Of a DNA stretch of 64,000 bases, positions 1 to 64,000 are shown one piece after another (the stretch's first letter is position 1; each line of letters opens with the position of its first letter). The DNA is taken from the NCBI GenBank assembly GCA_002718195.1, contig PBDU01000011.1, positions 219,927-283,926 on the forward strand. The letters run 5' to 3'. The position numbers were made by a program, and so were the translations under genes. The notes beneath the pieces were generated by a model that was not told the DNA's origin, ran no database searches, and saw only the letters and a list, made by a program, of their open reading frames with translations. Origin of the DNA: Methanobacteriota archaeon. Lineage in GTDB: Archaea > Thermoplasmatota > Poseidoniia > Poseidoniales > Poseidoniaceae.

Positions 1-130
1 AAATGCGCTGGATAGATTACTTGCTGACGAGGGTCAATTTATTCCTTACCAGGGGGCAGAACTTGATTATAACAACTCAACAAGCGAGTGGCACACTCTT
101 AGTGGTGAGGAAATAAACGAAGGAAGAGTT

Positions 131-904
131 TTGCCGGGGCTTCTTTCTACAACAGGCGAAATAGATATTGATCGGGTAACTGCTTTGAGAAATGTTACAG
201 AAACTGGCATACTAGAAGGACTTGCTATTCCAGAGGGAATGAATCTTCATCTAACAATAACCGTGATTGAATCAAATGATGAAAACAGGACCAATCTTGA
301 GATATTTTCAGGCGGGACTCCAAGACTAAGTGCATCATCATCAACATTTTCAATGAGAATGGTAAAATCAGGGGATGAATTAGTAAGAGTTCTTCTTGAA
401 ATCCACAATGGAGGAAAGAAAAATCCTGTGCTAGAAATTCATGAGGTGTCTCCAAGAGGAGTAAATGGAGGCCCTGAGTGGTTTGAATTATACAATCCAA
501 GTGATTTTGCTGAGGAGTTGTCCGGTTGGAGTTTTGAATCAGAGAAGAATTCGGTAACTAAATCAGTTCTTCTAACTGAGGGCGTTATGACTGGCGGCTC
601 CTATGCTGTATTCACGGGCGATCCAAACGGGCAAGATTCAGGAAATGCCTCAGAGGTCATTGACCTTGGTTCCTTAGGTTTCTTAGGAGTGGGGGCAATT
701 GATGGTTTGGCTGATGGAACCGGGAGTTTGAAAATGTATCATACCCAACAAGAAACCAATCAACCATCAAGAATTCAAACAGTCCAATGGGGCGGTGACA
801 CCGGACTGAATATAGGATTTGGAGAATCTTTGGTCTGGGATGGTAATTCTTCCTACCAATCCTCCTCTTGGACAGTGGTTGATTCGCCTACTCCGGGGAA
901 CTGA
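131..904 (+). CDS. Hypothetical protein with C-terminal lamin-tail-domain (LTD)-like motif
   Basis: ORF track (TTG start, in-frame stop just upstream). Segment WFELYNPSDFAEELSGWSF resembles the LTD signature (EFVELYNP..D..LSGW). No obvious signal peptide. Confidence 0.45.
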   Translation: MPGLLSTTGEIDIDRVTALRNVTETGILEGLAIPEGMNLHLTITVIESNDENRTNLEIFSGGTPRLSASSSTFSMRMVKSGDELVRVLLEIHNGGKKNPVLEIHEVSPRGVNGGPEWFELYNPSDFAEELSGWSFESEKNSVTKSVLLTEGVMTGGSYAVFTGDPNGQDSGNASEVIDLGSLGFLGVGAIDGLADGTGSLKMYHTQQETNQPSRIQTVQWGGDTGLNIGFGESLVWDGNSSYQSSSWTVVDSPTPGN

Positions 905-976
905 AATCTTAACTAAATCAAATATTTCAAAGCGCATTGTTCATGAACATCGACGCATTCACATGTCCTGTTCGCC

Positions 977-1753
977 ATGATGCCGAGTTCAGTTTATCAG
1001 CGTGACAGATGTATTACTGGTATTCACGGCATGGATGAAATCCTAAGGGGTGGTATTCCTTACGGTTCCACTGTTTTGGCAGCGGGTACTTGTGGTTCAG
1101 GAAAAACTACTCTTGGAATGGAATTTCTGGTTAGGGGTGCTTTGGCAGGTGAAGCTTGTGCACATTTTACTGCTACTGAGCCGAGTGTAAAACTTCTCGA
1201 GAATATTAGGCAATATGCGTTTTTTGACATGAACATGGTCGATACAGGATTAATCAACGTTTTCGACGTTGACGTCCTATACTCATGGCTAGGATTGGAT
1301 AAAGCCAGTTTCGATTTGGACGACGTCCACGCCCTGATCAAAGCAATTGTGGATATAGTGAACACCATTGGTGTAACTAGACTTGTAATCGATTCGGTAA
1401 CTACTCTTTGTTACAAAATTAAAAGCGAGCAATTGATTAGAGATTTCTTGTTTACATTGGGTAAGAAATTGGCTACACTCGGATGTACAACAATTTTGAT
1501 TTCTGAGATTACTTCTGCCACGGAAAACGCTCACTGGTCCTCTTTCGGTGTGGAAGAAGCGATTGCAGATGGAATCATAGTAATGGGTGACGTTGAAAGG
1601 ATGGGGCACTTACTGAGATTCTTACAAGTGGTCAAGATGAGAGGCACTGCTCATAGTAGGGCTAAACATGCAATCGAATTGACTCCGCTTGGAGTCATGC
1701 TTACTCCAATGCTGAAATGGGGTTCAGCCGGTGAGGCTAACTGGGGTGGCTGA
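977..1753 (+). CDS. KaiC-like / RadA-like RecA-superfamily ATPase (single domain)
   Basis: ITGIHGMDEILRGGIPYGSTVLAAGTCGSGKTTLGMEF matches the KaiC N-terminal pattern with an intact Walker A (GSGKT). Walker-B-like hhhhD at RLVIDSVT. Confidence 0.8.
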   Translation: MMPSSVYQRDRCITGIHGMDEILRGGIPYGSTVLAAGTCGSGKTTLGMEFLVRGALAGEACAHFTATEPSVKLLENIRQYAFFDMNMVDTGLINVFDVDVLYSWLGLDKASFDLDDVHALIKAIVDIVNTIGVTRLVIDSVTTLCYKIKSEQLIRDFLFTLGKKLATLGCTTILISEITSATENAHWSSFGVEEAIADGIIVMGDVERMGHLLRFLQVVKMRGTAHSRAKHAIELTPLGVMLTPMLKWGSAGEANWGG

Positions 1754-1755
1754 TA

Positions 1756-2340
1756 ATGTTCGAACTCGACCAAAGAATTGCCGAGCAACTTTCAGAGGTG
1801 TCATTGAATTCTGCAATTCAATTACGTTCTGGAACATCAAATTCGTTCATGGTAACTGCTAGCACTATGTTACCCTTGATGCAAATGTTCGAAATGGGTG
1901 GAGTGTACATTTCCGCATCAAGAGGAGCAGTAGAGATTATACAAGCGTTCGAATCGATTGGAGTTGATGTGTCTCATATCCAATTTATTGATTTGGTGTC
2001 CTCTGGAATACTTGGTGGAACTGATGTTCCGTATCAGAATATACACTTTGTAGATAGTCCAATTATGTTAGAGTCGATTTTGTTGAGGACATTGTATATC
2101 CTTAGAACTACGCCTACAGAAAGAAATTTCGTATTCTTGGACAGTGTAAACGCATTGAGCATTTACAACGAGGGAAGGATGTTAGCAGAATACCTGCACA
2201 CATTCATCAATACCTTTAGGCAAAGAGAGATCCTATCGGTTATTTTGAACATACCAGATCAAACCCCTCCCTTGGTTCTGTCTAATTTGGATCTATATTG
2301 TACTGACTTGATTGATAGAGGGCAGGTTGTAATTAACTGA
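1756..2340 (+). CDS. Degenerate KaiC-like RecA-fold protein (P-loop lost)
   Basis: Starts 3 nt after the preceding stop. Same domain spacing as KaiC-like proteins (VTASTMLPLMQMF...GGVYISAS...VFLDSV) but the GxxGKT position is replaced by non-canonical residues. Walker-B-like FLDS retained. Confidence 0.5.
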   Translation: MFELDQRIAEQLSEVSLNSAIQLRSGTSNSFMVTASTMLPLMQMFEMGGVYISASRGAVEIIQAFESIGVDVSHIQFIDLVSSGILGGTDVPYQNIHFVDSPIMLESILLRTLYILRTTPTERNFVFLDSVNALSIYNEGRMLAEYLHTFINTFRQREILSVILNIPDQTPPLVLSNLDLYCTDLIDRGQVVIN

Positions 2341-2350
2341 GGTGATTAAG

Positions 2351-3154
2351 ATGGCAAAAAAAGTTACTTTTAGTAAAGAGGACGAGGAATTTTTTGGTAA
2401 GAATGGCTCATTCGGAGTTCCAAAGTTCGATATGGAGATGAACGGGGGAGTTCCTCGCGGTTTCACAATTATTGCATTCACGGATACAGGTTCTGGTGCT
2501 GAATTATTTGCTAAGCAATTTACCTCGCCTGCTGAAGAGCCAGACAACACTCTCTACATATCAACAAATGAAGGGCAACAAGAAATCATTAGAATTTACG
2601 AGAAATACAGCTGGCCATTAGATATCAGCGTTAGAACAATTGGTGAAGAATACAACTCAAATGTACTTGAAAAGCAATTGTTAGCGAGTAGGTACAGGCT
2701 AGAAGGATTTAGGATTGACGATATTCAAAAATTAGCACAAACAAGATTTGTTGATGACTCTAATCAGGATTACTTGACAGAAGTAACTAATGAAGTAATG
2801 GCTCTTGACCCTTACTTTAGAGTTGTAATGGATTCATTGGATTTCTTTACTCAAAGAGAGGACCCATCAAGGGTTATCGGAATGATTAGGATGCTGCAAG
2901 CACACACCCAAATGTATCGTGGTTTGTTGTTCATCACAGTATCAAACGACGGTTTACCGCCTGCAGTAAAACAAGAATTATCGCAAATCGCAGATATGGT
3001 ACTATCATTTAAAGTTCGAACAATTGGTACTGATTTCGAAACATCGATGATAGTGTCCAAGTTTAGAAACTCCCCGGAGAACCTGAAAATTCTTGTTTTC
3101 CGTGTTACTCCGGACGAAGCGATCACTCCAGAAACGGTCGAGCGTATTGCTTGA
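2351..3154 (+). CDS. KaiC-like RecA-fold protein with degenerate Walker A (GSGAE instead of GSGKT)
   Basis: GGVPRGFTIIAFTDTGSGAELFAKQF aligns with the KaiC P-loop region but lacks Lys/Thr. RVVMDSLD Walker-B-like. ATG at 2351 preferred over the track GTG at 2342 because GGTGA lies 5 nt upstream. Confidence 0.6.
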   Translation: MAKKVTFSKEDEEFFGKNGSFGVPKFDMEMNGGVPRGFTIIAFTDTGSGAELFAKQFTSPAEEPDNTLYISTNEGQQEIIRIYEKYSWPLDISVRTIGEEYNSNVLEKQLLASRYRLEGFRIDDIQKLAQTRFVDDSNQDYLTEVTNEVMALDPYFRVVMDSLDFFTQREDPSRVIGMIRMLQAHTQMYRGLLFITVSNDGLPPAVKQELSQIADMVLSFKVRTIGTDFETSMIVSKFRNSPENLKILVFRVTPDEAITPETVERIA

Positions 3155-3202
3155 TGTTCTACGACGAGGCCAACAGAACCTCAAAAAGGAGGTTCTCGAG
3201 GG

Positions 3203-4012
3203 TTGACCATGTCCGAGGCAGGAGATGCTACTGTGATGGCTTTCCCAGGCATGGATTCGAAAGAATTGGCTGTTGAAAAAAGAAAGGATACTGGGGGGTA
3301 TGACCCATCCGGTATCGACTTAGAGGCTTGGACAGAACTCGAAGAGCAGCTGGTTGCAACAATACCAAACTATGACAGAGTAAACAAATGGATGACATTT
3401 GGACAAGACAAGAATTGGAGGAAATCGGTTGCAAAACACGCCCTAGAAGGAATGAATGTCCTTGAAGTGGGATGTGGTCCGGGCTCATTCGCAGAAACAA
3501 TCTCTGGCGTGGATTTGACCTGTCTCGATCCATCTGCTGAAATGTTGCGTGTGGCCAAGAAAAGAGTTGATGCAGTGAGGTCTGCAAACGGAGATTCAGA
3601 TGCCATTTATGTTCAAGCGATAGCAGAGGATATTCCTCTAGAAAGTGACACTTATGATAGAGTATTTTGTTTATTTTCATTCAGAGATTTTAGGGACAAA
3701 AGGAAAGGCTTAGAGGAAATACACAGGGTTTTGAAGTCAGGGGGAAAATTAGTTATTTGTGATGCAGGGAAAGCTAATGCTTTTCACGGTTTTTTCGGAA
3801 AAGTTTGGATGGCTACTGGAGTCCAGTTGATGGCTAGACTGATAACTAAGGATAAAGACCACCCTTGGAAAGGACTGGCTAGATCATACACTCATTATGG
3901 TACCAATAAATTTTACAAGAATCTAATGGAGGAAGTTGGCTTTGAGGTAAAGCAGGCTAAACTGATTCTTCCGTTCGCTATGGCCTCTAGATTTATTGCT
4001 GTAAAAAAATAG
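3203..4012 (+). CDS. Class I SAM-dependent methyltransferase, UbiE/MenG-like
   Basis: YDRVNKWMTFGQDKNWRK resembles the UbiE/COQ5 N-terminal signature (YD.MN...S.G.HR.WK). SAM motif I LEVGCGPGSF. Start is either TTG 3203 or ATG 3209, with AAAGGAGG upstream. Confidence 0.75.
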   Translation: MTMSEAGDATVMAFPGMDSKELAVEKRKDTGGYDPSGIDLEAWTELEEQLVATIPNYDRVNKWMTFGQDKNWRKSVAKHALEGMNVLEVGCGPGSFAETISGVDLTCLDPSAEMLRVAKKRVDAVRSANGDSDAIYVQAIAEDIPLESDTYDRVFCLFSFRDFRDKRKGLEEIHRVLKSGGKLVICDAGKANAFHGFFGKVWMATGVQLMARLITKDKDHPWKGLARSYTHYGTNKFYKNLMEEVGFEVKQAKLILPFAMASRFIAVKK

Positions 4013-4055
4013 ATTCAGTTGAGCCTGTAATCGTCAATAAGACTCGAGAAATAAT

Positions 4056-4076
4056 GTGATGATTTGACATCATTAC
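4056..4076. promoter_or_regulatory. Imperfect 8-bp inverted repeat (GTGATGAT-N5-ATCATTAC) upstream of the atp operon
   Basis: Read directly. 7/8 complementary arms with a 5-bp spacer, ~35 bp upstream of the atpH start. Confidence 0.3.
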
Positions 4077-4110
4077 CCTCATAAACCCCATTCAAGTCGG
4101 GAAGTTTAAG

Positions 4111-4434
4111 GTGAGTCTCTTGGATTACGAATCTACGGTTAGGGGCATCAAAGAATCCGACATGAATGTCGATAAAACTCTAGCAGAGGCTCACGAAAAA
4201 GCATCTAAGCTTCTCGCTGACGCTCGAAGAGACTCTGCTAATTTAGTCTCTCAAGCAAATGAGGAATCTTCGAAGGAAGCTCTTGCCACAGTCGATTCCG
4301 CTAGGGAAGCTGCTGGTAAGGATGCAGAAAAAGCAAGAAAGGATGGTGCTTCCGCTGTTGAGAACGTTGCAAAAAGTGCAAAAGATAACAGCCAAGCAGC
4401 AATCGATCTGGTAATTAATGCAATGTTGGAATGA
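4111..4434 (+). CDS. atpH: A-type ATP synthase subunit H
   Basis: 107-aa coiled-coil, Ala/Glu/Lys-rich protein immediately upstream of atpI, as in the canonical archaeal atpHIKECFABD order. Confidence 0.6.
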   Translation: MSLLDYESTVRGIKESDMNVDKTLAEAHEKASKLLADARRDSANLVSQANEESSKEALATVDSAREAAGKDAEKARKDGASAVENVAKSAKDNSQAAIDLVINAMLE

Positions 4435-4443
4435 GGTGAATCA

Positions 4444-6501
4444 ATGTTCAGTTCTGTTCCAATGACACAAATTAACGTGGCATCTCCTGTTTCGAAACTA
4501 GATGATGTTCTCAGTGTTATGGAAAAACTTGGATGTATCCACATCCAACCTTATACTCAATTCGAAGATGGTGTGGGAATCGGGCAAGCACGCTCTGGCG
4601 AAGAGGCACAAAGAAACAGCTCTCTACTAGCAAAGGCACGTTCTCTATCTGGGCAACTCAAAGTTTCAAATGAAGGCGGCTCAATGAGCTCCTCTCAAGT
4701 TGAGAAACTACTGTCAAGCGGTTTTGAAGACTCAATGGACTCTGCTTCTTCCCTGCAAGGAGAGATACTGACACTTGAAAATGATATTAGAATTAAAACT
4801 GAAGAACTTGAAGTTCTAGAGATATTAGCTCCGCTGAATCTACCTTTAGACCTTCTTACTGGTTCTAAAAGCATGGAAGTCTATGTTGCTCAAACCAACA
4901 AATCTTCGAAAATTATGGATAAATTATCAGATTCCAAGGATGACATCATCGCCCAATATGCATCAAATGTGATTGCAATTGCCTGTTCCCCTTCCGTATC
5001 AACAGACGTGCAAGTTGTTTTGGCTGAAATGGGTGCAAGAGTGATTCAAATTCCAAGCGGAGAGGGTTCTCCAAGAAAGATATCTGCCGAGTTTTCCAAG
5101 CAATTGAGCCAATTAGAGGCAAACCTTGTATCAGCACAAGAAAAACTGGAACAATGGGCATCAACAAACGGAAGAAGCTTATTGTGTGCTGAAGAATACC
5201 TGTCAAGAAAAGTTGAGATTGATCTTGCCCCTACGAGCATAGCGGTATCCAAGAAAGCTTTTGCAATCGATGCTTGGACTCCATCAAGCAAAGCAGGTGA
5301 AGTAAAATCACAGCTTGAAAAGGTCGCTCCTTATGTTGAACTCAGCGAATATGTCGATGACCATCACCATGACGAACATCATGATGATGAGCATCATCAC
5401 GAAGCAGCAACCCCTCCTACTGAGTATGATAATCCAGGCTTTGCTAAGCCATTCGAGCTGATGGTTGACTTAGTTGGAAGACCAGCGTACGGAAAATTCG
5501 ACCCTACGCTACTGATGATGTTCACTTTCCCAATGATGTTCGGTCTAATTTTAGGTGACTTCGGATTTGGTGCAATCATTGCATTAATCGCGCTCTTCCT
5601 AAAATCAAGGGCAGTTGACCCTGCTATCAAGAATGGGATGAACATCATGCTTTGGATGGGTATCTGGTGTATGATATGGGGATTCATATTTGCCGAAGGA
5701 TTCGGTTTCGTCTGGGATAATACCACAGATTACATGACCAATTCACCACTAGCGTTCTTCTATGATATGTTGCCGAAATACGATGCAATGCCACCTTTCA
5801 TCACTGAAACTCTCGCAATGACGCACCTAGCATTGCCTTGGCACAGAGCATCAGCGGGGCACGGTCTAGAGGAATATGTACTGATTTCTGTATACCTTGG
5901 AGCAATCCACTTAATGTTAGGATTCATCATTGGATTCTTCTCTGTAATGAAAGCACACGGAATAGTTGCTGCTTTCTTCGAAAAAGGATCTTGGATACTA
6001 ATTCTAATTGGTGGATTCATGCACGCAAGAGGCAATCTAAGAGCAGAATGGGGGCTATTCGAAGGTACACCGTGGGCTATTATGCTAATCATCGGTGTAC
6101 TTTGCTTGATTGTAGGATTGGCAATATTCGAGAAATTTGGCTGGGCTGGTGGAATCATTATGGGACCAATCGAAACATTCGGTCTACTGGCTAACACATT
6201 GTCATACCTCAGGATTATGGGTGTTGGTGTTGCAGGTGTCAAAATTGCAGAGGTCTCCATCACAATGGGTTGGGTCTCAATGACCAACGGCTTTGAAGCC
6301 GGTGGAATTGGATACCTAACTGGAATCTTGTCTTTCTTACTATTCTTGGGTATCCAAGCATTCGCACTCGCTCTCGGTGTTCTTTCACCGAGCATTCACG
6401 CCGCCCGTCTGCATTTCGTGGAATGGATGGGCAAGTTCTATGACGGCTCAGGGACGGCTTTCAGGCCCCTTGGCGGCAAATCCCTCCACGTAGAGGGTTA
6501 A
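4444..6501 (+). CDS. atpI: A-type ATP synthase subunit I (a subunit)
   Basis: 685 aa. Soluble coiled-coil N-terminal half plus a polytopic C-terminal half, with the conserved Arg-containing helix region LSYLRIMGVGVAG. Operon position. Confidence 0.9.
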   Translation: MFSSVPMTQINVASPVSKLDDVLSVMEKLGCIHIQPYTQFEDGVGIGQARSGEEAQRNSSLLAKARSLSGQLKVSNEGGSMSSSQVEKLLSSGFEDSMDSASSLQGEILTLENDIRIKTEELEVLEILAPLNLPLDLLTGSKSMEVYVAQTNKSSKIMDKLSDSKDDIIAQYASNVIAIACSPSVSTDVQVVLAEMGARVIQIPSGEGSPRKISAEFSKQLSQLEANLVSAQEKLEQWASTNGRSLLCAEEYLSRKVEIDLAPTSIAVSKKAFAIDAWTPSSKAGEVKSQLEKVAPYVELSEYVDDHHHDEHHDDEHHHEAATPPTEYDNPGFAKPFELMVDLVGRPAYGKFDPTLLMMFTFPMMFGLILGDFGFGAIIALIALFLKSRAVDPAIKNGMNIMLWMGIWCMIWGFIFAEGFGFVWDNTTDYMTNSPLAFFYDMLPKYDAMPPFITETLAMTHLALPWHRASAGHGLEEYVLISVYLGAIHLMLGFIIGFFSVMKAHGIVAAFFEKGSWILILIGGFMHARGNLRAEWGLFEGTPWAIMLIIGVLCLIVGLAIFEKFGWAGGIIMGPIETFGLLANTLSYLRIMGVGVAGVKIAEVSITMGWVSMTNGFEAGGIGYLTGILSFLLFLGIQAFALALGVLSPSIHAARLHFVEWMGKFYDGSGTAFRPLGGKSLHVEG

Positions 6502-6536
6502 TCACAGTCCATCGGACAAAAAAGGAGGTAAAAAAA

Positions 6537-6845
6537 ATGAACAAAACCATGAAGAATACCCTAAGAGCAATGATCGTTCTGGCTGCACTAGTCCTTGTCG
6601 CACAAGGCGTATCTGCAGCAGAAGCAACTGAAACAGCAACCGGCAACACCATCACTGGTGACCTTGGAGTCGGTATCGCATTGGGACTAGCAGCAATCGG
6701 TGCTGGTTTCTCCCAAGCAGCTATCGGCAGCGCAGCTGTTGGAATGCTTGCTGAAGACGGAACAAAGTTCGGTCCAGCATTGATTTTCACTGCTCTACCA
6801 GAGTCTATCGTGATTCTAGGTGCTCTACCGCTTTTCCTTCAATGA
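6537..6845 (+). CDS. atpK: A-type ATP synthase subunit K (c/proteolipid), with N-terminal hydrophobic extension
   Basis: Strong RBS AAAAGGAGGT. Gly/Ala-rich hairpin GVGIALGLAAIGAGFSQAAIG...LPESIVILG with the conserved carboxylate (E) in helix 2. Extra N-terminal hydrophobic segment AMIVLAALVLVAQGVSA. Confidence 0.9.
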   Translation: MNKTMKNTLRAMIVLAALVLVAQGVSAAEATETATGNTITGDLGVGIALGLAAIGAGFSQAAIGSAAVGMLAEDGTKFGPALIFTALPESIVILGALPLFLQ

Positions 6846-6894
6846 AGAGCAGTAAAGTCATCGATTTGATTTACGTAACAGAACAGGTGAGAAC

Positions 6895-7458
6895 ATGTCA
6901 ATGAAGAAATTAGCAGAAGAAGTCGCTAAGGATGCCAAAGCAGAAGCAAAGCAAATAGTCGCACAAGCCAAAGAGGAAGCATCCTCCATAATGGAAAAGG
7001 CGCAAGCTGAAGCAGATGCTATCAGAGCAGGCGCTTCTGCCAAAGCAGAAAAAGAAGCAAAGCAAGTTTCCCGTGAGGTTGTTGCAAGTGCTAACCAAGC
7101 AATGCAAAAGGATATCTTAATCGCTAAGAAAGAAGCACTCGATGCTACTCTAGCAAACGCAAAAGAAATCCTAGCGGATGCAGGTTGGAAGAAGAGATCA
7201 TCTCTCCTGAAAGCACTAATGTCACAAGCAGATGAAATGAGTGATTCTTCCTTCACCGTACATCCAGTAGAAGTTGATAAAGCGGCTGTTAAGAAATTAG
7301 CAGGTGATAGAAAAGTCGGCGATACTGTAGAAGGCTTGGGTGGATTCACTCTAGTAAGTGCTGATGGAAGCGTATCTTTTGACTTCAGATTTGACAGTAA
7401 ACTAAATCAAACCTGGTCTAATAATCTAGCTGGAATAAATAAAACTCTATTTGGATGA
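6895..7458 (+). CDS. atpE: A-type ATP synthase subunit E
   Basis: 187-aa Ala/Glu/Lys-rich N-terminal coiled coil plus a globular C-terminus. Operon position between K and C. Confidence 0.85.
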   Translation: MSMKKLAEEVAKDAKAEAKQIVAQAKEEASSIMEKAQAEADAIRAGASAKAEKEAKQVSREVVASANQAMQKDILIAKKEALDATLANAKEILADAGWKKRSSLLKALMSQADEMSDSSFTVHPVEVDKAAVKKLAGDRKVGDTVEGLGGFTLVSADGSVSFDFRFDSKLNQTWSNNLAGINKTLFG

Positions 7459-7467
7459 GGTGAAAGA

Positions 7468-8514
7468 ATGGCACTGAGCAATGTTTCGTATGTTTCTGCA
7501 AGAGCAAAAACACGTCGCAAGCAACTTGCAAGCGATTCACAAATCAGAGCCCTAATCAGCCAATCCCCTGAGCAAATTTCAGTTTCTGTTGGAGATATCC
7601 ATCAAAGACTTAGGGAGGACCTTGACAGATTCGCTGGAATATACAGTGGAGGAGACTTAGTTGAAGCAGCACTTTCTCACAATTTGGAAAAAGAGCTAAA
7701 CTCAATCTTCAATCTTTGCGCTGGAAAAGTAAAGAACCATCTAAGCGTGTTTACACAAAGATATCAATACCAAAATGCAAAATCCGTATTGAGGGCAGTG
7801 TTTAACGAAGTTGATGTTGAAAAGGTAGAACATGACATCCTGCCTAACATCGACCAAATTAACGCACCTTGGTTGGATTTCGTCGAGAAATCAGAGACTT
7901 TGCGTGATGCAGTTGTTAACATGAAAAAGATGCCTTATGGAAAAGTGCTGATGTCGCTTCCAGAGGATTCAACACTAGCACAATATGAAGATGCTTTGGA
8001 CATGCACTACTATGCAATAGCCAGTTCATCAATCAAAGGTAACGGACCAGATGTAAAGATGCTTCAGGACTTAATAGCAATGGAAATTGATCACAAGAAC
8101 ATCCTGAACATCTTAGAAGCAAATGCAGTTGGTTACCAGGACAAGTTGGACCAAATTCTAATCCCTGGCGGTAAATTACTGCCAAAGCGCTCATTCCAAT
8201 CGATTATTTCTGGAAAGAGAGCGGGTATGCTTGAAGTGCTTGCGAAATCTTCTAGGTTTGACTCTGAAGGATTTGCAGAGGTTCTACAAGAGTGCGAAGA
8301 AAGCTTCAGTTTGGACCCAGCTGTTACTTGGTTGAAAGAAAGAGAATATGCACACATGAGCAGGATGAGTTACCTCCATCCTGTAAGCTCATTGCCTGTA
8401 GTACACTATGTTTCAATGAAGGTCAAAGAAATTTCAGACTTGAGGCTTGTAGTTCGTGGTAGACTCGCAGGTCTATCCTCTGAAGTACTTGAAGCACACA
8501 TATTAGGAGCGTGA
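7468..8514 (+). CDS. atpC: A-type ATP synthase subunit C (d)
   Basis: 348 aa, operon position. Size and alpha-helical composition typical of subunit C. Confidence 0.85.
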   Translation: MALSNVSYVSARAKTRRKQLASDSQIRALISQSPEQISVSVGDIHQRLREDLDRFAGIYSGGDLVEAALSHNLEKELNSIFNLCAGKVKNHLSVFTQRYQYQNAKSVLRAVFNEVDVEKVEHDILPNIDQINAPWLDFVEKSETLRDAVVNMKKMPYGKVLMSLPEDSTLAQYEDALDMHYYAIASSSIKGNGPDVKMLQDLIAMEIDHKNILNILEANAVGYQDKLDQILIPGGKLLPKRSFQSIISGKRAGMLEVLAKSSRFDSEGFAEVLQECEESFSLDPAVTWLKEREYAHMSRMSYLHPVSSLPVVHYVSMKVKEISDLRLVVRGRLAGLSSEVLEAHILGA

Positions 8515-8518
8515 AGAA

Positions 8519-8818
8519 ATGGAGATAGCAGTATTGGGTTCTCCTGCATTCACTCTAGGATTCCAGTTAGCTGGAATATCACATATATACAACCCTGAGG
8601 GAGATGAAGCAATTCAATCAGAACTCAAGGTTCTACTAAATTCAAAAGATGTTGGAATTGTCGTGGTCGACTCTGAGGTTCTAGCGTCTTTGCCTGACAG
8701 ATTGCGAGAGCAAATGTCGGCATCTGTCTCCCCGACAATCCTAGGAATAGGTACCGAGGAAGACAACACCTTGCGTGAGACAATACGCAAGGCAATCGGA
8801 GTTGACTTGTGGAAGTGA
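8519..8818 (+). CDS. atpF: A-type ATP synthase subunit F
   Basis: 99 aa, operon position between C and A. Resembles V/A-type subunit F (VVVDSEV..L). Confidence 0.85.
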
Positions 8819-8841
8819 TTTCCAAAAAGGAGGAAAAAAGC

Positions 8842-10581
8842 ATGGCAAATGAAGGTAAAATCTACAGAATTTCTGGTCCGGTAGTTACGGCAATCGGAAT
8901 GGAAGCATCGATGTACGACGTTGTAAGAGTAGGTGACGAAGGTCTAATGGGCGAAGTTATCGAATTACACGGTGAGAAAGCAGTTATCCAAGTTTACGAG
9001 GATACATCAGGTATCAGACCTGGTGAACCGGTTATCAACACAAAGGAGACTCTTTCTGTTGCATTAGGTCCTGGTCTTTTAACTCAGATTTATGACGGAA
9101 TTCAGAGACCTCTACCTACTCTAGAAGCAGAGATGGGTTACTTCATCAAGCGTGGATTAGATGCTGACGCATTCGATATGGAAAAGAAGTGGACCTTCAA
9201 TCCAGTTGCATCCGCAGGTGACGCTGTTCAAGGCGGTCAAGTGATTGGAGAAGTGCAAGAGACAGAAACCATTGTTCACAAGATCATGATTCCTCCTGGT
9301 GTATCTGGAACAATCAAGTCCATTGAATCTGGAGATTTCAACGTAACAGAGAATATTGCTGTACTTGAAGACGGTACTGAGATTCAGATGCTACAAAAGT
9401 GGCCTGTTAGAACTCCACGTCCGTACACACAAAAGTACGCTCCCGACACCCCTCTAATCACAGGAATGAGAATTCTTGACTTCCTGTTCCCACTCGCAAA
9501 GGGTGGTGCAGCGGGTATCCCTGGACCATTCGGTTCTGGAAAGACTGTTACCCAACAATCTCTAGCAAAGTTTTCAGACGCTCAAATTGTTGTCTACATC
9601 GGATGTGGCGAGCGTGGAAATGAAATGACTGAAGTATTGGACGAGTTCCCTCACTTGATTGATCCAAATACCGGAAAGCCTCTGATGAACAGAACGGTCA
9701 TGATTGCAAACACATCAAACATGCCTGTAGCTGCAAGAGAAGCATCTGTGTACACTGGAATTACTATTGCAGAATACTTCCGTGACATGGGTTACGATGT
9801 TGCATTGATGGCAGACTCAACCTCAAGATGGGCTGAAGCAATGAGAGAAATTTCCTCAAGGCTTGAAGAAATGCCTGGTGAAGAAGGATATCCTGCTTAC
9901 CTTTCAAGCAGAATTGCCGAATTCTATGAGCGTGCAGGACGTGTAAACTCTCTAGGTGGAGATGACGGGTCTGTTACAGTTATCGGAGCGGTATCACCTC
10001 CTGGTGGTGACATCTCTGAACCTGTCAGCCAAGGTACTCTGAGAATTGTTAAGGTTTTCTGGGGTCTTGATGCTGGTCTGGCAAGACAAAGACACTTCCC
10101 TGCTATCAACTGGTTGAACTCATACTCTCTATACCCGCCTTCTTTGAACCAGTGGTACAGAGACAATATTGCACAGGATTTCCCTGAGATTAGAACTGAA
10201 ATTTCTACTCTATTACAGATTGAGTCCGAACTTCAAGAAATCGTACAATTAGTCGGTTCAGATGCTCTACCGGTCGACCAACAACTAACTCTAGAAGTTG
10301 CTAGAATGATCAGAGAATATTTCCTACAACAAAACGGATTCCACGATGTTGATGCATCCTGTGAAATAAATTTGGTCTACAAGATGGCTAAGGCTATCCT
10401 AACCTTCCAAACAGCAGCAAAGGCTGCTATGGCTGCAGGTGCTCAATTAGAAGACATCACTGGTGTACCATCAAGGTCTACCTTGATGAGAGGAAAATTC
10501 GAAGCATCATATGTTGACGATATCGAAGAAATGGTTGCTACCATGGTTAAAGAAATCGAAGCGACCGTGGAGGACAACTGA
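8842..10581 (+). CDS. atpA: A-type ATP synthase catalytic subunit A
   Basis: P-loop GPFGSGKT. Non-homologous-region insertion typical of A/V-type A subunits. ATG at 8842 preceded by AAGGAGG; the track start at 8809 is an upstream alternative start. Confidence 0.95.
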
Positions 10582-10594
10582 AGGAGGAATAATC

Positions 10595-11974
10595 ATGGCA
10601 GGAAAAGAATACAGAACAATCACAGACGTAAAGGGACCACTAGTATTCCTTGAAAAGACTGAGCCAGTAGCGTTCGGAGAAATTGTAACTCTAAAACTAA
10701 GCAATGGTACAATCAAGAATGGACAAGTTCTTGACACATCCGATGATTTAGTGGTGGTACAAGTTTTCGAAGGGACTGCTAAGGTGGACAGAAACACTGG
10801 TGTTACTTTCATGGGAGATGTTTTCAAATTACCAGTTTCAACCGACTTAGTTGGAAGAATTTTGGACGGAGCAGGAAGACCAAGAGATGGTGGACCAGAA
10901 ATCGTAGCAGAAGAGAAAGCTGACATTATCGGTGAAGCGATCAACCCGTTCTCAAGAAAGAGTCCACACGACTTTATCCAAACAGGTATCTCAGCAATTG
11001 ACTGCTGTACTACTCTTGTTCGTGGACAGAAGCTACCTATCTTCTCAGCATCAGGTCTACCTCACAACGACATTGCTCTACAAATTGCAAGACAAGCAAA
11101 ACTGAAGGATTCAGATGAAGAGTTTATTGTTGTATTCTGTGCAATGGGAATCACTGCTGAAGAATACAACTACTTCAGGTCTGACTTGGAGAGAACCGGT
11201 GCTCTAGAAAATGCGGTACTATTCGTAAATCTTGCTGATGACCCTGCTGTCGAGAGAATCATTACTCCAAGACTAGCATTGACTGCAGCAGAATACCTTG
11301 CTTTCGAGAAGGATTACCACGTACTTGTTATCTATACTGACATGACAAACTACTGTGATGCATTGAGACAAATCGGTGCTGCTAGAGAAGAGGTTCCAGG
11401 AAGACGTGGATACCCAGGTTACATGTATACTGACTTGGCTATGCTTTACGAGCGTGCTGGAATTATCAAAGGAAAGAAAGGTTCAATCACTCAATTCCCA
11501 ATTTTGACAATGCCTGGTGACGATATTACTCACCCAATTCCTGACTTGTCAGGATATATTACAGAAGGTCAGATTGTTATCAGTCGTGAGTTATACCAGC
11601 AAGGAATTTATCCGCCGATCAACGTTTTGCCTTCATTGAGCAGATTGATGGGTTCCTGTATTGGTGCTAAAACAACTCGTGAGGACCACAAATCCGTATC
11701 TGACCAAATGTATGCTGCATACGCTCAAGGAAGAGAACTAAGAGGACTTGTAGCGATTGTTGGTGAAGATGCACTAAACGAGCGTGACAAGCAACTTTTG
11801 GACTTCTCCGGAGTCTTTGAGGATAAATTCTTGAGACAAGGACAAGATGAAGACAGGTCCATTGATGACACTCTCGACCTATGTTGGGATTTGATGTCAA
11901 GCATCTCTACCAAGTACTTGGTAAGACTTGACCAAAAGTGGATTGAAAAGTACCACCCAGACAACAGGGCTTGA
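10595..11974 (+). CDS. atpB: A-type ATP synthase subunit B
   Basis: [18 protein letters not shown]..., homologous to A/V-type B subunits. ATG 10595 preceded by AGGAGG. The track ORF begins inside atpA. Confidence 0.95.
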
Positions 11975-12005
11975 TTTCAAGGAGTAAAAGCGGGAGGAAT
12001 ATGAA

Positions 12006-12623
12006 ATGGCATTGGATATTAAGCCAACCCGCAGCGAATTAATTAAGCTGAAAGCAAGAATTAAGCAAACCAAAAATGGTTACAAATTGTTGAAGATGAA
12101 GCGTGATGGTCTATTCCACGAATTTAGATCCCTTCTTGCTGAAATGATAGAGGCAAAGAAAGATCTTACTGCAACTTACAGATTAGCCAAGACCCGTATT
12201 GACTTAGCGAATGCTATCGAGGGTGGTTTAGCGGTTAGAGCAACAGCAATTGCAAACTCTGCACATCCAGAAGTTGAAGTTCAGAGGAGAAATATCATGG
12301 GTGTAGTAGTACCAAATATCCAAGGTTCAGGTCTGAAATCATCCTTCGATAGCAGAGGAGTCGGTTTTATTGGTTCAAGCCCATATATCGATGAAGCGAG
12401 TGACTCATTTGGAAATTTGATTGAAAAAATAGTCACCGCTGCGGAGATGGAAGCTACTCTAAAGAGGCTACTGGAAGAAATCGAAGCAACAAAAAGGCGT
12501 GTAAATGCTTTGGAATTCAAGGTCATTCCGGAACTTGAAGAAGCACAAGGTTTCATCAAATTAAGGCTTGAAGAGATGGAAAGAGAAGAAACCTTCCGTT
12601 TGAAGAGATTCAAAAACAAGTAA
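12006..12623 (+). CDS. atpD: A-type ATP synthase subunit D
   Basis: 205-aa coiled-coil protein, RBS GGGAGG. Terminal gene of the canonical operon. Confidence 0.9.
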   Translation: MALDIKPTRSELIKLKARIKQTKNGYKLLKMKRDGLFHEFRSLLAEMIEAKKDLTATYRLAKTRIDLANAIEGGLAVRATAIANSAHPEVEVQRRNIMGVVVPNIQGSGLKSSFDSRGVGFIGSSPYIDEASDSFGNLIEKIVTAAEMEATLKRLLEEIEATKRRVNALEFKVIPELEEAQGFIKLRLEEMEREETFRLKRFKNK

Positions 12624-15161
12624 TTGTTCTCTAAACCTAAGGGCGACGATGTCGACGATGTTGGACCTCTCGGCAGAACAGTTGGTGAGTTAATGCAAAA
12701 TGGAGAAGAAGAGGGTGATTATGTCTCCCAGGACTCCGTTGAGCAGATTGATATTCATAGAAAAGTTTGGGACCAAAAAGAGTTGATAGTAAGAATTCTA
12801 AATCGTCACTTCACCTTGCTTGAAGATTATGGCGGAAATTGGCCGCAATGGAAAATAGATTCCTACCCTGACTCAAATGTTCATGACTCTCTGGAGGATG
12901 CCAATAAGGAACTAGACCCACTCAACTTAGTCGCTAGGCTGAGTTTAGGAAAACCATGGAATATTCAAATCGTTCCTATGAAATCAAGTCAATTTCCACA
13001 TGTTAAATGGAGTATTCTTTTGTGGTTAATGTCGGCAATCACCCTAACAGCTGCAGCAATTAATTGGATGTCACCAAGAAGACCCGCAGAAGGATACTTT
13101 GCTTCATCTTTGATTTCAGATGCAATATTGAGTTATACTTTGCCTGTACTTTTTGCCTTAGGCATAATTTCAGTCATTCAACAAGTCACATCTCGTAAAA
13201 GGGGTACAAGAGCGGGTGTTTTAGTACCTATTTTTGATCCATCAATTCTCCTTTGGATTTCTGGTTTGTCCTCGGAATTATTGTTTTGGCCCTTCGGTAT
13301 TTTGATGGTCACAACATTACCAAGAATGTCTTCAAGAGTATACAAGAATAGGGAAGATCTTGGAATAATCTCTCTTGTACCTGTTTTATCGATGTTAATT
13401 TTTGGTATGGCATATTGGATAATTGGTCTAATCCTTGCTCCTGAACAAACGCTTGTAACCTCAGCCCCTCATTCGATTACGCCAACATATTTCATGCAAG
13501 TAATCATTCCACCAGAACTGATTGCAAGCTCTGTTTGGGCATCTCCGATAGTTCTAGCAGGTGCTTGTTTGGCTCTGATGTCATGGCTAAACTCTTTGCA
13601 CATACCTGGCCTTCCCGGAGGCAGGTTACACATATCCAGAAGAACTTCCAAAGAAGTAAGAGACTTTTGGACTTTCACATTCCTTCTATCTTCATGCTTT
13701 TTGGGAGCAGTAGTCTACAACGTATTCGAATATTTTTCCATGTGGACAATGATTATCCCATTCCTTGCTGCTTTACTTGTCCTAAATGGCACAAGGCAAG
13801 GAATACCATTTGTTCTGGATGAGGAGAAGCGTCTTTCTAACACAAGCGAATTCAGGATAGGATTTGTTTGGGGGCTTGTATTGCTTGTTGCTCTTCCTGC
13901 AGTAGAAACAATGACCTATCATGATAATTGGAATTCGGAGATTGAGTACTCAGTTGAATCGGATTTAGTGGAGATGATAGGAGACGATTGGAATTTCAGT
14001 TTCACTATCCAAGTTGTTAATCCATCACTGCAAGACAAACAATGGGAATTCTCGCTAAGAGAATCTCCTAATCAGGGCTGGAACTTTGACTCCACATGCT
14101 TAGAATCTATTTGCAAAGGGGAACTTTCAGCCCTCGATTTTGAAATTATCAGAATTAACGCAACATGGAATAATTCTGTTTATGACCCAACTTCTTCATC
14201 ATTCTTAGTCGAAGTAGGAAATGAATTTGATTTTAGGATAGTAGAGATTGATTTAGGAGAATATAATGGTCCTTTATCCGACCGTACTTCAATCATCGAG
14301 ATGGATCAAGAATACTTCCACTGCGTCGATTTTATGAGTAACCAATCCGGAAACCTATCCCTAAATCTCGACCAGGTTAACTCATCCTTCTTTTCTTTTG
14401 AATCTTCAAATTCTCAGGTTGTTGAAGTAAAGGAAGGTAATAATCAGGTATGCATAGATGCACGGGAAGAGATACTATTCAAAACTAGGGATAACTTTGA
14501 AATTTCGTTTAACAATTCTACATATTTGGTTGGTTTGTCTGAAGATGTCGAAAAATCACTCATAATTCCGCCTGCCGGATGGCTGTTGAACGGTAGTGAG
14601 ACCGGTTGGACAGATTCATTTGCAAATGGTGGTGAATTGATTTTGAATGATTATAATTGTACATTTTCCCCTCTCATGGGTCCAAGCATGCCTCAAGAAG
14701 GAGAATGGGTTTGGAATATGAGTAACCGTAGTATGGCATCAATTCCATCGTTAGGAAATGATTCTTTGAGACTGATTGTGCCTGATGACTCTAGTTTATT
14801 GCTATGTGATAATGACTTCAATATAGTCGCTAATTTTTCGGTTGAATACGGACCGGAAATCCTTGTTAATCATTCCAACGAGTATTCAAGAATTTGGAAT
14901 GATGAACTAATTTGGGTAAACTTTGGGGAAGAGAACAATACCTTTGAAATTGAGATAATTAATCCATCAAATCGAGCAGTCGATTACACATCCAATTGGC
15001 TAAGGGGTCAATCTTGGAGTCATGCAGAATCAAACCCAGAACAAATTTCTCCGGGAAGCAATACATTTTCACTCAATGCTGATCATAGCAATCCCTCCTT
15101 TGTCTTCCTTTCTTATGATGACGATGAGATTATTTTCAATTTCATATCTTTTGAGGTATAG
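12624..15161 (+). CDS. Large polytopic membrane protein with N/S/T-rich extracytoplasmic C-terminal domain (many N-x-S/T sequons)
   Basis: 845-codon open frame beginning directly after the atpD stop (TTG at 12624). The real start could be a downstream ATG such as ~12693. Several hydrophobic helices at aa 130-420, then a long hydrophilic domain. No recognisable catalytic motif (no HExxH). Confidence 0.6.
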   Translation: MFSKPKGDDVDDVGPLGRTVGELMQNGEEEGDYVSQDSVEQIDIHRKVWDQKELIVRILNRHFTLLEDYGGNWPQWKIDSYPDSNVHDSLEDANKELDPLNLVARLSLGKPWNIQIVPMKSSQFPHVKWSILLWLMSAITLTAAAINWMSPRRPAEGYFASSLISDAILSYTLPVLFALGIISVIQQVTSRKRGTRAGVLVPIFDPSILLWISGLSSELLFWPFGILMVTTLPRMSSRVYKNREDLGIISLVPVLSMLIFGMAYWIIGLILAPEQTLVTSAPHSITPTYFMQVIIPPELIASSVWASPIVLAGACLALMSWLNSLHIPGLPGGRLHISRRTSKEVRDFWTFTFLLSSCFLGAVVYNVFEYFSMWTMIIPFLAALLVLNGTRQGIPFVLDEEKRLSNTSEFRIGFVWGLVLLVALPAVETMTYHDNWNSEIEYSVESDLVEMIGDDWNFSFTIQVVNPSLQDKQWEFSLRESPNQGWNFDSTCLESICKGELSALDFEIIRINATWNNSVYDPTSSSFLVEVGNEFDFRIVEIDLGEYNGPLSDRTSIIEMDQEYFHCVDFMSNQSGNLSLNLDQVNSSFFSFESSNSQVVEVKEGNNQVCIDAREEILFKTRDNFEISFNNSTYLVGLSEDVEKSLIIPPAGWLLNGSETGWTDSFANGGELILNDYNCTFSPLMGPSMPQEGEWVWNMSNRSMASIPSLGNDSLRLIVPDDSSLLLCDNDFNIVANFSVEYGPEILVNHSNEYSRIWNDELIWVNFGEENNTFEIEIINPSNRAVDYTSNWLRGQSWSHAESNPEQISPGSNTFSLNADHSNPSFVFLSYDDDEIIFNFISFEV

Positions 15162-15163
15162 TC

Positions 15164-16105
15164 ATGAACATAGCAATAGTTGGTGCAGGCTCGATAGGGG
15201 GCTTATTTGCAGCCAAGCTATCGAATGCTGGAGTAGAGAATCTTCTAGTTCACTCCAGGGGAACAATGGGCGAATCATTCATATCCACTGGAATTAATAT
15301 ATCCGGTTTAGCAACACTTAGTATTCCAGTGTCGAACTTTTTTCCAAGCATTGCAGAAGTTGGTATTCCTCCTGAATGGAAACAAGCATCGGACCTGATA
15401 ATCATCACAGGGAAGTCTACTCATGCTGAAGAGTTAATTGAAACAGCACACGTTTTATCCCACTCGAAGTCAATCATATTTTCACCTTCAAATGGAATTG
15501 GTTGGGAAGAATTGCTTTGTAAGAAATTCGGCAAATCGAGAGTTCTTGCAGCAAGTACCACTCATGCTGCAAAAAGAGAAGGCAACTCATCGATCATATA
15601 TACTGGAATTGGAGAGATAGTTCTAGGTGCAATCGGAGGAAACATAAGCGAAGATGCCGTGCAAGAGATTATTGATTTATTATCTAAATCCTCACTCAAA
15701 CCTAGATGGGTTGATGACGGCGAATCAGTTGTTTGGGAAAAAGCGATTCTCAATGCGGCAATAAATCCTCTAGCGGCTCTCTCTGGAGTGAAAAATGGGG
15801 AACTGCTTAAAGGAAATAATTGGTTTACGGCATTAGAAATAATGTATGAAGCCTGCCTTGTTGCAAGAACTCATGGCGTATTGATTAGGCAAGATGAGGA
15901 AATGGAAGAGCTACTTTCTCACGTTTTAGAATCGACTGCACAGAATACTTGCTCTATGGGTCAAGATTTGATGTATGGCAGGAAAACCGAAATCGATTTC
16001 ATAAATGGGAAAATAGTTGAATTGGCTGAAACATATGGTATTCCAGTTCCATTCAATCGTTTGCTGACTACATTGGTAAAGATGTCAGAGCCAAATAAAG
16101 ATTAA
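15164..16105 (+). CDS. panE: 2-dehydropantoate 2-reductase (ketopantoate reductase, ApbA/PanE family)
   Basis: N-terminal Rossmann motif MNIAIVGAGSIGG. Length of 313 aa and C-terminal region typical of ApbA. Confidence 0.75.
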   Translation: MNIAIVGAGSIGGLFAAKLSNAGVENLLVHSRGTMGESFISTGINISGLATLSIPVSNFFPSIAEVGIPPEWKQASDLIIITGKSTHAEELIETAHVLSHSKSIIFSPSNGIGWEELLCKKFGKSRVLAASTTHAAKREGNSSIIYTGIGEIVLGAIGGNISEDAVQEIIDLLSKSSLKPRWVDDGESVVWEKAILNAAINPLAALSGVKNGELLKGNNWFTALEIMYEACLVARTHGVLIRQDEEMEELLSHVLESTAQNTCSMGQDLMYGRKTEIDFINGKIVELAETYGIPVPFNRLLTTLVKMSEPNKD

Positions 16106-17706
16106 ATCAAGTCTTTATTGAAATGCAATCCTTTATTCTCTCTACGCTCTAAGGCATCTAAGATTACTAACTTCGCTAATTGAGCCATATTCCTTAATTC
16201 AACTAAATCTCTAGAAGGAATCGATGATTTCCATAATTTGTCTACCTCGCCGTTGAGTAGATCAACCCTTCTCTGAGCTCTTTTCAGTCTTGCGAAACTG
16301 CGAGAAACACCAACTTCTCTAAACATTGATTTTCTAAGATCCTCCCTATCGTTTACGATTGGTGAGTGTTCCACCAATTCGTCTAAACCATCAGCTCTCC
16401 AATTTGGTAAATCTCTTTTATCTGCTCCTTCAATAGGGTTAGCGATTATGAATTCAGCAGCCCTATGTGCATATACAACTGCCTCCAAAAGGGAATTACT
16501 TGCAAGTCTATTTGCTCCATGCATTCCAGTTCGTGCTACTTCACCAATTCCAAATAAACCGGGCATTATCTCACCATTTTCCAGTTTAACAGCACCCTTT
16601 GAATCAACGCTGACCCCACCAACCATGTAGTGTGCAGCGGGGGTAACTGGAATCTCGTCATCACCCAATTTAAGTCCAAAATTATCTAAGTGAGATTGAA
16701 TTGTTGGAAATCTGTTGGTAAGATAATCTGAATCCAGGTGTTTAGTGTAAAGGTATACTTCATTACGACCAGATTTTTTCAAGTTGGAATCAATGGTCCT
16801 TGCTACGATATCTCTCGTTGCTAAAGACCCTAATTCTGAGGCATTTTTCATGAATGAAAAATCATTAGCATCTATCCTTTTTCCTTCTTCAATGCTACTT
16901 TCTATAGATTTTAAACCTTCAAAGTCAAGTAAAACCGCACCTTCTCCCCGAAGTGCTTCAGAAATCAGAAAAGGTCTGTTAGAATTAAGAGTCGATGCAG
17001 TAGGATGAAATTGTACATATGCTAAGTCCTGAACTTCACAACCTGCCCTTTTTGCCATCATCATTCCATCTCCAGTAGCAACACTAGGATTTGTTGTTCT
17101 TGACCACAACTGCCCGGCTCCTCCAGTCGCTATAATGACATAATCTGCGGGAATTGTTTCAACCTCTCCTCCGGTGGAATCCATGCACCACAAGCCGGTG
17201 ATTCCCGCGCTCGGGTTTCCATGCACCTTCTGAATTAAATCAATCACCAGAGTATTATCTCTTATCTCGATATTTTCATGTTCATATACTCGATTTAGTA
17301 AAGATGTCTCTATCTCCCTTCCTGTAGCGTCTTTAGCGTGAAGAATTCGAGAGTCACTATGTCCGCCTTCCTTGGTAAGGTTGAATTTCCCCGAATCATC
17401 CCTATCAAAATTAACTCCAATGTTAATCAAGTCAAGAATTCTATTTCCAGATTCTTCTACTATTGATCTTACAACATCATCATCGCATTCACCATCACCT
17501 GATTTGAGTGTGTCAGAAATGTGTGATTCTAATGCCTGAATATTTGTTTTATCCAATATTCCTGCAATACCTCCTTGTGCCCAATTTGTGGATGAGTCTT
17601 TGCTTCTCTGCTTGGTTAGGATAAGCACTTTGTGACCAGAATCGGCAATTTTAATCGAACAGAATAGACCTGCTATTCCGCTGCCTATCACGACAACACT
17701 ACTCAT
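16102..17706 (-). CDS. nadB: L-aspartate oxidase (FAD-dependent; fumarate reductase/succinate dehydrogenase flavoprotein family)
   Basis: FAD motif VVVIGSGIAGL. 534 aa, consistent with NadB rather than the longer SdhA. Flavoprotein family motifs throughout. Confidence 0.8.
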   Translation of the reverse strand: MSSVVVIGSGIAGLFCSIKIADSGHKVLILTKQRSKDSSTNWAQGGIAGILDKTNIQALESHISDTLKSGDGECDDDVVRSIVEESGNRILDLINIGVNFDRDDSGKFNLTKEGGHSDSRILHAKDATGREIETSLLNRVYEHENIEIRDNTLVIDLIQKVHGNPSAGITGLWCMDSTGGEVETIPADYVIIATGGAGQLWSRTTNPSVATGDGMMMAKRAGCEVQDLAYVQFHPTASTLNSNRPFLISEALRGEGAVLLDFEGLKSIESSIEEGKRIDANDFSFMKNASELGSLATRDIVARTIDSNLKKSGRNEVYLYTKHLDSDYLTNRFPTIQSHLDNFGLKLGDDEIPVTPAAHYMVGGVSVDSKGAVKLENGEIMPGLFGIGEVARTGMHGANRLASNSLLEAVVYAHRAAEFIIANPIEGADKRDLPNWRADGLDELVEHSPIVNDREDLRKSMFREVGVSRSFARLKRAQRRVDLLNGEVDKLWKSSIPSRDLVELRNMAQLAKLVILDALERRENKGLHFNKDLI

Positions 17707-17807
17707 GCGAATACAGTCCTCCCAATTGGTGGTTATTCTTCACCTCATCGGATTTATCACAATTCTAATCGCATAAACTAATAATGATAATCCTCAGGAT
17801 TTAACTG

Positions 17808-18551
17808 ATGGCAAAGAGGAAAATTGCGAGTTTATTCGGCCTCGCAATTCTTATTTTTGTTATTGGAAATGCTCAATTTGGCGCAGTCGCACCTAGAGCT
17901 TATGAGGGAATTGATGAGAATTACAAAATCAATGTAATGAGCTTGAGCGATCCGCTTTGTACGGGTGACCAAATCGTGGAACATCTGGAAACATTGGGTC
18001 AATCTCATTGCCTTGAGGAACCAGGAGTTTGGAATGGTGAAGATTTACTGATGGGTATCGAGGGTCTTGCATTGGTGGCTGCGGGTTTTTTGCGCATGCC
18101 TAAAGATCCACTAAAAGCTCAAAAAGTGAGAAAATTGATGTTTGCTTCGGGTGCCATGCTATTCGGTGTGGCAATTTTAGATCGGTTACAATATCTCCCT
18201 TCTTCTTATTCTTCCGCTGGACTTGTCGATATAGTTCCATTTATTGAAAAACCAATCATGTTACAATTGCTAGTTGCTTTTGTTGGAACCCTGCTTTTGA
18301 TGGGTCCCAAGTACACTAATTCAGAATTTGCTATTGAAAGGGCACGCAGGCAACAAAATAGGGACAAACACAGAAAAGCATTCGCTGCAACTTACAAACA
18401 AGATGTGTCCAAGAGGATAACAAGATCAAGACTGACTCAATCTCAATACAGTCCTCAGGGTGGTACAACAAGAGGAGTGAGAGTCTTTGCTACATGCCCA
18501 TACTGTAAGGGGAAAGGTTGCGATGTTTGTTCTAAATCTGGCGTTTTCTGA
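17808..18551 (+). CDS. Hypothetical membrane protein with C-terminal zinc-ribbon (CPYCKGKGCDVC)
   Basis: N-terminal signal/TM segment, 3-4 hydrophobic helices, basic linker, terminal CxxC...CxxC. Confidence 0.5.
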   Translation: MAKRKIASLFGLAILIFVIGNAQFGAVAPRAYEGIDENYKINVMSLSDPLCTGDQIVEHLETLGQSHCLEEPGVWNGEDLLMGIEGLALVAAGFLRMPKDPLKAQKVRKLMFASGAMLFGVAILDRLQYLPSSYSSAGLVDIVPFIEKPIMLQLLVAFVGTLLLMGPKYTNSEFAIERARRQQNRDKHRKAFAATYKQDVSKRITRSRLTQSQYSPQGGTTRGVRVFATCPYCKGKGCDVCSKSGVF

Positions 18552-18680
18552 CTTTTCGGCGTTAAATTTACCCTACAAAAATATGTCATTTTCATTGCAC
18601 ACCACTCGATTTCTTTAAGACCCCTCAACAACCATCCTGTCAAAGGTTAGGGAGTAAAAATCCCATCTGGAGGTTATTGG

Positions 18681-21600
18681 ATGTACCTGAAACAGTTAGA
18701 AGTCCGAAATTTCAAGTCTTTCAAAGGGGAAGTAACGATCCCACTGGAACAGGGATTTACCGCTATCACCGGTCCAAATGGCTCTGGGAAATCTAACTGT
18801 GGAGATGCAATCCAATTCGTACTTGGGCCAAGGTCCACCAAGGTGCTAAGAGCAGGCAATGTGAAAGACCTAATTTTCAATGGTGGGGCAAAAGACAAGC
18901 CTGCCAGAGAATGTGAGGTCACCCTCGTTTTTTCCAATCCAGTTATGCCCGATGGTTCTAGGAGAATGGCATATGATTCAGATGAGGTGAAGATGACCAG
19001 ATCGGTTAGGCTCACACCTTCAAACAATACAGTTTCGGAATACACATTGAATGGCGAAGAATCCAACCGCTCTACTTTCCGAAGGTTACTTTCTTCTGCA
19101 AACGCCAGGCCTGACGGATACAATATCGTCCTCCAGGGTGACGTAGCATCTCTCTCGAAAATGAGTACGAGGGAGCGAAGAAAAGTTCTCGATGATGTAG
19201 CAGGAGTTACAAGCTACGATGATGAAATAAAGAAGGCTGGAAAACAGAGAGTAAAGGTAGAGGAATATATTGAGAGAATTCAACTTATTGAAGATGAGCA
19301 GAAGCAGAGATTAAGTGAACTCTCAAAGGAAAAGAAGCAGGCTGTAAAAGCAAAGGATTTGAAGGACTCTCTCGATTCTGCGAGGACATTGCTTCAGCAG
19401 GTAAGGTATGCTACAGTTAAAGGAGAAATTCAGTATCACAATGAGGAGAAGGTTAGGCAGTTAGAAAAGGCAAATACCTTGGACGAAGAGGTCAAAACTG
19501 GATCTAAAACATTGCTTGAACTAGATGATCAAGTTTCGGAAATAGAAAAGAAAGTTAGAGAGCAAATGGGAGAAGGCGGTGAAGAGCTATTGGAATCCAT
19601 AAATGCTCTCAAAATCACAATCGCTACATCTGGGGACAAAATTTCGGATGCAAACAAGATAATTATTGAGAATGAGGAAAAATTGGAACAAGCAAAACAA
19701 GAACTTCTTGATGCACAACAAGAACTTGAATCATTCGTTAATGATTTTTCATCATCAAATGAATCTCTGGCAAGCGCCAAGGAATCCTTGAAAGCAGCAA
19801 ATGAAAAAAGAGACAACTTGAATGAAAAACTTCAATCTTCATCTTCAACTTTGTCAAGGCTTGCTGAAGATGAAAAGAATGCTTCAGAAGCTGTGGAATC
19901 TGCTCGTAAAGCCCTGAATCTTGCCCAATCAGAGGTTGATACAGGGGCAGGTCAAGCGGAGGCTATTGTATCCCAACTAGCCGAGGCTGAATCTCGTTTT
20001 GATGAAGCAAAGATATCAGTTGGAGAGCTTGAACTGGTTGGCGAGGATTTGAAGGAACAACAAGCAGGAAATGACAGAGAAAAGTTAGCTGCTGAACTGA
20101 TGTCTGCCAACAAAGAAGAAGCATTGCTTAAAGAAGAACTTGGAGCAGTGGAAAGAAAACTTTCCCAAACCACGCAAAGGCTAGCAAGTGCAAGAGCGGA
20201 AATGGAGTCAAAATCCGGTGCTAAAGGTCTAGCAGGCGGAGCGGCTGCAGTGCTTAGGGCTAGAGATTCAGGTGAACTAAAAGGCGTAATAGGTACAATT
20301 GCTGAATTATGTGCGCCAAAAGACCAGTCGTTAGAGGTGGCACTTGCAACAGCAATCGGTGGAGGAATGGCATCCGTAGTAGTTGATAATGACCAGTGTG
20401 CTGAAGATGCAATTAAGTGGTTGAGTAGGAATAATGCTGGAAGAGCGACTTTCCTGCCTTTGAATAAATTATCCAGCACAAGGGCAGCGGGTAAGGCAGT
20501 CATGGTAGCTAGAAAGCCAGGTGTAATCGGTTTTGCTCATGATTTGTTGGATTATGATCCGAGGATAGATATCGCTGTTAAATTCGCCTTGCGAAATACC
20601 CTAATTGTCGAAAATCTCTCTGTTGCACGACAGAATATGGGTGGAGTTAGGCTAGTGACAAAAAACGGTGATGTGACTGAAGCCGGCGGAGCCATGGTCG
20701 GTGGTTCAAGAAGAAAAATGAATATCACTTTTGGCGGTAAGATTCAGGGAGCATCTGAAGTTGAGAAATTCCAGGCTGAAGTCAATAGGTTACAAGGTAT
20801 GCAATCAAGAGTCCAAGAGTCAATTGAGGCAGCCCGTGCAAAACAAAGCAGAATCAAGTCCCAACTGAATGAAGCTGGTGAAGATTCATTGACACAAAAG
20901 ATTGCGGATTGGAGAGCAGAAATCAAGTCAGCGAAATTCAAGATGTCACAGGCTCAAGGAGATGTTGCAAAAGTAGAGCGCCAGTTGACCGATTTACAAC
21001 TTCAAGCAAAGGGTAAATTATCTGCTTTAACTTATGCAGAAAAATCACTTGAACAAGCAGAACAGAACCATGACTCTGCTAAAAATGCGTTACAGGAAGC
21101 AAGCCCTGTTCATCTAAAAGAACAAATGTCTGCTGTTGAAGTTGAAATAGTGACTGCAAAATCCGAAATCACGAGAGTAGAAGAAATGCAATCTTCCGCA
21201 GATAAGCAGAAGCAGTTACTTCAGAAAGCTGTCGAAAGTTCCGATATTAAATTAACAGATATTGAAGATTCTATTGCCGAGAATAAGTCATTGATCATAG
21301 AATTAGAAGAACAAATCTCTTGTAACAAAGTTGACCTTGATGCTAAAGAAAATGAAAGATCAATTTTAATGGAATCAAATCAAGAATTAGAAGATGAGCG
21401 TAATGACCTCATCGAGAAGAGGGCAACCTTGAGAGCAAATCTAGAACAGAAGTCTGAAAATTCAAGACAAATGCGCTCAATGGCTAGTTCTATAGAGGCA
21501 ACATTAGGTTCTAAGAAAGTAGAGTTAGACAATATCTTTACTGAAATGTTCGAGGAAGGAATCTCACCAGCAGAAGAAGATGCAGATCTGCCAAATCTGA

Positions 21601-22538
21601 ATGAGGTGGAAAGATCGGTTAGAAACCTGGATAAGAAGATGGTAGCGCTTGGTCCCGTTAACTTCCTTGCTTTGGAGCAATATGAGGCATGTGAGAATAG
21701 ATTAAACGACATGAAAGATGATTTCAAATCACTACAGTCAAGAAGAAAAGAATTGATTGAGGTTACTGAACTTTTGGAGAGCCAGCGAACAGAAAGAATC
21801 ACTAGTGTACTTTCTGAAGTGAACAAGAATTTCAAGGAAGTTTACAAGATTTTGAGCAACGGTGGAGAAGGAGAGCTATTCTTTGATAATCCAGACAATC
21901 CATTCCAGGGTGGATTGGACATGTGGGCAAGACCACGTGGAAAGTCGAGTAAGTGTTCGCTAGCCGGCTTAAGTGGAGGAGAGCAATCAGTTGCCGCTCT
22001 GGCATTGATTTTTGCGATTCAGGATTATGATCCATCTCCGTTCTACTACTTTGATGAAGTCGACCAGAATTTGGATGGTGATAACTCCTACAGAATTGCA
22101 GACATGTGTAGGCAAAGAAGTAAGCAAGCACAATTCATTATGGTGACATTGAGGAAGGTCAGCTTAGGTTTAGCAGATCACCACATTGGAATTACTCACG
22201 GAGGAGATGGATGTTCTCGCAGAATCATGGACTTTGACCGTGAAAGAGCCATACAAGTTGGTGAAGAGGCGCGTATTGAGCAAGAGGCTGCTATGAAACA
22301 AAACAAGATTTTGAGCAGCGAATCCCAAGCATTCCAAGATGCTATGCCTAGTGTCCCAGAAGAACTGGATACTCCGATTAGTCTGGGAGGGTCAAACTCC
22401 TTCGAAGGTTTAGCAGAAAGAACTGAGGAAATGACAGAAGATATTGAGGAAAGACAGTCAGTGTCTTCAGAAATTCTTGCTATGGAAAAGGAATCTCAAG
22501 AAGATGAAGTTAGCAGTGAACAAGTCGAGGTAGAGTGA
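18681..22538 (+). CDS. smc: Chromosome segregation protein SMC
   Basis: N-terminal Walker A FTAITGPNGSGKSN. Long coiled coils, a hinge, and the C-terminal signature LSGGE...Walker B YYFDEVD. Acidic ~100-aa C-terminal tail. Confidence 0.95.
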   Translation: MYLKQLEVRNFKSFKGEVTIPLEQGFTAITGPNGSGKSNCGDAIQFVLGPRSTKVLRAGNVKDLIFNGGAKDKPARECEVTLVFSNPVMPDGSRRMAYDSDEVKMTRSVRLTPSNNTVSEYTLNGEESNRSTFRRLLSSANARPDGYNIVLQGDVASLSKMSTRERRKVLDDVAGVTSYDDEIKKAGKQRVKVEEYIERIQLIEDEQKQRLSELSKEKKQAVKAKDLKDSLDSARTLLQQVRYATVKGEIQYHNEEKVRQLEKANTLDEEVKTGSKTLLELDDQVSEIEKKVREQMGEGGEELLESINALKITIATSGDKISDANKIIIENEEKLEQAKQELLDAQQELESFVNDFSSSNESLASAKESLKAANEKRDNLNEKLQSSSSTLSRLAEDEKNASEAVESARKALNLAQSEVDTGAGQAEAIVSQLAEAESRFDEAKISVGELELVGEDLKEQQAGNDREKLAAELMSANKEEALLKEELGAVERKLSQTTQRLASARAEMESKSGAKGLAGGAAAVLRARDSGELKGVIGTIAELCAPKDQSLEVALATAIGGGMASVVVDNDQCAEDAIKWLSRNNAGRATFLPLNKLSSTRAAGKAVMVARKPGVIGFAHDLLDYDPRIDIAVKFALRNTLIVENLSVARQNMGGVRLVTKNGDVTEAGGAMVGGSRRKMNITFGGKIQGASEVEKFQAEVNRLQGMQSRVQESIEAARAKQSRIKSQLNEAGEDSLTQKIADWRAEIKSAKFKMSQAQGDVAKVERQLTDLQLQAKGKLSALTYAEKSLEQAEQNHDSAKNALQEASPVHLKEQMSAVEVEIVTAKSEITRVEEMQSSADKQKQLLQKAVESSDIKLTDIEDSIAENKSLIIELEEQISCNKVDLDAKENERSILMESNQELEDERNDLIEKRATLRANLEQKSENSRQMRSMASSIEATLGSKKVELDNIFTEMFEEGISPAEEDADLPNLNEVERSVRNLDKKMVALGPVNFLALEQYEACENRLNDMKDDFKSLQSRRKELIEVTELLESQRTERITSVLSEVNKNFKEVYKILSNGGEGELFFDNPDNPFQGGLDMWARPRGKSSKCSLAGLSGGEQSVAALALIFAIQDYDPSPFYYFDEVDQNLDGDNSYRIADMCRQRSKQAQFIMVTLRKVSLGLADHHIGITHGGDGCSRRIMDFDRERAIQVGEEARIEQEAAMKQNKILSSESQAFQDAMPSVPEELDTPISLGGSNSFEGLAERTEEMTEDIEERQSVSSEILAMEKESQEDEVSSEQVEVE

Positions 22539-23689
22539 GATATATGCTTGAACAACCCACTCTCGACCGCTGGTTGCTAAAACAAGATGTCATAGATCAG
22601 TTGGTTAATGTCGGTGAAGATTCAAACGAGGCTGAGGATTTTGCAAATAGAATTCTCTCGATAGCAAATACCGAGGAAGCAGAATTTCATACGATTTCGG
22701 ACCCTGTTGATAGATCGATTGCACTCGTACTTTCTTTGGTAAAATCTGAAGGTTTAGATGCCTGGAATATTGATTTGAAAGCATTTTTATCCGTATTTTC
22801 CAAACGAGTCAAGGCTTCTAATGACCTTGACTTACCAGCGTGTGGAAGACTGATTAGGATGGCTTGGGAAGTTTTGCATAACCAAACAGAATCATTCTAT
22901 GATAGGGTTCAAATCGTTGAGGATGAAGATTTCCTTGATGATTTTGAAATGGACTGGCATGAATCATACGATGATGAGGAATATTACTTCACAACTGGCG
23001 TAATCTCAGGAGAATTCGATTCAGAATTGCCTAATCTTTTCGAAGAGAGGGTTAGGAGAGACGAGGGAAGACCAGTGACACTTGGAGAACTGTTGAGCGC
23101 ATTCAAAATGGCTGCTGACGAAGCAGAGGTTCTCAAGCAGAGGGAAAACAACCGTAAGCGTCATGCAATTGAATTGCAAGATTATCTCTCTAATGTTGGC
23201 GGTAGGATGCATGATGAAGACCTTGAGGGGGATATTGAACGCTCTTGGAGGGCGTTAAAACAATCATGCATGATAAATAAATCATCGGTAGTTGAATTAT
23301 CGGAAGTAATCGTTCAGCTGCGTGAAATTTTGATTGCTGAGAAGGGAGAAGTCCTGGGAGAAATAAGGGATGATGCTGAGGTTTCGTCGCTAATTTCTGG
23401 ATTATTTTTGACACATCGTAAAATAGCATCTATTTCTCAAGAAGAGGTTCCATATGGTCCAATTTTAATCGAGGATTTGTGGCCTAAATTTGATGATTAC
23501 AACGAATTAATAGCTAATTTAAGAAGTCTGGAAGAAAAAGAGTCTGAGGAATCAAAATCTGAGATACTCCCTTCAGAAAGATTGGCAAATAGGCTCGCTC
23601 AAAGGGCTAAGGAAGCGGAAATCGAGATGGAGAGAGAGAAACAACTCATCGAAGAAAATCAGAATAACACAGATTGGATGGTGGAATGA
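22535..23689 (+). CDS. scpA: Segregation and condensation protein A (kleisin)
   Basis: Overlaps the smc stop (GTGA). Position between smc and scpB. 384 aa with acidic stretches. Assignment is mainly from context. Confidence 0.7.
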   Translation: MRYMLEQPTLDRWLLKQDVIDQLVNVGEDSNEAEDFANRILSIANTEEAEFHTISDPVDRSIALVLSLVKSEGLDAWNIDLKAFLSVFSKRVKASNDLDLPACGRLIRMAWEVLHNQTESFYDRVQIVEDEDFLDDFEMDWHESYDDEEYYFTTGVISGEFDSELPNLFEERVRRDEGRPVTLGELLSAFKMAADEAEVLKQRENNRKRHAIELQDYLSNVGGRMHDEDLEGDIERSWRALKQSCMINKSSVVELSEVIVQLREILIAEKGEVLGEIRDDAEVSSLISGLFLTHRKIASISQEEVPYGPILIEDLWPKFDDYNELIANLRSLEEKESEESKSEILPSERLANRLAQRAKEAEIEMEREKQLIEENQNNTDWMVE

Positions 23690-24297
23690 TGACTGAAATG
23701 CCAATAGAAACTCTGCTTGAAGCCACTTTATTTGGTGCTGGGAAGACAATGAGTGTCACCGATATTTCAGAATCCCTTGGTTACAGCGAGCAAGAAGTAT
23801 TAGATGGATTACAATCCCTTCAAGCCACGATGAAAAGAAGAAAGAATGGTTCTCTAAGACTTACTGAAATTTCAAAGAAATGGGTAATGGAAGTTAAACC
23901 ATCTATTGCAGATCATTTACCAAAAGATACCAAGGCAGAAATAGCCCCTAAGTTATTGAAGGCTGCTTCAATAATTGCATATCATCAACCAATCACTCAA
24001 TCAGATCTAGTCAAATTAATGGGTCCAAAAGCCTACGATTACGTTCGTGAGTTAGCCCAAAGAGGCATGGTCGATAGAAGGAAAGACGGCGTCACAAGGA
24101 GATTAACAACTACTCGTAGATTTAGTGAGTACTTTGGATGCCCTCATACTGAAAGAAAGAAAGTGAAAGCCTGGTTTAGGGATATGGTCAAAGAAGCAGG
24201 ATTGCTGGATGGCATGGAAACAGCGGTTATTCTTGAGGAACAAAACGATGAACCAGTACAGTTAACTCTGCCATTAAACGAGGACAATCAAGATTGA
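23686..24297 (+). CDS. scpB: Segregation and condensation protein B
   Basis: IETLLEATLFGAGKTMSVTDI matches the ScpB N-terminal winged-helix consensus (IEAILFA.G.PLS). ATG 23686 overlaps the scpA stop (ATGA). The track start at 23674 is TTG. Confidence 0.8.
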   Translation: MMTEMPIETLLEATLFGAGKTMSVTDISESLGYSEQEVLDGLQSLQATMKRRKNGSLRLTEISKKWVMEVKPSIADHLPKDTKAEIAPKLLKAASIIAYHQPITQSDLVKLMGPKAYDYVRELAQRGMVDRRKDGVTRRLTTTRRFSEYFGCPHTERKKVKAWFRDMVKEAGLLDGMETAVILEEQNDEPVQLTLPLNEDNQD

Positions 24298-25589
24298 TTG
24301 CGTAAATCAGCAAGAATTTTTTCCGCTAGAGATTGTGTTCTAGGACCATCAAAGTTCCTTAGTTTGGTTGCCACAATCTCAATTTCTTCTCCTTCAGCAC
24401 CCGCTGAAACAGCCATGTTTCTTGCGTGTAGTTTCATGTGTCCTTGTTGGATTCCTTCGGTTGCAAGTGCTCTCATGGCACCTAGATTTTGTGCTAGCCC
24501 TGCAGCAGCCATGATATTTCCTAACTCAGTAGCTGATTCAACACCTAGCAATGCAAGATTTGCTCTTGCTGCTGGATGGACCTTAGATGCTCCTCCGACC
24601 GTCCCAACAGCCATCGGCAGCTCAATATTGCCGACTAAATTACCATCTTCGTCTTTGTACCAATCTGACATTGAAGTGTAGTTTTCTGATTTAATTGCAG
24701 CATAAGCATGACAACCTGCTTCTATTGCTCTCCAGTCTTGTCCACAAGCAATTCCGACTGGAGATATGGCATTCATTATCCCTTTATTGTGGGTTGCAGC
24801 ACGATATGGGTCTGATACTGCGAAATGGAATGCTTCGATAATTCTGTCAATTACTAGCAGACCATCCTCTCTATTTCCAGATTTTACCATTTCCTCTGGG
24901 GGGAATTTAGCCGTGATTCTACTAAGTCTCAAGTCTGCTAAATTTGACAAAATTTTGAGTGCTACTCTACCTTTGGTAAGTTTTTCTAAATCAGGGGCAA
25001 TTAATTCTGACATAGTGTTGACTGCGTTTGCGCCCATTGCATCTCTACAATCTACATGCAAGTGTACTATCAGCATCTTTCCAATTTTGGTTTCGATTAC
25101 TCTTGTGATTATGTCTTTACACCCTCCACCCAATGCAATCATTCTACTAGGAAGGGAATTACATTTGTCTACTAATTCTTGCTTAGATCGATTTATCGAT
25201 TCAATAGCATCATCGAAATTTTCAATTTCCAAAATCTGAATTTGTCCAATCATTATAGGTTCATCAGAATTGGAAAAAAATCCTCCTGTGGACCGACATC
25301 TCTTGGCAATGTTGGATGCTGCAGCTACTACGGACGATTCTTCTATGCAAAATGGGATGATGTATTCTTTGCCGTCTACGATGAAGTTAGTTGCAACCCC
25401 AACAGGTAGAGACATAGTGCCAATTACATTTTCAATCATCCGATCTGCTGAATCTTCTGACAATTCACCTGTTGAAGCCCAAGCTAGTGCCTGGTTATCG
25501 TCTAAGGATGCTAATTTTCTTACAATATCTCTGCGCTCTTCAACGCTCAGGCGAAAAAAGCCACTTAGCCGACTATCCTCTACTGGCAT
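24288..25589 (-). CDS. hmgA: Hydroxymethylglutaryl-CoA reductase, class II-like
   Basis: MPVEDSRLSGFFRLSVEERR resembles the class II (P. mevalonii-type) N-terminus. ENVIG motif, ~430 aa. ATG at 25589 chosen over the track GTG at 25613. Confidence 0.85.
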   Translation of the reverse strand: MPVEDSRLSGFFRLSVEERRDIVRKLASLDDNQALAWASTGELSEDSADRMIENVIGTMSLPVGVATNFIVDGKEYIIPFCIEESSVVAAASNIAKRCRSTGGFFSNSDEPIMIGQIQILEIENFDDAIESINRSKQELVDKCNSLPSRMIALGGGCKDIITRVIETKIGKMLIVHLHVDCRDAMGANAVNTMSELIAPDLEKLTKGRVALKILSNLADLRLSRITAKFPPEEMVKSGNREDGLLVIDRIIEAFHFAVSDPYRAATHNKGIMNAISPVGIACGQDWRAIEAGCHAYAAIKSENYTSMSDWYKDEDGNLVGNIELPMAVGTVGGASKVHPAARANLALLGVESATELGNIMAAAGLAQNLGAMRALATEGIQQGHMKLHARNMAVSAGAEGEEIEIVATKLRNFDGPRTQSLAEKILADLRNQS

Positions 25590-25664
25590 GGCTATCCCAG
25601 TCCTATTTATCACATGACTATTCCGTTTTATTGGCTTTGATGTTCTAAGTCCAAATCAATTAAA

Positions 25665-25780
25665 ATTAACGCTTATTAACGCTTTAAACTAACGTTAACT
25701 AACTGTTAATTGAGCGTTAATGTAGAGGAAATAGGTACAAAAGAAGCATTCGGGTAAGTTGAATGACGCTAATTAACGCT
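25665..25780. promoter_or_regulatory. Array of ATTAACGCT motifs in the hmgA / ATPase divergent intergenic region
   Basis: Perfect tandem 10-mer ATTAACGCTT at 25665-25674 and 25675-25684. An inverted copy AGCGTTAAT at 25713-25721. A third direct copy ATTAACGCT at 25772-25780. Related AACGTTAA at 25691-25698. Confidence 0.5.
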
Positions 25781-25848
25781 TTGTACACTCCCTTGAATTA
25801 AGATAAACTCATAAACCAAATTGGAGATGTTTTGTTATTGGGGATTTT

Positions 25849-27657
25849 ATGATACAAATTGAGTTTCCACAGTTAGAAATGAATCCTTTCATGCTCAAAC
25901 CAATCAAAAACGACCAAGGAAACCTTTTTTCAGGTAGGGAAAGAGAATTAGCCACAATTTCCACTTACATCAAGTTCAGATCCTCTAGATTTGCAGTAGT
26001 TCATGGTCCCAAAGGGATAGGTAAAACCTCTTTTCTCAATGTGGTTTCAAATGCCTCTTCGATGCCTGTTTTGATAGATTCTATCCAAATAGATTCGCCA
26101 TACAATTCGCTTATTGAAGGTGTTTATTCAGCAATGATTGGTTATGATATTCCAAGTAATTGGAGGCAGATTGAAAGCGATTTAGAAAAAGCAACCAATT
26201 CTTATTCAGGTCCGCTACCATTCATAGCAATAGATGCCCCAGATTTGCCGTTAGAGAGCCTTTCTAGGCTTATTGGTAGGTTTGCTAGCCTTGCAGAAAA
26301 ACTTGAGGTTATGACGATTTTTTCATTAGATTCCGATGTTTTCCAGAATTTACCCCTAGACGCCAAGAAAAAGTTTGACCTAGTAATGCCTCTGGACCCT
26401 TTGGAGAGCGACGAAGTTGCTAAGCTGGTGGAATCCAGAGTTAAGTCTGCAGGAGTTGATTGGAAATGTTCTGATGATGTCTCTCAGTCATTATTGGACC
26501 AGTTTAATGGTAATCCTGGGGAAACAATAGTCCAATTAAGGGATTATGTTGATGCCATTTTCTTCGATCTTAGTGGTAACAGTATGGCGAATGTTTACAA
26601 TAACATGAAAAATCAATCATCCGAATTAGATCCATTAGTGGAGAAGTTCAATGATGAGATAATCGATATTGTAGCAAACGATGATGAGGAATCAGTTGAT
26701 GAAATAGTAGAACAAGAAAAACATAGGGAAACAGAAGATGACCTCAAGAAAGTTTATTCTAGTCCAAGCACAGAATTTTATTCCAATGATGAACATGATT
26801 TGTCAAATCCAGAAGGAAATTCCTCCGATTCAAGTTCTGATGATTTAATAGATGATTTGATATTCCCTGAATTTGAGGAATTCAACTTAGATTTTGACAA
26901 ATTGGATGAGATGAAGCAAAGCGAAAATGTGCCATCTAAACCAGTTAAAATGCCATCTGGAGGCTTATCAGGGCTAAGAGCAAGAATGAATTCATATGAT
27001 GATAAAAATCAAGATTCTGTTGACCTTAAGATTGCAGATTCAGACGACAGTGCATCGATCTGGGTTTCTCAAGAAGCACCTTTATTCGGACATGAAGAAA
27101 AAGAAATGCATGTTGAAGAAGATGAGATGGAACTAGATTTAGTAGAGATAGATCAAGAACCAAATTACTTTGATTCATTGGCAGAAAGGTCCTACTCAAG
27201 TGATATTTTGGATAATAATGATACAAATGGAGAAGATAATAACGAGAAATTAGTAAAAATGCTGCAAGATATTTTGCTTGGTAAAAACCATAATTCCGTT
27301 CGAGAGAACGTTACCAAAGTGTCTAAAATTGTCGAGTCTTTGATGTCATTGAATGAGCCCAAGGAGAATCTTGAACAAGAGAGACCGCTTGAAATAAGCA
27401 TTTTCACTAATCTCAACAAGAAAGAAGCCAAGGTACTAGCCAAAGGAATTGACAAAGAAATAACTCCTAGCGATAAGGAAATTCTTGAGGAATTGGATGT
27501 GAAAAGACCTCGACTCTCTCAAATATGCAATAAATTACAGAAAAGTGGAGTTTTCAAAAGTAAGAAAATCGGAAGGTCGAGGTATTTTTCAATAACCTCT
27601 ACTGCTAAAGCGCAAATGAAAGCGTGGGGTATGTTAGACCAGGGAGGTGAATATTGA
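25849..27657 (+). CDS. Archaeal-ATPase (PF01637-like/STAND-like) P-loop NTPase with acidic low-complexity middle region and C-terminal winged-helix
   Basis: N-terminal F.GRE.EL motif (LFSGRERELATIS) followed by Walker A VVHGPKGIGKTSF. Walker-B-like hhhhD at FIAIDAPD. Long D/E/S-rich region. C-terminal wHTH-like segment (LSQICNKLQKSGVFKSKKIGRSRYFSIT). Confidence 0.7.
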   Translation: MIQIEFPQLEMNPFMLKPIKNDQGNLFSGRERELATISTYIKFRSSRFAVVHGPKGIGKTSFLNVVSNASSMPVLIDSIQIDSPYNSLIEGVYSAMIGYDIPSNWRQIESDLEKATNSYSGPLPFIAIDAPDLPLESLSRLIGRFASLAEKLEVMTIFSLDSDVFQNLPLDAKKKFDLVMPLDPLESDEVAKLVESRVKSAGVDWKCSDDVSQSLLDQFNGNPGETIVQLRDYVDAIFFDLSGNSMANVYNNMKNQSSELDPLVEKFNDEIIDIVANDDEESVDEIVEQEKHRETEDDLKKVYSSPSTEFYSNDEHDLSNPEGNSSDSSSDDLIDDLIFPEFEEFNLDFDKLDEMKQSENVPSKPVKMPSGGLSGLRARMNSYDDKNQDSVDLKIADSDDSASIWVSQEAPLFGHEEKEMHVEEDEMELDLVEIDQEPNYFDSLAERSYSSDILDNNDTNGEDNNEKLVKMLQDILLGKNHNSVRENVTKVSKIVESLMSLNEPKENLEQERPLEISIFTNLNKKEAKVLAKGIDKEITPSDKEILEELDVKRPRLSQICNKLQKSGVFKSKKIGRSRYFSITSTAKAQMKAWGMLDQGGEY

Positions 27658-28688
27658 TGTGGACAGTTTCGTGGTCTTGGCAAGCAGAAACAAGAGTTTC
27701 AACTATCCATTCAGTAAATTCAGGAGTGATTGTTTCTCATGGACTCAAGATGACTTATTTCTCTCCAGAAGGGAGAACCAATTGGGAAATTTCAGTGCCT
27801 TTCAAGGTGCATTGTATAAGACAATCAGGAAATTCAGTCTTGATTTTAGCAGCGCATGCTTTTTACTTACTCAATATAGAAGATGGAGACTATCTGATGA
27901 ATGGAAAGGCTACATTCAAAGGATTCAAGGATGCCATAGGAAGACCCGGTGGTGGATGGATTTTATCCGGTAGAAATGGTAATATCCACATATTTTCACA
28001 AGATGGAATTGGAATTAAAAGGATTGGATTTGGGAAAATAAGAAAATTAGTCGGCTGGATTGACAGGGATAATTTACTCGTACACAAAGACGATGGACGC
28101 TTAGCAGTGATTTCTTTTGGCAGGACCGATCAAATCAAAGATGTTTCTGAACACATCTGGTCATGGGTATCGAATCTCGAGAAAGGAAAGATGCTAATGC
28201 AGGGAGGAAATGGGGGTCTCTTCCAAGGAATCCCTAACAAGTACGATTGGGATAGTCTCGAAAATCTTGAAAACAGAGACCTTGAACCTATGCAGGCATC
28301 TTGGCTAGAAGATGGTTGGTGGGTTATGCACATTGATGGCTCACTTCATAATATTTCAGGCATTGAATCCGATGCAAACATGCTAGGTAAGGGTATGAAT
28401 CTTGGTGATTTGCTCGATTCTTCTTCATCTGAGATGTTCGTTAGTGGTAATAAATCAGGATTAATCAGGTACTGGTTGAGTGAATCATCAGCCAATATGA
28501 TCGCAGAGCTAAAATCTCAAGAACGTGCTCAAAAAGCGAGCCAAGAGGTCTGGGTTGCAAGGAAGGAAATCTTTGCATTGGCTCAAGAGAATGAGGCTAA
28601 TGGAAATTATGAATCTGCAATTGATTTGTATAAAAAGTTAGGAAGAGATAACGAAGTCAAAAGATTGCGCAAGAAAATGAGGGACTAA
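27657..28688 (+). CDS. Beta-propeller-like (WD40/PQQ-like) repeat protein
   Basis: ATG overlaps the ATPase stop (TGATG) with AGGGAGGTGA upstream. Recurrent W/G/D-containing ~40-aa repeats. C-terminal Lys/Glu-rich helix. Confidence 0.55.
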   Translation: MWTVSWSWQAETRVSTIHSVNSGVIVSHGLKMTYFSPEGRTNWEISVPFKVHCIRQSGNSVLILAAHAFYLLNIEDGDYLMNGKATFKGFKDAIGRPGGGWILSGRNGNIHIFSQDGIGIKRIGFGKIRKLVGWIDRDNLLVHKDDGRLAVISFGRTDQIKDVSEHIWSWVSNLEKGKMLMQGGNGGLFQGIPNKYDWDSLENLENRDLEPMQASWLEDGWWVMHIDGSLHNISGIESDANMLGKGMNLGDLLDSSSSEMFVSGNKSGLIRYWLSESSANMIAELKSQERAQKASQEVWVARKEIFALAQENEANGNYESAIDLYKKLGRDNEVKRLRKKMRD

Positions 28689-28690
28689 TA

Positions 28691-28987
28691 ATGGAAAAAA
28701 ATGATACCGTAACGGAAGAAAAAATCAATCATTATCTTGATTTAACTCACAGAGCAAGGCAAAAAGCATCAATCATTCCAGCAAAGGATGAGCCTGGTTT
28801 TGGCTCGGTTATGACAATGCTCAAAATGGCTGATGATTATTACTCCGATGCAAAATATTTCCGTGACCAGGGAGATTACGTTCGAGCGTTTGGGGCAATA
28901 AATTACGCTCACGCCTGGATAGATGCAGGAGTAAAAATTGGTCTTCTAGATGGGCATGGCGATGACGTTTTATTCACTCTTCCCTGA
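28691..28987 (+). CDS. Small conserved hypothetical protein (98 aa)
   Basis: Starts 3 nt after the propeller gene. Non-low-complexity composition. No motif recognised. Confidence 0.45.
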   Translation: MEKNDTVTEEKINHYLDLTHRARQKASIIPAKDEPGFGSVMTMLKMADDYYSDAKYFRDQGDYVRAFGAINYAHAWIDAGVKIGLLDGHGDDVLFTLP

Positions 28988-29380
28988 AATATGTTCAGCC
29001 AGTGATCTTATCTCTGCCATTTGTACTAACTTGTCATCGATTTTTTGTTGCTCCAATCTAAGCAATATGTCAATGCACTCTGGCAATGACTTTGATAGTG
29101 AATACCTGTATGATGGTCTTCCTCTACCCGTATTCTTGACTTTGGATTTCTCTATGATATTCAAATTCTCTAGATTTTTTACAACCTGACTAATTTCCGG
29201 CTGCCTCAAATCACACCTCTTTTGCATATCAAGTGATGCTGAATCAGGATGATGGAAGAGGCAAACGACAACTTTACCCATGGAGTGGTTGATCCCCAAA
29301 TTTTCTAATTCCATTACTAAAGAATTAGAGCGGTCTCTATCCTCTGAGTTAAGTGTCGAATCAACGCTTACCGCTTCCAT
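28970..29380 (-). CDS. Winged-helix transcriptional regulator (MarR/PadR/TrmB-like)
   Basis: Segment LRQPEISQVVKNLENLNIIEKSKVKNTGRGRPSYRYSLS has the typical recognition-helix / wing (RGRP..Y) architecture. Confidence 0.55.
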   Translation of the reverse strand: MEAVSVDSTLNSEDRDRSNSLVMELENLGINHSMGKVVVCLFHHPDSASLDMQKRCDLRQPEISQVVKNLENLNIIEKSKVKNTGRGRPSYRYSLSKSLPECIDILLRLEQQKIDDKLVQMAEIRSLAEHISGKSE

Positions 29381-29453
29381 TTTTGACTATTGATTTTCAA
29401 TGATATATGAAGTTGATACCGACATAAGTAGTCAGCAACTTTTTATTTCGATT

Positions 29454-29831
29454 TTATGCTTCTATCAGTCTTAAGTGATTTGATTGAACAATCTCCAATA
29501 AAGGGATTTTATTTTTCATTCCTCTTTCCTTTAATCTCTTATCCACGGTGAACAAAATCCCCTCATTTTCTATGGCGAGTTGAAGCAATTGGTCATCAGT
29601 GTGATTTGAATTTGCTTCAAATTCTACTACAGAGACTTTTCTATAGAATAACTGCATCATCAATTTCTTATCTGCAAACTTGATATCTACAATGTCCTCT
29701 AACTCGAATTCTACTTTCTGGCATGTGATCAAAGAGTAGTTACCGAATACTTTGGTTAATTCTATGTCTATGTTAACCGTCGACATCGAGATTGCTTTCC
29801 ATGCACAAGAGTCAACAATTATGTTTCTCAT
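29454..29831 (-). CDS. PIN-domain protein (aIF2-gamma-linked)
   Basis: Acidic residues at PIN positions (IIVDSCA; EFELEDI; TDDQLL; TVDKRL). 125 aa, 16 bp downstream of the aIF2-gamma gene on the same strand. Confidence 0.55.
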   Translation of the reverse strand: MRNIIVDSCAWKAISMSTVNIDIELTKVFGNYSLITCQKVEFELEDIVDIKFADKKLMMQLFYRKVSVVEFEANSNHTDDQLLQLAIENEGILFTVDKRLKERGMKNKIPLLEIVQSNHLRLIEA

Positions 29832-29847
29832 ATAATCACTGCTTAAA

Positions 29848-31086
29848 TCAGTTAATTACACCGTAACCGATTAGTCTCCATCTCGCTCCAAATCGTCTTG
29901 AAATTGAAACTCTCTGACCAGAATCAGCACATATTGGTAACCTTAGGTTCAGTTTTGCATTGTCTTTTGTAGCTTCTACAACAATTCCTACACTCGTAGC
30001 AGTAGATGCATTCAGCATCACCATTTCATTGCCTCTAAGTCTGTGTATCCTTTCACTTTCTCCTGTTTCTTGATTTGTCATGCTGTGCATTAAGTGTACA
30101 TCGATGTCGATGCTTGTCCTTATTTCTGGCAGACCACCCTTCTTAGCAACGATCTGACCGCTGAGATTATCTGCAGTAGTAACTGCAGGGTCAAGTTTTG
30201 TTGCTACTCCACAAAGACCTCCAGAGTGAGCAGTTTCAAGAGAAAGACCTCCTCCTTGAATAGTTGCAATTTCTGCTTCAATAGGCTCCCATCTTTCTTT
30301 ATTGCCTTTCCCAACCTTCTTACCAGGTCCTATTTCTATAATGTCGCCTACGCTGAAAGTCCCTTCAGTAATGCTTCCACCGATTACCCCTCCACGTAAT
30401 TTTCCGGGTCTTGTTCCTGGTCTGTTGATATCAAATGATCTTGCAACATGCATGATTGACCTAGTATGCTTTGTAGAATCCGGAGTAGGAATGGTTTCCT
30501 GAATTGCCTCAATAAGAATGTCCAAGTTTACATCGTGATGGGCACTGACTGGGATAATTGGTGCATTTTCTGCAATGGTTCCCTTGGTAAATTCTTTGAT
30601 TTCATTATAATTTTCTAAGGCTCTTTCTTTGGTGACGATATCAATCTTATTTTGAACGATTACGACATTTTCAATACCAGCAATTTCCAATGCCATGAGA
30701 TGCTCCCTAGTTTGAGGTTGTGGGCATGATTCATTGGCAGCTACCATCAACAGCGCACCGTCCATTATTGAAGCGCCTGTAATCATTATTGCCATCAGGG
30801 TTTCGTGCCCCGGAGCGTCCACAAATGAAACAACTCTTTGGAGTTCAGAATCAACGTCCTTCCCACCATCTGGTCTTTGTCCAAGAGGGTAATACACTCC
30901 TTCCTTTGTTTTGTAAAAAGCAGTATCTGCGTATCCCAATTTTATCGAGATGCCTCTCTTCCTTTCTTCTGAGTGAGTATCTGTCCATACTCCTGAAAGT
31001 GCCTTGGTAAGAGTAGTCTTTCCATGGTCAACATGGCCTACTAGTCCAATGTTTACTTCCGGTTGTGCAGGTAGTTTTCTTGCCAT
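29848..31086 (-). CDS. eif2g: Translation initiation factor 2 subunit gamma (aIF2-gamma)
   Basis: VNIGLVGHVDHGKTTLTKALSG G1 motif characteristic of e/aIF2-gamma. DAPGH G3 motif. NKID G4 motif. 412 aa. Confidence 0.95.
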   Translation of the reverse strand: MARKLPAQPEVNIGLVGHVDHGKTTLTKALSGVWTDTHSEERKRGISIKLGYADTAFYKTKEGVYYPLGQRPDGGKDVDSELQRVVSFVDAPGHETLMAIMITGASIMDGALLMVAANESCPQPQTREHLMALEIAGIENVVIVQNKIDIVTKERALENYNEIKEFTKGTIAENAPIIPVSAHHDVNLDILIEAIQETIPTPDSTKHTRSIMHVARSFDINRPGTRPGKLRGGVIGGSITEGTFSVGDIIEIGPGKKVGKGNKERWEPIEAEIATIQGGGLSLETAHSGGLCGVATKLDPAVTTADNLSGQIVAKKGGLPEIRTSIDIDVHLMHSMTNQETGESERIHRLRGNEMVMLNASTATSVGIVVEATKDNAKLNLRLPICADSGQRVSISRRFGARWRLIGYGVIN

Positions 31087-31122
31087 ACTACCTCACTCCG
31101 TTGCTAAGATATGCCTCTCGGC

Positions 31123-31602
31123 TCACTCCGATGCTTCCTCTTTTGAACCAAGCAAGTCTTCTAGGGACTTGTTTCCTGCTTCAACAACTTTCAAATTAAT
31201 TTGGCGAGTATCTTGAGTAATCATGCTTCCTCTGAATACTCTTCTCTTTCTTAGACCATCAGGATTGTATCTGAATCTCTTTTTGTCTCCGTCCTTTGTT
31301 TTGTAAACTAATTTGTTACCCTTGAATCCAACAGATTTTGTGACTAGAATTGATTGGCGGTTTCCACCCTCCAAATCTCTTCTCATCGGTGTTCCAGTTT
31401 TGTCAGAGCCACCTGTTATCTCTAATTTGTATCCAGACAGAGTGCTCTCTCCAGATCCAACGAAAATTCCATCAACTACGTCGCCAATCTTTTTACCGAG
31501 TAACTGTGAATGGTTGTTACCAGAAATAGTCAAGGAATACGCCTTGCCATTACTTGAAGGATTTGTGTCATTTACAACTGCAATGAATTCACTGTCTGCC
31601 AT
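31123..31602 (-). CDS. rps6e: 30S ribosomal protein S6e
   Basis: MADSEFIAVVNDTNPSSNGKAYSL...GKKIGDVVDG matches the S6e family. 159 aa. Confidence 0.9.
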   Translation of the reverse strand: MADSEFIAVVNDTNPSSNGKAYSLTISGNNHSQLLGKKIGDVVDGIFVGSGESTLSGYKLEITGGSDKTGTPMRRDLEGGNRQSILVTKSVGFKGNKLVYKTKDGDKKRFRYNPDGLRKRRVFRGSMITQDTRQINLKVVEAGNKSLEDLLGSKEEASE

Positions 31603-31676
31603 GTATAATCACCATCTAACAGTGCGCCGACAAGCGACCCGTATTTATGGGCATCGCATCCAATTAGAGATGAATT

Positions 31677-32882
31677 CTACCGCAATTCAGCCTTTATCAA
31701 CATCTCTAGTCTTGTCGCAAGGTCATTCGGAAGGACATTTGGCATACTGATGTATGTTGTCCTTCCCCTTGTATTTTCTATGTTCGATACCTCTCTTGAT
31801 ATTATTCCTGAGATTTCTAAATCGTTAATTATCTTCCAGATGGTAGTTTGCCCTTTTGCTTTAACCATGTACTCTTCACAGACTGCCGCATAAATTCCCT
31901 GAACATCTTTGCTGGTCATGTTTGATTCTTTCCTTAATCTTCTGCAAATTGCTAGAGATACAAGTTTTTGATGCGTCGTTAAATTCTTTACAATATCTTC
32001 TGACATTGATGGGTTGATTTGAGTACTCGCTTGTTGTACATCATCCATCTCTAGATTGGATCTACCTTCTGACTCGGCTTTTAGGACAGCATTATTCAAA
32101 GATTCTATGACTCTTCTAGCATCTCCATATTGCTCGCTTCCTTCAGCTATCAATCTCAATATTTTTTCATCATAACTACCCGGCTTAATGGTTAATTTCG
32201 CACGTTGTTCGACGATTTGGTATAATTGGTTCAAATCGTAAGGACTGAATTTTACCAATGAAGATGTCCCCAGTCTTGATATGACTGCTCCTTCAAGGAG
32301 ATCTAGGACTTGTTCTTGGCTTATCATAATCAATGAAAGCGTACCTGATGTGGCTTGATCTTCATCTATTCTAAGCAGTTGGTATATGACATCATTGCCT
32401 GATTTTCTGAGCAATCTATCCACTTCATCCAATATCACGATGACGTGTGTTGAATCTTTTCTCGCTAATTTTCTAATCGAAGAGAGCAATTCTCCCATTG
32501 CCAGTCCTCTGTCTGGATGTCCTTCGTCGAATACTGAGACTATTTTGTGTAAAACTTGCATTGGAGTAGAATGATTTCTGCAGTTTATGTGGACATACTT
32601 TATTTTCCTACTCGCTTCAAATTTAGTTTGTAAATCTCTGCAGAATCTCTTTGCTACACTAGTTTTACCAGTCCCAACTGGTCCTGAAAGAACTGCTTTA
32701 CCTGAACCGTTTGCGGTTATTACCGGAGAGAACTTCAAAGCCATCTCCCTTAGAATTTCATCCCTTCCTACCAGTTGCTCCGGAACATAGTCGAAACTGA
32801 ACGGTTCTGAATCCAAGATGATTAGTCCTGCACCGATTACGTCTAGGTAGTCGAATGTCATACAGAATGCTCTCGGTGTCAA
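31677..32882 (-). CDS. cdc6: Orc1/Cdc6 replication initiator
   Basis: Walker A GPVGTGKTS, Walker B VIVILDEVD. C-terminal winged helix. ~400 aa. Confidence 0.95.
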   Translation of the reverse strand: MTPRAFCMTFDYLDVIGAGLIILDSEPFSFDYVPEQLVGRDEILREMALKFSPVITANGSGKAVLSGPVGTGKTSVAKRFCRDLQTKFEASRKIKYVHINCRNHSTPMQVLHKIVSVFDEGHPDRGLAMGELLSSIRKLARKDSTHVIVILDEVDRLLRKSGNDVIYQLLRIDEDQATSGTLSLIMISQEQVLDLLEGAVISRLGTSSLVKFSPYDLNQLYQIVEQRAKLTIKPGSYDEKILRLIAEGSEQYGDARRVIESLNNAVLKAESEGRSNLEMDDVQQASTQINPSMSEDIVKNLTTHQKLVSLAICRRLRKESNMTSKDVQGIYAAVCEEYMVKAKGQTTIWKIINDLEISGIISREVSNIENTRGRTTYISMPNVLPNDLATRLEMLIKAELR

Positions 32883-32940
32883 CCGTTATTGAAGATACGC
32901 ATTATATTCTGAAAATAAACCATTTTTATGGTTAATTTTT

Positions 32941-34059
32941 TCAGGGAATCTCATCGAACTGGTATCCAGTTTCCCATTTCTTTTCACCGAGTGCAACTTC
33001 TAATTCAAACGGAGTAATCATTGGTTTTGAATATCTAACTGCATCATCAATTGCAATTCTAGGGCATGCAGTATTTACAAATGCATCCACTGGATAGAAA
33101 TCAATTAAATCAGGACCAACGTGTTCCAATGCTAGAAGATAACCGGTTTTTCCATGCTTCTCGAGCAGTCTCTTCATCCTTAATGCAAGTGTTCTACGCA
33201 TTTGACCGGGTTTTTCTCCGATTAAAATTCCAAACCTAGTTGCTTCTTGACTTGAAACGATTAGCCCAAATCTTTGTCTGAGTATTCTTTCTATTCTTTG
33301 CAGTGACATCTCAGAGGCATCCCCTGTGTATGGATCGAGCATAGAGAGAGGTTTGCCGGTGTGTAGGACTAATCCTATTGGATGAAAATCCCCAGAACCG
33401 AGGAAAAGATAATGACCGATTGAGTCGTCATCTCCGGAGTAGTTACAACCCAGTACTTGTCCTGGGAATGTTAGTCTTGCTCCGCCAAGGGGTACGGTGA
33501 CCTCGAACCCAGCCTTTTCTAAGCGGTCCTGAAATTCTGGCAACTTGTGTAAATGTTGAATTGATGCAACTAATCCGAGTTTAGTATCTGTTAGGGGCGC
33601 GCTTCTTCCAACCGCATCAAGAAATACTTCTTGCGCTTCCTCTTCACTCATATTCTGATTAGCAGAGGAGTTTAATCTTGACCTAGCCATCTCTCTGTGA
33701 GATTGTAGATATGGTAGCACCGGCTCCAATTCAGGGTCTCCATCATATGTTACATCAATAAACTGAGTAGGCATTCCAGAGTCAATATTCATCTGGGAAT
33801 GCCCCATGTGAGCAACTAATTCAACACCCATCATTTTCATTTTATCGTGTACTAAATCACAGGCACCGTAACATGGATCAGCTGCTAAAACTACCTTAGC
33901 GCTGGTTTCAGACTCAATTTGATCCATCATTTCTAGTGCTTGCATCTTTAGTCCTTCAGGAACTTGAAGAGCAATTAGGCGGTTGTCATTTTCTTGGATC
34001 CTCTTGACAAGGTCGTCTAATTGGAAGTCGTGACGGTCTAAGTCCATAGGTATCCCCAA
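32941..34059 (-). CDS. dph2: Diphthamide biosynthesis enzyme Dph2 (2-(3-amino-3-carboxypropyl)histidine synthase)
   Basis: Dph1/Dph2 family architecture (LQVPEGLK...DPCYGACD) with spaced Cys residues for the Fe-S cluster. 372 aa. Confidence 0.8.
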   Translation of the reverse strand: MGIPMDLDRHDFQLDDLVKRIQENDNRLIALQVPEGLKMQALEMMDQIESETSAKVVLAADPCYGACDLVHDKMKMMGVELVAHMGHSQMNIDSGMPTQFIDVTYDGDPELEPVLPYLQSHREMARSRLNSSANQNMSEEEAQEVFLDAVGRSAPLTDTKLGLVASIQHLHKLPEFQDRLEKAGFEVTVPLGGARLTFPGQVLGCNYSGDDDSIGHYLFLGSGDFHPIGLVLHTGKPLSMLDPYTGDASEMSLQRIERILRQRFGLIVSSQEATRFGILIGEKPGQMRRTLALRMKRLLEKHGKTGYLLALEHVGPDLIDFYPVDAFVNTACPRIAIDDAVRYSKPMITPFELEVALGEKKWETGYQFDEIP

Positions 34060-34114
34060 GCAATCCGGAAGGTCATCTATTCAAGAATTAGTAGGTTGAA
34101 AGAGTGAACATTAG

Positions 34115-34684
34115 TCACAGAAGGATTATGTTGTCTCCATCCATCTCCAGCTTGATGATTGATTCTATTTTAATGTCAGGATAATCATTTTGTAAATTTT
34201 TCATCCCCTCTCCTTTTTCGACAAGAGTAATCATGTGAGACGTAGTAGCGCCTGCTCTGATGACTCCATCAAAAACAGCACGCATGGTGCCTCCTGTGGA
34301 AAGGACATCGTCCACGATTAAAACTCTCTCGTTTGGCGATATGTCGTTGAGAAATAATTCCCCTTTTGAATATCCTGTTTCCTGTGAAATCTTTACTTCT
34401 GAGTCCATTCCATAGGAGCGCTTTCTGCATACAACAAGGGGTTTTTCAGCTTTGAGTGCCAACGGCGAGCATATTGGAAGCCCCATCGCTTCAATTCCAA
34501 GAATGATATCGATATTTTTCCAATTTACCATTTCGTAGACTACATCGATGACAGATTTCAGAACTTTTGATTCAATTCTTGGAACTCCATCTGTTAATGG
34601 ATGTATGAAATACGGGTAATCTCCTTTCCAAAGGATGGGGGAATTTTGAAGAGATTGTTTAATGACATCCATGCTCTCATTCAT
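34115..34684 (-). CDS. Type I phosphoribosyltransferase (purine/adenine PRTase-like)
   Basis: PRPP-binding motif VLIVDDVLSTGGT. 189 aa. Confidence 0.75.
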   Translation of the reverse strand: MNESMDVIKQSLQNSPILWKGDYPYFIHPLTDGVPRIESKVLKSVIDVVYEMVNWKNIDIILGIEAMGLPICSPLALKAEKPLVVCRKRSYGMDSEVKISQETGYSKGELFLNDISPNERVLIVDDVLSTGGTMRAVFDGVIRAGATTSHMITLVEKGEGMKNLQNDYPDIKIESIIKLEMDGDNIILL

Positions 34685-34720
34685 AATTAATCCCCCTGGG
34701 CGAATTGCGGAATGATGTTA

Positions 34721-35131
34721 TCAGAGCTCAGCAATGTACTCTACGTACTCATCAGGATCGAGAAGTTGGTCCTCATCGTAGTTGTGAGGCTCCAAGATAA
34801 CAACCCAGCCCAAATCATAGGTCGAATCATTAATCAGTTCAGGATTCTGTTCTACTTCTCCGTTAACTTCTGTGATTATCCCATCAAAAGGAGATGGGAT
34901 AGGGAACTTTCCATCTGCAGTCCAGATTGAAAACAATGCTCCGTCGATATCAACTTCTGAATCTTGCTGAGGCAGAATAACTCTGAGGGCATCGCCAGCC
35001 TCAATGAGAAAGTACTCGCTGATACCTATCATCAACTTTTCATCTTTCTCTTGAAACCAAACGTGGTCCGATGAATATCTTCTGTTGTGTGCTACGTTAA
35101 ACTCCAAAATTTCTTCTTCTGGTGAATCCAT
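34721..35131 (-). CDS. Glycine cleavage system H-like (lipoyl-domain) protein
   Basis: Pattern EAGDAL...(18 aa)...FDGIITEVN resembles the GcvH lipoyl domain. The canonical E-S-V-K-A lipoyl-lysine motif is not cleanly present (TADGK). Confidence 0.55.
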   Translation of the reverse strand: MDSPEEEILEFNVAHNRRYSSDHVWFQEKDEKLMIGISEYFLIEAGDALRVILPQQDSEVDIDGALFSIWTADGKFPIPSPFDGIITEVNGEVEQNPELINDSTYDLGWVVILEPHNYDEDQLLDPDEYVEYIAEL

Positions 35132-35250
35132 TCCAAGTCTCTCCTTGGATTCGGCGAGAATCCCTTATATATCAACTTCATCATTTGACGAACTTGGAGT
35201 CAATGGAGTGACAACAATGGATTATTAACAGCCTCCTGCTGGGTTGTTTC

Positions 35251-36420
35251 ATGCAGTTCGCAGAGGCAGAAGAACACACCATGATTCGTGAGATGGTCCG
35301 TGAGTTCGCAGAGACAGTTTTAACCCCAACAATTGAACACAGGGACGCAAATCAGATACCTCCTAGCGAGGAATGGCAAGCATTTCTCGAACTAGGACTG
35401 CAAGGTATCACAATTCCAGAAGAATACGGCGGAGCTCCAATCGATGATATTACAGAATCAATTGTTGTTGAGGAACTTGCTAGAGTTGACCCATCCTTTG
35501 CAGTTATGTATTGTGTTCATGTTGGACTTTGCGCTAAGACTATCGCTTTGCATGGAAATGAGGAGCAGAAGCAAAAGTATCTGTCGCGCCTAGCAGCCGG
35601 AGAAGTAGGCGCATACTCGCTTTCCGAGGCTGGAGCGGGAACCGATGCTGCAGCAATGGTCTGTAAGGCAAAATTGAATGATGAAGGAACTCATTACATC
35701 CTGAATGGCGAGAAGATGTGGGTCACAAATGGTGCTCAAGCAGGCATTTACGTACTATTTGCTAAGGATGTTGACCACCCTGATTACGGAGTAAAGAAGC
35801 ACGGAGGAACCACTGCATTCATCGTCGAACAAGGATTTGAAGGATTTACAGTTGGTAAGAAAGAAGACAAACTTGGTATCAGATCTTCTGACACATGTAC
35901 TCTGATTTTGGAAAACTGTAAGGTTCCAGCAGAAAATGTCCTGAAGGGAAGCGGTAAAGGATTCCCAATAGGGATGAATGCTCTTGACAACTCTAGAATC
36001 GGAATTGCAGCACAAGCACTCGGTATAGCTCAAGGTGCCTACGAGGCAGCACTCAAGTATAGCCAGGAAAGGGAAACATTCGGTGTTCCTATTGGTCGCC
36101 ATCAATTAATCACAGGTTATCTTGCTGATATGGCTACAAGAATAGAGGCTGCAAGACTTCTTGTTTACAAAGCATCTTGGGCCAAAGAAGAGCACTACGA
36201 GAATGGAGGCACAAGACACACAAAGGAAGCGAGCATGGCCAAGTTGTTTGCTGGAGATACTGCGATGTGGGTTTCAGAAAGAGCAGTTCAAATTCTTGGT
36301 GGCTATGGGTTCACAAAAGAATTCCCAGTGGAGAGATTCTTCAGAGATGCTAAGATTACTCAAATATATGAGGGGACCCAAGAAGTTCAGAAGTTGGTTA
36401 TTGCTAGAGCATTAAAGTAA
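35251..36420 (+). CDS. Acyl-CoA dehydrogenase (short/medium-chain type)
   Basis: Full ACAD architecture (N-terminal helical, middle beta, C-terminal helical). C-terminal catalytic Glu region (YEGTQEVQKLVIAR). 389 aa. Confidence 0.9.
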   Translation: MQFAEAEEHTMIREMVREFAETVLTPTIEHRDANQIPPSEEWQAFLELGLQGITIPEEYGGAPIDDITESIVVEELARVDPSFAVMYCVHVGLCAKTIALHGNEEQKQKYLSRLAAGEVGAYSLSEAGAGTDAAAMVCKAKLNDEGTHYILNGEKMWVTNGAQAGIYVLFAKDVDHPDYGVKKHGGTTAFIVEQGFEGFTVGKKEDKLGIRSSDTCTLILENCKVPAENVLKGSGKGFPIGMNALDNSRIGIAAQALGIAQGAYEAALKYSQERETFGVPIGRHQLITGYLADMATRIEAARLLVYKASWAKEEHYENGGTRHTKEASMAKLFAGDTAMWVSERAVQILGGYGFTKEFPVERFFRDAKITQIYEGTQEVQKLVIARALK

Positions 36421-37305
36421 CTCATAGCACTTGAAAACCGGCATTTGTAATGCCTTATTCCAATCACAGATTTCACCCTTGAATGAAAACCACTGACCAA
36501 CTGATGGTATTTGCTCTAATTCATGGGGCATCTGAATTTCAATTTCTCTTTCAATCTGGTCAAAGGAGCATGATAGTGTCATTCCACCTTTGTATTCAGG
36601 TTCTGCAAGTAGTGTTCTCTTTACTGAGTTCACGTGACAGTTAAGGGTAAATTCTTCATTTGCACTACCAACGATATGGTCTATTTCTTTGTTCAATTTA
36701 GCAATACCAAAAGCATCCAAAACAGATTCTAATCTTGCGGAGTCAAATGATATAAGTTCTCTTTCTACCGAAGGAGAAACAACAACTTCACGATCGATAT
36801 CAAAGTCTCGCTCATCAAACCTATCTTCAATCACTTCAACTGATTCTTGCTTTGCTTGTTGCAACTTATCCTCTATCGATTCAACTTTTACAACTTCTTC
36901 TGGCTGTTCAATGGGTTCCTCGATTTCTGCTTGCTCTTCTGTATCCCCAGTCCCCTCAGTTTCATCGGGTTTGATAATTTCTTCTGCCTTGTCTATTTTC
37001 TCTTCCACGGAAGCAACTTCTTCAGTGATGTCCAACCCATATGATGCTAAGAATGCAAGAAACTCATTTTTGCTTACGGACCCGGATCTATCCGATGATC
37101 CAGCTCTTTTCTTGATGGATTTTACTACTGCTCTGGATACCCAATCAGGAGGGGACGTACCCACTGCTCTTGTGAGCGCAGCATCTAGTTGCTGCGCATT
37201 GAATGAGCCATTCCTTGCAACATCAAGTTGCTCAAAGGCTTGGTTTGCAGTCATGTCAGAATTTTTAATCCAATTTACGAAGTTATTGACGACTGCTGCT
37301 TCCAC
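36412..37305 (-). CDS. Acidic hypothetical protein with N-terminal EF-hand-like loop
   Basis: DVARNGSFNAQQLD resembles a degenerate EF-hand loop. Long E/D-rich region. The overlapping Ser-rich plus-strand ORF 36689-37411 is its antisense shadow. Confidence 0.5.
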   Translation of the reverse strand: MEAAVVNNFVNWIKNSDMTANQAFEQLDVARNGSFNAQQLDAALTRAVGTSPPDWVSRAVVKSIKKRAGSSDRSGSVSKNEFLAFLASYGLDITEEVASVEEKIDKAEEIIKPDETEGTGDTEEQAEIEEPIEQPEEVVKVESIEDKLQQAKQESVEVIEDRFDERDFDIDREVVVSPSVERELISFDSARLESVLDAFGIAKLNKEIDHIVGSANEEFTLNCHVNSVKRTLLAEPEYKGGMTLSCSFDQIEREIEIQMPHELEQIPSVGQWFSFKGEICDWNKALQMPVFKCYELL

Positions 37306-37351
37306 GGTTATCGCTCTAACGCAGAGTCGGGGTTGTATTAACCTTATTCCG

Positions 37352-38698
37352 TCACTTATTCGGGAAAGTCATCTTGGGCCATTGTTCGAAATTGTCTGTT
37401 GTCCATGGTAAGGAGCATAGTAAACTCTCCATTTTTTCGAACGAGGTTATACTTCGCTCAACCTGTAATCTATACAACCAATCCTTAAGACAGCCAAGTT
37501 TTTTTCCACTGGGAATTCCAGTCGTTCTCATCAAATATTCTCCATCCAATAACGGTAATGCGACCTTTGAGGGAATGGATTGATACCTTTCTATTGCTGA
37601 TAAAATTTCATTTGGCTCAATTTCGGATGAAGCTAAGGTTTGTATGTTGTGCTCTGAAATAATCTTCTGGAGAATTAAGTGTTCAAATCCATTTGGACCT
37701 AAAATGTGTTTGTGAACCCGTGATGACTCTATTGTAGAATCCGGAATATTTCCGATTAAACTATGCAAAAGCAAGCATTTTTTGCGGAATTCATTTGATG
37801 TTTTCATGTCTCGTAAAAATTTAGTAAGTCTCTCAGCCTCTAAATTACTGAACAACATCGCAACTCTTGCTTCAGTACTGAGTTTCAAGATATCCGGGCT
37901 ACTCAGTCCTCGAACAGCGCTATGACAATTTATAGGGTCAAGAGGAGAGAATATCGACAGTACTCCATCTTTCAGCATCTTCTCAACGATTTGTGAACAA
38001 TGCTTGCCTGCGATAATTTTAGAGAACTCTACATTTATCCGCTCGGATGAAATTTTATTCAAAATCTCAGATTGATTTCTTATTGAAATGGAAAGGTCTT
38101 GGTTCATAGGCCATATACCATTATCCCCTCTGTCCATAAATCGGTAAGCCCGCAAAATCCGTAATCCATCCTCTTTTATCCTTTGAGTGGGTATTCCAAC
38201 GGATTTTATGACACCTTTTTTCAGGTCTAATCTACCGTTGTGCGGGTCATGAAGAACTCTTCTTGCGACATCTATTGCCATTGCATTAATTGTGAAATCC
38301 CTACGTTCCAAATCCTTACTCAATGATGAGACAAGCTCTACGTGGTCAGGCCTTCTTCCATCTGAATATCCACTTTCTGAACGTAATGTAGTAGCCTCAT
38401 AATTCTGCTTAGAGCCCCTTAGAGTCACGCAGCCAAAATCTAAACCGGTTGGGATCGAATTGGGAAAAATTTTCATCATTTCTTGTGGTGAAAAATCCAC
38501 TGCAAGGTCAAAATCCTTCACTTTTTGTCCTAGCATCGAATCTCTGACGCAACCGCCCACTAGCCAGACTCCTCCGCCCTCAGTGGCTATTTTATTCAAT
38601 ATCTCAATGAGGTCATTTGGAAGGTTTTTGACAAAATCTTGGCTGTTTAATGGCAAATCCAAACCTGGTAAATCAGCCGGGTTGCCCTCAATCAACAA
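37352..38698 (-). CDS. Class II (bacterial/eukaryal-type) tRNA nucleotidyltransferase / poly(A) polymerase family protein (CCA-adding-like)
   Basis: Head-domain motifs GGCVRD, DFDLAVD and ERRDFTINAMA in the canonical order and spacing of Pol-beta class II NTases. Start uncertain: TTG at 38698 or an internal TTG ~38614. Confidence 0.8.
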   Translation of the reverse strand: MLIEGNPADLPGLDLPLNSQDFVKNLPNDLIEILNKIATEGGGVWLVGGCVRDSMLGQKVKDFDLAVDFSPQEMMKIFPNSIPTGLDFGCVTLRGSKQNYEATTLRSESGYSDGRRPDHVELVSSLSKDLERRDFTINAMAIDVARRVLHDPHNGRLDLKKGVIKSVGIPTQRIKEDGLRILRAYRFMDRGDNGIWPMNQDLSISIRNQSEILNKISSERINVEFSKIIAGKHCSQIVEKMLKDGVLSIFSPLDPINCHSAVRGLSSPDILKLSTEARVAMLFSNLEAERLTKFLRDMKTSNEFRKKCLLLHSLIGNIPDSTIESSRVHKHILGPNGFEHLILQKIISEHNIQTLASSEIEPNEILSAIERYQSIPSKVALPLLDGEYLMRTTGIPSGKKLGCLKDWLYRLQVERSITSFEKMESLLCSLPWTTDNFEQWPKMTFPNK

Positions 38699-38726
38699 GT
38701 AATCGCCTCTGTATGGACTGAAGCAG

Positions 38727-39176
38727 ATGCTAACTAAGGCTTATTGCATAGAATTCTGTGGTAAATGCATGGATGGCGAGTACAATATCGAGACCATCCG
38801 AGTAGATTTTCTAAAAACCCATGAGGAAATCAAGAGCAAGAAAGTTGTGAAATTATTTGAAATGACTCAAAAATGGGGTGCTCAAAGGAAACCTGTAATC
38901 ATTGATTCTTCTACTGGAGTAATCCTCGATGGGCATCACAGGTATGCGGTTGCTGTACAATTAAATCTGGAAAAAATCGCCGTAATCAGGGTAGATTACA
39001 TCGATGATGATAAAATAAAAGTAGAATCAAGAAATCAAAATAAACCATTCAGTAATTCTAAATCCGAGGTAATCAAGATGGGTTTATCGGAACAAAATTA
39101 CCCGGCAAAAACAACAAAACACATCTTTGATTTTGAAGTACCAGATATTTGGATTAATCTTGAGGAGCTTAGTTGA
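38727..39176 (+). CDS. ParB/sulfiredoxin-like N-terminal-domain protein
   Basis: VILDGHHRYAVA motif (DGHHR) typical of ParB N-terminal / Srx-fold proteins. 149 aa. Confidence 0.6.
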   Translation: MLTKAYCIEFCGKCMDGEYNIETIRVDFLKTHEEIKSKKVVKLFEMTQKWGAQRKPVIIDSSTGVILDGHHRYAVAVQLNLEKIAVIRVDYIDDDKIKVESRNQNKPFSNSKSEVIKMGLSEQNYPAKTTKHIFDFEVPDIWINLEELS

Positions 39177-40992
39177 CTTGTTTTGATGCTATTGCATATT
39201 GCCATTTAGAATTGCCATTGCCAACCATTTTGGCAGCGATAATAGGTTGTCCAGTGCAATTACAGGTGACTTCTCTGTACACTCCTTCTCTTGATATACC
39301 CATCATCACTTCTTCTCCAATTTTTCCCTTCAGAGATAGTTCTAGTGATTGCTTATTTGTAACCCTCAGTCCATCCACATGAATAATTTCATCACCGGGC
39401 ATCAAGGTTGATCTAGATGGTGAATTGTCGAGATGTGATGAAACCTTGACTTGGTTATCTTTTATTGAAATATTGACACCAAGCCAACCAGATTTTTCAT
39501 CTAGAATCGAATCCTCTTTCTTTTTGTCTGCCTCTAACTTTATTCCAAAGTTATTCATAGCGGATAATATATCAGGGCTGCCTCTTTCGTACATCAAAGA
39601 ATCAAGTAATTTCCCTAATCTAGAACAGCCTGGTAAAGATGTCAATTCTTTTCTTATTATCTTCCTGTTGATTCCTCTTTGTTTAGGGTCTTTAGCCTCA
39701 ATAGTATGCTTTCTATAGAGATTAGACATCAAATCATCTACCCCTATTTTCCCTTTTGTTCTCTTTCGCATTTCTGAATCAAGGACAAAAATTGCCAATT
39801 CACCTTCTAAGTAGTAATTAATTTGGCGCTCACTAGAAAACTCATGCCTTCTATAAAGATGAATCCAGGCGTCATGACTTGATTCAGCTAGTGATTCGTA
39901 ATTTGCACCATTTCTAGAAAGGTGCCTTTTGTACTTCCTGGTGAAATCTTTGCGATACTGCTCTTCATCCCATGCGCCAGAGCGCAAGCAAATGATGTCG
40001 CCCATCCAAGATGTGCCTCCCTCAAACCACCAAAGAAGATCTGAGTTCACTTCCCTTTGAAGATCGTAATCAAGGAAATTTTTGGGTCTTAATCTCTTTA
40101 CATTCCATTGATGTAAGTATTCATGCGAAAATAAGGATATAAGGTCTAAATATTCTGATTTATTTCCCTTCATTAGACTCTTCCTAGGCATCATTGAGGT
40201 TTGTGAATCTTCATGTTCAAGACCGCCTCTTGAAGAGTTGGTGAAATGTAATACTGTGATGTATTCCTTCCAATCAGGTATCCCGAATAATGCGTTGTGT
40301 TCTTTGATTATTTTAGTCGCATCTTCGATGAACTTATCCACCATTTCTTTGTCAAAATCATAACCACCACTATCCCACAATTTTAGGATATGATTTCTCC
40401 CATCTACCTCCCAAGCGATGGACTCATTGGAATTCGCTTCCAAAATAGAATCGAGGAAACGGTCTCTGTTTTCGCTAACGTATGACCACTCCTTTTCATC
40501 ACCGTTTTCTTCAACTTCTAACAAATTCATTTGGGTAACTGCTTCCCATTCTTTAGGCAAACTCGCACTAAAGTAAATTGAATTGTCTTTCCATGATTTG
40601 TCAATACCCCGTGTTGGAAGCAAGAAGGTGAAAGGGGGCATCATGTGTAAATGAGAATTATCCAGATGAGTTGAACGAACGGTCATTTCTCTGCAAATTA
40701 TTTCCCATGAAATGTCAATAAAATCTAGACCTTTAATGTCATTTATGATAACTTTGTCAACCCCGCTTCTAGTGCACTTCAATTTATTTCCATTCTTTGT
40801 TGAAGCAATTATCTCGCTAACATATTGCATTGGTTCTCTGATAAAATAAGAACCAGGTATCCAGCGTGGAAATGCCAACTCTAGGATGTTTGAATCAAAC
40901 TTTCCCTCAATTTTCAACCCGCAATGAAGATATTGCTCAGCACGGGAAGAAGTGGATATTCTGTACTCGAGTTTTTGGCTCACCATACTCAA
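39169..40992 (-). CDS. M61 glycyl-aminopeptidase-like zinc metallopeptidase with C-terminal PDZ domain
   Basis: HEYLHQWN HExxH motif. Overall M61 arrangement. C-terminal PDZ-like segment (GWLGVNI...MPGDEIIHVDG). Confidence 0.75.
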   Translation of the reverse strand: MSMVSQKLEYRISTSSRAEQYLHCGLKIEGKFDSNILELAFPRWIPGSYFIREPMQYVSEIIASTKNGNKLKCTRSGVDKVIINDIKGLDFIDISWEIICREMTVRSTHLDNSHLHMMPPFTFLLPTRGIDKSWKDNSIYFSASLPKEWEAVTQMNLLEVEENGDEKEWSYVSENRDRFLDSILEANSNESIAWEVDGRNHILKLWDSGGYDFDKEMVDKFIEDATKIIKEHNALFGIPDWKEYITVLHFTNSSRGGLEHEDSQTSMMPRKSLMKGNKSEYLDLISLFSHEYLHQWNVKRLRPKNFLDYDLQREVNSDLLWWFEGGTSWMGDIICLRSGAWDEEQYRKDFTRKYKRHLSRNGANYESLAESSHDAWIHLYRRHEFSSERQINYYLEGELAIFVLDSEMRKRTKGKIGVDDLMSNLYRKHTIEAKDPKQRGINRKIIRKELTSLPGCSRLGKLLDSLMYERGSPDILSAMNNFGIKLEADKKKEDSILDEKSGWLGVNISIKDNQVKVSSHLDNSPSRSTLMPGDEIIHVDGLRVTNKQSLELSLKGKIGEEVMMGISREGVYREVTCNCTGQPIIAAKMVGNGNSKWQYAIASKQVN

Positions 40993-41999
40993 ATCTCTGC
41001 CGAGGCGGTTGAAAGCATATGTGCCTCTTGGACAAGCAAATCATGCTCTTTAGCGGCTAGAATTTTTTCTACAATATTTTGGACGAAGTCATCATTAGGT
41101 CTGCCAACTAATGTTTCTACTAGCCTGACGCGTTGTACTATGTCTATTGAAGAGTCAAAAATCAACATCTCCCTGTACTTGTCAAAACCATCACCTTGTT
41201 TCCTAACAATCCATCTTGATAACAAATTTTTATCTCCGGAATTATGAATTGACAGAATAGCGGGGTGGTCTGAAGTATCACAATATTTTGACAAGAGGCT
41301 AAGGAATTCTTTCTGTTCTTTTGTATTTAAATGAAGAGTTGCTTTCCCCACCCTAGAATCTTTATTCTTCAATAAGATCGGAACTAACTCAATTTTTCCA
41401 ACTTCTCTTTTCATTGTTTCATCTAATTCATTATCTGTTAATGCAACATTTCTCTTATTGAGCTCTCTTATGCAGTTTTTGAAAACAATATCATCATCAT
41501 CGGCAAGCATTTTTTTTACATCTTTGTCATTCAGCGATGGACTACTAACTACTTCTCTCCTGACGATAGAATTTTGATGGTTAGTTAAGTCTGTATTCAA
41601 TTCACTAGTTCCTTTCTTTGCTATGTACATAGCAGCGAATTTTACAGCGGAAATGTCATTGGATTCGATTAACTTCATGGCTTGTTTTGTACAATCAGTA
41701 TTCATTTTTTCAAGAATCGTTGATGCAGTTCTATTTGCTTCAACCCTAGTTGACTCAATCAATGGGTCCAAAGAAGATGCTTCTTGGTATGGCGCCCAAT
41801 TTCGATAGGCTTCGAGTGCTTTGCCTCTAAACCAAGGGTCCTCATCACTCAACATTGCTTCAAATGCATGTAGATTATCAGGGTCATTTGCTTCGAACAA
41901 TACTCTGATTGCTCGTCTTCTGTGACGAATGTCTTTATGCTTTAATTTTGCAATTGCACTTTGTATTCCTGCAGAAATTCTACCACCCCTCGAAGTCAA
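40989..41999 (-). CDS. HEAT/ARM-repeat protein
   Basis: Repeated helical hairpins with a conserved D/R pattern (RRRAIRVLFE...DPWFRGKALEA). Overlaps the downstream M61 gene by 4 nt. Confidence 0.55.
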   Translation of the reverse strand: MTSRGGRISAGIQSAIAKLKHKDIRHRRRAIRVLFEANDPDNLHAFEAMLSDEDPWFRGKALEAYRNWAPYQEASSLDPLIESTRVEANRTASTILEKMNTDCTKQAMKLIESNDISAVKFAAMYIAKKGTSELNTDLTNHQNSIVRREVVSSPSLNDKDVKKMLADDDDIVFKNCIRELNKRNVALTDNELDETMKREVGKIELVPILLKNKDSRVGKATLHLNTKEQKEFLSLLSKYCDTSDHPAILSIHNSGDKNLLSRWIVRKQGDGFDKYREMLIFDSSIDIVQRVRLVETLVGRPNDDFVQNIVEKILAAKEHDLLVQEAHMLSTASAEI

Positions 42000-42918
42000 A
42001 ATCTTTTCCGCCGGGGTTCTGTATTTCAGGATTTAAGAGGCGAGAAAAGAAAGGCCAGATTGGCAAAATATAAGCAGCATTGTCAACTAAAATATTGACG
42101 AATGGATGATTTTTTTCATCCAGGGCAGGCGACATGTCTAGGGGGAGATTTCTGACATCAACTACTAAATCGGTCAATTTGCAAATGTGATGGTCATCCA
42201 GTTGACCTAGTTGTTCCATAATGTCAACGGTAATCTCTAGAATATCAGAGAATTCCCAAGGTGAAATTGGAGATATGCTCGAGTCTAATACATCTAGAGG
42301 ACCGAAACATACGGGTCCAAGATTGGTTGAAACAGTTCCTTGTGAGGTGACTTCTACTTTCATCAGATCTTGTCTTCGTGTATTTCCTACTGGTGCGATA
42401 ATTTTCGATCCAACTTCCAGAGATTCAATTAGCCAAGAGGGTATTTCGTCTATTTGTCCAGTTATGAGAACCCTATCTGGATTCCTAGGAAAGTGCTCTG
42501 GTTTTGAATTTGAGTTTGAAAAAAGTTTGATTTTTATTGTCGGCCACCCGGATAGGGAATTTATTGAATGCTGATAAACTTCATCATTTTGTTCAAATAA
42601 GTGAACTTCGCCTTTCTGATCAATAATTTTTGCAATTAAACCAGCAATATATCCTCCTTTGGATCCTAACTGGCAGACTTCATGCCCATTCTCCAAGTCC
42701 AGCTCAGAAAGGAGCGTGGTTATCATATGAGGTGCTGAAATAGATTTTTTTGCACCATTTTTACATTTTATGAATTGAACTGGAAAATCGTGATAAAAAG
42801 CCTCTGAATTTGGGCAGAATTGTTCTACTGGCAAGTCAAGCATGGCTTCTTTGACTTTTTTTGGGATTAGGAAGCCACTTCTAGCAAGCCTCCGAAGCAG
42901 GTCTTGCATCTCTCCCAT
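41980..42918 (-). CDS. pcm: Protein-L-isoaspartate O-methyltransferase-like with ~100-aa C-terminal extension
   Basis: SISAPHMITTLLSELDLENGHEVCQLGSKGGY matches PIMT motifs pre-I and I (SAPHMxA...LEIGTGSGY). Confidence 0.7.
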   Translation of the reverse strand: MGEMQDLLRRLARSGFLIPKKVKEAMLDLPVEQFCPNSEAFYHDFPVQFIKCKNGAKKSISAPHMITTLLSELDLENGHEVCQLGSKGGYIAGLIAKIIDQKGEVHLFEQNDEVYQHSINSLSGWPTIKIKLFSNSNSKPEHFPRNPDRVLITGQIDEIPSWLIESLEVGSKIIAPVGNTRRQDLMKVEVTSQGTVSTNLGPVCFGPLDVLDSSISPISPWEFSDILEITVDIMEQLGQLDDHHICKLTDLVVDVRNLPLDMSPALDEKNHPFVNILVDNAAYILPIWPFFSRLLNPEIQNPGGKDFDFEGW

Positions 42919-42958
42919 GACAAGGGTAATCTTTCCTCACTCAAAAGGTCGTTCATGA

Positions 42959-43843
42959 TTACTTTTGTTTTTTCTGAGCAGTAGTTAGATTTTCTTCATA
43001 GTACGAGATTACATCTTCACTCGATGAAATCATCAAAGAGTTCTCATCTACGAGGGAATCTTCGTTTTCATTCTGGATGTTTGATTTAATTTCATCCCAC
43101 ATTTTTTCAAACTCTTTGTCATGGATATAATCTGAATTTTCTGCATCAGTTTGTACTTGGTTAATCATTTCGCTGATAACTTTTGGAGAAGTATAATTCG
43201 ATTCCAAAGCAGAGAATGCCTCGTCTGCTAAAATAGCACTAATTCTGGTAAGATGTTCACTTACTGTTGCACGTGCTAGGTTCAACTCAACCGCTAGTTC
43301 CCCAACTCTTGTTCTCCGAGGATAATCCCAATATCCTGCTCTGTATGCGTGCAATGCGATTGCAAGTTGCTTTTCATTGAGTGGAGATGCCGACTCGTTT
43401 GCATAATCTAGTTTTGAAACTTGGATGCTGTCGGGTTTGGCATATGCTTTGATGAAGGTATGTAGCAGCGAGATCTTCATCCTACTTCCTCGAATTTTGT
43501 ACGTTAATGCGTTTTGAGTAAGTTTGGAGCCAGCGATTGTTGATGTTCCACCAGTTCTGGAATTCATATTTGAGACGGGATGATCCAATTTTAGTTTAAG
43601 CAAATAATTTCCATTTGTTGTGTTTGGTTCTTGGATGACCTCTAGAACTTCGATGTAGTAGATGTTGTTTAATTCTTCAGGTTCTTGATTTTCAAGGAAC
43701 TTAGCCTCTGCAAGAATAACAACATTACGCGGCGTTCTTCGAATATATGACAGAAAAGTGATTTCTTCCAGAATATCCAGTAGAGGGGCGAGGTCTGTTC
43801 TTTCCAAAGCAGGTCTTGACCAGGTAAATTTGACCTGCCTCAT
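42959..43843 (-). CDS. Transcriptional regulator with C-terminal HTH_10 (bacterio-opsin-activator-type) domain
   Basis: Segment LNEKQLAIALHAYRAGYWDYPRRTRVGELAVELNLARATVSEHLTRI is a typical HTH_10 domain. N-terminal ~190 aa of unknown sensor type. Confidence 0.65.
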   Translation of the reverse strand: MRQVKFTWSRPALERTDLAPLLDILEEITFLSYIRRTPRNVVILAEAKFLENQEPEELNNIYYIEVLEVIQEPNTTNGNYLLKLKLDHPVSNMNSRTGGTSTIAGSKLTQNALTYKIRGSRMKISLLHTFIKAYAKPDSIQVSKLDYANESASPLNEKQLAIALHAYRAGYWDYPRRTRVGELAVELNLARATVSEHLTRISAILADEAFSALESNYTSPKVISEMINQVQTDAENSDYIHDKEFEKMWDEIKSNIQNENEDSLVDENSLMISSSEDVISYYEENLTTAQKKQK

Positions 43844-43890
43844 ACAGTTGAGGGCATAAAATCCGATAATAAATTTTTACCAGTATCTTT

Positions 43891-44541
43891 CTACAGCCAG
43901 GTATCTAATATAAACTGGATTGAAAATAAAATAAGCCCGGTGATTACAATAAACGTTATGTTTCTTCTCCTATTTCTGACCTTATCCGATTCCAAGGCAC
44001 AGACTTCAATCGATTTTGAAAATGATTTAATTTCAAAACTCTCTGATTCAATTTCCTTTAGCCTGTTTAGGACATTTGTTCTTAGTTTCTGGTGCTCATC
44101 ACTAGAATGTCCAACTATGTACCTCACCGGATGATTTGCGTAAAGGTGAAGGGTTCTTTCCAGAATTTCCATGGAATGACTTGAATTTCGCAGGTCTATT
44201 GCTAGTCTAACTTTCTCGTCTCGTACGTGGCTTAGGAATCTCCATCTACCTCTGCCTTCTTCGTATCTGGAGAGAGTTTTAGATAATTCGGAGAGATTTA
44301 TTTCCATTCTATCACCTCTTACAATTTTCTTTTTCCACAAGAATGGAGTCAGGAAAAATCCACACAACACGGTTGCATAGAGCAATATATTCCCATGCCT
44401 CTCAAGATTCATAGGATCTGAAAGTACGGAAAATGTAGAACCCGCTAGACCCACATAAATGCCTACGACTATGGAAGAAGCAATTGCCTTACCCAGGCTC
44501 ACTCTTTCCTCTTCCATGGAGGGCGCTGGAATCTCATTCAA
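43891..44541 (-). CDS. Hypothetical membrane protein
   Basis: Two N-terminal TM helices, a cytoplasmic basic domain, and a C-terminal TM. Confidence 0.45.
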   Translation of the reverse strand: MNEIPAPSMEEERVSLGKAIASSIVVGIYVGLAGSTFSVLSDPMNLERHGNILLYATVLCGFFLTPFLWKKKIVRGDRMEINLSELSKTLSRYEEGRGRWRFLSHVRDEKVRLAIDLRNSSHSMEILERTLHLYANHPVRYIVGHSSDEHQKLRTNVLNRLKEIESESFEIKSFSKSIEVCALESDKVRNRRRNITFIVITGLILFSIQFILDTWL

Positions 44542-44591
44542 ATTATTCTATCGCGACTAATCTCTATTAGCCTAGGTTTATTGGGGGATAT

Positions 44592-45317
44592 ATGAAGAAT
44601 GGGAGGGAAGAGAGGGACCGAGAACTAAAGGTTAGTAACTGGGTTTTGGGTGTTTCCTTATTTTTCTTCATTTCATTTTTCCTGGCACCTGCCTTAGTAG
44701 CACAGGGAACGATAACTGATTTAGAGGGCAGGGCAAATGCAATTGATTTTGCAAGCGAGGATGGAAGATACGGTTACGGCAATCAACACGGGGATGAAAA
44801 CAGGACATTCGTTTGGACAGAACTAAACTTCTATTCTGCTTTCATCTACGCATTTGGAGATTTTAATTGCCACAACAAAGCCGAGCGTTCCTGGGATATT
44901 AACGGAAATCAAATGCCGGTTTGCACTCGGGACCTAGGCATATTCTTGGGAGTAGCAATCGGAGGAACTGTGTTTAGACAAAGGGGATTTAACCGTTGGA
45001 CAGTCAAGGATTCTGTATTATCCATATTCAAGGAATCTTTCTTGGATAAAATATACGCAAAAGGCTGGCGTAACTACCTCTTTTTTGGTTGTGCTCTATT
45101 GACCATTCTTCCTTTAGCCATCGATGGATTTACACAATTATTGACCTCGTATGAATCTAACAATCCATTGAGGATAGCAACAGGATTACCATTTGGATTT
45201 GGACTTGGAATATTGATCGCTGGAATGTACTCTGCTAGACCGAATCTTTTCTCTAATGTTTCACAAGTAAAGTTGCCAGCTGGGATTAGATTTGAACTTC
45301 TAAAGAATGAAGAGTGA
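44592..45317 (+). CDS. Hypothetical polytopic membrane protein (DUF2085-like, conserved Cys pair)
   Basis: Hydrophobic helices flanking FGDFNCHNKAERSW...CTRDLG. Its last 13 codons lie inside the 50-bp direct repeat. Confidence 0.5.
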   Translation: MKNGREERDRELKVSNWVLGVSLFFFISFFLAPALVAQGTITDLEGRANAIDFASEDGRYGYGNQHGDENRTFVWTELNFYSAFIYAFGDFNCHNKAERSWDINGNQMPVCTRDLGIFLGVAIGGTVFRQRGFNRWTVKDSVLSIFKESFLDKIYAKGWRNYLFFGCALLTILPLAIDGFTQLLTSYESNNPLRIATGLPFGFGLGILIAGMYSARPNLFSNVSQVKLPAGIRFELLKNEE

Positions 45318-45325
45318 ATCACTCA
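45276..45325. repeat. Left copy of 50-bp imperfect direct repeat (attL-like)
   Basis: CCAGCTGGGATTAGATTTGAACTTCTAAAGAATGAAGAGTGAATCACTCA. 48/50 identical to the copy at 46763-46812. Confidence 0.85.
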
Positions 45326-46762
45326 CGAGAATATATTTAATCAAGAAGTGGTAAATCAAACCGCTTGAATTTTCAAAGCAGATACTGAAAGTATAAGTCA
45401 GATTTCATCAATCATCTTGAAATATCCAGATAATACCTCAACATAATTTCGTTTTACACCACCTGTCCACTCCACTTTGAACCTTAGCCTGATGATGTCG
45501 TATTTCTCACCATTAACCTTGCAAGAGATTGTGATTTTTGGTATGGGTAGACCTTCGTTACTCCTTGGTTTAGATAACTCGTATTTTGCCGAAAATTCGT
45601 GCTGTTTTCCTTCTAATTTCTGCTTAATTTGTTTATAATTAATCTGTTTTACACCATTGCTGATGTCTAGGATAATCAGTTCCTTGCCCCTAGTTGAAAG
45701 CTCAACAAGTGAATCTGATAGGACCTCGTAATAATTGTTTACTTTGAAAGCCTTGTTAAGTTCCTTACACATCGATTCGTATACCTTTTTTACATATTCC
45801 ACATAGTTATCCTTGGCATTTATATTGGAAGGTTGTTTTATTTTTTGTAACTCTCTAATGACAACATTTTTTTCAACAAATGCTTCAAAAAATTTCTCTT
45901 TATTTTTTGGGTCGTTAAGTTTTTTGAGATAATCGTATCCTCCCATCTGTGAAAATTGTCCGTGACCGCCTTTAATCGAAAATAACATTACATTATCTTT
46001 CCCTTTTTTTAAACAAACATCTTCTTTTTTCACCTTTTGGTTGGATAACCCGTCAGCAACGACTTCTGTATATTCAAGTTCCTTGAATCCTTCTAGAAAC
46101 TTATGAATACTTTTCAGAGCAACTTCTCTTTCTTTTTTCGCAAATTTTTCCCATTGATTCAAGCGCTCAATCTTGACACCGGAATAATTACTCGATGCCA
46201 GATTTATGCTTAATTTGATTTTATCACCTTTGGGGCAAGTTTCTTCATGTTCAATTGGCTTACCTTTTGTCCTTCTATCAGGTAATTTATTATCAATGAA
46301 TTCTTCTATTTCTTTCACTTTTGGATTCTTCCCCAAAACCTTTCTTAAGAATAGAGCAATTGCGAACAAGGCTTCCTTAACATCCCCTAAATTATACGGT
46401 TTCCTTCTTCCATCTATGGATCCTTCACCCTCCTTTACTGTTAATTTGAAACCTTGGGATTCAATTTCCTCAAGAAGTTGGTGTATTGGTTTTTTGACTA
46501 TGCGGCAAACGTCCTGGTTAATTTTCACTTGCCTCCCTGGTTTTTGCTTATCATCAAGAATCAAGTACGCCTTTTTATCCATATTTTGAATCCATTTACG
46601 CAATTTTTCTATTTCCTCTTTTGCAGTTTTAGAATAATTTGTTCCCTTAATGTGTTTCTTCTTTTGTAACTTAATCGAGAACCCCATACTATATTGCCTA
46701 TGTTATACGATATTTGAATCCTTTTAAGGGCAGCGTTTTTCCATCATCTATACGAAAATTAC
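45326..46762. mobile_element. ~1.44-kb low-GC inserted cassette bounded by 50-bp direct repeats (probable integration remnant; no integrase)
   Basis: Bounded by near-identical 50-mers. Markedly more AT-rich than its flanks. Carries one lysine-rich orphan ORF. The repeat reconstitutes the 3' end of the upstream gene. Confidence 0.6.
45398..46687 (-). CDS. Lysine-rich orphan protein (429 aa) carried on the inserted cassette
   Basis: Long uninterrupted ORF in an AT-rich segment. About 20% Lys. No nuclease, methylase or integrase motif recognisable by eye. Confidence 0.6.
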   Translation of the reverse strand: MGFSIKLQKKKHIKGTNYSKTAKEEIEKLRKWIQNMDKKAYLILDDKQKPGRQVKINQDVCRIVKKPIHQLLEEIESQGFKLTVKEGEGSIDGRRKPYNLGDVKEALFAIALFLRKVLGKNPKVKEIEEFIDNKLPDRRTKGKPIEHEETCPKGDKIKLSINLASSNYSGVKIERLNQWEKFAKKEREVALKSIHKFLEGFKELEYTEVVADGLSNQKVKKEDVCLKKGKDNVMLFSIKGGHGQFSQMGGYDYLKKLNDPKNKEKFFEAFVEKNVVIRELQKIKQPSNINAKDNYVEYVKKVYESMCKELNKAFKVNNYYEVLSDSLVELSTRGKELIILDISNGVKQINYKQIKQKLEGKQHEFSAKYELSKPRSNEGLPIPKITISCKVNGEKYDIIRLRFKVEWTGGVKRNYVEVLSGYFKMIDEI

Positions 46763-46812
46763 CGGCTGGGATTAGATTTGAACTTCTCAAGAATGAAGAG
46801 TGAATCACTCAG
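46763..46812. repeat. Right copy of 50-bp imperfect direct repeat (attR-like)
   Basis: CCGGCTGGGATTAGATTTGAACTTCTCAAGAATGAAGAGTGAATCACTCA. Overlaps the last codons and stop of the tmk-fusion gene on the opposite strand. Confidence 0.85.
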
Positions 46813-48181
46813 GTGGCTGTAGTTTCCACCATATTGAGAGTTCCTCAGGACTTTGTGGTACAGGGCAGTTAACATGTCCACTGCTAAGAATATTCAATCT
46901 AAGTTTGATATTTTCAAAAGCAAGTTTTAGTTTTGGAGACAGTGACTTTTCTTCACCCAAGAGGAAAATGTCTTCGATAGCCTCTTCCCAGTTCGAGTCC
47001 TTGTTTGCCTTTCTCCAGGATGAGAGTTCTCTGCGTATAGGCCACAATGCAATTGCTAATCTACCATATCCTAATTTTTGATCTCTTAGCTTGAACATTT
47101 GTCCCTCAGAAAAAGGAACATGATTTTGCTGTTTGAATATCCAGTTTTCCGAAATTAGCCATCTTACCAAACGCTGAGTATGTCTTTGAGTAACATTTCT
47201 TATGGGTCCAAAGGAATTGTGCAATCTTGGGATTTCACAAGATCCAGACATCAAAGAAAGGGTTCCGATTACTGACCAAGCGGAGCGTGCAAGAGGATTT
47301 GCAGGGACATCGGAATCTTTAGCGCTCTTCACGGGCCATGAATTCTCAGCCATCCTCAACCAATCTGAGGGTGATTTTCCATCTAGCCAACCTTGGTGAA
47401 TTGGTTCGAATTCACCAGGTGCTCCCGGTAATCTTTGTTGTTTTTTCATGTCCCTGAGTAGGGATTCAATCAAACTCTGATCTACCTTGTCTGAGTCAAC
47501 ATTCAGAGGTTCTGGTCTTTGGTTGAAAAATGTCCTAAGAGCCTTCTTTAGAGATTTTTTCAAATCATCTAAGCCTCCTTCGTTCAGCACAGGTCCTATG
47601 ATAGTGCATTTGTCAAATGGTTTTGGATTTGGTATTTCTCCTCCAAGTAATTTCCCAAATCCGTCTCTAATTCTTTTTTGAATTTCGGTTGTTTCAAAAT
47701 ATTCTTGTTTAGCATTTGCCATTCTGAGAGTTCCGGATTGTATTCTCTTCATTGCCTTTTCAGGGTCACAATCAATCCATAGGACGAGGTCTGGAATGGC
47801 AGCGGCAGCATTCATTTTCGCAACCCTTTCAAGGCCTAAATCTCCTACAAATCCTTGGTAGATTAACGATGAATGAATATTCCTATCAGAAATTACTAAA
47901 CCACCACTTTCAAGAATTGGGATTACCCATGTGTGGCTATGGTCAAGCCTATCTGCTGCAAAAAGACCAGCTTCCTGCAATGGGGTTTTGTCGCCTTTTT
48001 GAACGGATTCAAGTGCTAACTTTCCAAGTTTAGAATGCCTTCTTGGCTCATGAGTAATGTGTATGCTAGGGAATGGAAACTCTCTCGCAATTTCGCCTAG
48101 CAGTCGAACCGCTTCGCCCTTGCCTGAACCATCCCCTCCCTCAACAGAGATAAGATACATTTCAAGCCACCAAATCCTCAA
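46805..48181 (-). CDS. tmk: Thymidylate kinase fused to a ~250-aa C-terminal domain of unknown function
   Basis: N-terminal ~210 aa carry the dTMP kinase P-loop ISVEGGDGSGKG, the DRNIHSSLIYQG (DRY..S.AYQG) motif and the LID region. The C-terminal half has no recognisable motif. Confidence 0.75.
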   Translation of the reverse strand: MRIWWLEMYLISVEGGDGSGKGEAVRLLGEIAREFPFPSIHITHEPRRHSKLGKLALESVQKGDKTPLQEAGLFAADRLDHSHTWVIPILESGGLVISDRNIHSSLIYQGFVGDLGLERVAKMNAAAAIPDLVLWIDCDPEKAMKRIQSGTLRMANAKQEYFETTEIQKRIRDGFGKLLGGEIPNPKPFDKCTIIGPVLNEGGLDDLKKSLKKALRTFFNQRPEPLNVDSDKVDQSLIESLLRDMKKQQRLPGAPGEFEPIHQGWLDGKSPSDWLRMAENSWPVKSAKDSDVPANPLARSAWSVIGTLSLMSGSCEIPRLHNSFGPIRNVTQRHTQRLVRWLISENWIFKQQNHVPFSEGQMFKLRDQKLGYGRLAIALWPIRRELSSWRKANKDSNWEEAIEDIFLLGEEKSLSPKLKLAFENIKLRLNILSSGHVNCPVPQSPEELSIWWKLQPPE

Positions 48182-49094
48182 ATTGCTTTTTACTGAATAT
48201 CAGAATAATCATGCCAAGGAGAATCAGAGCAGGTCCGAAAATGATTAACCCTCTACTGAATAGAGCCAGACCAGCAAGGTATTGTGTTCTTCTATATTTT
48301 TTCCCTCTTGATGCCTCAATAGATGCTTGCACGCCAATGAGACCAAAGAAAACAGTGAAAATTCCGATCGCAGAAGATAAGAAAACTGCATTCTCGACAC
48401 TCCACCCTTCATCAGTTGACTTTTCTCCCTCGATTACAGTTCCTTCACCAAGTGCGAGTGTAATGACACGCTCACCTGCTTCTCCAGGATTGACATACCT
48501 CTCAACAGTTTGATACCCATCTTTGCTTACACGCAGAATACTCTCTTCGGTGCTAACTTGATTAAATCTGTAAAATCCATTCTCATCTGTAATAGTACTC
48601 CTTATCTCTGTCATCGTTTCAGGATCTAACAGTTCTACTAGGGCCCCCTCGATTGAATCACCAGTATCTGCTTCCCAAACATCTCCAGCGTAGTCCACAG
48701 CCGAACTTTCCTCGAAGAGTGAGGTGTTTAGGAGGTCTGCAGGATTACCTGTCATAAGGAGTGCTCCTGAAATTATTCCGAGTATTGATCCAGTAAGAAT
48801 TAGTAAAGACGCAAGGCTCCTGAGCCTTTTTAGGTCCGAAGTGGCAATCATGTCTTGTGCTTCTTCCACCTTTTTAGTGGCAATTGTCACTGCCTCTTTC
48901 ACCGTCTCGGAATCGATTAGCATGTCAGCAGATTCTTGAACAAACCTCGCTTGTTCAATTATGCTAGATTCCTTTCTTTTTTTACCAGATTTTTCGATTA
49001 AAGTAGCCTCAACCTCTGATTCTTCCTGAGATAATTTACTTGCAACTCTTGACCTGAGAGCAGCCAGTCTTTTCTCCCTATCATCAGCCATCAT
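48162..49094 (-). CDS. Membrane protein with cytoplasmic coiled coil and CarboxypepD_reg-like extracytoplasmic domain
   Basis: TM at ~aa 95-115. GALVELLDPETMTEIRSTITDENGFYRF resembles the carboxypeptidase regulatory-like beta-sandwich. Two C-terminal TM helices. Confidence 0.5.
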   Translation of the reverse strand: MMADDREKRLAALRSRVASKLSQEESEVEATLIEKSGKKRKESSIIEQARFVQESADMLIDSETVKEAVTIATKKVEEAQDMIATSDLKRLRSLASLLILTGSILGIISGALLMTGNPADLLNTSLFEESSAVDYAGDVWEADTGDSIEGALVELLDPETMTEIRSTITDENGFYRFNQVSTEESILRVSKDGYQTVERYVNPGEAGERVITLALGEGTVIEGEKSTDEGWSVENAVFLSSAIGIFTVFFGLIGVQASIEASRGKKYRRTQYLAGLALFSRGLIIFGPALILLGMIILIFSKKQFEDLVA

Positions 49095-49142
49095 ATCACC
49101 GGGTTATGTTCTGCCAGGTCGTGCGCGGTAAAGGACTTGTTC

Positions 49143-50342
49143 CTACTTCGTCCGCGGTCGGGAGGCTAGTTCAATGCTCTTAATTATCCTGATCGAAACT
49201 ACAATTCCAATGATTAATATTATCTGGCTAGTAATGACTATTTTTTCAAATGCTGAAAACATTCTACTCTCAATAATTTCTTCTTCAGTGCTATTGGTTG
49301 TGCTATTCACAATTTCAATAAAAGAAGGTTGGTAATCTATCCAACTACCTGATCGCAGCCCTAACTCCACAATTTTCCCAGCCTTTCCTAGAGACTCTGC
49401 TGAAATTTTGTCTAATGTATCATTGGTTGTATGGAAGTATCCACCCAAGATAGTTTCATCACCGTAATTTACATCAATTATGTCAATTGCTGGAATTCCA
49501 ACATTTGTAGCACTAACATGGTCATCCTGTATCCAAACTGGGACTTTGTTTAGGTTGTAAACATCAGTACCTTGCTCTCCAAGGCAATCCAACTCTCCCT
49601 CGACGAAGCCAAGAGCAGTTGATATGTTTAGCATTGTATCCCAAAGGATAGGGGTGCTCAACATCTCTTTCCTGAAATTAAAGTCTACATCGCCTACCAT
49701 GTCAAGTAAAATGAATGCAGAAATTGTATCGATTTCCTCTTGCGTAAGGTTCGCTGCCCATGCTTTTGAGCCGAGCATGCTCGGAGTAACTCCTTGGTCT
49801 TCGGCATCAAAAAGAATTAACCAGACATCATGAGATAGATTCATATTTGGAATAATAGGGAGTAATTCGAACAAAACACCAACACCACTTGCTCCATCGT
49901 TTGCACCATCAATAGGATTGTCTCTAAGGTCAGGGTTCTCGTCTCTTTCTGCCCTGTCTCTTGAATCGTAATGGGCAGCAATTATTACTACTTCTCCAGT
50001 TGAACTTTCGGGAGAGTATTTTGCGATTAAGTTAGTAGCATTCATGCCATCTACATAGTGGGAAGGTGTTGAAACTTCATATCCTGTTGCATTTTCTGAG
50101 AATGAATTGATTAGTTTGGCGCTAGCTTCGGAGCCTGGAATTCTGTAGCCTAATTCGACTTGAAAAGTAGCATAATCCATTGACTGGTTGCCTTCGAATA
50201 CCAATTCGTCATAATGTTGGCATACTTCTTCAAGTGTTTTCAAGTTTGAAACTTGGACAATTTCTGTCTCTGCTGATGCCATGGTCGAATTGGCAAGTAA
50301 AATCAAAGAATATAGAATTGCAATCATCCACTTGCGCACCAT
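49143..50342 (-). CDS. M28-family aminopeptidase, secreted with C-terminal membrane anchor
   Basis: Signal peptide MVRKWMIAILYSLILLANSTMASA. M28 metal ligand motifs AAHYDS and GANDGASG. C-terminal TM. Confidence 0.8.
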   Translation of the reverse strand: MVRKWMIAILYSLILLANSTMASAETEIVQVSNLKTLEEVCQHYDELVFEGNQSMDYATFQVELGYRIPGSEASAKLINSFSENATGYEVSTPSHYVDGMNATNLIAKYSPESSTGEVVIIAAHYDSRDRAERDENPDLRDNPIDGANDGASGVGVLFELLPIIPNMNLSHDVWLILFDAEDQGVTPSMLGSKAWAANLTQEEIDTISAFILLDMVGDVDFNFRKEMLSTPILWDTMLNISTALGFVEGELDCLGEQGTDVYNLNKVPVWIQDDHVSATNVGIPAIDIIDVNYGDETILGGYFHTTNDTLDKISAESLGKAGKIVELGLRSGSWIDYQPSFIEIVNSTTNSTEEEIIESRMFSAFEKIVITSQIILIIGIVVSIRIIKSIELASRPRTK

Positions 50343-50433
50343 ATCCTACCACCTCTGTATGATGCGAAATCTAACTACGCTTAAATACCTCATCTCGATG
50401 GTTTTTCTATTGGCTTTGTAAAAAGCAAAACAG

Positions 50434-53400
50434 GTGACTCAAATGTCGGAACCATGTACTAAAAAAACACTCATTTCCTCTTCGCTTGTTCTGCTATTTT
50501 TGATATCAGTTTTATCTCCGCTTGCAGCAGCAAATCCAGAAGAAACTCAAGAAGTTGAACAAATAAATGTGAACGCTGATGCAAAGATTGTCGCAGACAT
50601 AGCAGATTTCCAGGTCAATGAAGGATATTCCTATCTATTCATGGATGAAGAAACCCCAGTTGTTTCTGCAACATCTTTCATGAAAAAATCATGGATAGAT
50701 GCGGGAAGACCATACTTAGAGGGTCATCCGTCAACTTTGGAAGAGGCCGTAACCAGCGGCAGAGCAGCAGGTAGGTCCTGCAACTCATACAATACCGGGG
50801 ATACTTTGACTGCGCCAACCTCGGGGGGTAGCGTTGATGTATATGTGGCAAAAACAACCACAACAGTTGCATTCCTGGTTCAAACGGGAAGAACTCTCTC
50901 AAGTACAGTACTTCAGAATTTAGCCTCGACTTGGGACCAGACGATCTATCCAACTCTCACCACTTATTACGGCAAAGATTACCAAGATGGAAGAGGAGTT
51001 GCTCCTCCGGATGTTGATGGAAACTGCCAGGTTGAAATCGTGATTTATGACATAGATGGTGCTTACAACATAGGCGGTTATTTTGCCCCAGGTCTTGCAA
51101 GTCAGAGAGAAATTGTGTTTGTTGATTATGCTGACATAACACTTTCATGGGGCAAATCGATTATTGCTCACGAGTTACAACACCTGCTTCACAATGCACA
51201 GGATCCATACGAAAATTTGTGGGTAGATGAAGGAAATGCAGATGTTGCAATCTACTTGTGTTTCGGAGCAGACTCCACCTTAAGGGGGCACGTCAATGGC
51301 TGGACATCGGCACCCGAATTGTCGGTGCGATGGTGGAATCAAAGAAATGCAGATTACGGTGCAGGTTTCATGATGATGATGTACCTTGTTGACCAGTTAG
51401 GTGGCGGTCCTGCAATGAGGCAACTTGTTCAAGATTCTTCTACCGGCGGCGTGGGGGTTAGAAACCTTGCAATAGCACCTCCAAATGGACAAGGCGGTAA
51501 AATCGGCTCTAACATGAACGATGTGTTTGCTAACTTCTCTATTGCTGCAACACTTGATTCCGATCAAGGTATTTACGGATACGCAAACTTAGACCTTCGA
51601 GACACTTGCTCTGGTGCTGTTTTCTGTAAGGCTCAACCTGCTGCGACTAATTCCAATTGGGCAACTCCTTATTCTTCAACAGGTCATCAAACCGAAGCAT
51701 GGGGAATTCGCTCGTTCAAGTTCACACCAGGAGGTGCTTCACCAGCACCCCTGACAATGAGGCTTACCACAGATGTTGCTGGCTTCGATGGAGTACTTGT
51801 CACAAAATCCATGACTGATGGTTTGTACAGCGTCACCGACTTAACTTTCCAAGGAACAACAGCAACCGCTTTAGTGCCAGGGTTTGGTAATCTGACAGAC
51901 GAAGTTTGGGCTATAACATGGTATGCCAGTTCTGTAGCGGACTGTGATTACACATCATGCGGAAATTCATATCCGCAGGGAACTATTGATATCGAAGCAG
52001 CTAGAATAACTTCTCCTGCGAGTATAAACTTCAACACTACCACTCTCACAGATAGAGATGGTGATGGTCTTGACGACACAGCAGAAGTTGGTTTTGATGT
52101 CACCTCGAATGCATTCTTCGAGGATTTGGATACAGAAATATCTGTGTTGGACTCCTCCGGAAACATGGTTGATTCCATAACCACTAGAATAACTGCTGGG
52201 GGAGGTGTTGCAGCACCATATTCAATCTTCTTCACCCCAAACATGGATGATCAATATTCGTTTAATTTCAAGCTTAAGAATGTATTAGGAGAGCAGATAG
52301 ATGAGTTGACTTCTGCACCACAATTACTATCCAACATGAGGCCAGTTTCCAACGGTACAGTCTCAACTAACCTCTCCCTTACATGGGAGAAAATAACTTT
52401 CAGCGGAGATGGATTTGACGCATGGGGATTGTCCCTGACCAACAATTCCTTACCATATCTGGATTCACCTGTCGCTTATGCATGGGATTTTGGAGATAAT
52501 CAAACCTCCAGTCTAAAATCACCAACTAGGCATTACGAGGAAATCGGAGTTTACAATGCTACGCTAAGGGTAAGAGATACTGGTGGACTCTGGTCTGAAA
52601 CTGATATTTTTGAAATGGTCTTGTTTGACGATACTATACCTAATCCAATAGTGACAGTAAATGATCAATTCGTGGCTAATGAAATCAGTGTTTTAACCGG
52701 TCAAAGAATCCTATTTTCAGCAGCAAGAACCACTGATAACGTGCCAGTAACAAATCTAAACTTCACATGGGACTGGGGAGACGGCTCAAGCGTTGGAGGA
52801 ATAGGCGCATACACTGCTTATCACTCATGGGATTCAATCGATGCTCAAAATGTAACATACAATCTTACGCTAACAGTCAGCGATGGAATCAATATCGCAG
52901 TCAAGAATATACTGGTGCAGGTTAACAACAGGCTTCCAGTGCAAGTATTCAATGATGTCTTAGAAACTACCACCTATGCTCCTCTTCAAGTCCCTGTCAT
53001 CTTCGAAGATATCGATGGCGAGATTGAATCATGGTCCTGGTCATTCCCCGGAGGGGTCAATCTCGATGGGATTGGTGTAGGAAGAGATAGTGAATTTGGG
53101 CTTGTCTCTTCGACCAACGAATTCCCTACTCCTGCGTGGAACACACCTGGTAACAAAACCATCACTCTAACAGTTACAGACGACGACGGTGGTTCTTCCG
53201 TTGCAAATCTTCTGGTAATTGTTAGAAATCAATTACCTGTAGCCGACTTCTCGGTTAGGGAAAGTGCCTCTGCTGTAGGTCAATTCATCGACGTAAGGTC
53301 TGAGGATTTGCAAGTTGATACTCAATATGTCTTTGATGGAAGAGCTTCTTTCGACCCAGATGGGACTCTTGGTGATTTCAATGATCTAATTTTCACTTGG

Positions 53401-54660
53401 GGCTTCCCAGATGGAAATGATACCGATAGCGTACAGCCAAGATATACCTTCGGTGAGCCTGGAGTTTACAGAGTAAACCTTACTGTAACCGATGAGCAGG
53501 GTGAGCAAAGCATAACTCGAACCATGATAATTAGGGTAGCAAACCCTCTACCTATTGCAAATGCAAGAATTGTTGAAGGTTGGATTGATGATTCATTGAT
53601 CACCGTTGATTCAGATTTCAACCGCTCGGCATTGCCTGATGTGTTCAAGAGAGTTTTCGATGATGATGGAAACACCCATGCTGCACCTGGTACATTGCTC
53701 TATTTCGACTCCTCTGGTACAAGGGATGGTGACAGGAAATATGAAGGCAAATTTGTTCCCTTAGAACAATCTTCTCCTGACTGGAACGGTATTGTACAAT
53801 ACTCCTGGGACTTTGGCGATGGCTCTCCAATTAGCAACGAACCTTTCCCGTGGCATTCATATGAGAGACCTGGAGAATATTCTGTCTCCTTAACAGTTAG
53901 AGATTCTTACGGGACAGGAGATGTAACAAGGGTATTTTTGATGGTAATAATCGATTATGCTCCAGAGATTAACGGACTTGATATTCCTTCTGAAATTTAC
54001 GAAGGTATCCAATATGCACTTGACGCAAACGTGTCCGATTATGAATCTGAAAATGAGATTGGGCTTTGTCTGGATGATGATGTTGATGACGGCTCAGATG
54101 TAGACTGTGATCAGGTACTGGCCACTGAGGTAAGTGTGAGATGGGAATTGGACTTAACCAACGACACAAACCAAAATAACATCCCTGATGATGATTGGAA
54201 AGACCCTGTGAGCGGTCAAGTTGCTAAGGTCAAAATGATATGGATGACTCCCGGAAAAAGAGATATTAAAATCGAAGTTTGTGATTCACTAAATCAATGC
54301 GTAACAATGACTGAGACAGTATCAGTTCTTCCAGAGGAACTCGCACCTCCTTCATTAAGCGATTACACTCTTGAGGATTGGAGTGCGTGGTTCAAGAGAA
54401 CTGGGACCGATGCTTTGCTATTCCTTGCTTTGGTTATGGTTGCTCTGATACTGGGTTATTTCGTCATGAGGGCTCCAACAGATTCAGAACTTGATGCAAT
54501 GGAAGCCGAGGCCGTGTACGATGACTTGGAAGTTGTTGAGGGGGCTAAAGGACTGGTCAGCATCGACGATCACACGCCACCGCCAACTCCTAAGATTTTA
54601 ACAAAAGATGAGCGGACAAATTCCGAGAGTGGATATGTAAGACCGGTTCGAAGGGGATAA
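50434..54660 (+). CDS. Large secreted zinc metalloprotease (HExxH, M6/InhA-like) with multiple PKD-like repeats and C-terminal TM anchor
   Basis: Signal peptide. IIAHELQHLLHN HExxH with downstream DEGNAD. Repeated ~90-aa units with the WDFGDG PKD signature (AWDFGDNQTS, WDWGDGSS, WGFPDGND, SWDFGDGSP). TM LFLALVMVALILGYFVM near the C-terminus. Confidence 0.8.
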   Translation: MTQMSEPCTKKTLISSSLVLLFLISVLSPLAAANPEETQEVEQINVNADAKIVADIADFQVNEGYSYLFMDEETPVVSATSFMKKSWIDAGRPYLEGHPSTLEEAVTSGRAAGRSCNSYNTGDTLTAPTSGGSVDVYVAKTTTTVAFLVQTGRTLSSTVLQNLASTWDQTIYPTLTTYYGKDYQDGRGVAPPDVDGNCQVEIVIYDIDGAYNIGGYFAPGLASQREIVFVDYADITLSWGKSIIAHELQHLLHNAQDPYENLWVDEGNADVAIYLCFGADSTLRGHVNGWTSAPELSVRWWNQRNADYGAGFMMMMYLVDQLGGGPAMRQLVQDSSTGGVGVRNLAIAPPNGQGGKIGSNMNDVFANFSIAATLDSDQGIYGYANLDLRDTCSGAVFCKAQPAATNSNWATPYSSTGHQTEAWGIRSFKFTPGGASPAPLTMRLTTDVAGFDGVLVTKSMTDGLYSVTDLTFQGTTATALVPGFGNLTDEVWAITWYASSVADCDYTSCGNSYPQGTIDIEAARITSPASINFNTTTLTDRDGDGLDDTAEVGFDVTSNAFFEDLDTEISVLDSSGNMVDSITTRITAGGGVAAPYSIFFTPNMDDQYSFNFKLKNVLGEQIDELTSAPQLLSNMRPVSNGTVSTNLSLTWEKITFSGDGFDAWGLSLTNNSLPYLDSPVAYAWDFGDNQTSSLKSPTRHYEEIGVYNATLRVRDTGGLWSETDIFEMVLFDDTIPNPIVTVNDQFVANEISVLTGQRILFSAARTTDNVPVTNLNFTWDWGDGSSVGGIGAYTAYHSWDSIDAQNVTYNLTLTVSDGINIAVKNILVQVNNRLPVQVFNDVLETTTYAPLQVPVIFEDIDGEIESWSWSFPGGVNLDGIGVGRDSEFGLVSSTNEFPTPAWNTPGNKTITLTVTDDDGGSSVANLLVIVRNQLPVADFSVRESASAVGQFIDVRSEDLQVDTQYVFDGRASFDPDGTLGDFNDLIFTWGFPDGNDTDSVQPRYTFGEPGVYRVNLTVTDEQGEQSITRTMIIRVANPLPIANARIVEGWIDDSLITVDSDFNRSALPDVFKRVFDDDGNTHAAPGTLLYFDSSGTRDGDRKYEGKFVPLEQSSPDWNGIVQYSWDFGDGSPISNEPFPWHSYERPGEYSVSLTVRDSYGTGDVTRVFLMVIIDYAPEINGLDIPSEIYEGIQYALDANVSDYESENEIGLCLDDDVDDGSDVDCDQVLATEVSVRWELDLTNDTNQNNIPDDDWKDPVSGQVAKVKMIWMTPGKRDIKIEVCDSLNQCVTMTETVSVLPEELAPPSLSDYTLEDWSAWFKRTGTDALLFLALVMVALILGYFVMRAPTDSELDAMEAEAVYDDLEVVEGAKGLVSIDDHTPPPTPKILTKDERTNSESGYVRPVRRG

Positions 54661-54690
54661 TCCGGACTCAGATTTTTAGGGCAGTTTGTT

Positions 54691-55737
54691 GTGGGTATTG
54701 ATATGAAGAGCACAAGATTTGGAGTGCCTTTCGTTCTCACGTTACTCATTTTACTCCCTGCTTTTTTCTCTCAAGGATTTGTCGTGACTAGCGTTTCTGC
54801 GAATTCAAACTGCCAAGCAGATACTTCTCCTATTGAATGGAATGAAAGCCTGCAAAGACTTGCAATTACTCCTATGTCTCATTCAAACACATACTACCCA
54901 TGGGACGATGTGTATTATTACGAAGATGAATACTACCCAGAGCCGAGTTATAATCAACAAAATCTCAACGATTCATTGCACCCTGAAGAGCCATGGATGT
55001 ACAATAGATGGGGTAGGGTGCCTTCTTTAGACACATTAAGAGATTCCCATTACACCAGCATGCAAATTGGTAATGATTCTGCAGGAGTATTGAAGATGAA
55101 CCTTTCAAAAGACTACAGGTACGTGATGTGTGTGTCCTTGCAAAAGATCGAAAACAACCAAACCAGTGATGTATCTGCGGATATATACCTCTTCACGAAT
55201 TCAGAATATAACAAATATGAGCAAGCGTATACAAACGCCCACTCGGAAGATTTGTGGTGGGAAGATTTTGATGAGTCTATTTCTGACATTCCACCTGAGT
55301 GGAGAAGATACAATCCATTGGGATGGTCTACGTTTAGAGATGCTCATCAATACGAAGGTGTGGAATCAGCAACTATTACGGTTGCATTAGACAAAGATCC
55401 AGTTAGCAATACCCTGTTCAATGGTTTGCAATGGCAAGAATTTTACTTGGTGATAGATAATTGGGACAATGGTCATGAAGGTGATTCTGAACAATCTAAT
55501 TCGGTGGTTGTAGCAGATGTTACATTCGTGCCTGTCGAGAGGTCTTTTGTAATTCCGCCAATGACTGTATCATTGGTATTTTTATCAACATTTATCGCAA
55601 TAATGATCGTACCTTTTGTCCTCAACAAGAGATACATGTCGAGTGGTTTAGAGCCGGAACATGTTGAGAGCGATGGAATCATGCCATCCTTAAGTCAACA
55701 GCCCGAAATCAACGATGTGAGTTTCAAACAAACCTAA
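54691..55737 (+). CDS. Secreted, C-terminally membrane-anchored hypothetical protein
   Basis: Signal peptide plus a C-terminal TM (VSLVFLSTFIAIMIVPFVL). Tyr/Trp/Asp/Glu-rich ectodomain. Confidence 0.5.
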   Translation: MGIDMKSTRFGVPFVLTLLILLPAFFSQGFVVTSVSANSNCQADTSPIEWNESLQRLAITPMSHSNTYYPWDDVYYYEDEYYPEPSYNQQNLNDSLHPEEPWMYNRWGRVPSLDTLRDSHYTSMQIGNDSAGVLKMNLSKDYRYVMCVSLQKIENNQTSDVSADIYLFTNSEYNKYEQAYTNAHSEDLWWEDFDESISDIPPEWRRYNPLGWSTFRDAHQYEGVESATITVALDKDPVSNTLFNGLQWQEFYLVIDNWDNGHEGDSEQSNSVVVADVTFVPVERSFVIPPMTVSLVFLSTFIAIMIVPFVLNKRYMSSGLEPEHVESDGIMPSLSQQPEINDVSFKQT

Positions 55738-55739
55738 AT

Positions 55740-56537
55740 TCAATACTCGAGAAGCAACCATGCGTCTCTAAGGTCCCTGATGTTAACCAATCCCTCATTC
55801 TTCAGAGAGTACTCGTCTCTCATTGTAGCATAAACAAGCGATTGACCAAGTGCTGGAGCATGTAGTCTAACCCAATCTCCACCATTTCCTAGACCCATGA
55901 TGGAGTGGCTTAGTCCTTCTCCTTTCAAATCTTCAGCGGCATTTACCAGTTGTAGGGCATCTTGTTGTTCATTGATTTTGTAGCAGACCTTGACGATATT
56001 TCCTAGTTCGCTAGATTCCTTGATGTGGTTTATGATATCTGCTGCAGTAGGTGTTCCCGAAGTATCGTGATGGGAAGCGATTACAGAGGAATTATTTGAC
56101 TTAGCTTCCTCAATCAGCGACTTTCTTTCTCCTTCATCAATGGATAGTTCAAGATCTACCCAAGATACTTGATTAGATATTGCTTTTTTAAGAATCTCAA
56201 TTCTCTGTTCTTCAGTACCAGCGAAATATCCTCCCTCTCTTACAGGTCTAACGGTGAAAATAACGGGAAGGGGTATTTGTTCCTTGAAGGTGGCAATAGC
56301 CTCGTCTACTTCAACATCTTCGAAGTTTAGTACCGGCCATTCTGATTGTGGAGGCAGGCTTTCTCTCCTTCTTCCATCTTCATCTTCTGTGACTGTAGGT
56401 TCGGGCTTTGAAAGGTACAATCTGTCGAATCTTACCTCAACTAAATCAGCACCAGCTAGATTCGCTCTAGCCGCTTCATCAATCATTTCAATTACCGTGG
56501 TTCCGTTCAAGGATACACACACCTTCGGGTCAGCCAT
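55740..56537 (-). CDS. aroD: 3-dehydroquinate dehydratase, type I
   Basis: MADPKVCVSLNGTT...ADLVEVRFD matches the type I DHQase N-terminus. ATG at 56537 chosen. The track ORF extends to 56624 through non-conserved residues. Confidence 0.75.
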   Translation of the reverse strand: MADPKVCVSLNGTTVIEMIDEAARANLAGADLVEVRFDRLYLSKPEPTVTEDEDGRRRESLPPQSEWPVLNFEDVEVDEAIATFKEQIPLPVIFTVRPVREGGYFAGTEEQRIEILKKAISNQVSWVDLELSIDEGERKSLIEEAKSNNSSVIASHHDTSGTPTAADIINHIKESSELGNIVKVCYKINEQQDALQLVNAAEDLKGEGLSHSIMGLGNGGDWVRLHAPALGQSLVYATMRDEYSLKNEGLVNIRDLRDAWLLLEY

Positions 56538-56821
56538 GCGTTTGCCGACTTTTGACCCATTCTTAACGCTCACGGCTATGTTTTGATTAGAGAATTCTTG
56601 AAAATGAGAAGTTTGGATGTGCAAAAAGTATCAAATTTATGAATAAAATGTGGCAATTTCATCATTACCTTTACAAACCTTATCGGGGGGCTGTAAAGAG
56701 TCGGTAAAGGGTAATTTACGGATGGGAGATTTTGGGCGGAGTGTCACATTTTTCAAATAAGAAAAACAGTGAATTTTAGTTTAATTTATAACATCTTGAA
56801 AATATAGTTTATCAGCGCTAG

Positions 56822-61490
<4,669 letters not shown>

Positions 61491-62822
61491 TTGTCATTCA
61501 TTTTAGTCGATGAGTTAAAACTCAATGGCTTACCATCCCAATTTACTGGCACTTGCGTCGTAGGTGATGTTATGAAAGAGACAGAGTTAATCTATGATTG
61601 GAATACAGTAGAGTATGAACTAACTAGAAACCCTGCAAATCATCCTCACGATATATGGTTTGACGACGAAACATTGCGCGATGGATTACAAAGCCCTAGT
61701 GCAAGAAATCCAACAATTGAACAAAAATTGGAGTTACTTGACTATATGGAGAAGTTAGGAATTCAGAAGGTCGATTTGGGACTTCCTGGAGCTGGCCCAT
61801 TCCACATTGAACACATTGATGCTATGCTCGAGCACATCACTTCCAATGATTACAAAATTAGACCAGGATGTGCCGTTAGAACCCTGGTAGGTGATATCGA
61901 ACCGATCGTGGATTTGATGGCAAAACATGAGATTGAAATCCAGGCGAGTGCTTTTTTGGGAACCAGCCCAATAAGGCAATATTCCGAAGGCTGGACGCTT
62001 GAGAAGTTACTCTCAACAATGGAAAAAGCAGTTTCTTTTGCAGTTGATAATGGGATACCTGTAATGTTTGTAACTGAAGATACTACAAGGTCAAATCCTA
62101 AGGATATTATCACAATTTACCAACGTGCTCTTGACTTGGGTGCTGATAGACTTGCGATTTGTGACACATGTGGGCATGTTGCACCAAATGGAGTAAAGAA
62201 ATTGCTAAATTTCGTGGATGAAGAAGTGATTAAGGACGGCGGATATCAAAGAAATAAAATTGAGATTAATTGGCACGGACATCAAGATAGAGGTCTGGGT
62301 GTAATCAACAATCTTGCCGCGTACGAAGCAGGTGCCGATTGTATTCACGGTACTGCCTTAGGTCTAGGAGAAAGAGCAGGAAATGCGCCTCTTGATCAAA
62401 CTCTTGTCAATCTCAAGTTGATGGGTGCAATCGATAATGACCTTACTTTGTTAAATGAATATATGCAAAAAGCCCACGAATTTACGGAAGTTCCTCTTCC
62501 AAGAAATTATCCAGTATTTGGCGAAGATGCGTTTGAAACTGGTACCGGAGTGCATGCCAGTGCGGTGATTAAGGCAATGAAGAAGGGAGATCACTGGCTA
62601 GCAGACAGAGTCTATTCTGGTGTACCGGCAGGAGACTTTGGAATGCAGCAAAAAATTAGGATTGGACATATGGCAGGACGTTCCAACATTATTTGGTGGT
62701 TAGAGCAAAGAGGATACGAAGTCTCTGATGAATTAGTCAACCATCTCTTTGAGGTTGCAAAGAGTCAAAGACGATTAATGGATGATGAGGAAGTAGTCAG
62801 TGCAATCAATGCATTTAAGTGA
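61491..62822 (+). CDS. DRE-TIM metallolyase (LeuA/CimA/NifV family; 2-isopropylmalate/citramalate/homocitrate synthase-like)
   Basis: DETLRDGLQS motif, plus HGHQDRG and HGTALGLGERAGNAPLD metal-binding motifs of the HMGL-like family. The true start may be the internal Met (MKETEL). Confidence 0.75.
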   Translation: MSFILVDELKLNGLPSQFTGTCVVGDVMKETELIYDWNTVEYELTRNPANHPHDIWFDDETLRDGLQSPSARNPTIEQKLELLDYMEKLGIQKVDLGLPGAGPFHIEHIDAMLEHITSNDYKIRPGCAVRTLVGDIEPIVDLMAKHEIEIQASAFLGTSPIRQYSEGWTLEKLLSTMEKAVSFAVDNGIPVMFVTEDTTRSNPKDIITIYQRALDLGADRLAICDTCGHVAPNGVKKLLNFVDEEVIKDGGYQRNKIEINWHGHQDRGLGVINNLAAYEAGADCIHGTALGLGERAGNAPLDQTLVNLKLMGAIDNDLTLLNEYMQKAHEFTEVPLPRNYPVFGEDAFETGTGVHASAVIKAMKKGDHWLADRVYSGVPAGDFGMQQKIRIGHMAGRSNIIWWLEQRGYEVSDELVNHLFEVAKSQRRLMDDEEVVSAINAFK

Positions 62823-62824
62823 AT

Positions 62825-63937
62825 TCAATTTTCTTCTTCAAAGTCAACTAACTCATCTGCAGTTTGTTCACCAAGCCATTCATTGACCCAACCCCCATCG
62901 TCAGAAATATGTCCTGAGCCAACTACCTCGACTTCATCAACATCAACTTCTTCACGCCAGATGATTTCATCTTGAGATCCGGATATAATGAATCGTCCTT
63001 CTGAGTCTATCTTATCTTCAAATAAGCCAAGATGCTTTGAAATCGGTAGAAAATGTGCTACCGGCATCCCTGCGGTCACGAACGGGTTAATTGCGCTAGA
63101 AATCATCAATCCATCCTCTGGTGCTAATATCTCAACCACTTGTCCAGGATGAGCAGGATCTGCAAGAGTTGCGATAATGTCTCCTTCTCTCATAATCGAG
63201 CCACATTTGACGTGCATGTCTAACAAACCTCCATGATCTGTTCTAATCCAAGTCGTACCGCTGGCAAGCAGACGGAATTTAGGACGCCTTGGCTTTCCTG
63301 TAATCATTTTCAATGAGCGAAGACTGTTGATGATCCCATTGATTGCTATCTGTACGCACTCGTGATCTATTGTATCTGCACCGCCGCCTTCGAAGGTTAT
63401 GCACGGTATGTCAGCCTGAACACAATTTCTTCTAAGCGATCCTTTTGGTGGTGTGGAGTCAAGAATTACCTCGATTCCAAAGGTTTTAGCTAACAAATTA
63501 GATTCTGGATGTGCTAAATCAGCTCGAATCTGAGGCATATTTGTCCTGCCTTTAGCAGCGGAATGCAAATCGATAATTCCGTCAACTTGTGAAAAGATAT
63601 GGTTCCAAAGCCTATTTGCAACCCTTCTAGTTGTACTTCCTTTTGGATTTCCTGGGAATTGACGGTTTAAGTCTCTACCATCTGGGAAGTATCTCAACTT
63701 CCTTTGGTAACCAGGGGTATTTACAACAGGGATTACGATAATTGTACCAGTTACTTGTTCAGGATCAAGTGGCTTATTTTCTCCGAGTAATGTTGGAGAA
63801 AGCAAGTGAGTGCATGCGCTTGGACCAACTAATTCATCTCCATGGATTCCTCCAATTACGCATACTCTAGGACCGGGCCGTCTGCCGTGTATAACCGTCA
63901 CAGGAATAGGCCAAGAATCCCCAATTGTAACTTCCAA
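62825..63937 (-). CDS. Succinylglutamate desuccinylase/aspartoacylase-family zinc hydrolase
   Basis: N-terminal VIGGIHGDELVG motif characteristic of the AstE_AspA family. 370 aa. Confidence 0.75.
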   Translation of the reverse strand: MEVTIGDSWPIPVTVIHGRRPGPRVCVIGGIHGDELVGPSACTHLLSPTLLGENKPLDPEQVTGTIIVIPVVNTPGYQRKLRYFPDGRDLNRQFPGNPKGSTTRRVANRLWNHIFSQVDGIIDLHSAAKGRTNMPQIRADLAHPESNLLAKTFGIEVILDSTPPKGSLRRNCVQADIPCITFEGGGADTIDHECVQIAINGIINSLRSLKMITGKPRRPKFRLLASGTTWIRTDHGGLLDMHVKCGSIMREGDIIATLADPAHPGQVVEILAPEDGLMISSAINPFVTAGMPVAHFLPISKHLGLFEDKIDSEGRFIISGSQDEIIWREEVDVDEVEVVGSGHISDDGGWVNEWLGEQTADELVDFEEEN

Positions 63938-64000
63938 AAGAGGGAAATCTATTGTTCTAAATGTCCCCGGTTCTACCTTCTTTCGCTGGAATGTAAATGA

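Follow-up and report, generated by a model that had tools for sequence, protein, structure and literature searches.

Results

The window analysed here, a stretch of 64 kb in its entirety, comes from a Poseidoniaceae (Marine Group II) archaeon and carries three consecutive KaiC-like genes, which we call g1, g2 and g3 (Table 1). Spacers are short, 2 nt between g1 and g2 and 10 nt between g2 and g3, and distant orthologues of these genes overlap by 1–8 nt. The four open reading frames listed in the preliminary description, namely the trio and the methyltransferase gene that follows it, are all present and match that description. For g3, public proteins begin at the ATG at 2351 (267 aa), which follows a Shine-Dalgarno-like GGTGA, while the open reading frame list had placed the start at a GTG at 2342. 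Because the exact proteins are found in public collections and the three genes are kept in the loci of 80 of 80 species, these are real genes, and chance open reading frames are ruled out.

Table 1. Coordinates of the KaiC-family genes, their motifs and their flanking genes in the window
Feature	Position	Strand	Evidence
LTD gene, 3' part	2..904	+	Pfam LTD, 34.7 bits
g1, single-domain KaiC CI-type ATPase, 258 aa	977..1753	+	Pfam KaiC, 175.9 bits
g1 Walker A GTCGSGKTT, residues 37-45	1085..1111	+	
g1 Walker B strand RLVIDS, residues 135-140	1379..1396	+	
g1 KMRGTAHSR, residues 220-228 (equivalent of the KaiC 'K-L-R-G-T' Lys/Arg finger hairpin)	1634..1660	+	
g2, truncated KaiC-fold pseudo-ATPase, 194 aa	1756..2340	+	AlphaFold2, Foldseek
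g2 family signature (D/E)SPxMLE, residues 100-107	2053..2076	+	
g2 Walker-B-like strand FVFLDS, residues 125-130	2128..2145	+	
g3, full-length KaiC-fold protein with degenerate Walker A, 267 aa	2351..3154	+	Pfam KaiC, 51.6 bits
g3 degenerate P-loop DTGSGAELFAKQF, residues 45-57	2483..2521	+	
g3 Walker B strand RVVMDS, residues 157-162	2819..2836	+	
g3 SKFRNSPEN, residues 236-244 (position of g1 KMRGT)	3056..3082	+	hhalign to g1
UbiE/MenG-like class I SAM methyltransferase	3209..4012 (start 3203/3209)	+	Pfam Ubie_methyltran, 92.9 bits

By its sequence, g1 is a CI-type KaiC ATPase with the full set of elements, namely both Walker motifs, the catalytic Glu and the Lys/Arg finger. Its Pfam KaiC score lies far above the gathering score of 26.6 bits, and a profile of its orthologues matched the solved structures of KaiC (E 4e-74), PH0186 (5e-50), PH0284 (2e-44) and FlaH (3e-7). 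The alignment favours the CI domain (96 bits) over CII (44 bits), and pairs KMRGTAHSR with 'KFRGTSH' of KaiC CI. Among orthologues G37, G40, G42, K43, T44, E68, D139 and K220 are invariant, and position 222 is R or K.

The g2 protein is a KaiC core stripped of its nucleotide-handling elements with the exception of the Walker B Asp, as Walker A, the catalytic Glu and the C-terminal Lys/Arg hairpin are all missing; scanning its sequence for GxxxxGK[ST] returned no occurrence. Sequence similarity to its neighbours is weak (hhalign against g1, 58% probability, E 1e-4; against g3, 15%), and the Pfam KaiC match of 21.9 bits (E 1.3e-4) falls under the gathering score. We nonetheless assign it a RecA/KaiC fold because of the structural matches and because KaiC Pfam matches were obtained for 20 of 20 members of its family. 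The AlphaFold2 model (pLDDT 89.7, pTM 0.88) had as its best Foldseek matches among solved structures PH0284, KaiC CI, PH0186, FlaH and RecA, with PH0284 (2dr3) at the top (E 1e-7, TM 0.70). The family comprises 520 representative clusters at E<=1e-3, with Y51, F77, D79, P102, D129, S130 and N138 invariant; the (D/E)SPxMLE motif also served as a search pattern. Members match DUF7504, DUF7090 and DUF835, and g2-like domains are found as the C-terminal module of dCache-HAMP and sensor-TM-DUF835 proteins, which we count in favour of a signalling role for such domains.

In g3 the KaiC fold is full-length and the Walker A Lys and Thr are gone, with the glycine loop, Glu74, the Walker B Asp and the Lys at the finger position all conserved. 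Its Pfam KaiC match is above the gathering score, hhalign relates it to g1 (97.8% probability, E 1e-12), and its AlphaFold2 model (pLDDT 86.4) matched KaiC, PH0186, FlaH and SSO2452 in Foldseek at E ~1e-13. Public annotation names it a 'RAD55 family ATPase', and it also matches DUF7125. The P-loop reads GSGAE at residues 47–51; across orthologues A, S, M, L or T stands in place of the Walker Lys (a single lineage has K) and E, D, Q or G in place of the Thr, while the P-loop glycines are retained and the FAKQF stretch that follows is conserved (G47, G49, K55, Q56 and F57 are invariant). R157 and D161 in Walker B are likewise invariant, and at the finger position K237 is present in at least 90% of sequences while R239 varies (R, K or T). 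The preliminary description had proposed one catalytic protein with two degenerate KaiC-like paralogues, each with an hhhhDS strand; that proposal is borne out, as the strand occurs in all three and the RecA/KaiC fold of g2 and g3 was recovered by Pfam, AlphaFold2, Foldseek and hhalign.

The trio was also expected to be conserved as a unit, and it is kept well beyond close relatives. All 80 Poseidoniaceae species examined have the order g1-g2-g3, as does one Thalassarchaeaceae genome, and in Thermoplasmata and unclassified lineages this order is retained by divergent orthologues with 27–36% identity; g1 and g2 alone occur in other lineages, including Methanomassiliicoccales. Among 78 non-redundant loci from outside Marine Group II, g1 adjoins g2 in 56 of the 57 that could be tested, and g3 adjoins in 34 of 64. 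Since an adjacent g3 is missing in about half of these lineages, a strict three-subunit complex is not universal. All three genes are under strong purifying selection, g2 and g3 more so than several neighbouring A-ATPase subunits: with dS saturated, dN was 0.056 for g1, 0.117 for g2 and 0.207 for g3, against 0.443 for atpI and 0.465 for atpE. Over the 80 species, where synonymous sites are saturated, identity was 84–90% for g2 and 63–82% for g3. The three genes are a conserved and probably co-translated KaiC-family module across Thermoplasmatota.

Upstream of the trio, the LTD gene runs past the 5' end of the window (positions 2–130 contain no stop codon). Every Poseidoniaceae locus with upstream DNA has an LTD gene in the orientation of g1 and 60–100 nt before it, so that LTD-g1-g2-g3 is present in all 80 loci wherever the contig extends far enough, and likewise in Thalassarchaeaceae. 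Full-length orthologues (4067–5149 in locus L001 and 4089–5165 in locus L082) have a near-invariant N-terminal hydrophobic segment, 'DExG/A-LTAVIEFLSAFTLFLMIL', that agrees by eye with the class III signal motif; the pilin models of Pfam and NCBIfam did not recognise this N-terminus. The gene encodes a membrane-anchored Lamin-Tail-Domain protein and is conserved in Poseidoniales as the neighbour upstream of the trio; we tentatively consider it a member of the unit.

The methyltransferase behaves differently. It scores 118 bits against a cut-off of 158 with TIGR01934. In the window a gap of 54 nt separates it from g3, with both genes on one strand, and it is arranged likewise in most Poseidoniaceae loci. 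About 10 species of the family, however, have it inverted and 0.8–3.5 kb away; in one separate locus its sole match lies ~4.4 kb upstream of g1, and neither Thalassarchaeaceae nor any other lineage examined has it at the locus. With an identity of 65–72%, it is also less conserved than the trio. Of the gene set first proposed, therefore, the trio stands, the UbiE-like methyltransferase does not stand as a fixed member, and the conserved fourth neighbour is the upstream LTD gene. We infer that the methyltransferase and the A-ATPase operon are unrelated neighbours.

The strongest clue to function, absent from the preliminary description, is the presence of type IV pilin genes beside orthologous modules. 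Outside Marine Group II, 56 of 63 testable loci carry one to three pilin genes downstream of the module, co-oriented with it and no more than 500 nt away (median gap 200 nt). These counts are not independent events, as the 80 metagenome loci with linked pilins are all related to one query (48–99% identity). The identity of the genes as pilins is supported by Pfam Pilin_N (29–40 bits, gathering score 25.2) and TIGR02537 (41 bits, cut-off 20). Five trio loci have no pilin nearby, and no recognisable adjacent pilin gene was seen in the window or in any Marine Group II locus. No gene for a type IV pilus ATPase or platform protein was found in the 64-kb window among the best 25 of 63 families, nor did testing ten long open reading frames beyond the module, in ten related loci, reveal one. 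In Thalassarchaeaceae, a gene for a FlaK-type prepilin peptidase abuts g3.

Discussion

Judging from these sequences, a hetero-oligomeric or regulatory module would be the most reasonable reading of the trio, as had been suggested at the outset. The accompanying statement that the arrangement is not a described system was, on the other hand, overstated, as inactivated KaiC proteins and their type IV pilus neighbours have been published (PMC5847659; PMC4858521). Inactivated KaiC-like domains are termed 'iKaiC' by Makarova et al. (2017), as cited in PMC5847659, and Makarova, Koonin and Albers (2016; PMC4858521, text and Supplementary Table S4) reported KaiC and inactivated RAD55 genes beside type IV pilus loci, with arCOG01175 described as 'RAD55, inactivated' and arCOG03793 as 'inactivated KaiC-like, DUF835 family'. 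The iKaiC loci and the trio alike include RecA/KaiC-fold proteins with lost Walker motifs, whose genes neighbour those of active KaiC-family ATPases as well as of type IV pilus components and for which a part in signalling or regulation is predicted. What appears to set the trio apart is its fixed order, with one active and two different inactive paralogues, from Poseidoniales to Thermoplasmata, and its association with stand-alone pilin genes instead of the FlaI/TadC machinery.

Other systems offer more partial parallels. ArlH (FlaH), the KaiC-like ATP-binding protein of the archaellum motor, is, like the members of the trio, a single-domain KaiC fold accompanying a filament system derived from type IV pili; it acts by nucleotide-dependent oligomerisation and binding of the ArlI ATPase, and both g2 and g3 have FlaH among their best matches by structure. 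ArlH is however one gene with an intact Walker A, while the trio consists of three paralogues, two of them without Walker A, outside an arl operon, and with a cut-off of 215 bits the ArlH model reaches only 34.9 on g1 and 47.8 on g3. The structures of PH0284 and PH0186 show that archaeal KaiC homologues with a single domain assemble into rings. These two Pyrococcus horikoshii proteins (PDB 2dr3 and 2zts), single-domain and KaiC-like, are strong sequence matches of g1, and PH0284 was deposited with six chains, but unlike the trio their structures hold a single kind of subunit with an intact P-loop. The Elp4-Elp5-Elp6 and Rad51-paralogue complexes, in which heteromeric RecA-fold paralogues are for the most part catalytically degenerate, are architectural analogies only, with no specific sequence or structural affinity to the trio and another genomic context.

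The module might instead be a general KaiC hub for signalling or timing, such as a diel or energy-state timer of these light-driven heterotrophs, not specific to pili, where g2 and g3 would be partner subunits of the KaiB/KaiA kind and the pilin neighbourhood seen elsewhere one output of several, or a coincidence. KaiC ATPases have reportedly been proposed as general signalling hubs of archaea, g1 is nearest to KaiC CI and carries the public annotation 'circadian clock protein KaiC', many receptor architectures include g2-like domains, conservation of the trio within Poseidoniales is unusually high, and in the window neither a pilin nor, among the 25 best families, pilus machinery adjoins it. 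We consider this unlikely, as g1 is a single-domain protein that reaches only 98–128 bits with bona fide KaiC models (cut-offs 546 and 408) and lacks the CII phosphorylation sites, S431/T432 of KaiC aligning with E194/A195, no gene for a KaiB-like thioredoxin-fold protein is adjacent, and pilin adjacency is highly consistent where present.

It is improbable that the trio is a recombination mediator complex of RadA paralogues (Rad55/57-like or aRadC-like) acting in DNA repair. Eukaryotic Rad51-paralogue complexes do contain degenerate ATPases, and the public name of g3 and the structural match to SSO2452, a Sulfolobus RadA paralogue, point in that direction; g1, however, matches RadA, RAD51C and XRCC3 only at ~1e-6, far from its match to KaiC, RadB models score ~20 bits against cut-offs of 172–278, and the conserved genes nearby encode pilins or the membrane LTD protein, with no conserved DNA-repair genes among them. 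A four-gene operon in which the methyltransferase acts with the trio, suggested by its close and co-oriented position in most Poseidoniaceae, is quite improbable, being contradicted by synteny and by the stronger conservation of the trio. Highly improbable, in turn, is an archaeal counterpart of Elp4-Elp5-Elp6, a RecA-like heterohexamer that would aid Elp3 in tRNA wobble-uridine modification, with the methyltransferase as a Trm9-like enzyme. The analogous architecture of three mostly degenerate paralogues, a weak Pfam Elong_Iki1 (Elp5) match in 3 of 20 g2-family members (best E 1e-4) and weak or faint PAXNEB (Elp4) matches on g1 and g3 orthologues speak for it, yet Iki1 does not match the g2 of the window, no Elp subunit appeared within the top 50 Foldseek matches of g2 or g3 or in profile searches against solved structures, the methyltransferase is not conserved with the trio, and no locus examined has an Elp3-like radical-SAM/GNAT gene nearby. 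Finally, that g2 and g3 are functionless copies of g1 in the course of decay, as the loss of catalytic motifs could suggest, is refuted by their high identity and low dN relative to A-ATPase subunits I and E, by the invariant motifs proper to each, by the survival of orthologues in other orders and by confidently folded models for both.

The explanation we favour, with a confidence that is evenly balanced, is that of a co-translated, heteromeric switch of active and inactivated KaiC proteins, probably tied to type IV pilus-like surface structures. The three proteins would assemble as a heteromeric ring or stack of the RecA type, with ATP bound and hydrolysed by g1 alone, while g3 could complete the g1 active site in trans and g2 would offer a scaffold or adaptor surface; such a complex would work as a nucleotide-dependent switch rather than as an enzyme with a substrate. 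In general terms it resembles known signalling or accessory complexes and does not look like a system of a new kind, given that inactivated KaiC domains and links between KaiC and type IV pilus loci are already in the literature. Because of the pilins found within ~200 nt in other Thermoplasmatota, and of the membrane-anchored LTD protein in Marine Group II, its most likely output would be to control how surface filaments resembling type IV pili or archaella are assembled or expressed, on the model of ArlH acting on ArlI or of CirA in Haloferax. The latter, a KaiC-like regulator of pilin-dependent motility in Haloferax volcanii (PMC10983859), is a single-domain ATPase whose loss or Walker A mutation alters archaellum expression in response to type IV pilins; although it is a single protein encoded inside the arl cluster, with no degenerate partner paralogues described, CirA is a precedent, at the level of function, for tying a KaiC-like protein to pilins.

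Results

The trio and its surroundings

The motifs ascribed to the three KaiC-like genes g1, g2 and g3 in the preliminary description are present as they were read, and the feature is a real one: GTCGSGKTT forms the Walker A of g1, g2 is devoid of a P-loop, GSGAE stands at the Walker A position of g3, and the hhhhDS strand is retained by all three alike. The window derives from a Poseidoniaceae (Marine Group II a) archaeon, and the proteins encoded by its g1 and g2 have identical copies on a GTDB contig of an uncultured Poseidoniales archaeon. The features discussed here are collected in the table below, and the long segment that closes the window is housekeeping in character, with the A, B and D subunits of the A-ATPase, gyrase A/B, an SMC-like protein, HMG-CoA reductase, diphthamide synthase and a giant PKD-domain protein. 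Just ahead of its membrane domain, the AtpI subunit carries a His/Asp/Glu-rich insert, DDHHHDEHHDDEHHHE, that might bind metal.

Coordinates of the features discussed, in the window and in the loci of relatives (L handles)
Locus	Feature	Coordinates	Strand or direction	Remarks
Window	LTD (Lamin-Tail-Domain) protein, C-terminal part	2-904		Reading frame open up to window edge
Window	g1	977-1753	Same strand as g2, g3 and methyltransferase	258 aa
Window	g2	1756-2340	Co-directional with g1	194 aa
Window	g3	2351-3154	Co-directional	267 aa; ATG 2351 start taken from public protein, after a GGTGA site
Window	Putative UbiE/MenG-like methyltransferase	3209-4012	Co-directional with trio	
Window	A-type ATP synthase operon	Begins at 4111		Downstream of methyltransferase
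Window	AtpI	4444-6501		
Window	His/Asp/Glu-rich insert of AtpI	5356-5403		aa 305-320
Window	Housekeeping segment	12000-64000		
L001	LTD protein	4067-5149		
L082	LTD protein	4089-5165		
L082/L083	FlaK/PibD-type prepilin peptidase	7429-8436	-	Right after g3, opposite strand
L081	Inserted protein	1444-2556	+	Between g2 and g3; 370 aa
L090	eIF-5A and arginase genes	9274-10760		After trio-pilin block
L112	TnpB/Cas12f1-like TNB-domain protein	10271-11545		About 3 kb after trio-pilin block
L137	AglB/STT3	9312-12552		
L148	AglB/STT3	3564-6828		
L164	AglB/STT3	7580-10052		

One complete ATPase and two inactivated paralogues

The protein encoded by g1 matches the Pfam model of the KaiC domain family (PF06745; COG0467, RAD55) at 175.9 bits, above the gathering score of 26.6, and in 10 orthologues, down to 40% identity, residues G37, G40, G42, K43, T44, E68, D139 and K220 are invariant while position 222 is either R or K. 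When an active P-loop ATPase is defined by a Walker A of the form GxxxxGK[ST], a catalytic Glu after strand 2, a Walker B Asp and a trans-acting Lys/Arg, g1 is the only member of the trio with the full set, and is hence the only one predicted to be active. Among solved structures, the g1 profile lies far closer to KaiC (E 4e-74), and also to PH0186/PH0284, than to FlaH (3e-7) or RadA (~1e-6). Because g1 aligns better by HMMER to the CI half of the solved KaiC chain (96 bits) than to the CII half (44 bits), and because the KaiC phosphosites Ser431/Thr432 fall on E194/A195 of g1 in this alignment, we regard it as a CI-type domain rather than a CII-type autokinase.

The evidence for g2 is of a different kind. 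Its own score against the KaiC model (21.9 bits, E 1.3e-4) lies below the gathering score, both the Walker A and the catalytic Glu are lost (VYISASRG replaces the ..TE.. strand), and there is no Lys/Arg hairpin since the protein stops straight after the strand matching ADGII of g1, so that D129 alone is left of the active-site set. The g2 family nevertheless has invariants of its own, namely Y51, F77, D79, P102, D129, S130 and N138, which include a (D/E)SPxMLE signature. As the sequence signal was weak the fold was modelled, and AlphaFold2, supplied with an alignment that included distant homologues, returned a g2 model with pLDDT 89.7 and pTM 0.88, whose best matches among solved structures were PH0284 (2dr3; E 1e-7, TM 0.70), KaiC CI, PH0186, FlaH and RecA. 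Pfam KaiC was matched by 20/20 sampled members of the g2 family (best E 3.7e-10), and it is on this family-level evidence and on the predicted fold, not on its own Pfam score, that we assign g2 to the family. Profile-profile comparison related g2 to g1 with a probability of 58% (E 1e-4) and to g3 with one of 15% (E 0.0018). Of the related Pfam models, DUF7090 gave 14.7 bits with g2 itself (cut-off 27), and 14-15 of the 20 family members matched DUF7504 or DUF7090.

Domains resembling g2 also occur outside the trio. Five receptor-like proteins recovered with g2 (P0267, P0222, P0246, P0208 and P0178) end in P-loop-less KaiC domains of this type, which form their cytoplasmic module, and the architectures ending in such a domain comprise dCache_1-HAMP-iKaiC, extracellular sensor domain-TM-iKaiC-DUF835 and TPR-iKaiC (iKaiC being an inactivated KaiC-like domain). 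Their position as the C-terminal cytoplasmic module of receptor-type proteins supports a signalling role for g2-like domains.

In the case of g3, Pfam KaiC was matched at 51.6 bits, over the gathering score, and the degeneration is confined to particular positions of the Walker A: the P-loop glycines G47 and G49 are kept without exception, whereas A, S, M, L or T replaces the Lys (K in one lineage only) and E, D, Q or G the Thr. Residues K55-Q56-F57, within a conserved FAKQF, are invariant, and g3 retains T72/E74, the Walker B D161 and a conserved K237 where g1 has K220. The AlphaFold2 model (pLDDT 86.4) matches KaiC, PH0186, FlaH and SSO2452 at E ~1e-13 with a target-normalised TM of 0.72-0.77, and the profile of g3 is related to that of g1 with a probability of 97.8% (E 1e-12). 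DUF7125 scored 18.9 bits against g3 (cut-off 29.1), and precomputed Pfam annotation lists this model for nearly all g3 orthologues. The earlier proposal that both g2 and g3 have a RecA/KaiC fold is thus borne out by structure matches for the two proteins, with the Pfam threshold reached by g3 and not by g2.

Conservation and synteny

The order LTD-g1-g2-g3 is intact in 80 species-level Poseidoniaceae genomes wherever the contig extends far enough, and amino-acid identities are high for the trio (see table). Synonymous sites are saturated between species, so dN alone and not dN/dS could be used; the low dN values indicate that g2 and g3 are strongly constrained and not decaying.

Amino-acid identity to the window among the 80 Poseidoniaceae genomes, and dN
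Gene	Identity	dN
g1	88-96%	0.056
g2	84-90%	0.117
g3	63-82%	0.207
AtpI (atpI)	35-60%	0.443
AtpE (atpE)	about 50%	0.465
LTD protein	about 40%	

The downstream methyltransferase had been included in the arrangement by the preliminary description, and here synteny speaks against it. The protein is, from its profile matches, UbiE-like (Pfam Ubie_methyltran 92.9 bits, cut-off 20.1; UbiE/MenG model TIGR01934 118.3 bits, below the subfamily cut-off of 158). Its gene is inverted and kilobases off in about ten Poseidoniaceae species and missing from the locus in other lineages, and its membership in an operon with the trio is ruled out on these grounds. In relatives, this gene stays with the beginning of the A-ATPase operon rather than with the trio.

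Conservation of the trio as a unit extends beyond the family. Thalassarchaeaceae (Marine Group II b) retain LTD-g1-g2-g3, with neither the methyltransferase nor the ATPase operon at the locus, and the one lineage examined carries a FlaK/PibD-type prepilin peptidase (Arc_PepC_II 33.8 bits) immediately behind g3. An exhaustive g2 search yielded 520 representative clusters at E<=1e-3, and a protein search based on the alignment of that family recovered mainly the close Marine Group II relatives already found. Members of the g2 family at 27-36% identity are flanked by orthologues of both g1 and g3 in five distant loci, L086 (Thermoplasmata archaeon), L090, L091, L092 and L081, and in the distant orthologous loci reading frames overlap by a few bases at most trio junctions. 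L081 has an extra gene between g2 and g3; the inserted protein is built of two repeats in which Cys motifs are conserved (Pfam ATC_hydrolase 34.6 bits), and it may provide a ligand-binding input. Methanomassiliicoccales carry g1-g2 only. A metagenome scan with the non-Marine-Group-II g2 alignment added 80 further loci, and gene order outside Marine Group II, determined by six-frame HMM searches in 78 non-redundant loci, placed g1 immediately upstream of g2 in 56/57 testable loci and g3 immediately downstream of g2 in 34/64, from which we take g1-g2 to be the core and g3 a frequent third member.

Association with pilin genes

Outside Marine Group II, the duo or trio is accompanied downstream by one to three small co-directional genes with class III signal peptides, at a median gap of 200 nt, in 56/63 testable loci, a count that overstates their independence because these loci are all relatives of one query. 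The small genes score 29-40 bits against Pfam Pilin_N (gathering score 25.2) and 41 bits against TIGR02537 (cut-off 20), and by these profiles they are predicted to be bona fide archaeal type IV pilins. The pattern covers the Methanomassiliicoccales-like duos as well as a separate trio lineage. A pilin N-terminus HMM built from four pilins had no match in Marine Group II loci, the window included.

Attention was also given to the LTD protein, whose N-terminus is nearly invariant and hydrophobic (DExG/A-LTAVIEFLSAFTLFLMIL) while conservation falls to about 40% in the remainder. By eye, the segment …DExG/A-LTAVIEFLSAFTLFLMILTAF…, as in L001 and L082, looks like a class III or TadE-like signal. 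When the LTD N-termini were scanned against Pfam and NCBIfam at E<=10, no pilin profile matched, and together with the pilin HMM these scans rule out a recognisable pilin, leaving a hint at the level of the motif. Besides this hint, the FlaK-like peptidase that neighbours g3 in one Thalassarchaeaceae lineage is the other trace of a pilus association in Marine Group II. For the window itself the link to pili is consequently indirect, as no pilin adjoins the trio and pilin profiles do not recognise the LTD N-terminus. No strong match to type IV pilus or archaellum machinery was found in the window among the best 25 of 63 Pfam families.

Ten long ORFs downstream of the module in relatives contained no type IV pilus ATPase or TadC; they included AglB/STT3 in three loci, a ribosome-biogenesis protein and a TnpB-like protein. 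The AglB/STT3 oligosaccharyltransferase genes lie 2.7-3.5 kb past the pilins that follow a g1-g2 duo (L137, L148 and L164), and this proximity may reflect N-glycosylated pilins or plain synteny. The TnpB/Cas12f1-like protein was seen in one soil or sediment lineage (L112). In L090, genes for eIF-5A and arginase come after the trio-pilin block; in Aciduliprofundum MAR08-339 the same two genes stand directly ahead of the clade-2 type IV pilus machinery, pilin-FlaI-TadC-TadC-FlaI (PMC4858521, Table S4), and the shared pair may be what is left of an earlier synteny linking the module with a pilus locus.

Discussion

Several known systems had to be weighed as identities for the trio. A bona fide circadian KaiC is rejected because such a protein needs two tandem domains (~500 aa) and g1 has a single one, because g1 lacks the phosphosites, and because it reaches only 98.3 and 128.4 bits against TIGR02655 and NF006799, with cut-offs of 546 and 408; no KaiB gene (thioredoxin-like fold) adjoins the trio either, in the window or in those related loci for which Pfam annotation had been precomputed. 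ArlH/FlaH (NCBIfam NF052589; arCOG04148) requires 215 bits, whereas g1 scores 34.9, g3 47.8 and g2 gives no match, and its setting is an archaellum operon with arlI and arlJ, unlike that of the trio, which adjoins the LTD protein, the methyltransferase and the A-ATPase operon. Homology to Elp4/5/6 had been prompted by weak Iki1 and PAXNEB matches, but Iki1 appears in just 3/20 distant g2 relatives, PAXNEB, Elong_Iki1 and Elp6 have no Pfam match among the window proteins, no Elp chain occurs among the best 50 Foldseek matches or in profile-vs-PDB searches, and conservation of the trio does not extend to the methyltransferase. RadB (21.6 and 19.5 bits, cut-offs 278 and 172) and RadA (12-15 bits, cut-offs 259-361) are likewise rejected. 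In public databases the proteins go by "circadian clock protein KaiC", "FlaH" or "RAD55 family ATPase"; these labels apply at the level of the family and not of the specific groups weighed here, and our analysis corrects the public annotation in this respect.

Inactivated KaiC domains are common in archaeal genomes and have been proposed to be signalling adaptors. As a named concept ("iKaiC") they are already in the literature (PMC5847659), and Makarova et al. 2016 reported a strong association of KaiC-family ATPases with type IV pilus loci (PMC4858521), so the general idea is already published. The suggestion that the arrangement is not a described system could therefore hold only for the exact trio: in the literature other than Makarova et al. 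2017 mBio, which lies outside this comparison, we found no description of an active paralogue accompanied, in fixed order, by two distinct inactive ones, nor of the phylum-wide spread, stand-alone pilin linkage and exceptional Poseidoniales conservation of such a trio.

We are highly confident that the trio is a conserved module of a KaiC plus inactivated KaiC proteins, and a regulatory hetero-module is a plausible description of it. That the three proteins form a hetero-oligomer is a reading we favour slightly, based on the fixed gene order, the overlapping or near-overlapping frames and the complementary retention of motifs. In such a complex, g1, g2 and g3 would build a mixed ring or stack of the RecA type whose sole ATP sites would be contributed by g1; g3 may complete these sites in trans, as it keeps the finger-position Lys, the catalytic-strand Glu and the glycine loop; g2 would act as scaffold or adaptor; and a partner would be controlled by the ATP state of the complex.

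Binding of ArlH to ArlI is nucleotide-dependent. The neighbourhood of the module and the precedents of ArlH, of CirA, a KaiC-like protein through which Haloferax adjusts the expression of its archaellum when responding to pilins (PMC10983859), and of the archaellum operon present in all Poseidoniaceae and thought to serve adhesion (PMC6461757) would place that partner in the world of type IV pili or archaella. An output of this sort in Marine Group II can be put forward only tentatively, at somewhat less than even chances. We consider improbable, and mention as speculation, the boldest version, in which the trio would be an obligate 2:2:2 heterohexameric KaiC-type ring with one kind of active site, the first prokaryotic RecA-fold ring with one catalytic and two distinct pseudo-ATPase paralogues, and a phylum-wide master switch that senses the pool of type IV pilin-like proteins in the membrane, or the energy or diel state of the cell, and governs how surface filaments and adhesion behave in the planktonic archaea that are most abundant in the surface ocean.

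Few archaea of surface seawater are as abundant as those of Marine Group II, which have no cultured members. In their genomes the trio is among the slowest-evolving gene sets outside the core machinery, slower than several ATP-synthase subunits, and the module is spread over Thermoplasmatota and is there tied to pilin genes. If the mixed ring were true, it would offer a simple and testable model of the cooperation between inactivated KaiC domains and an active partner.
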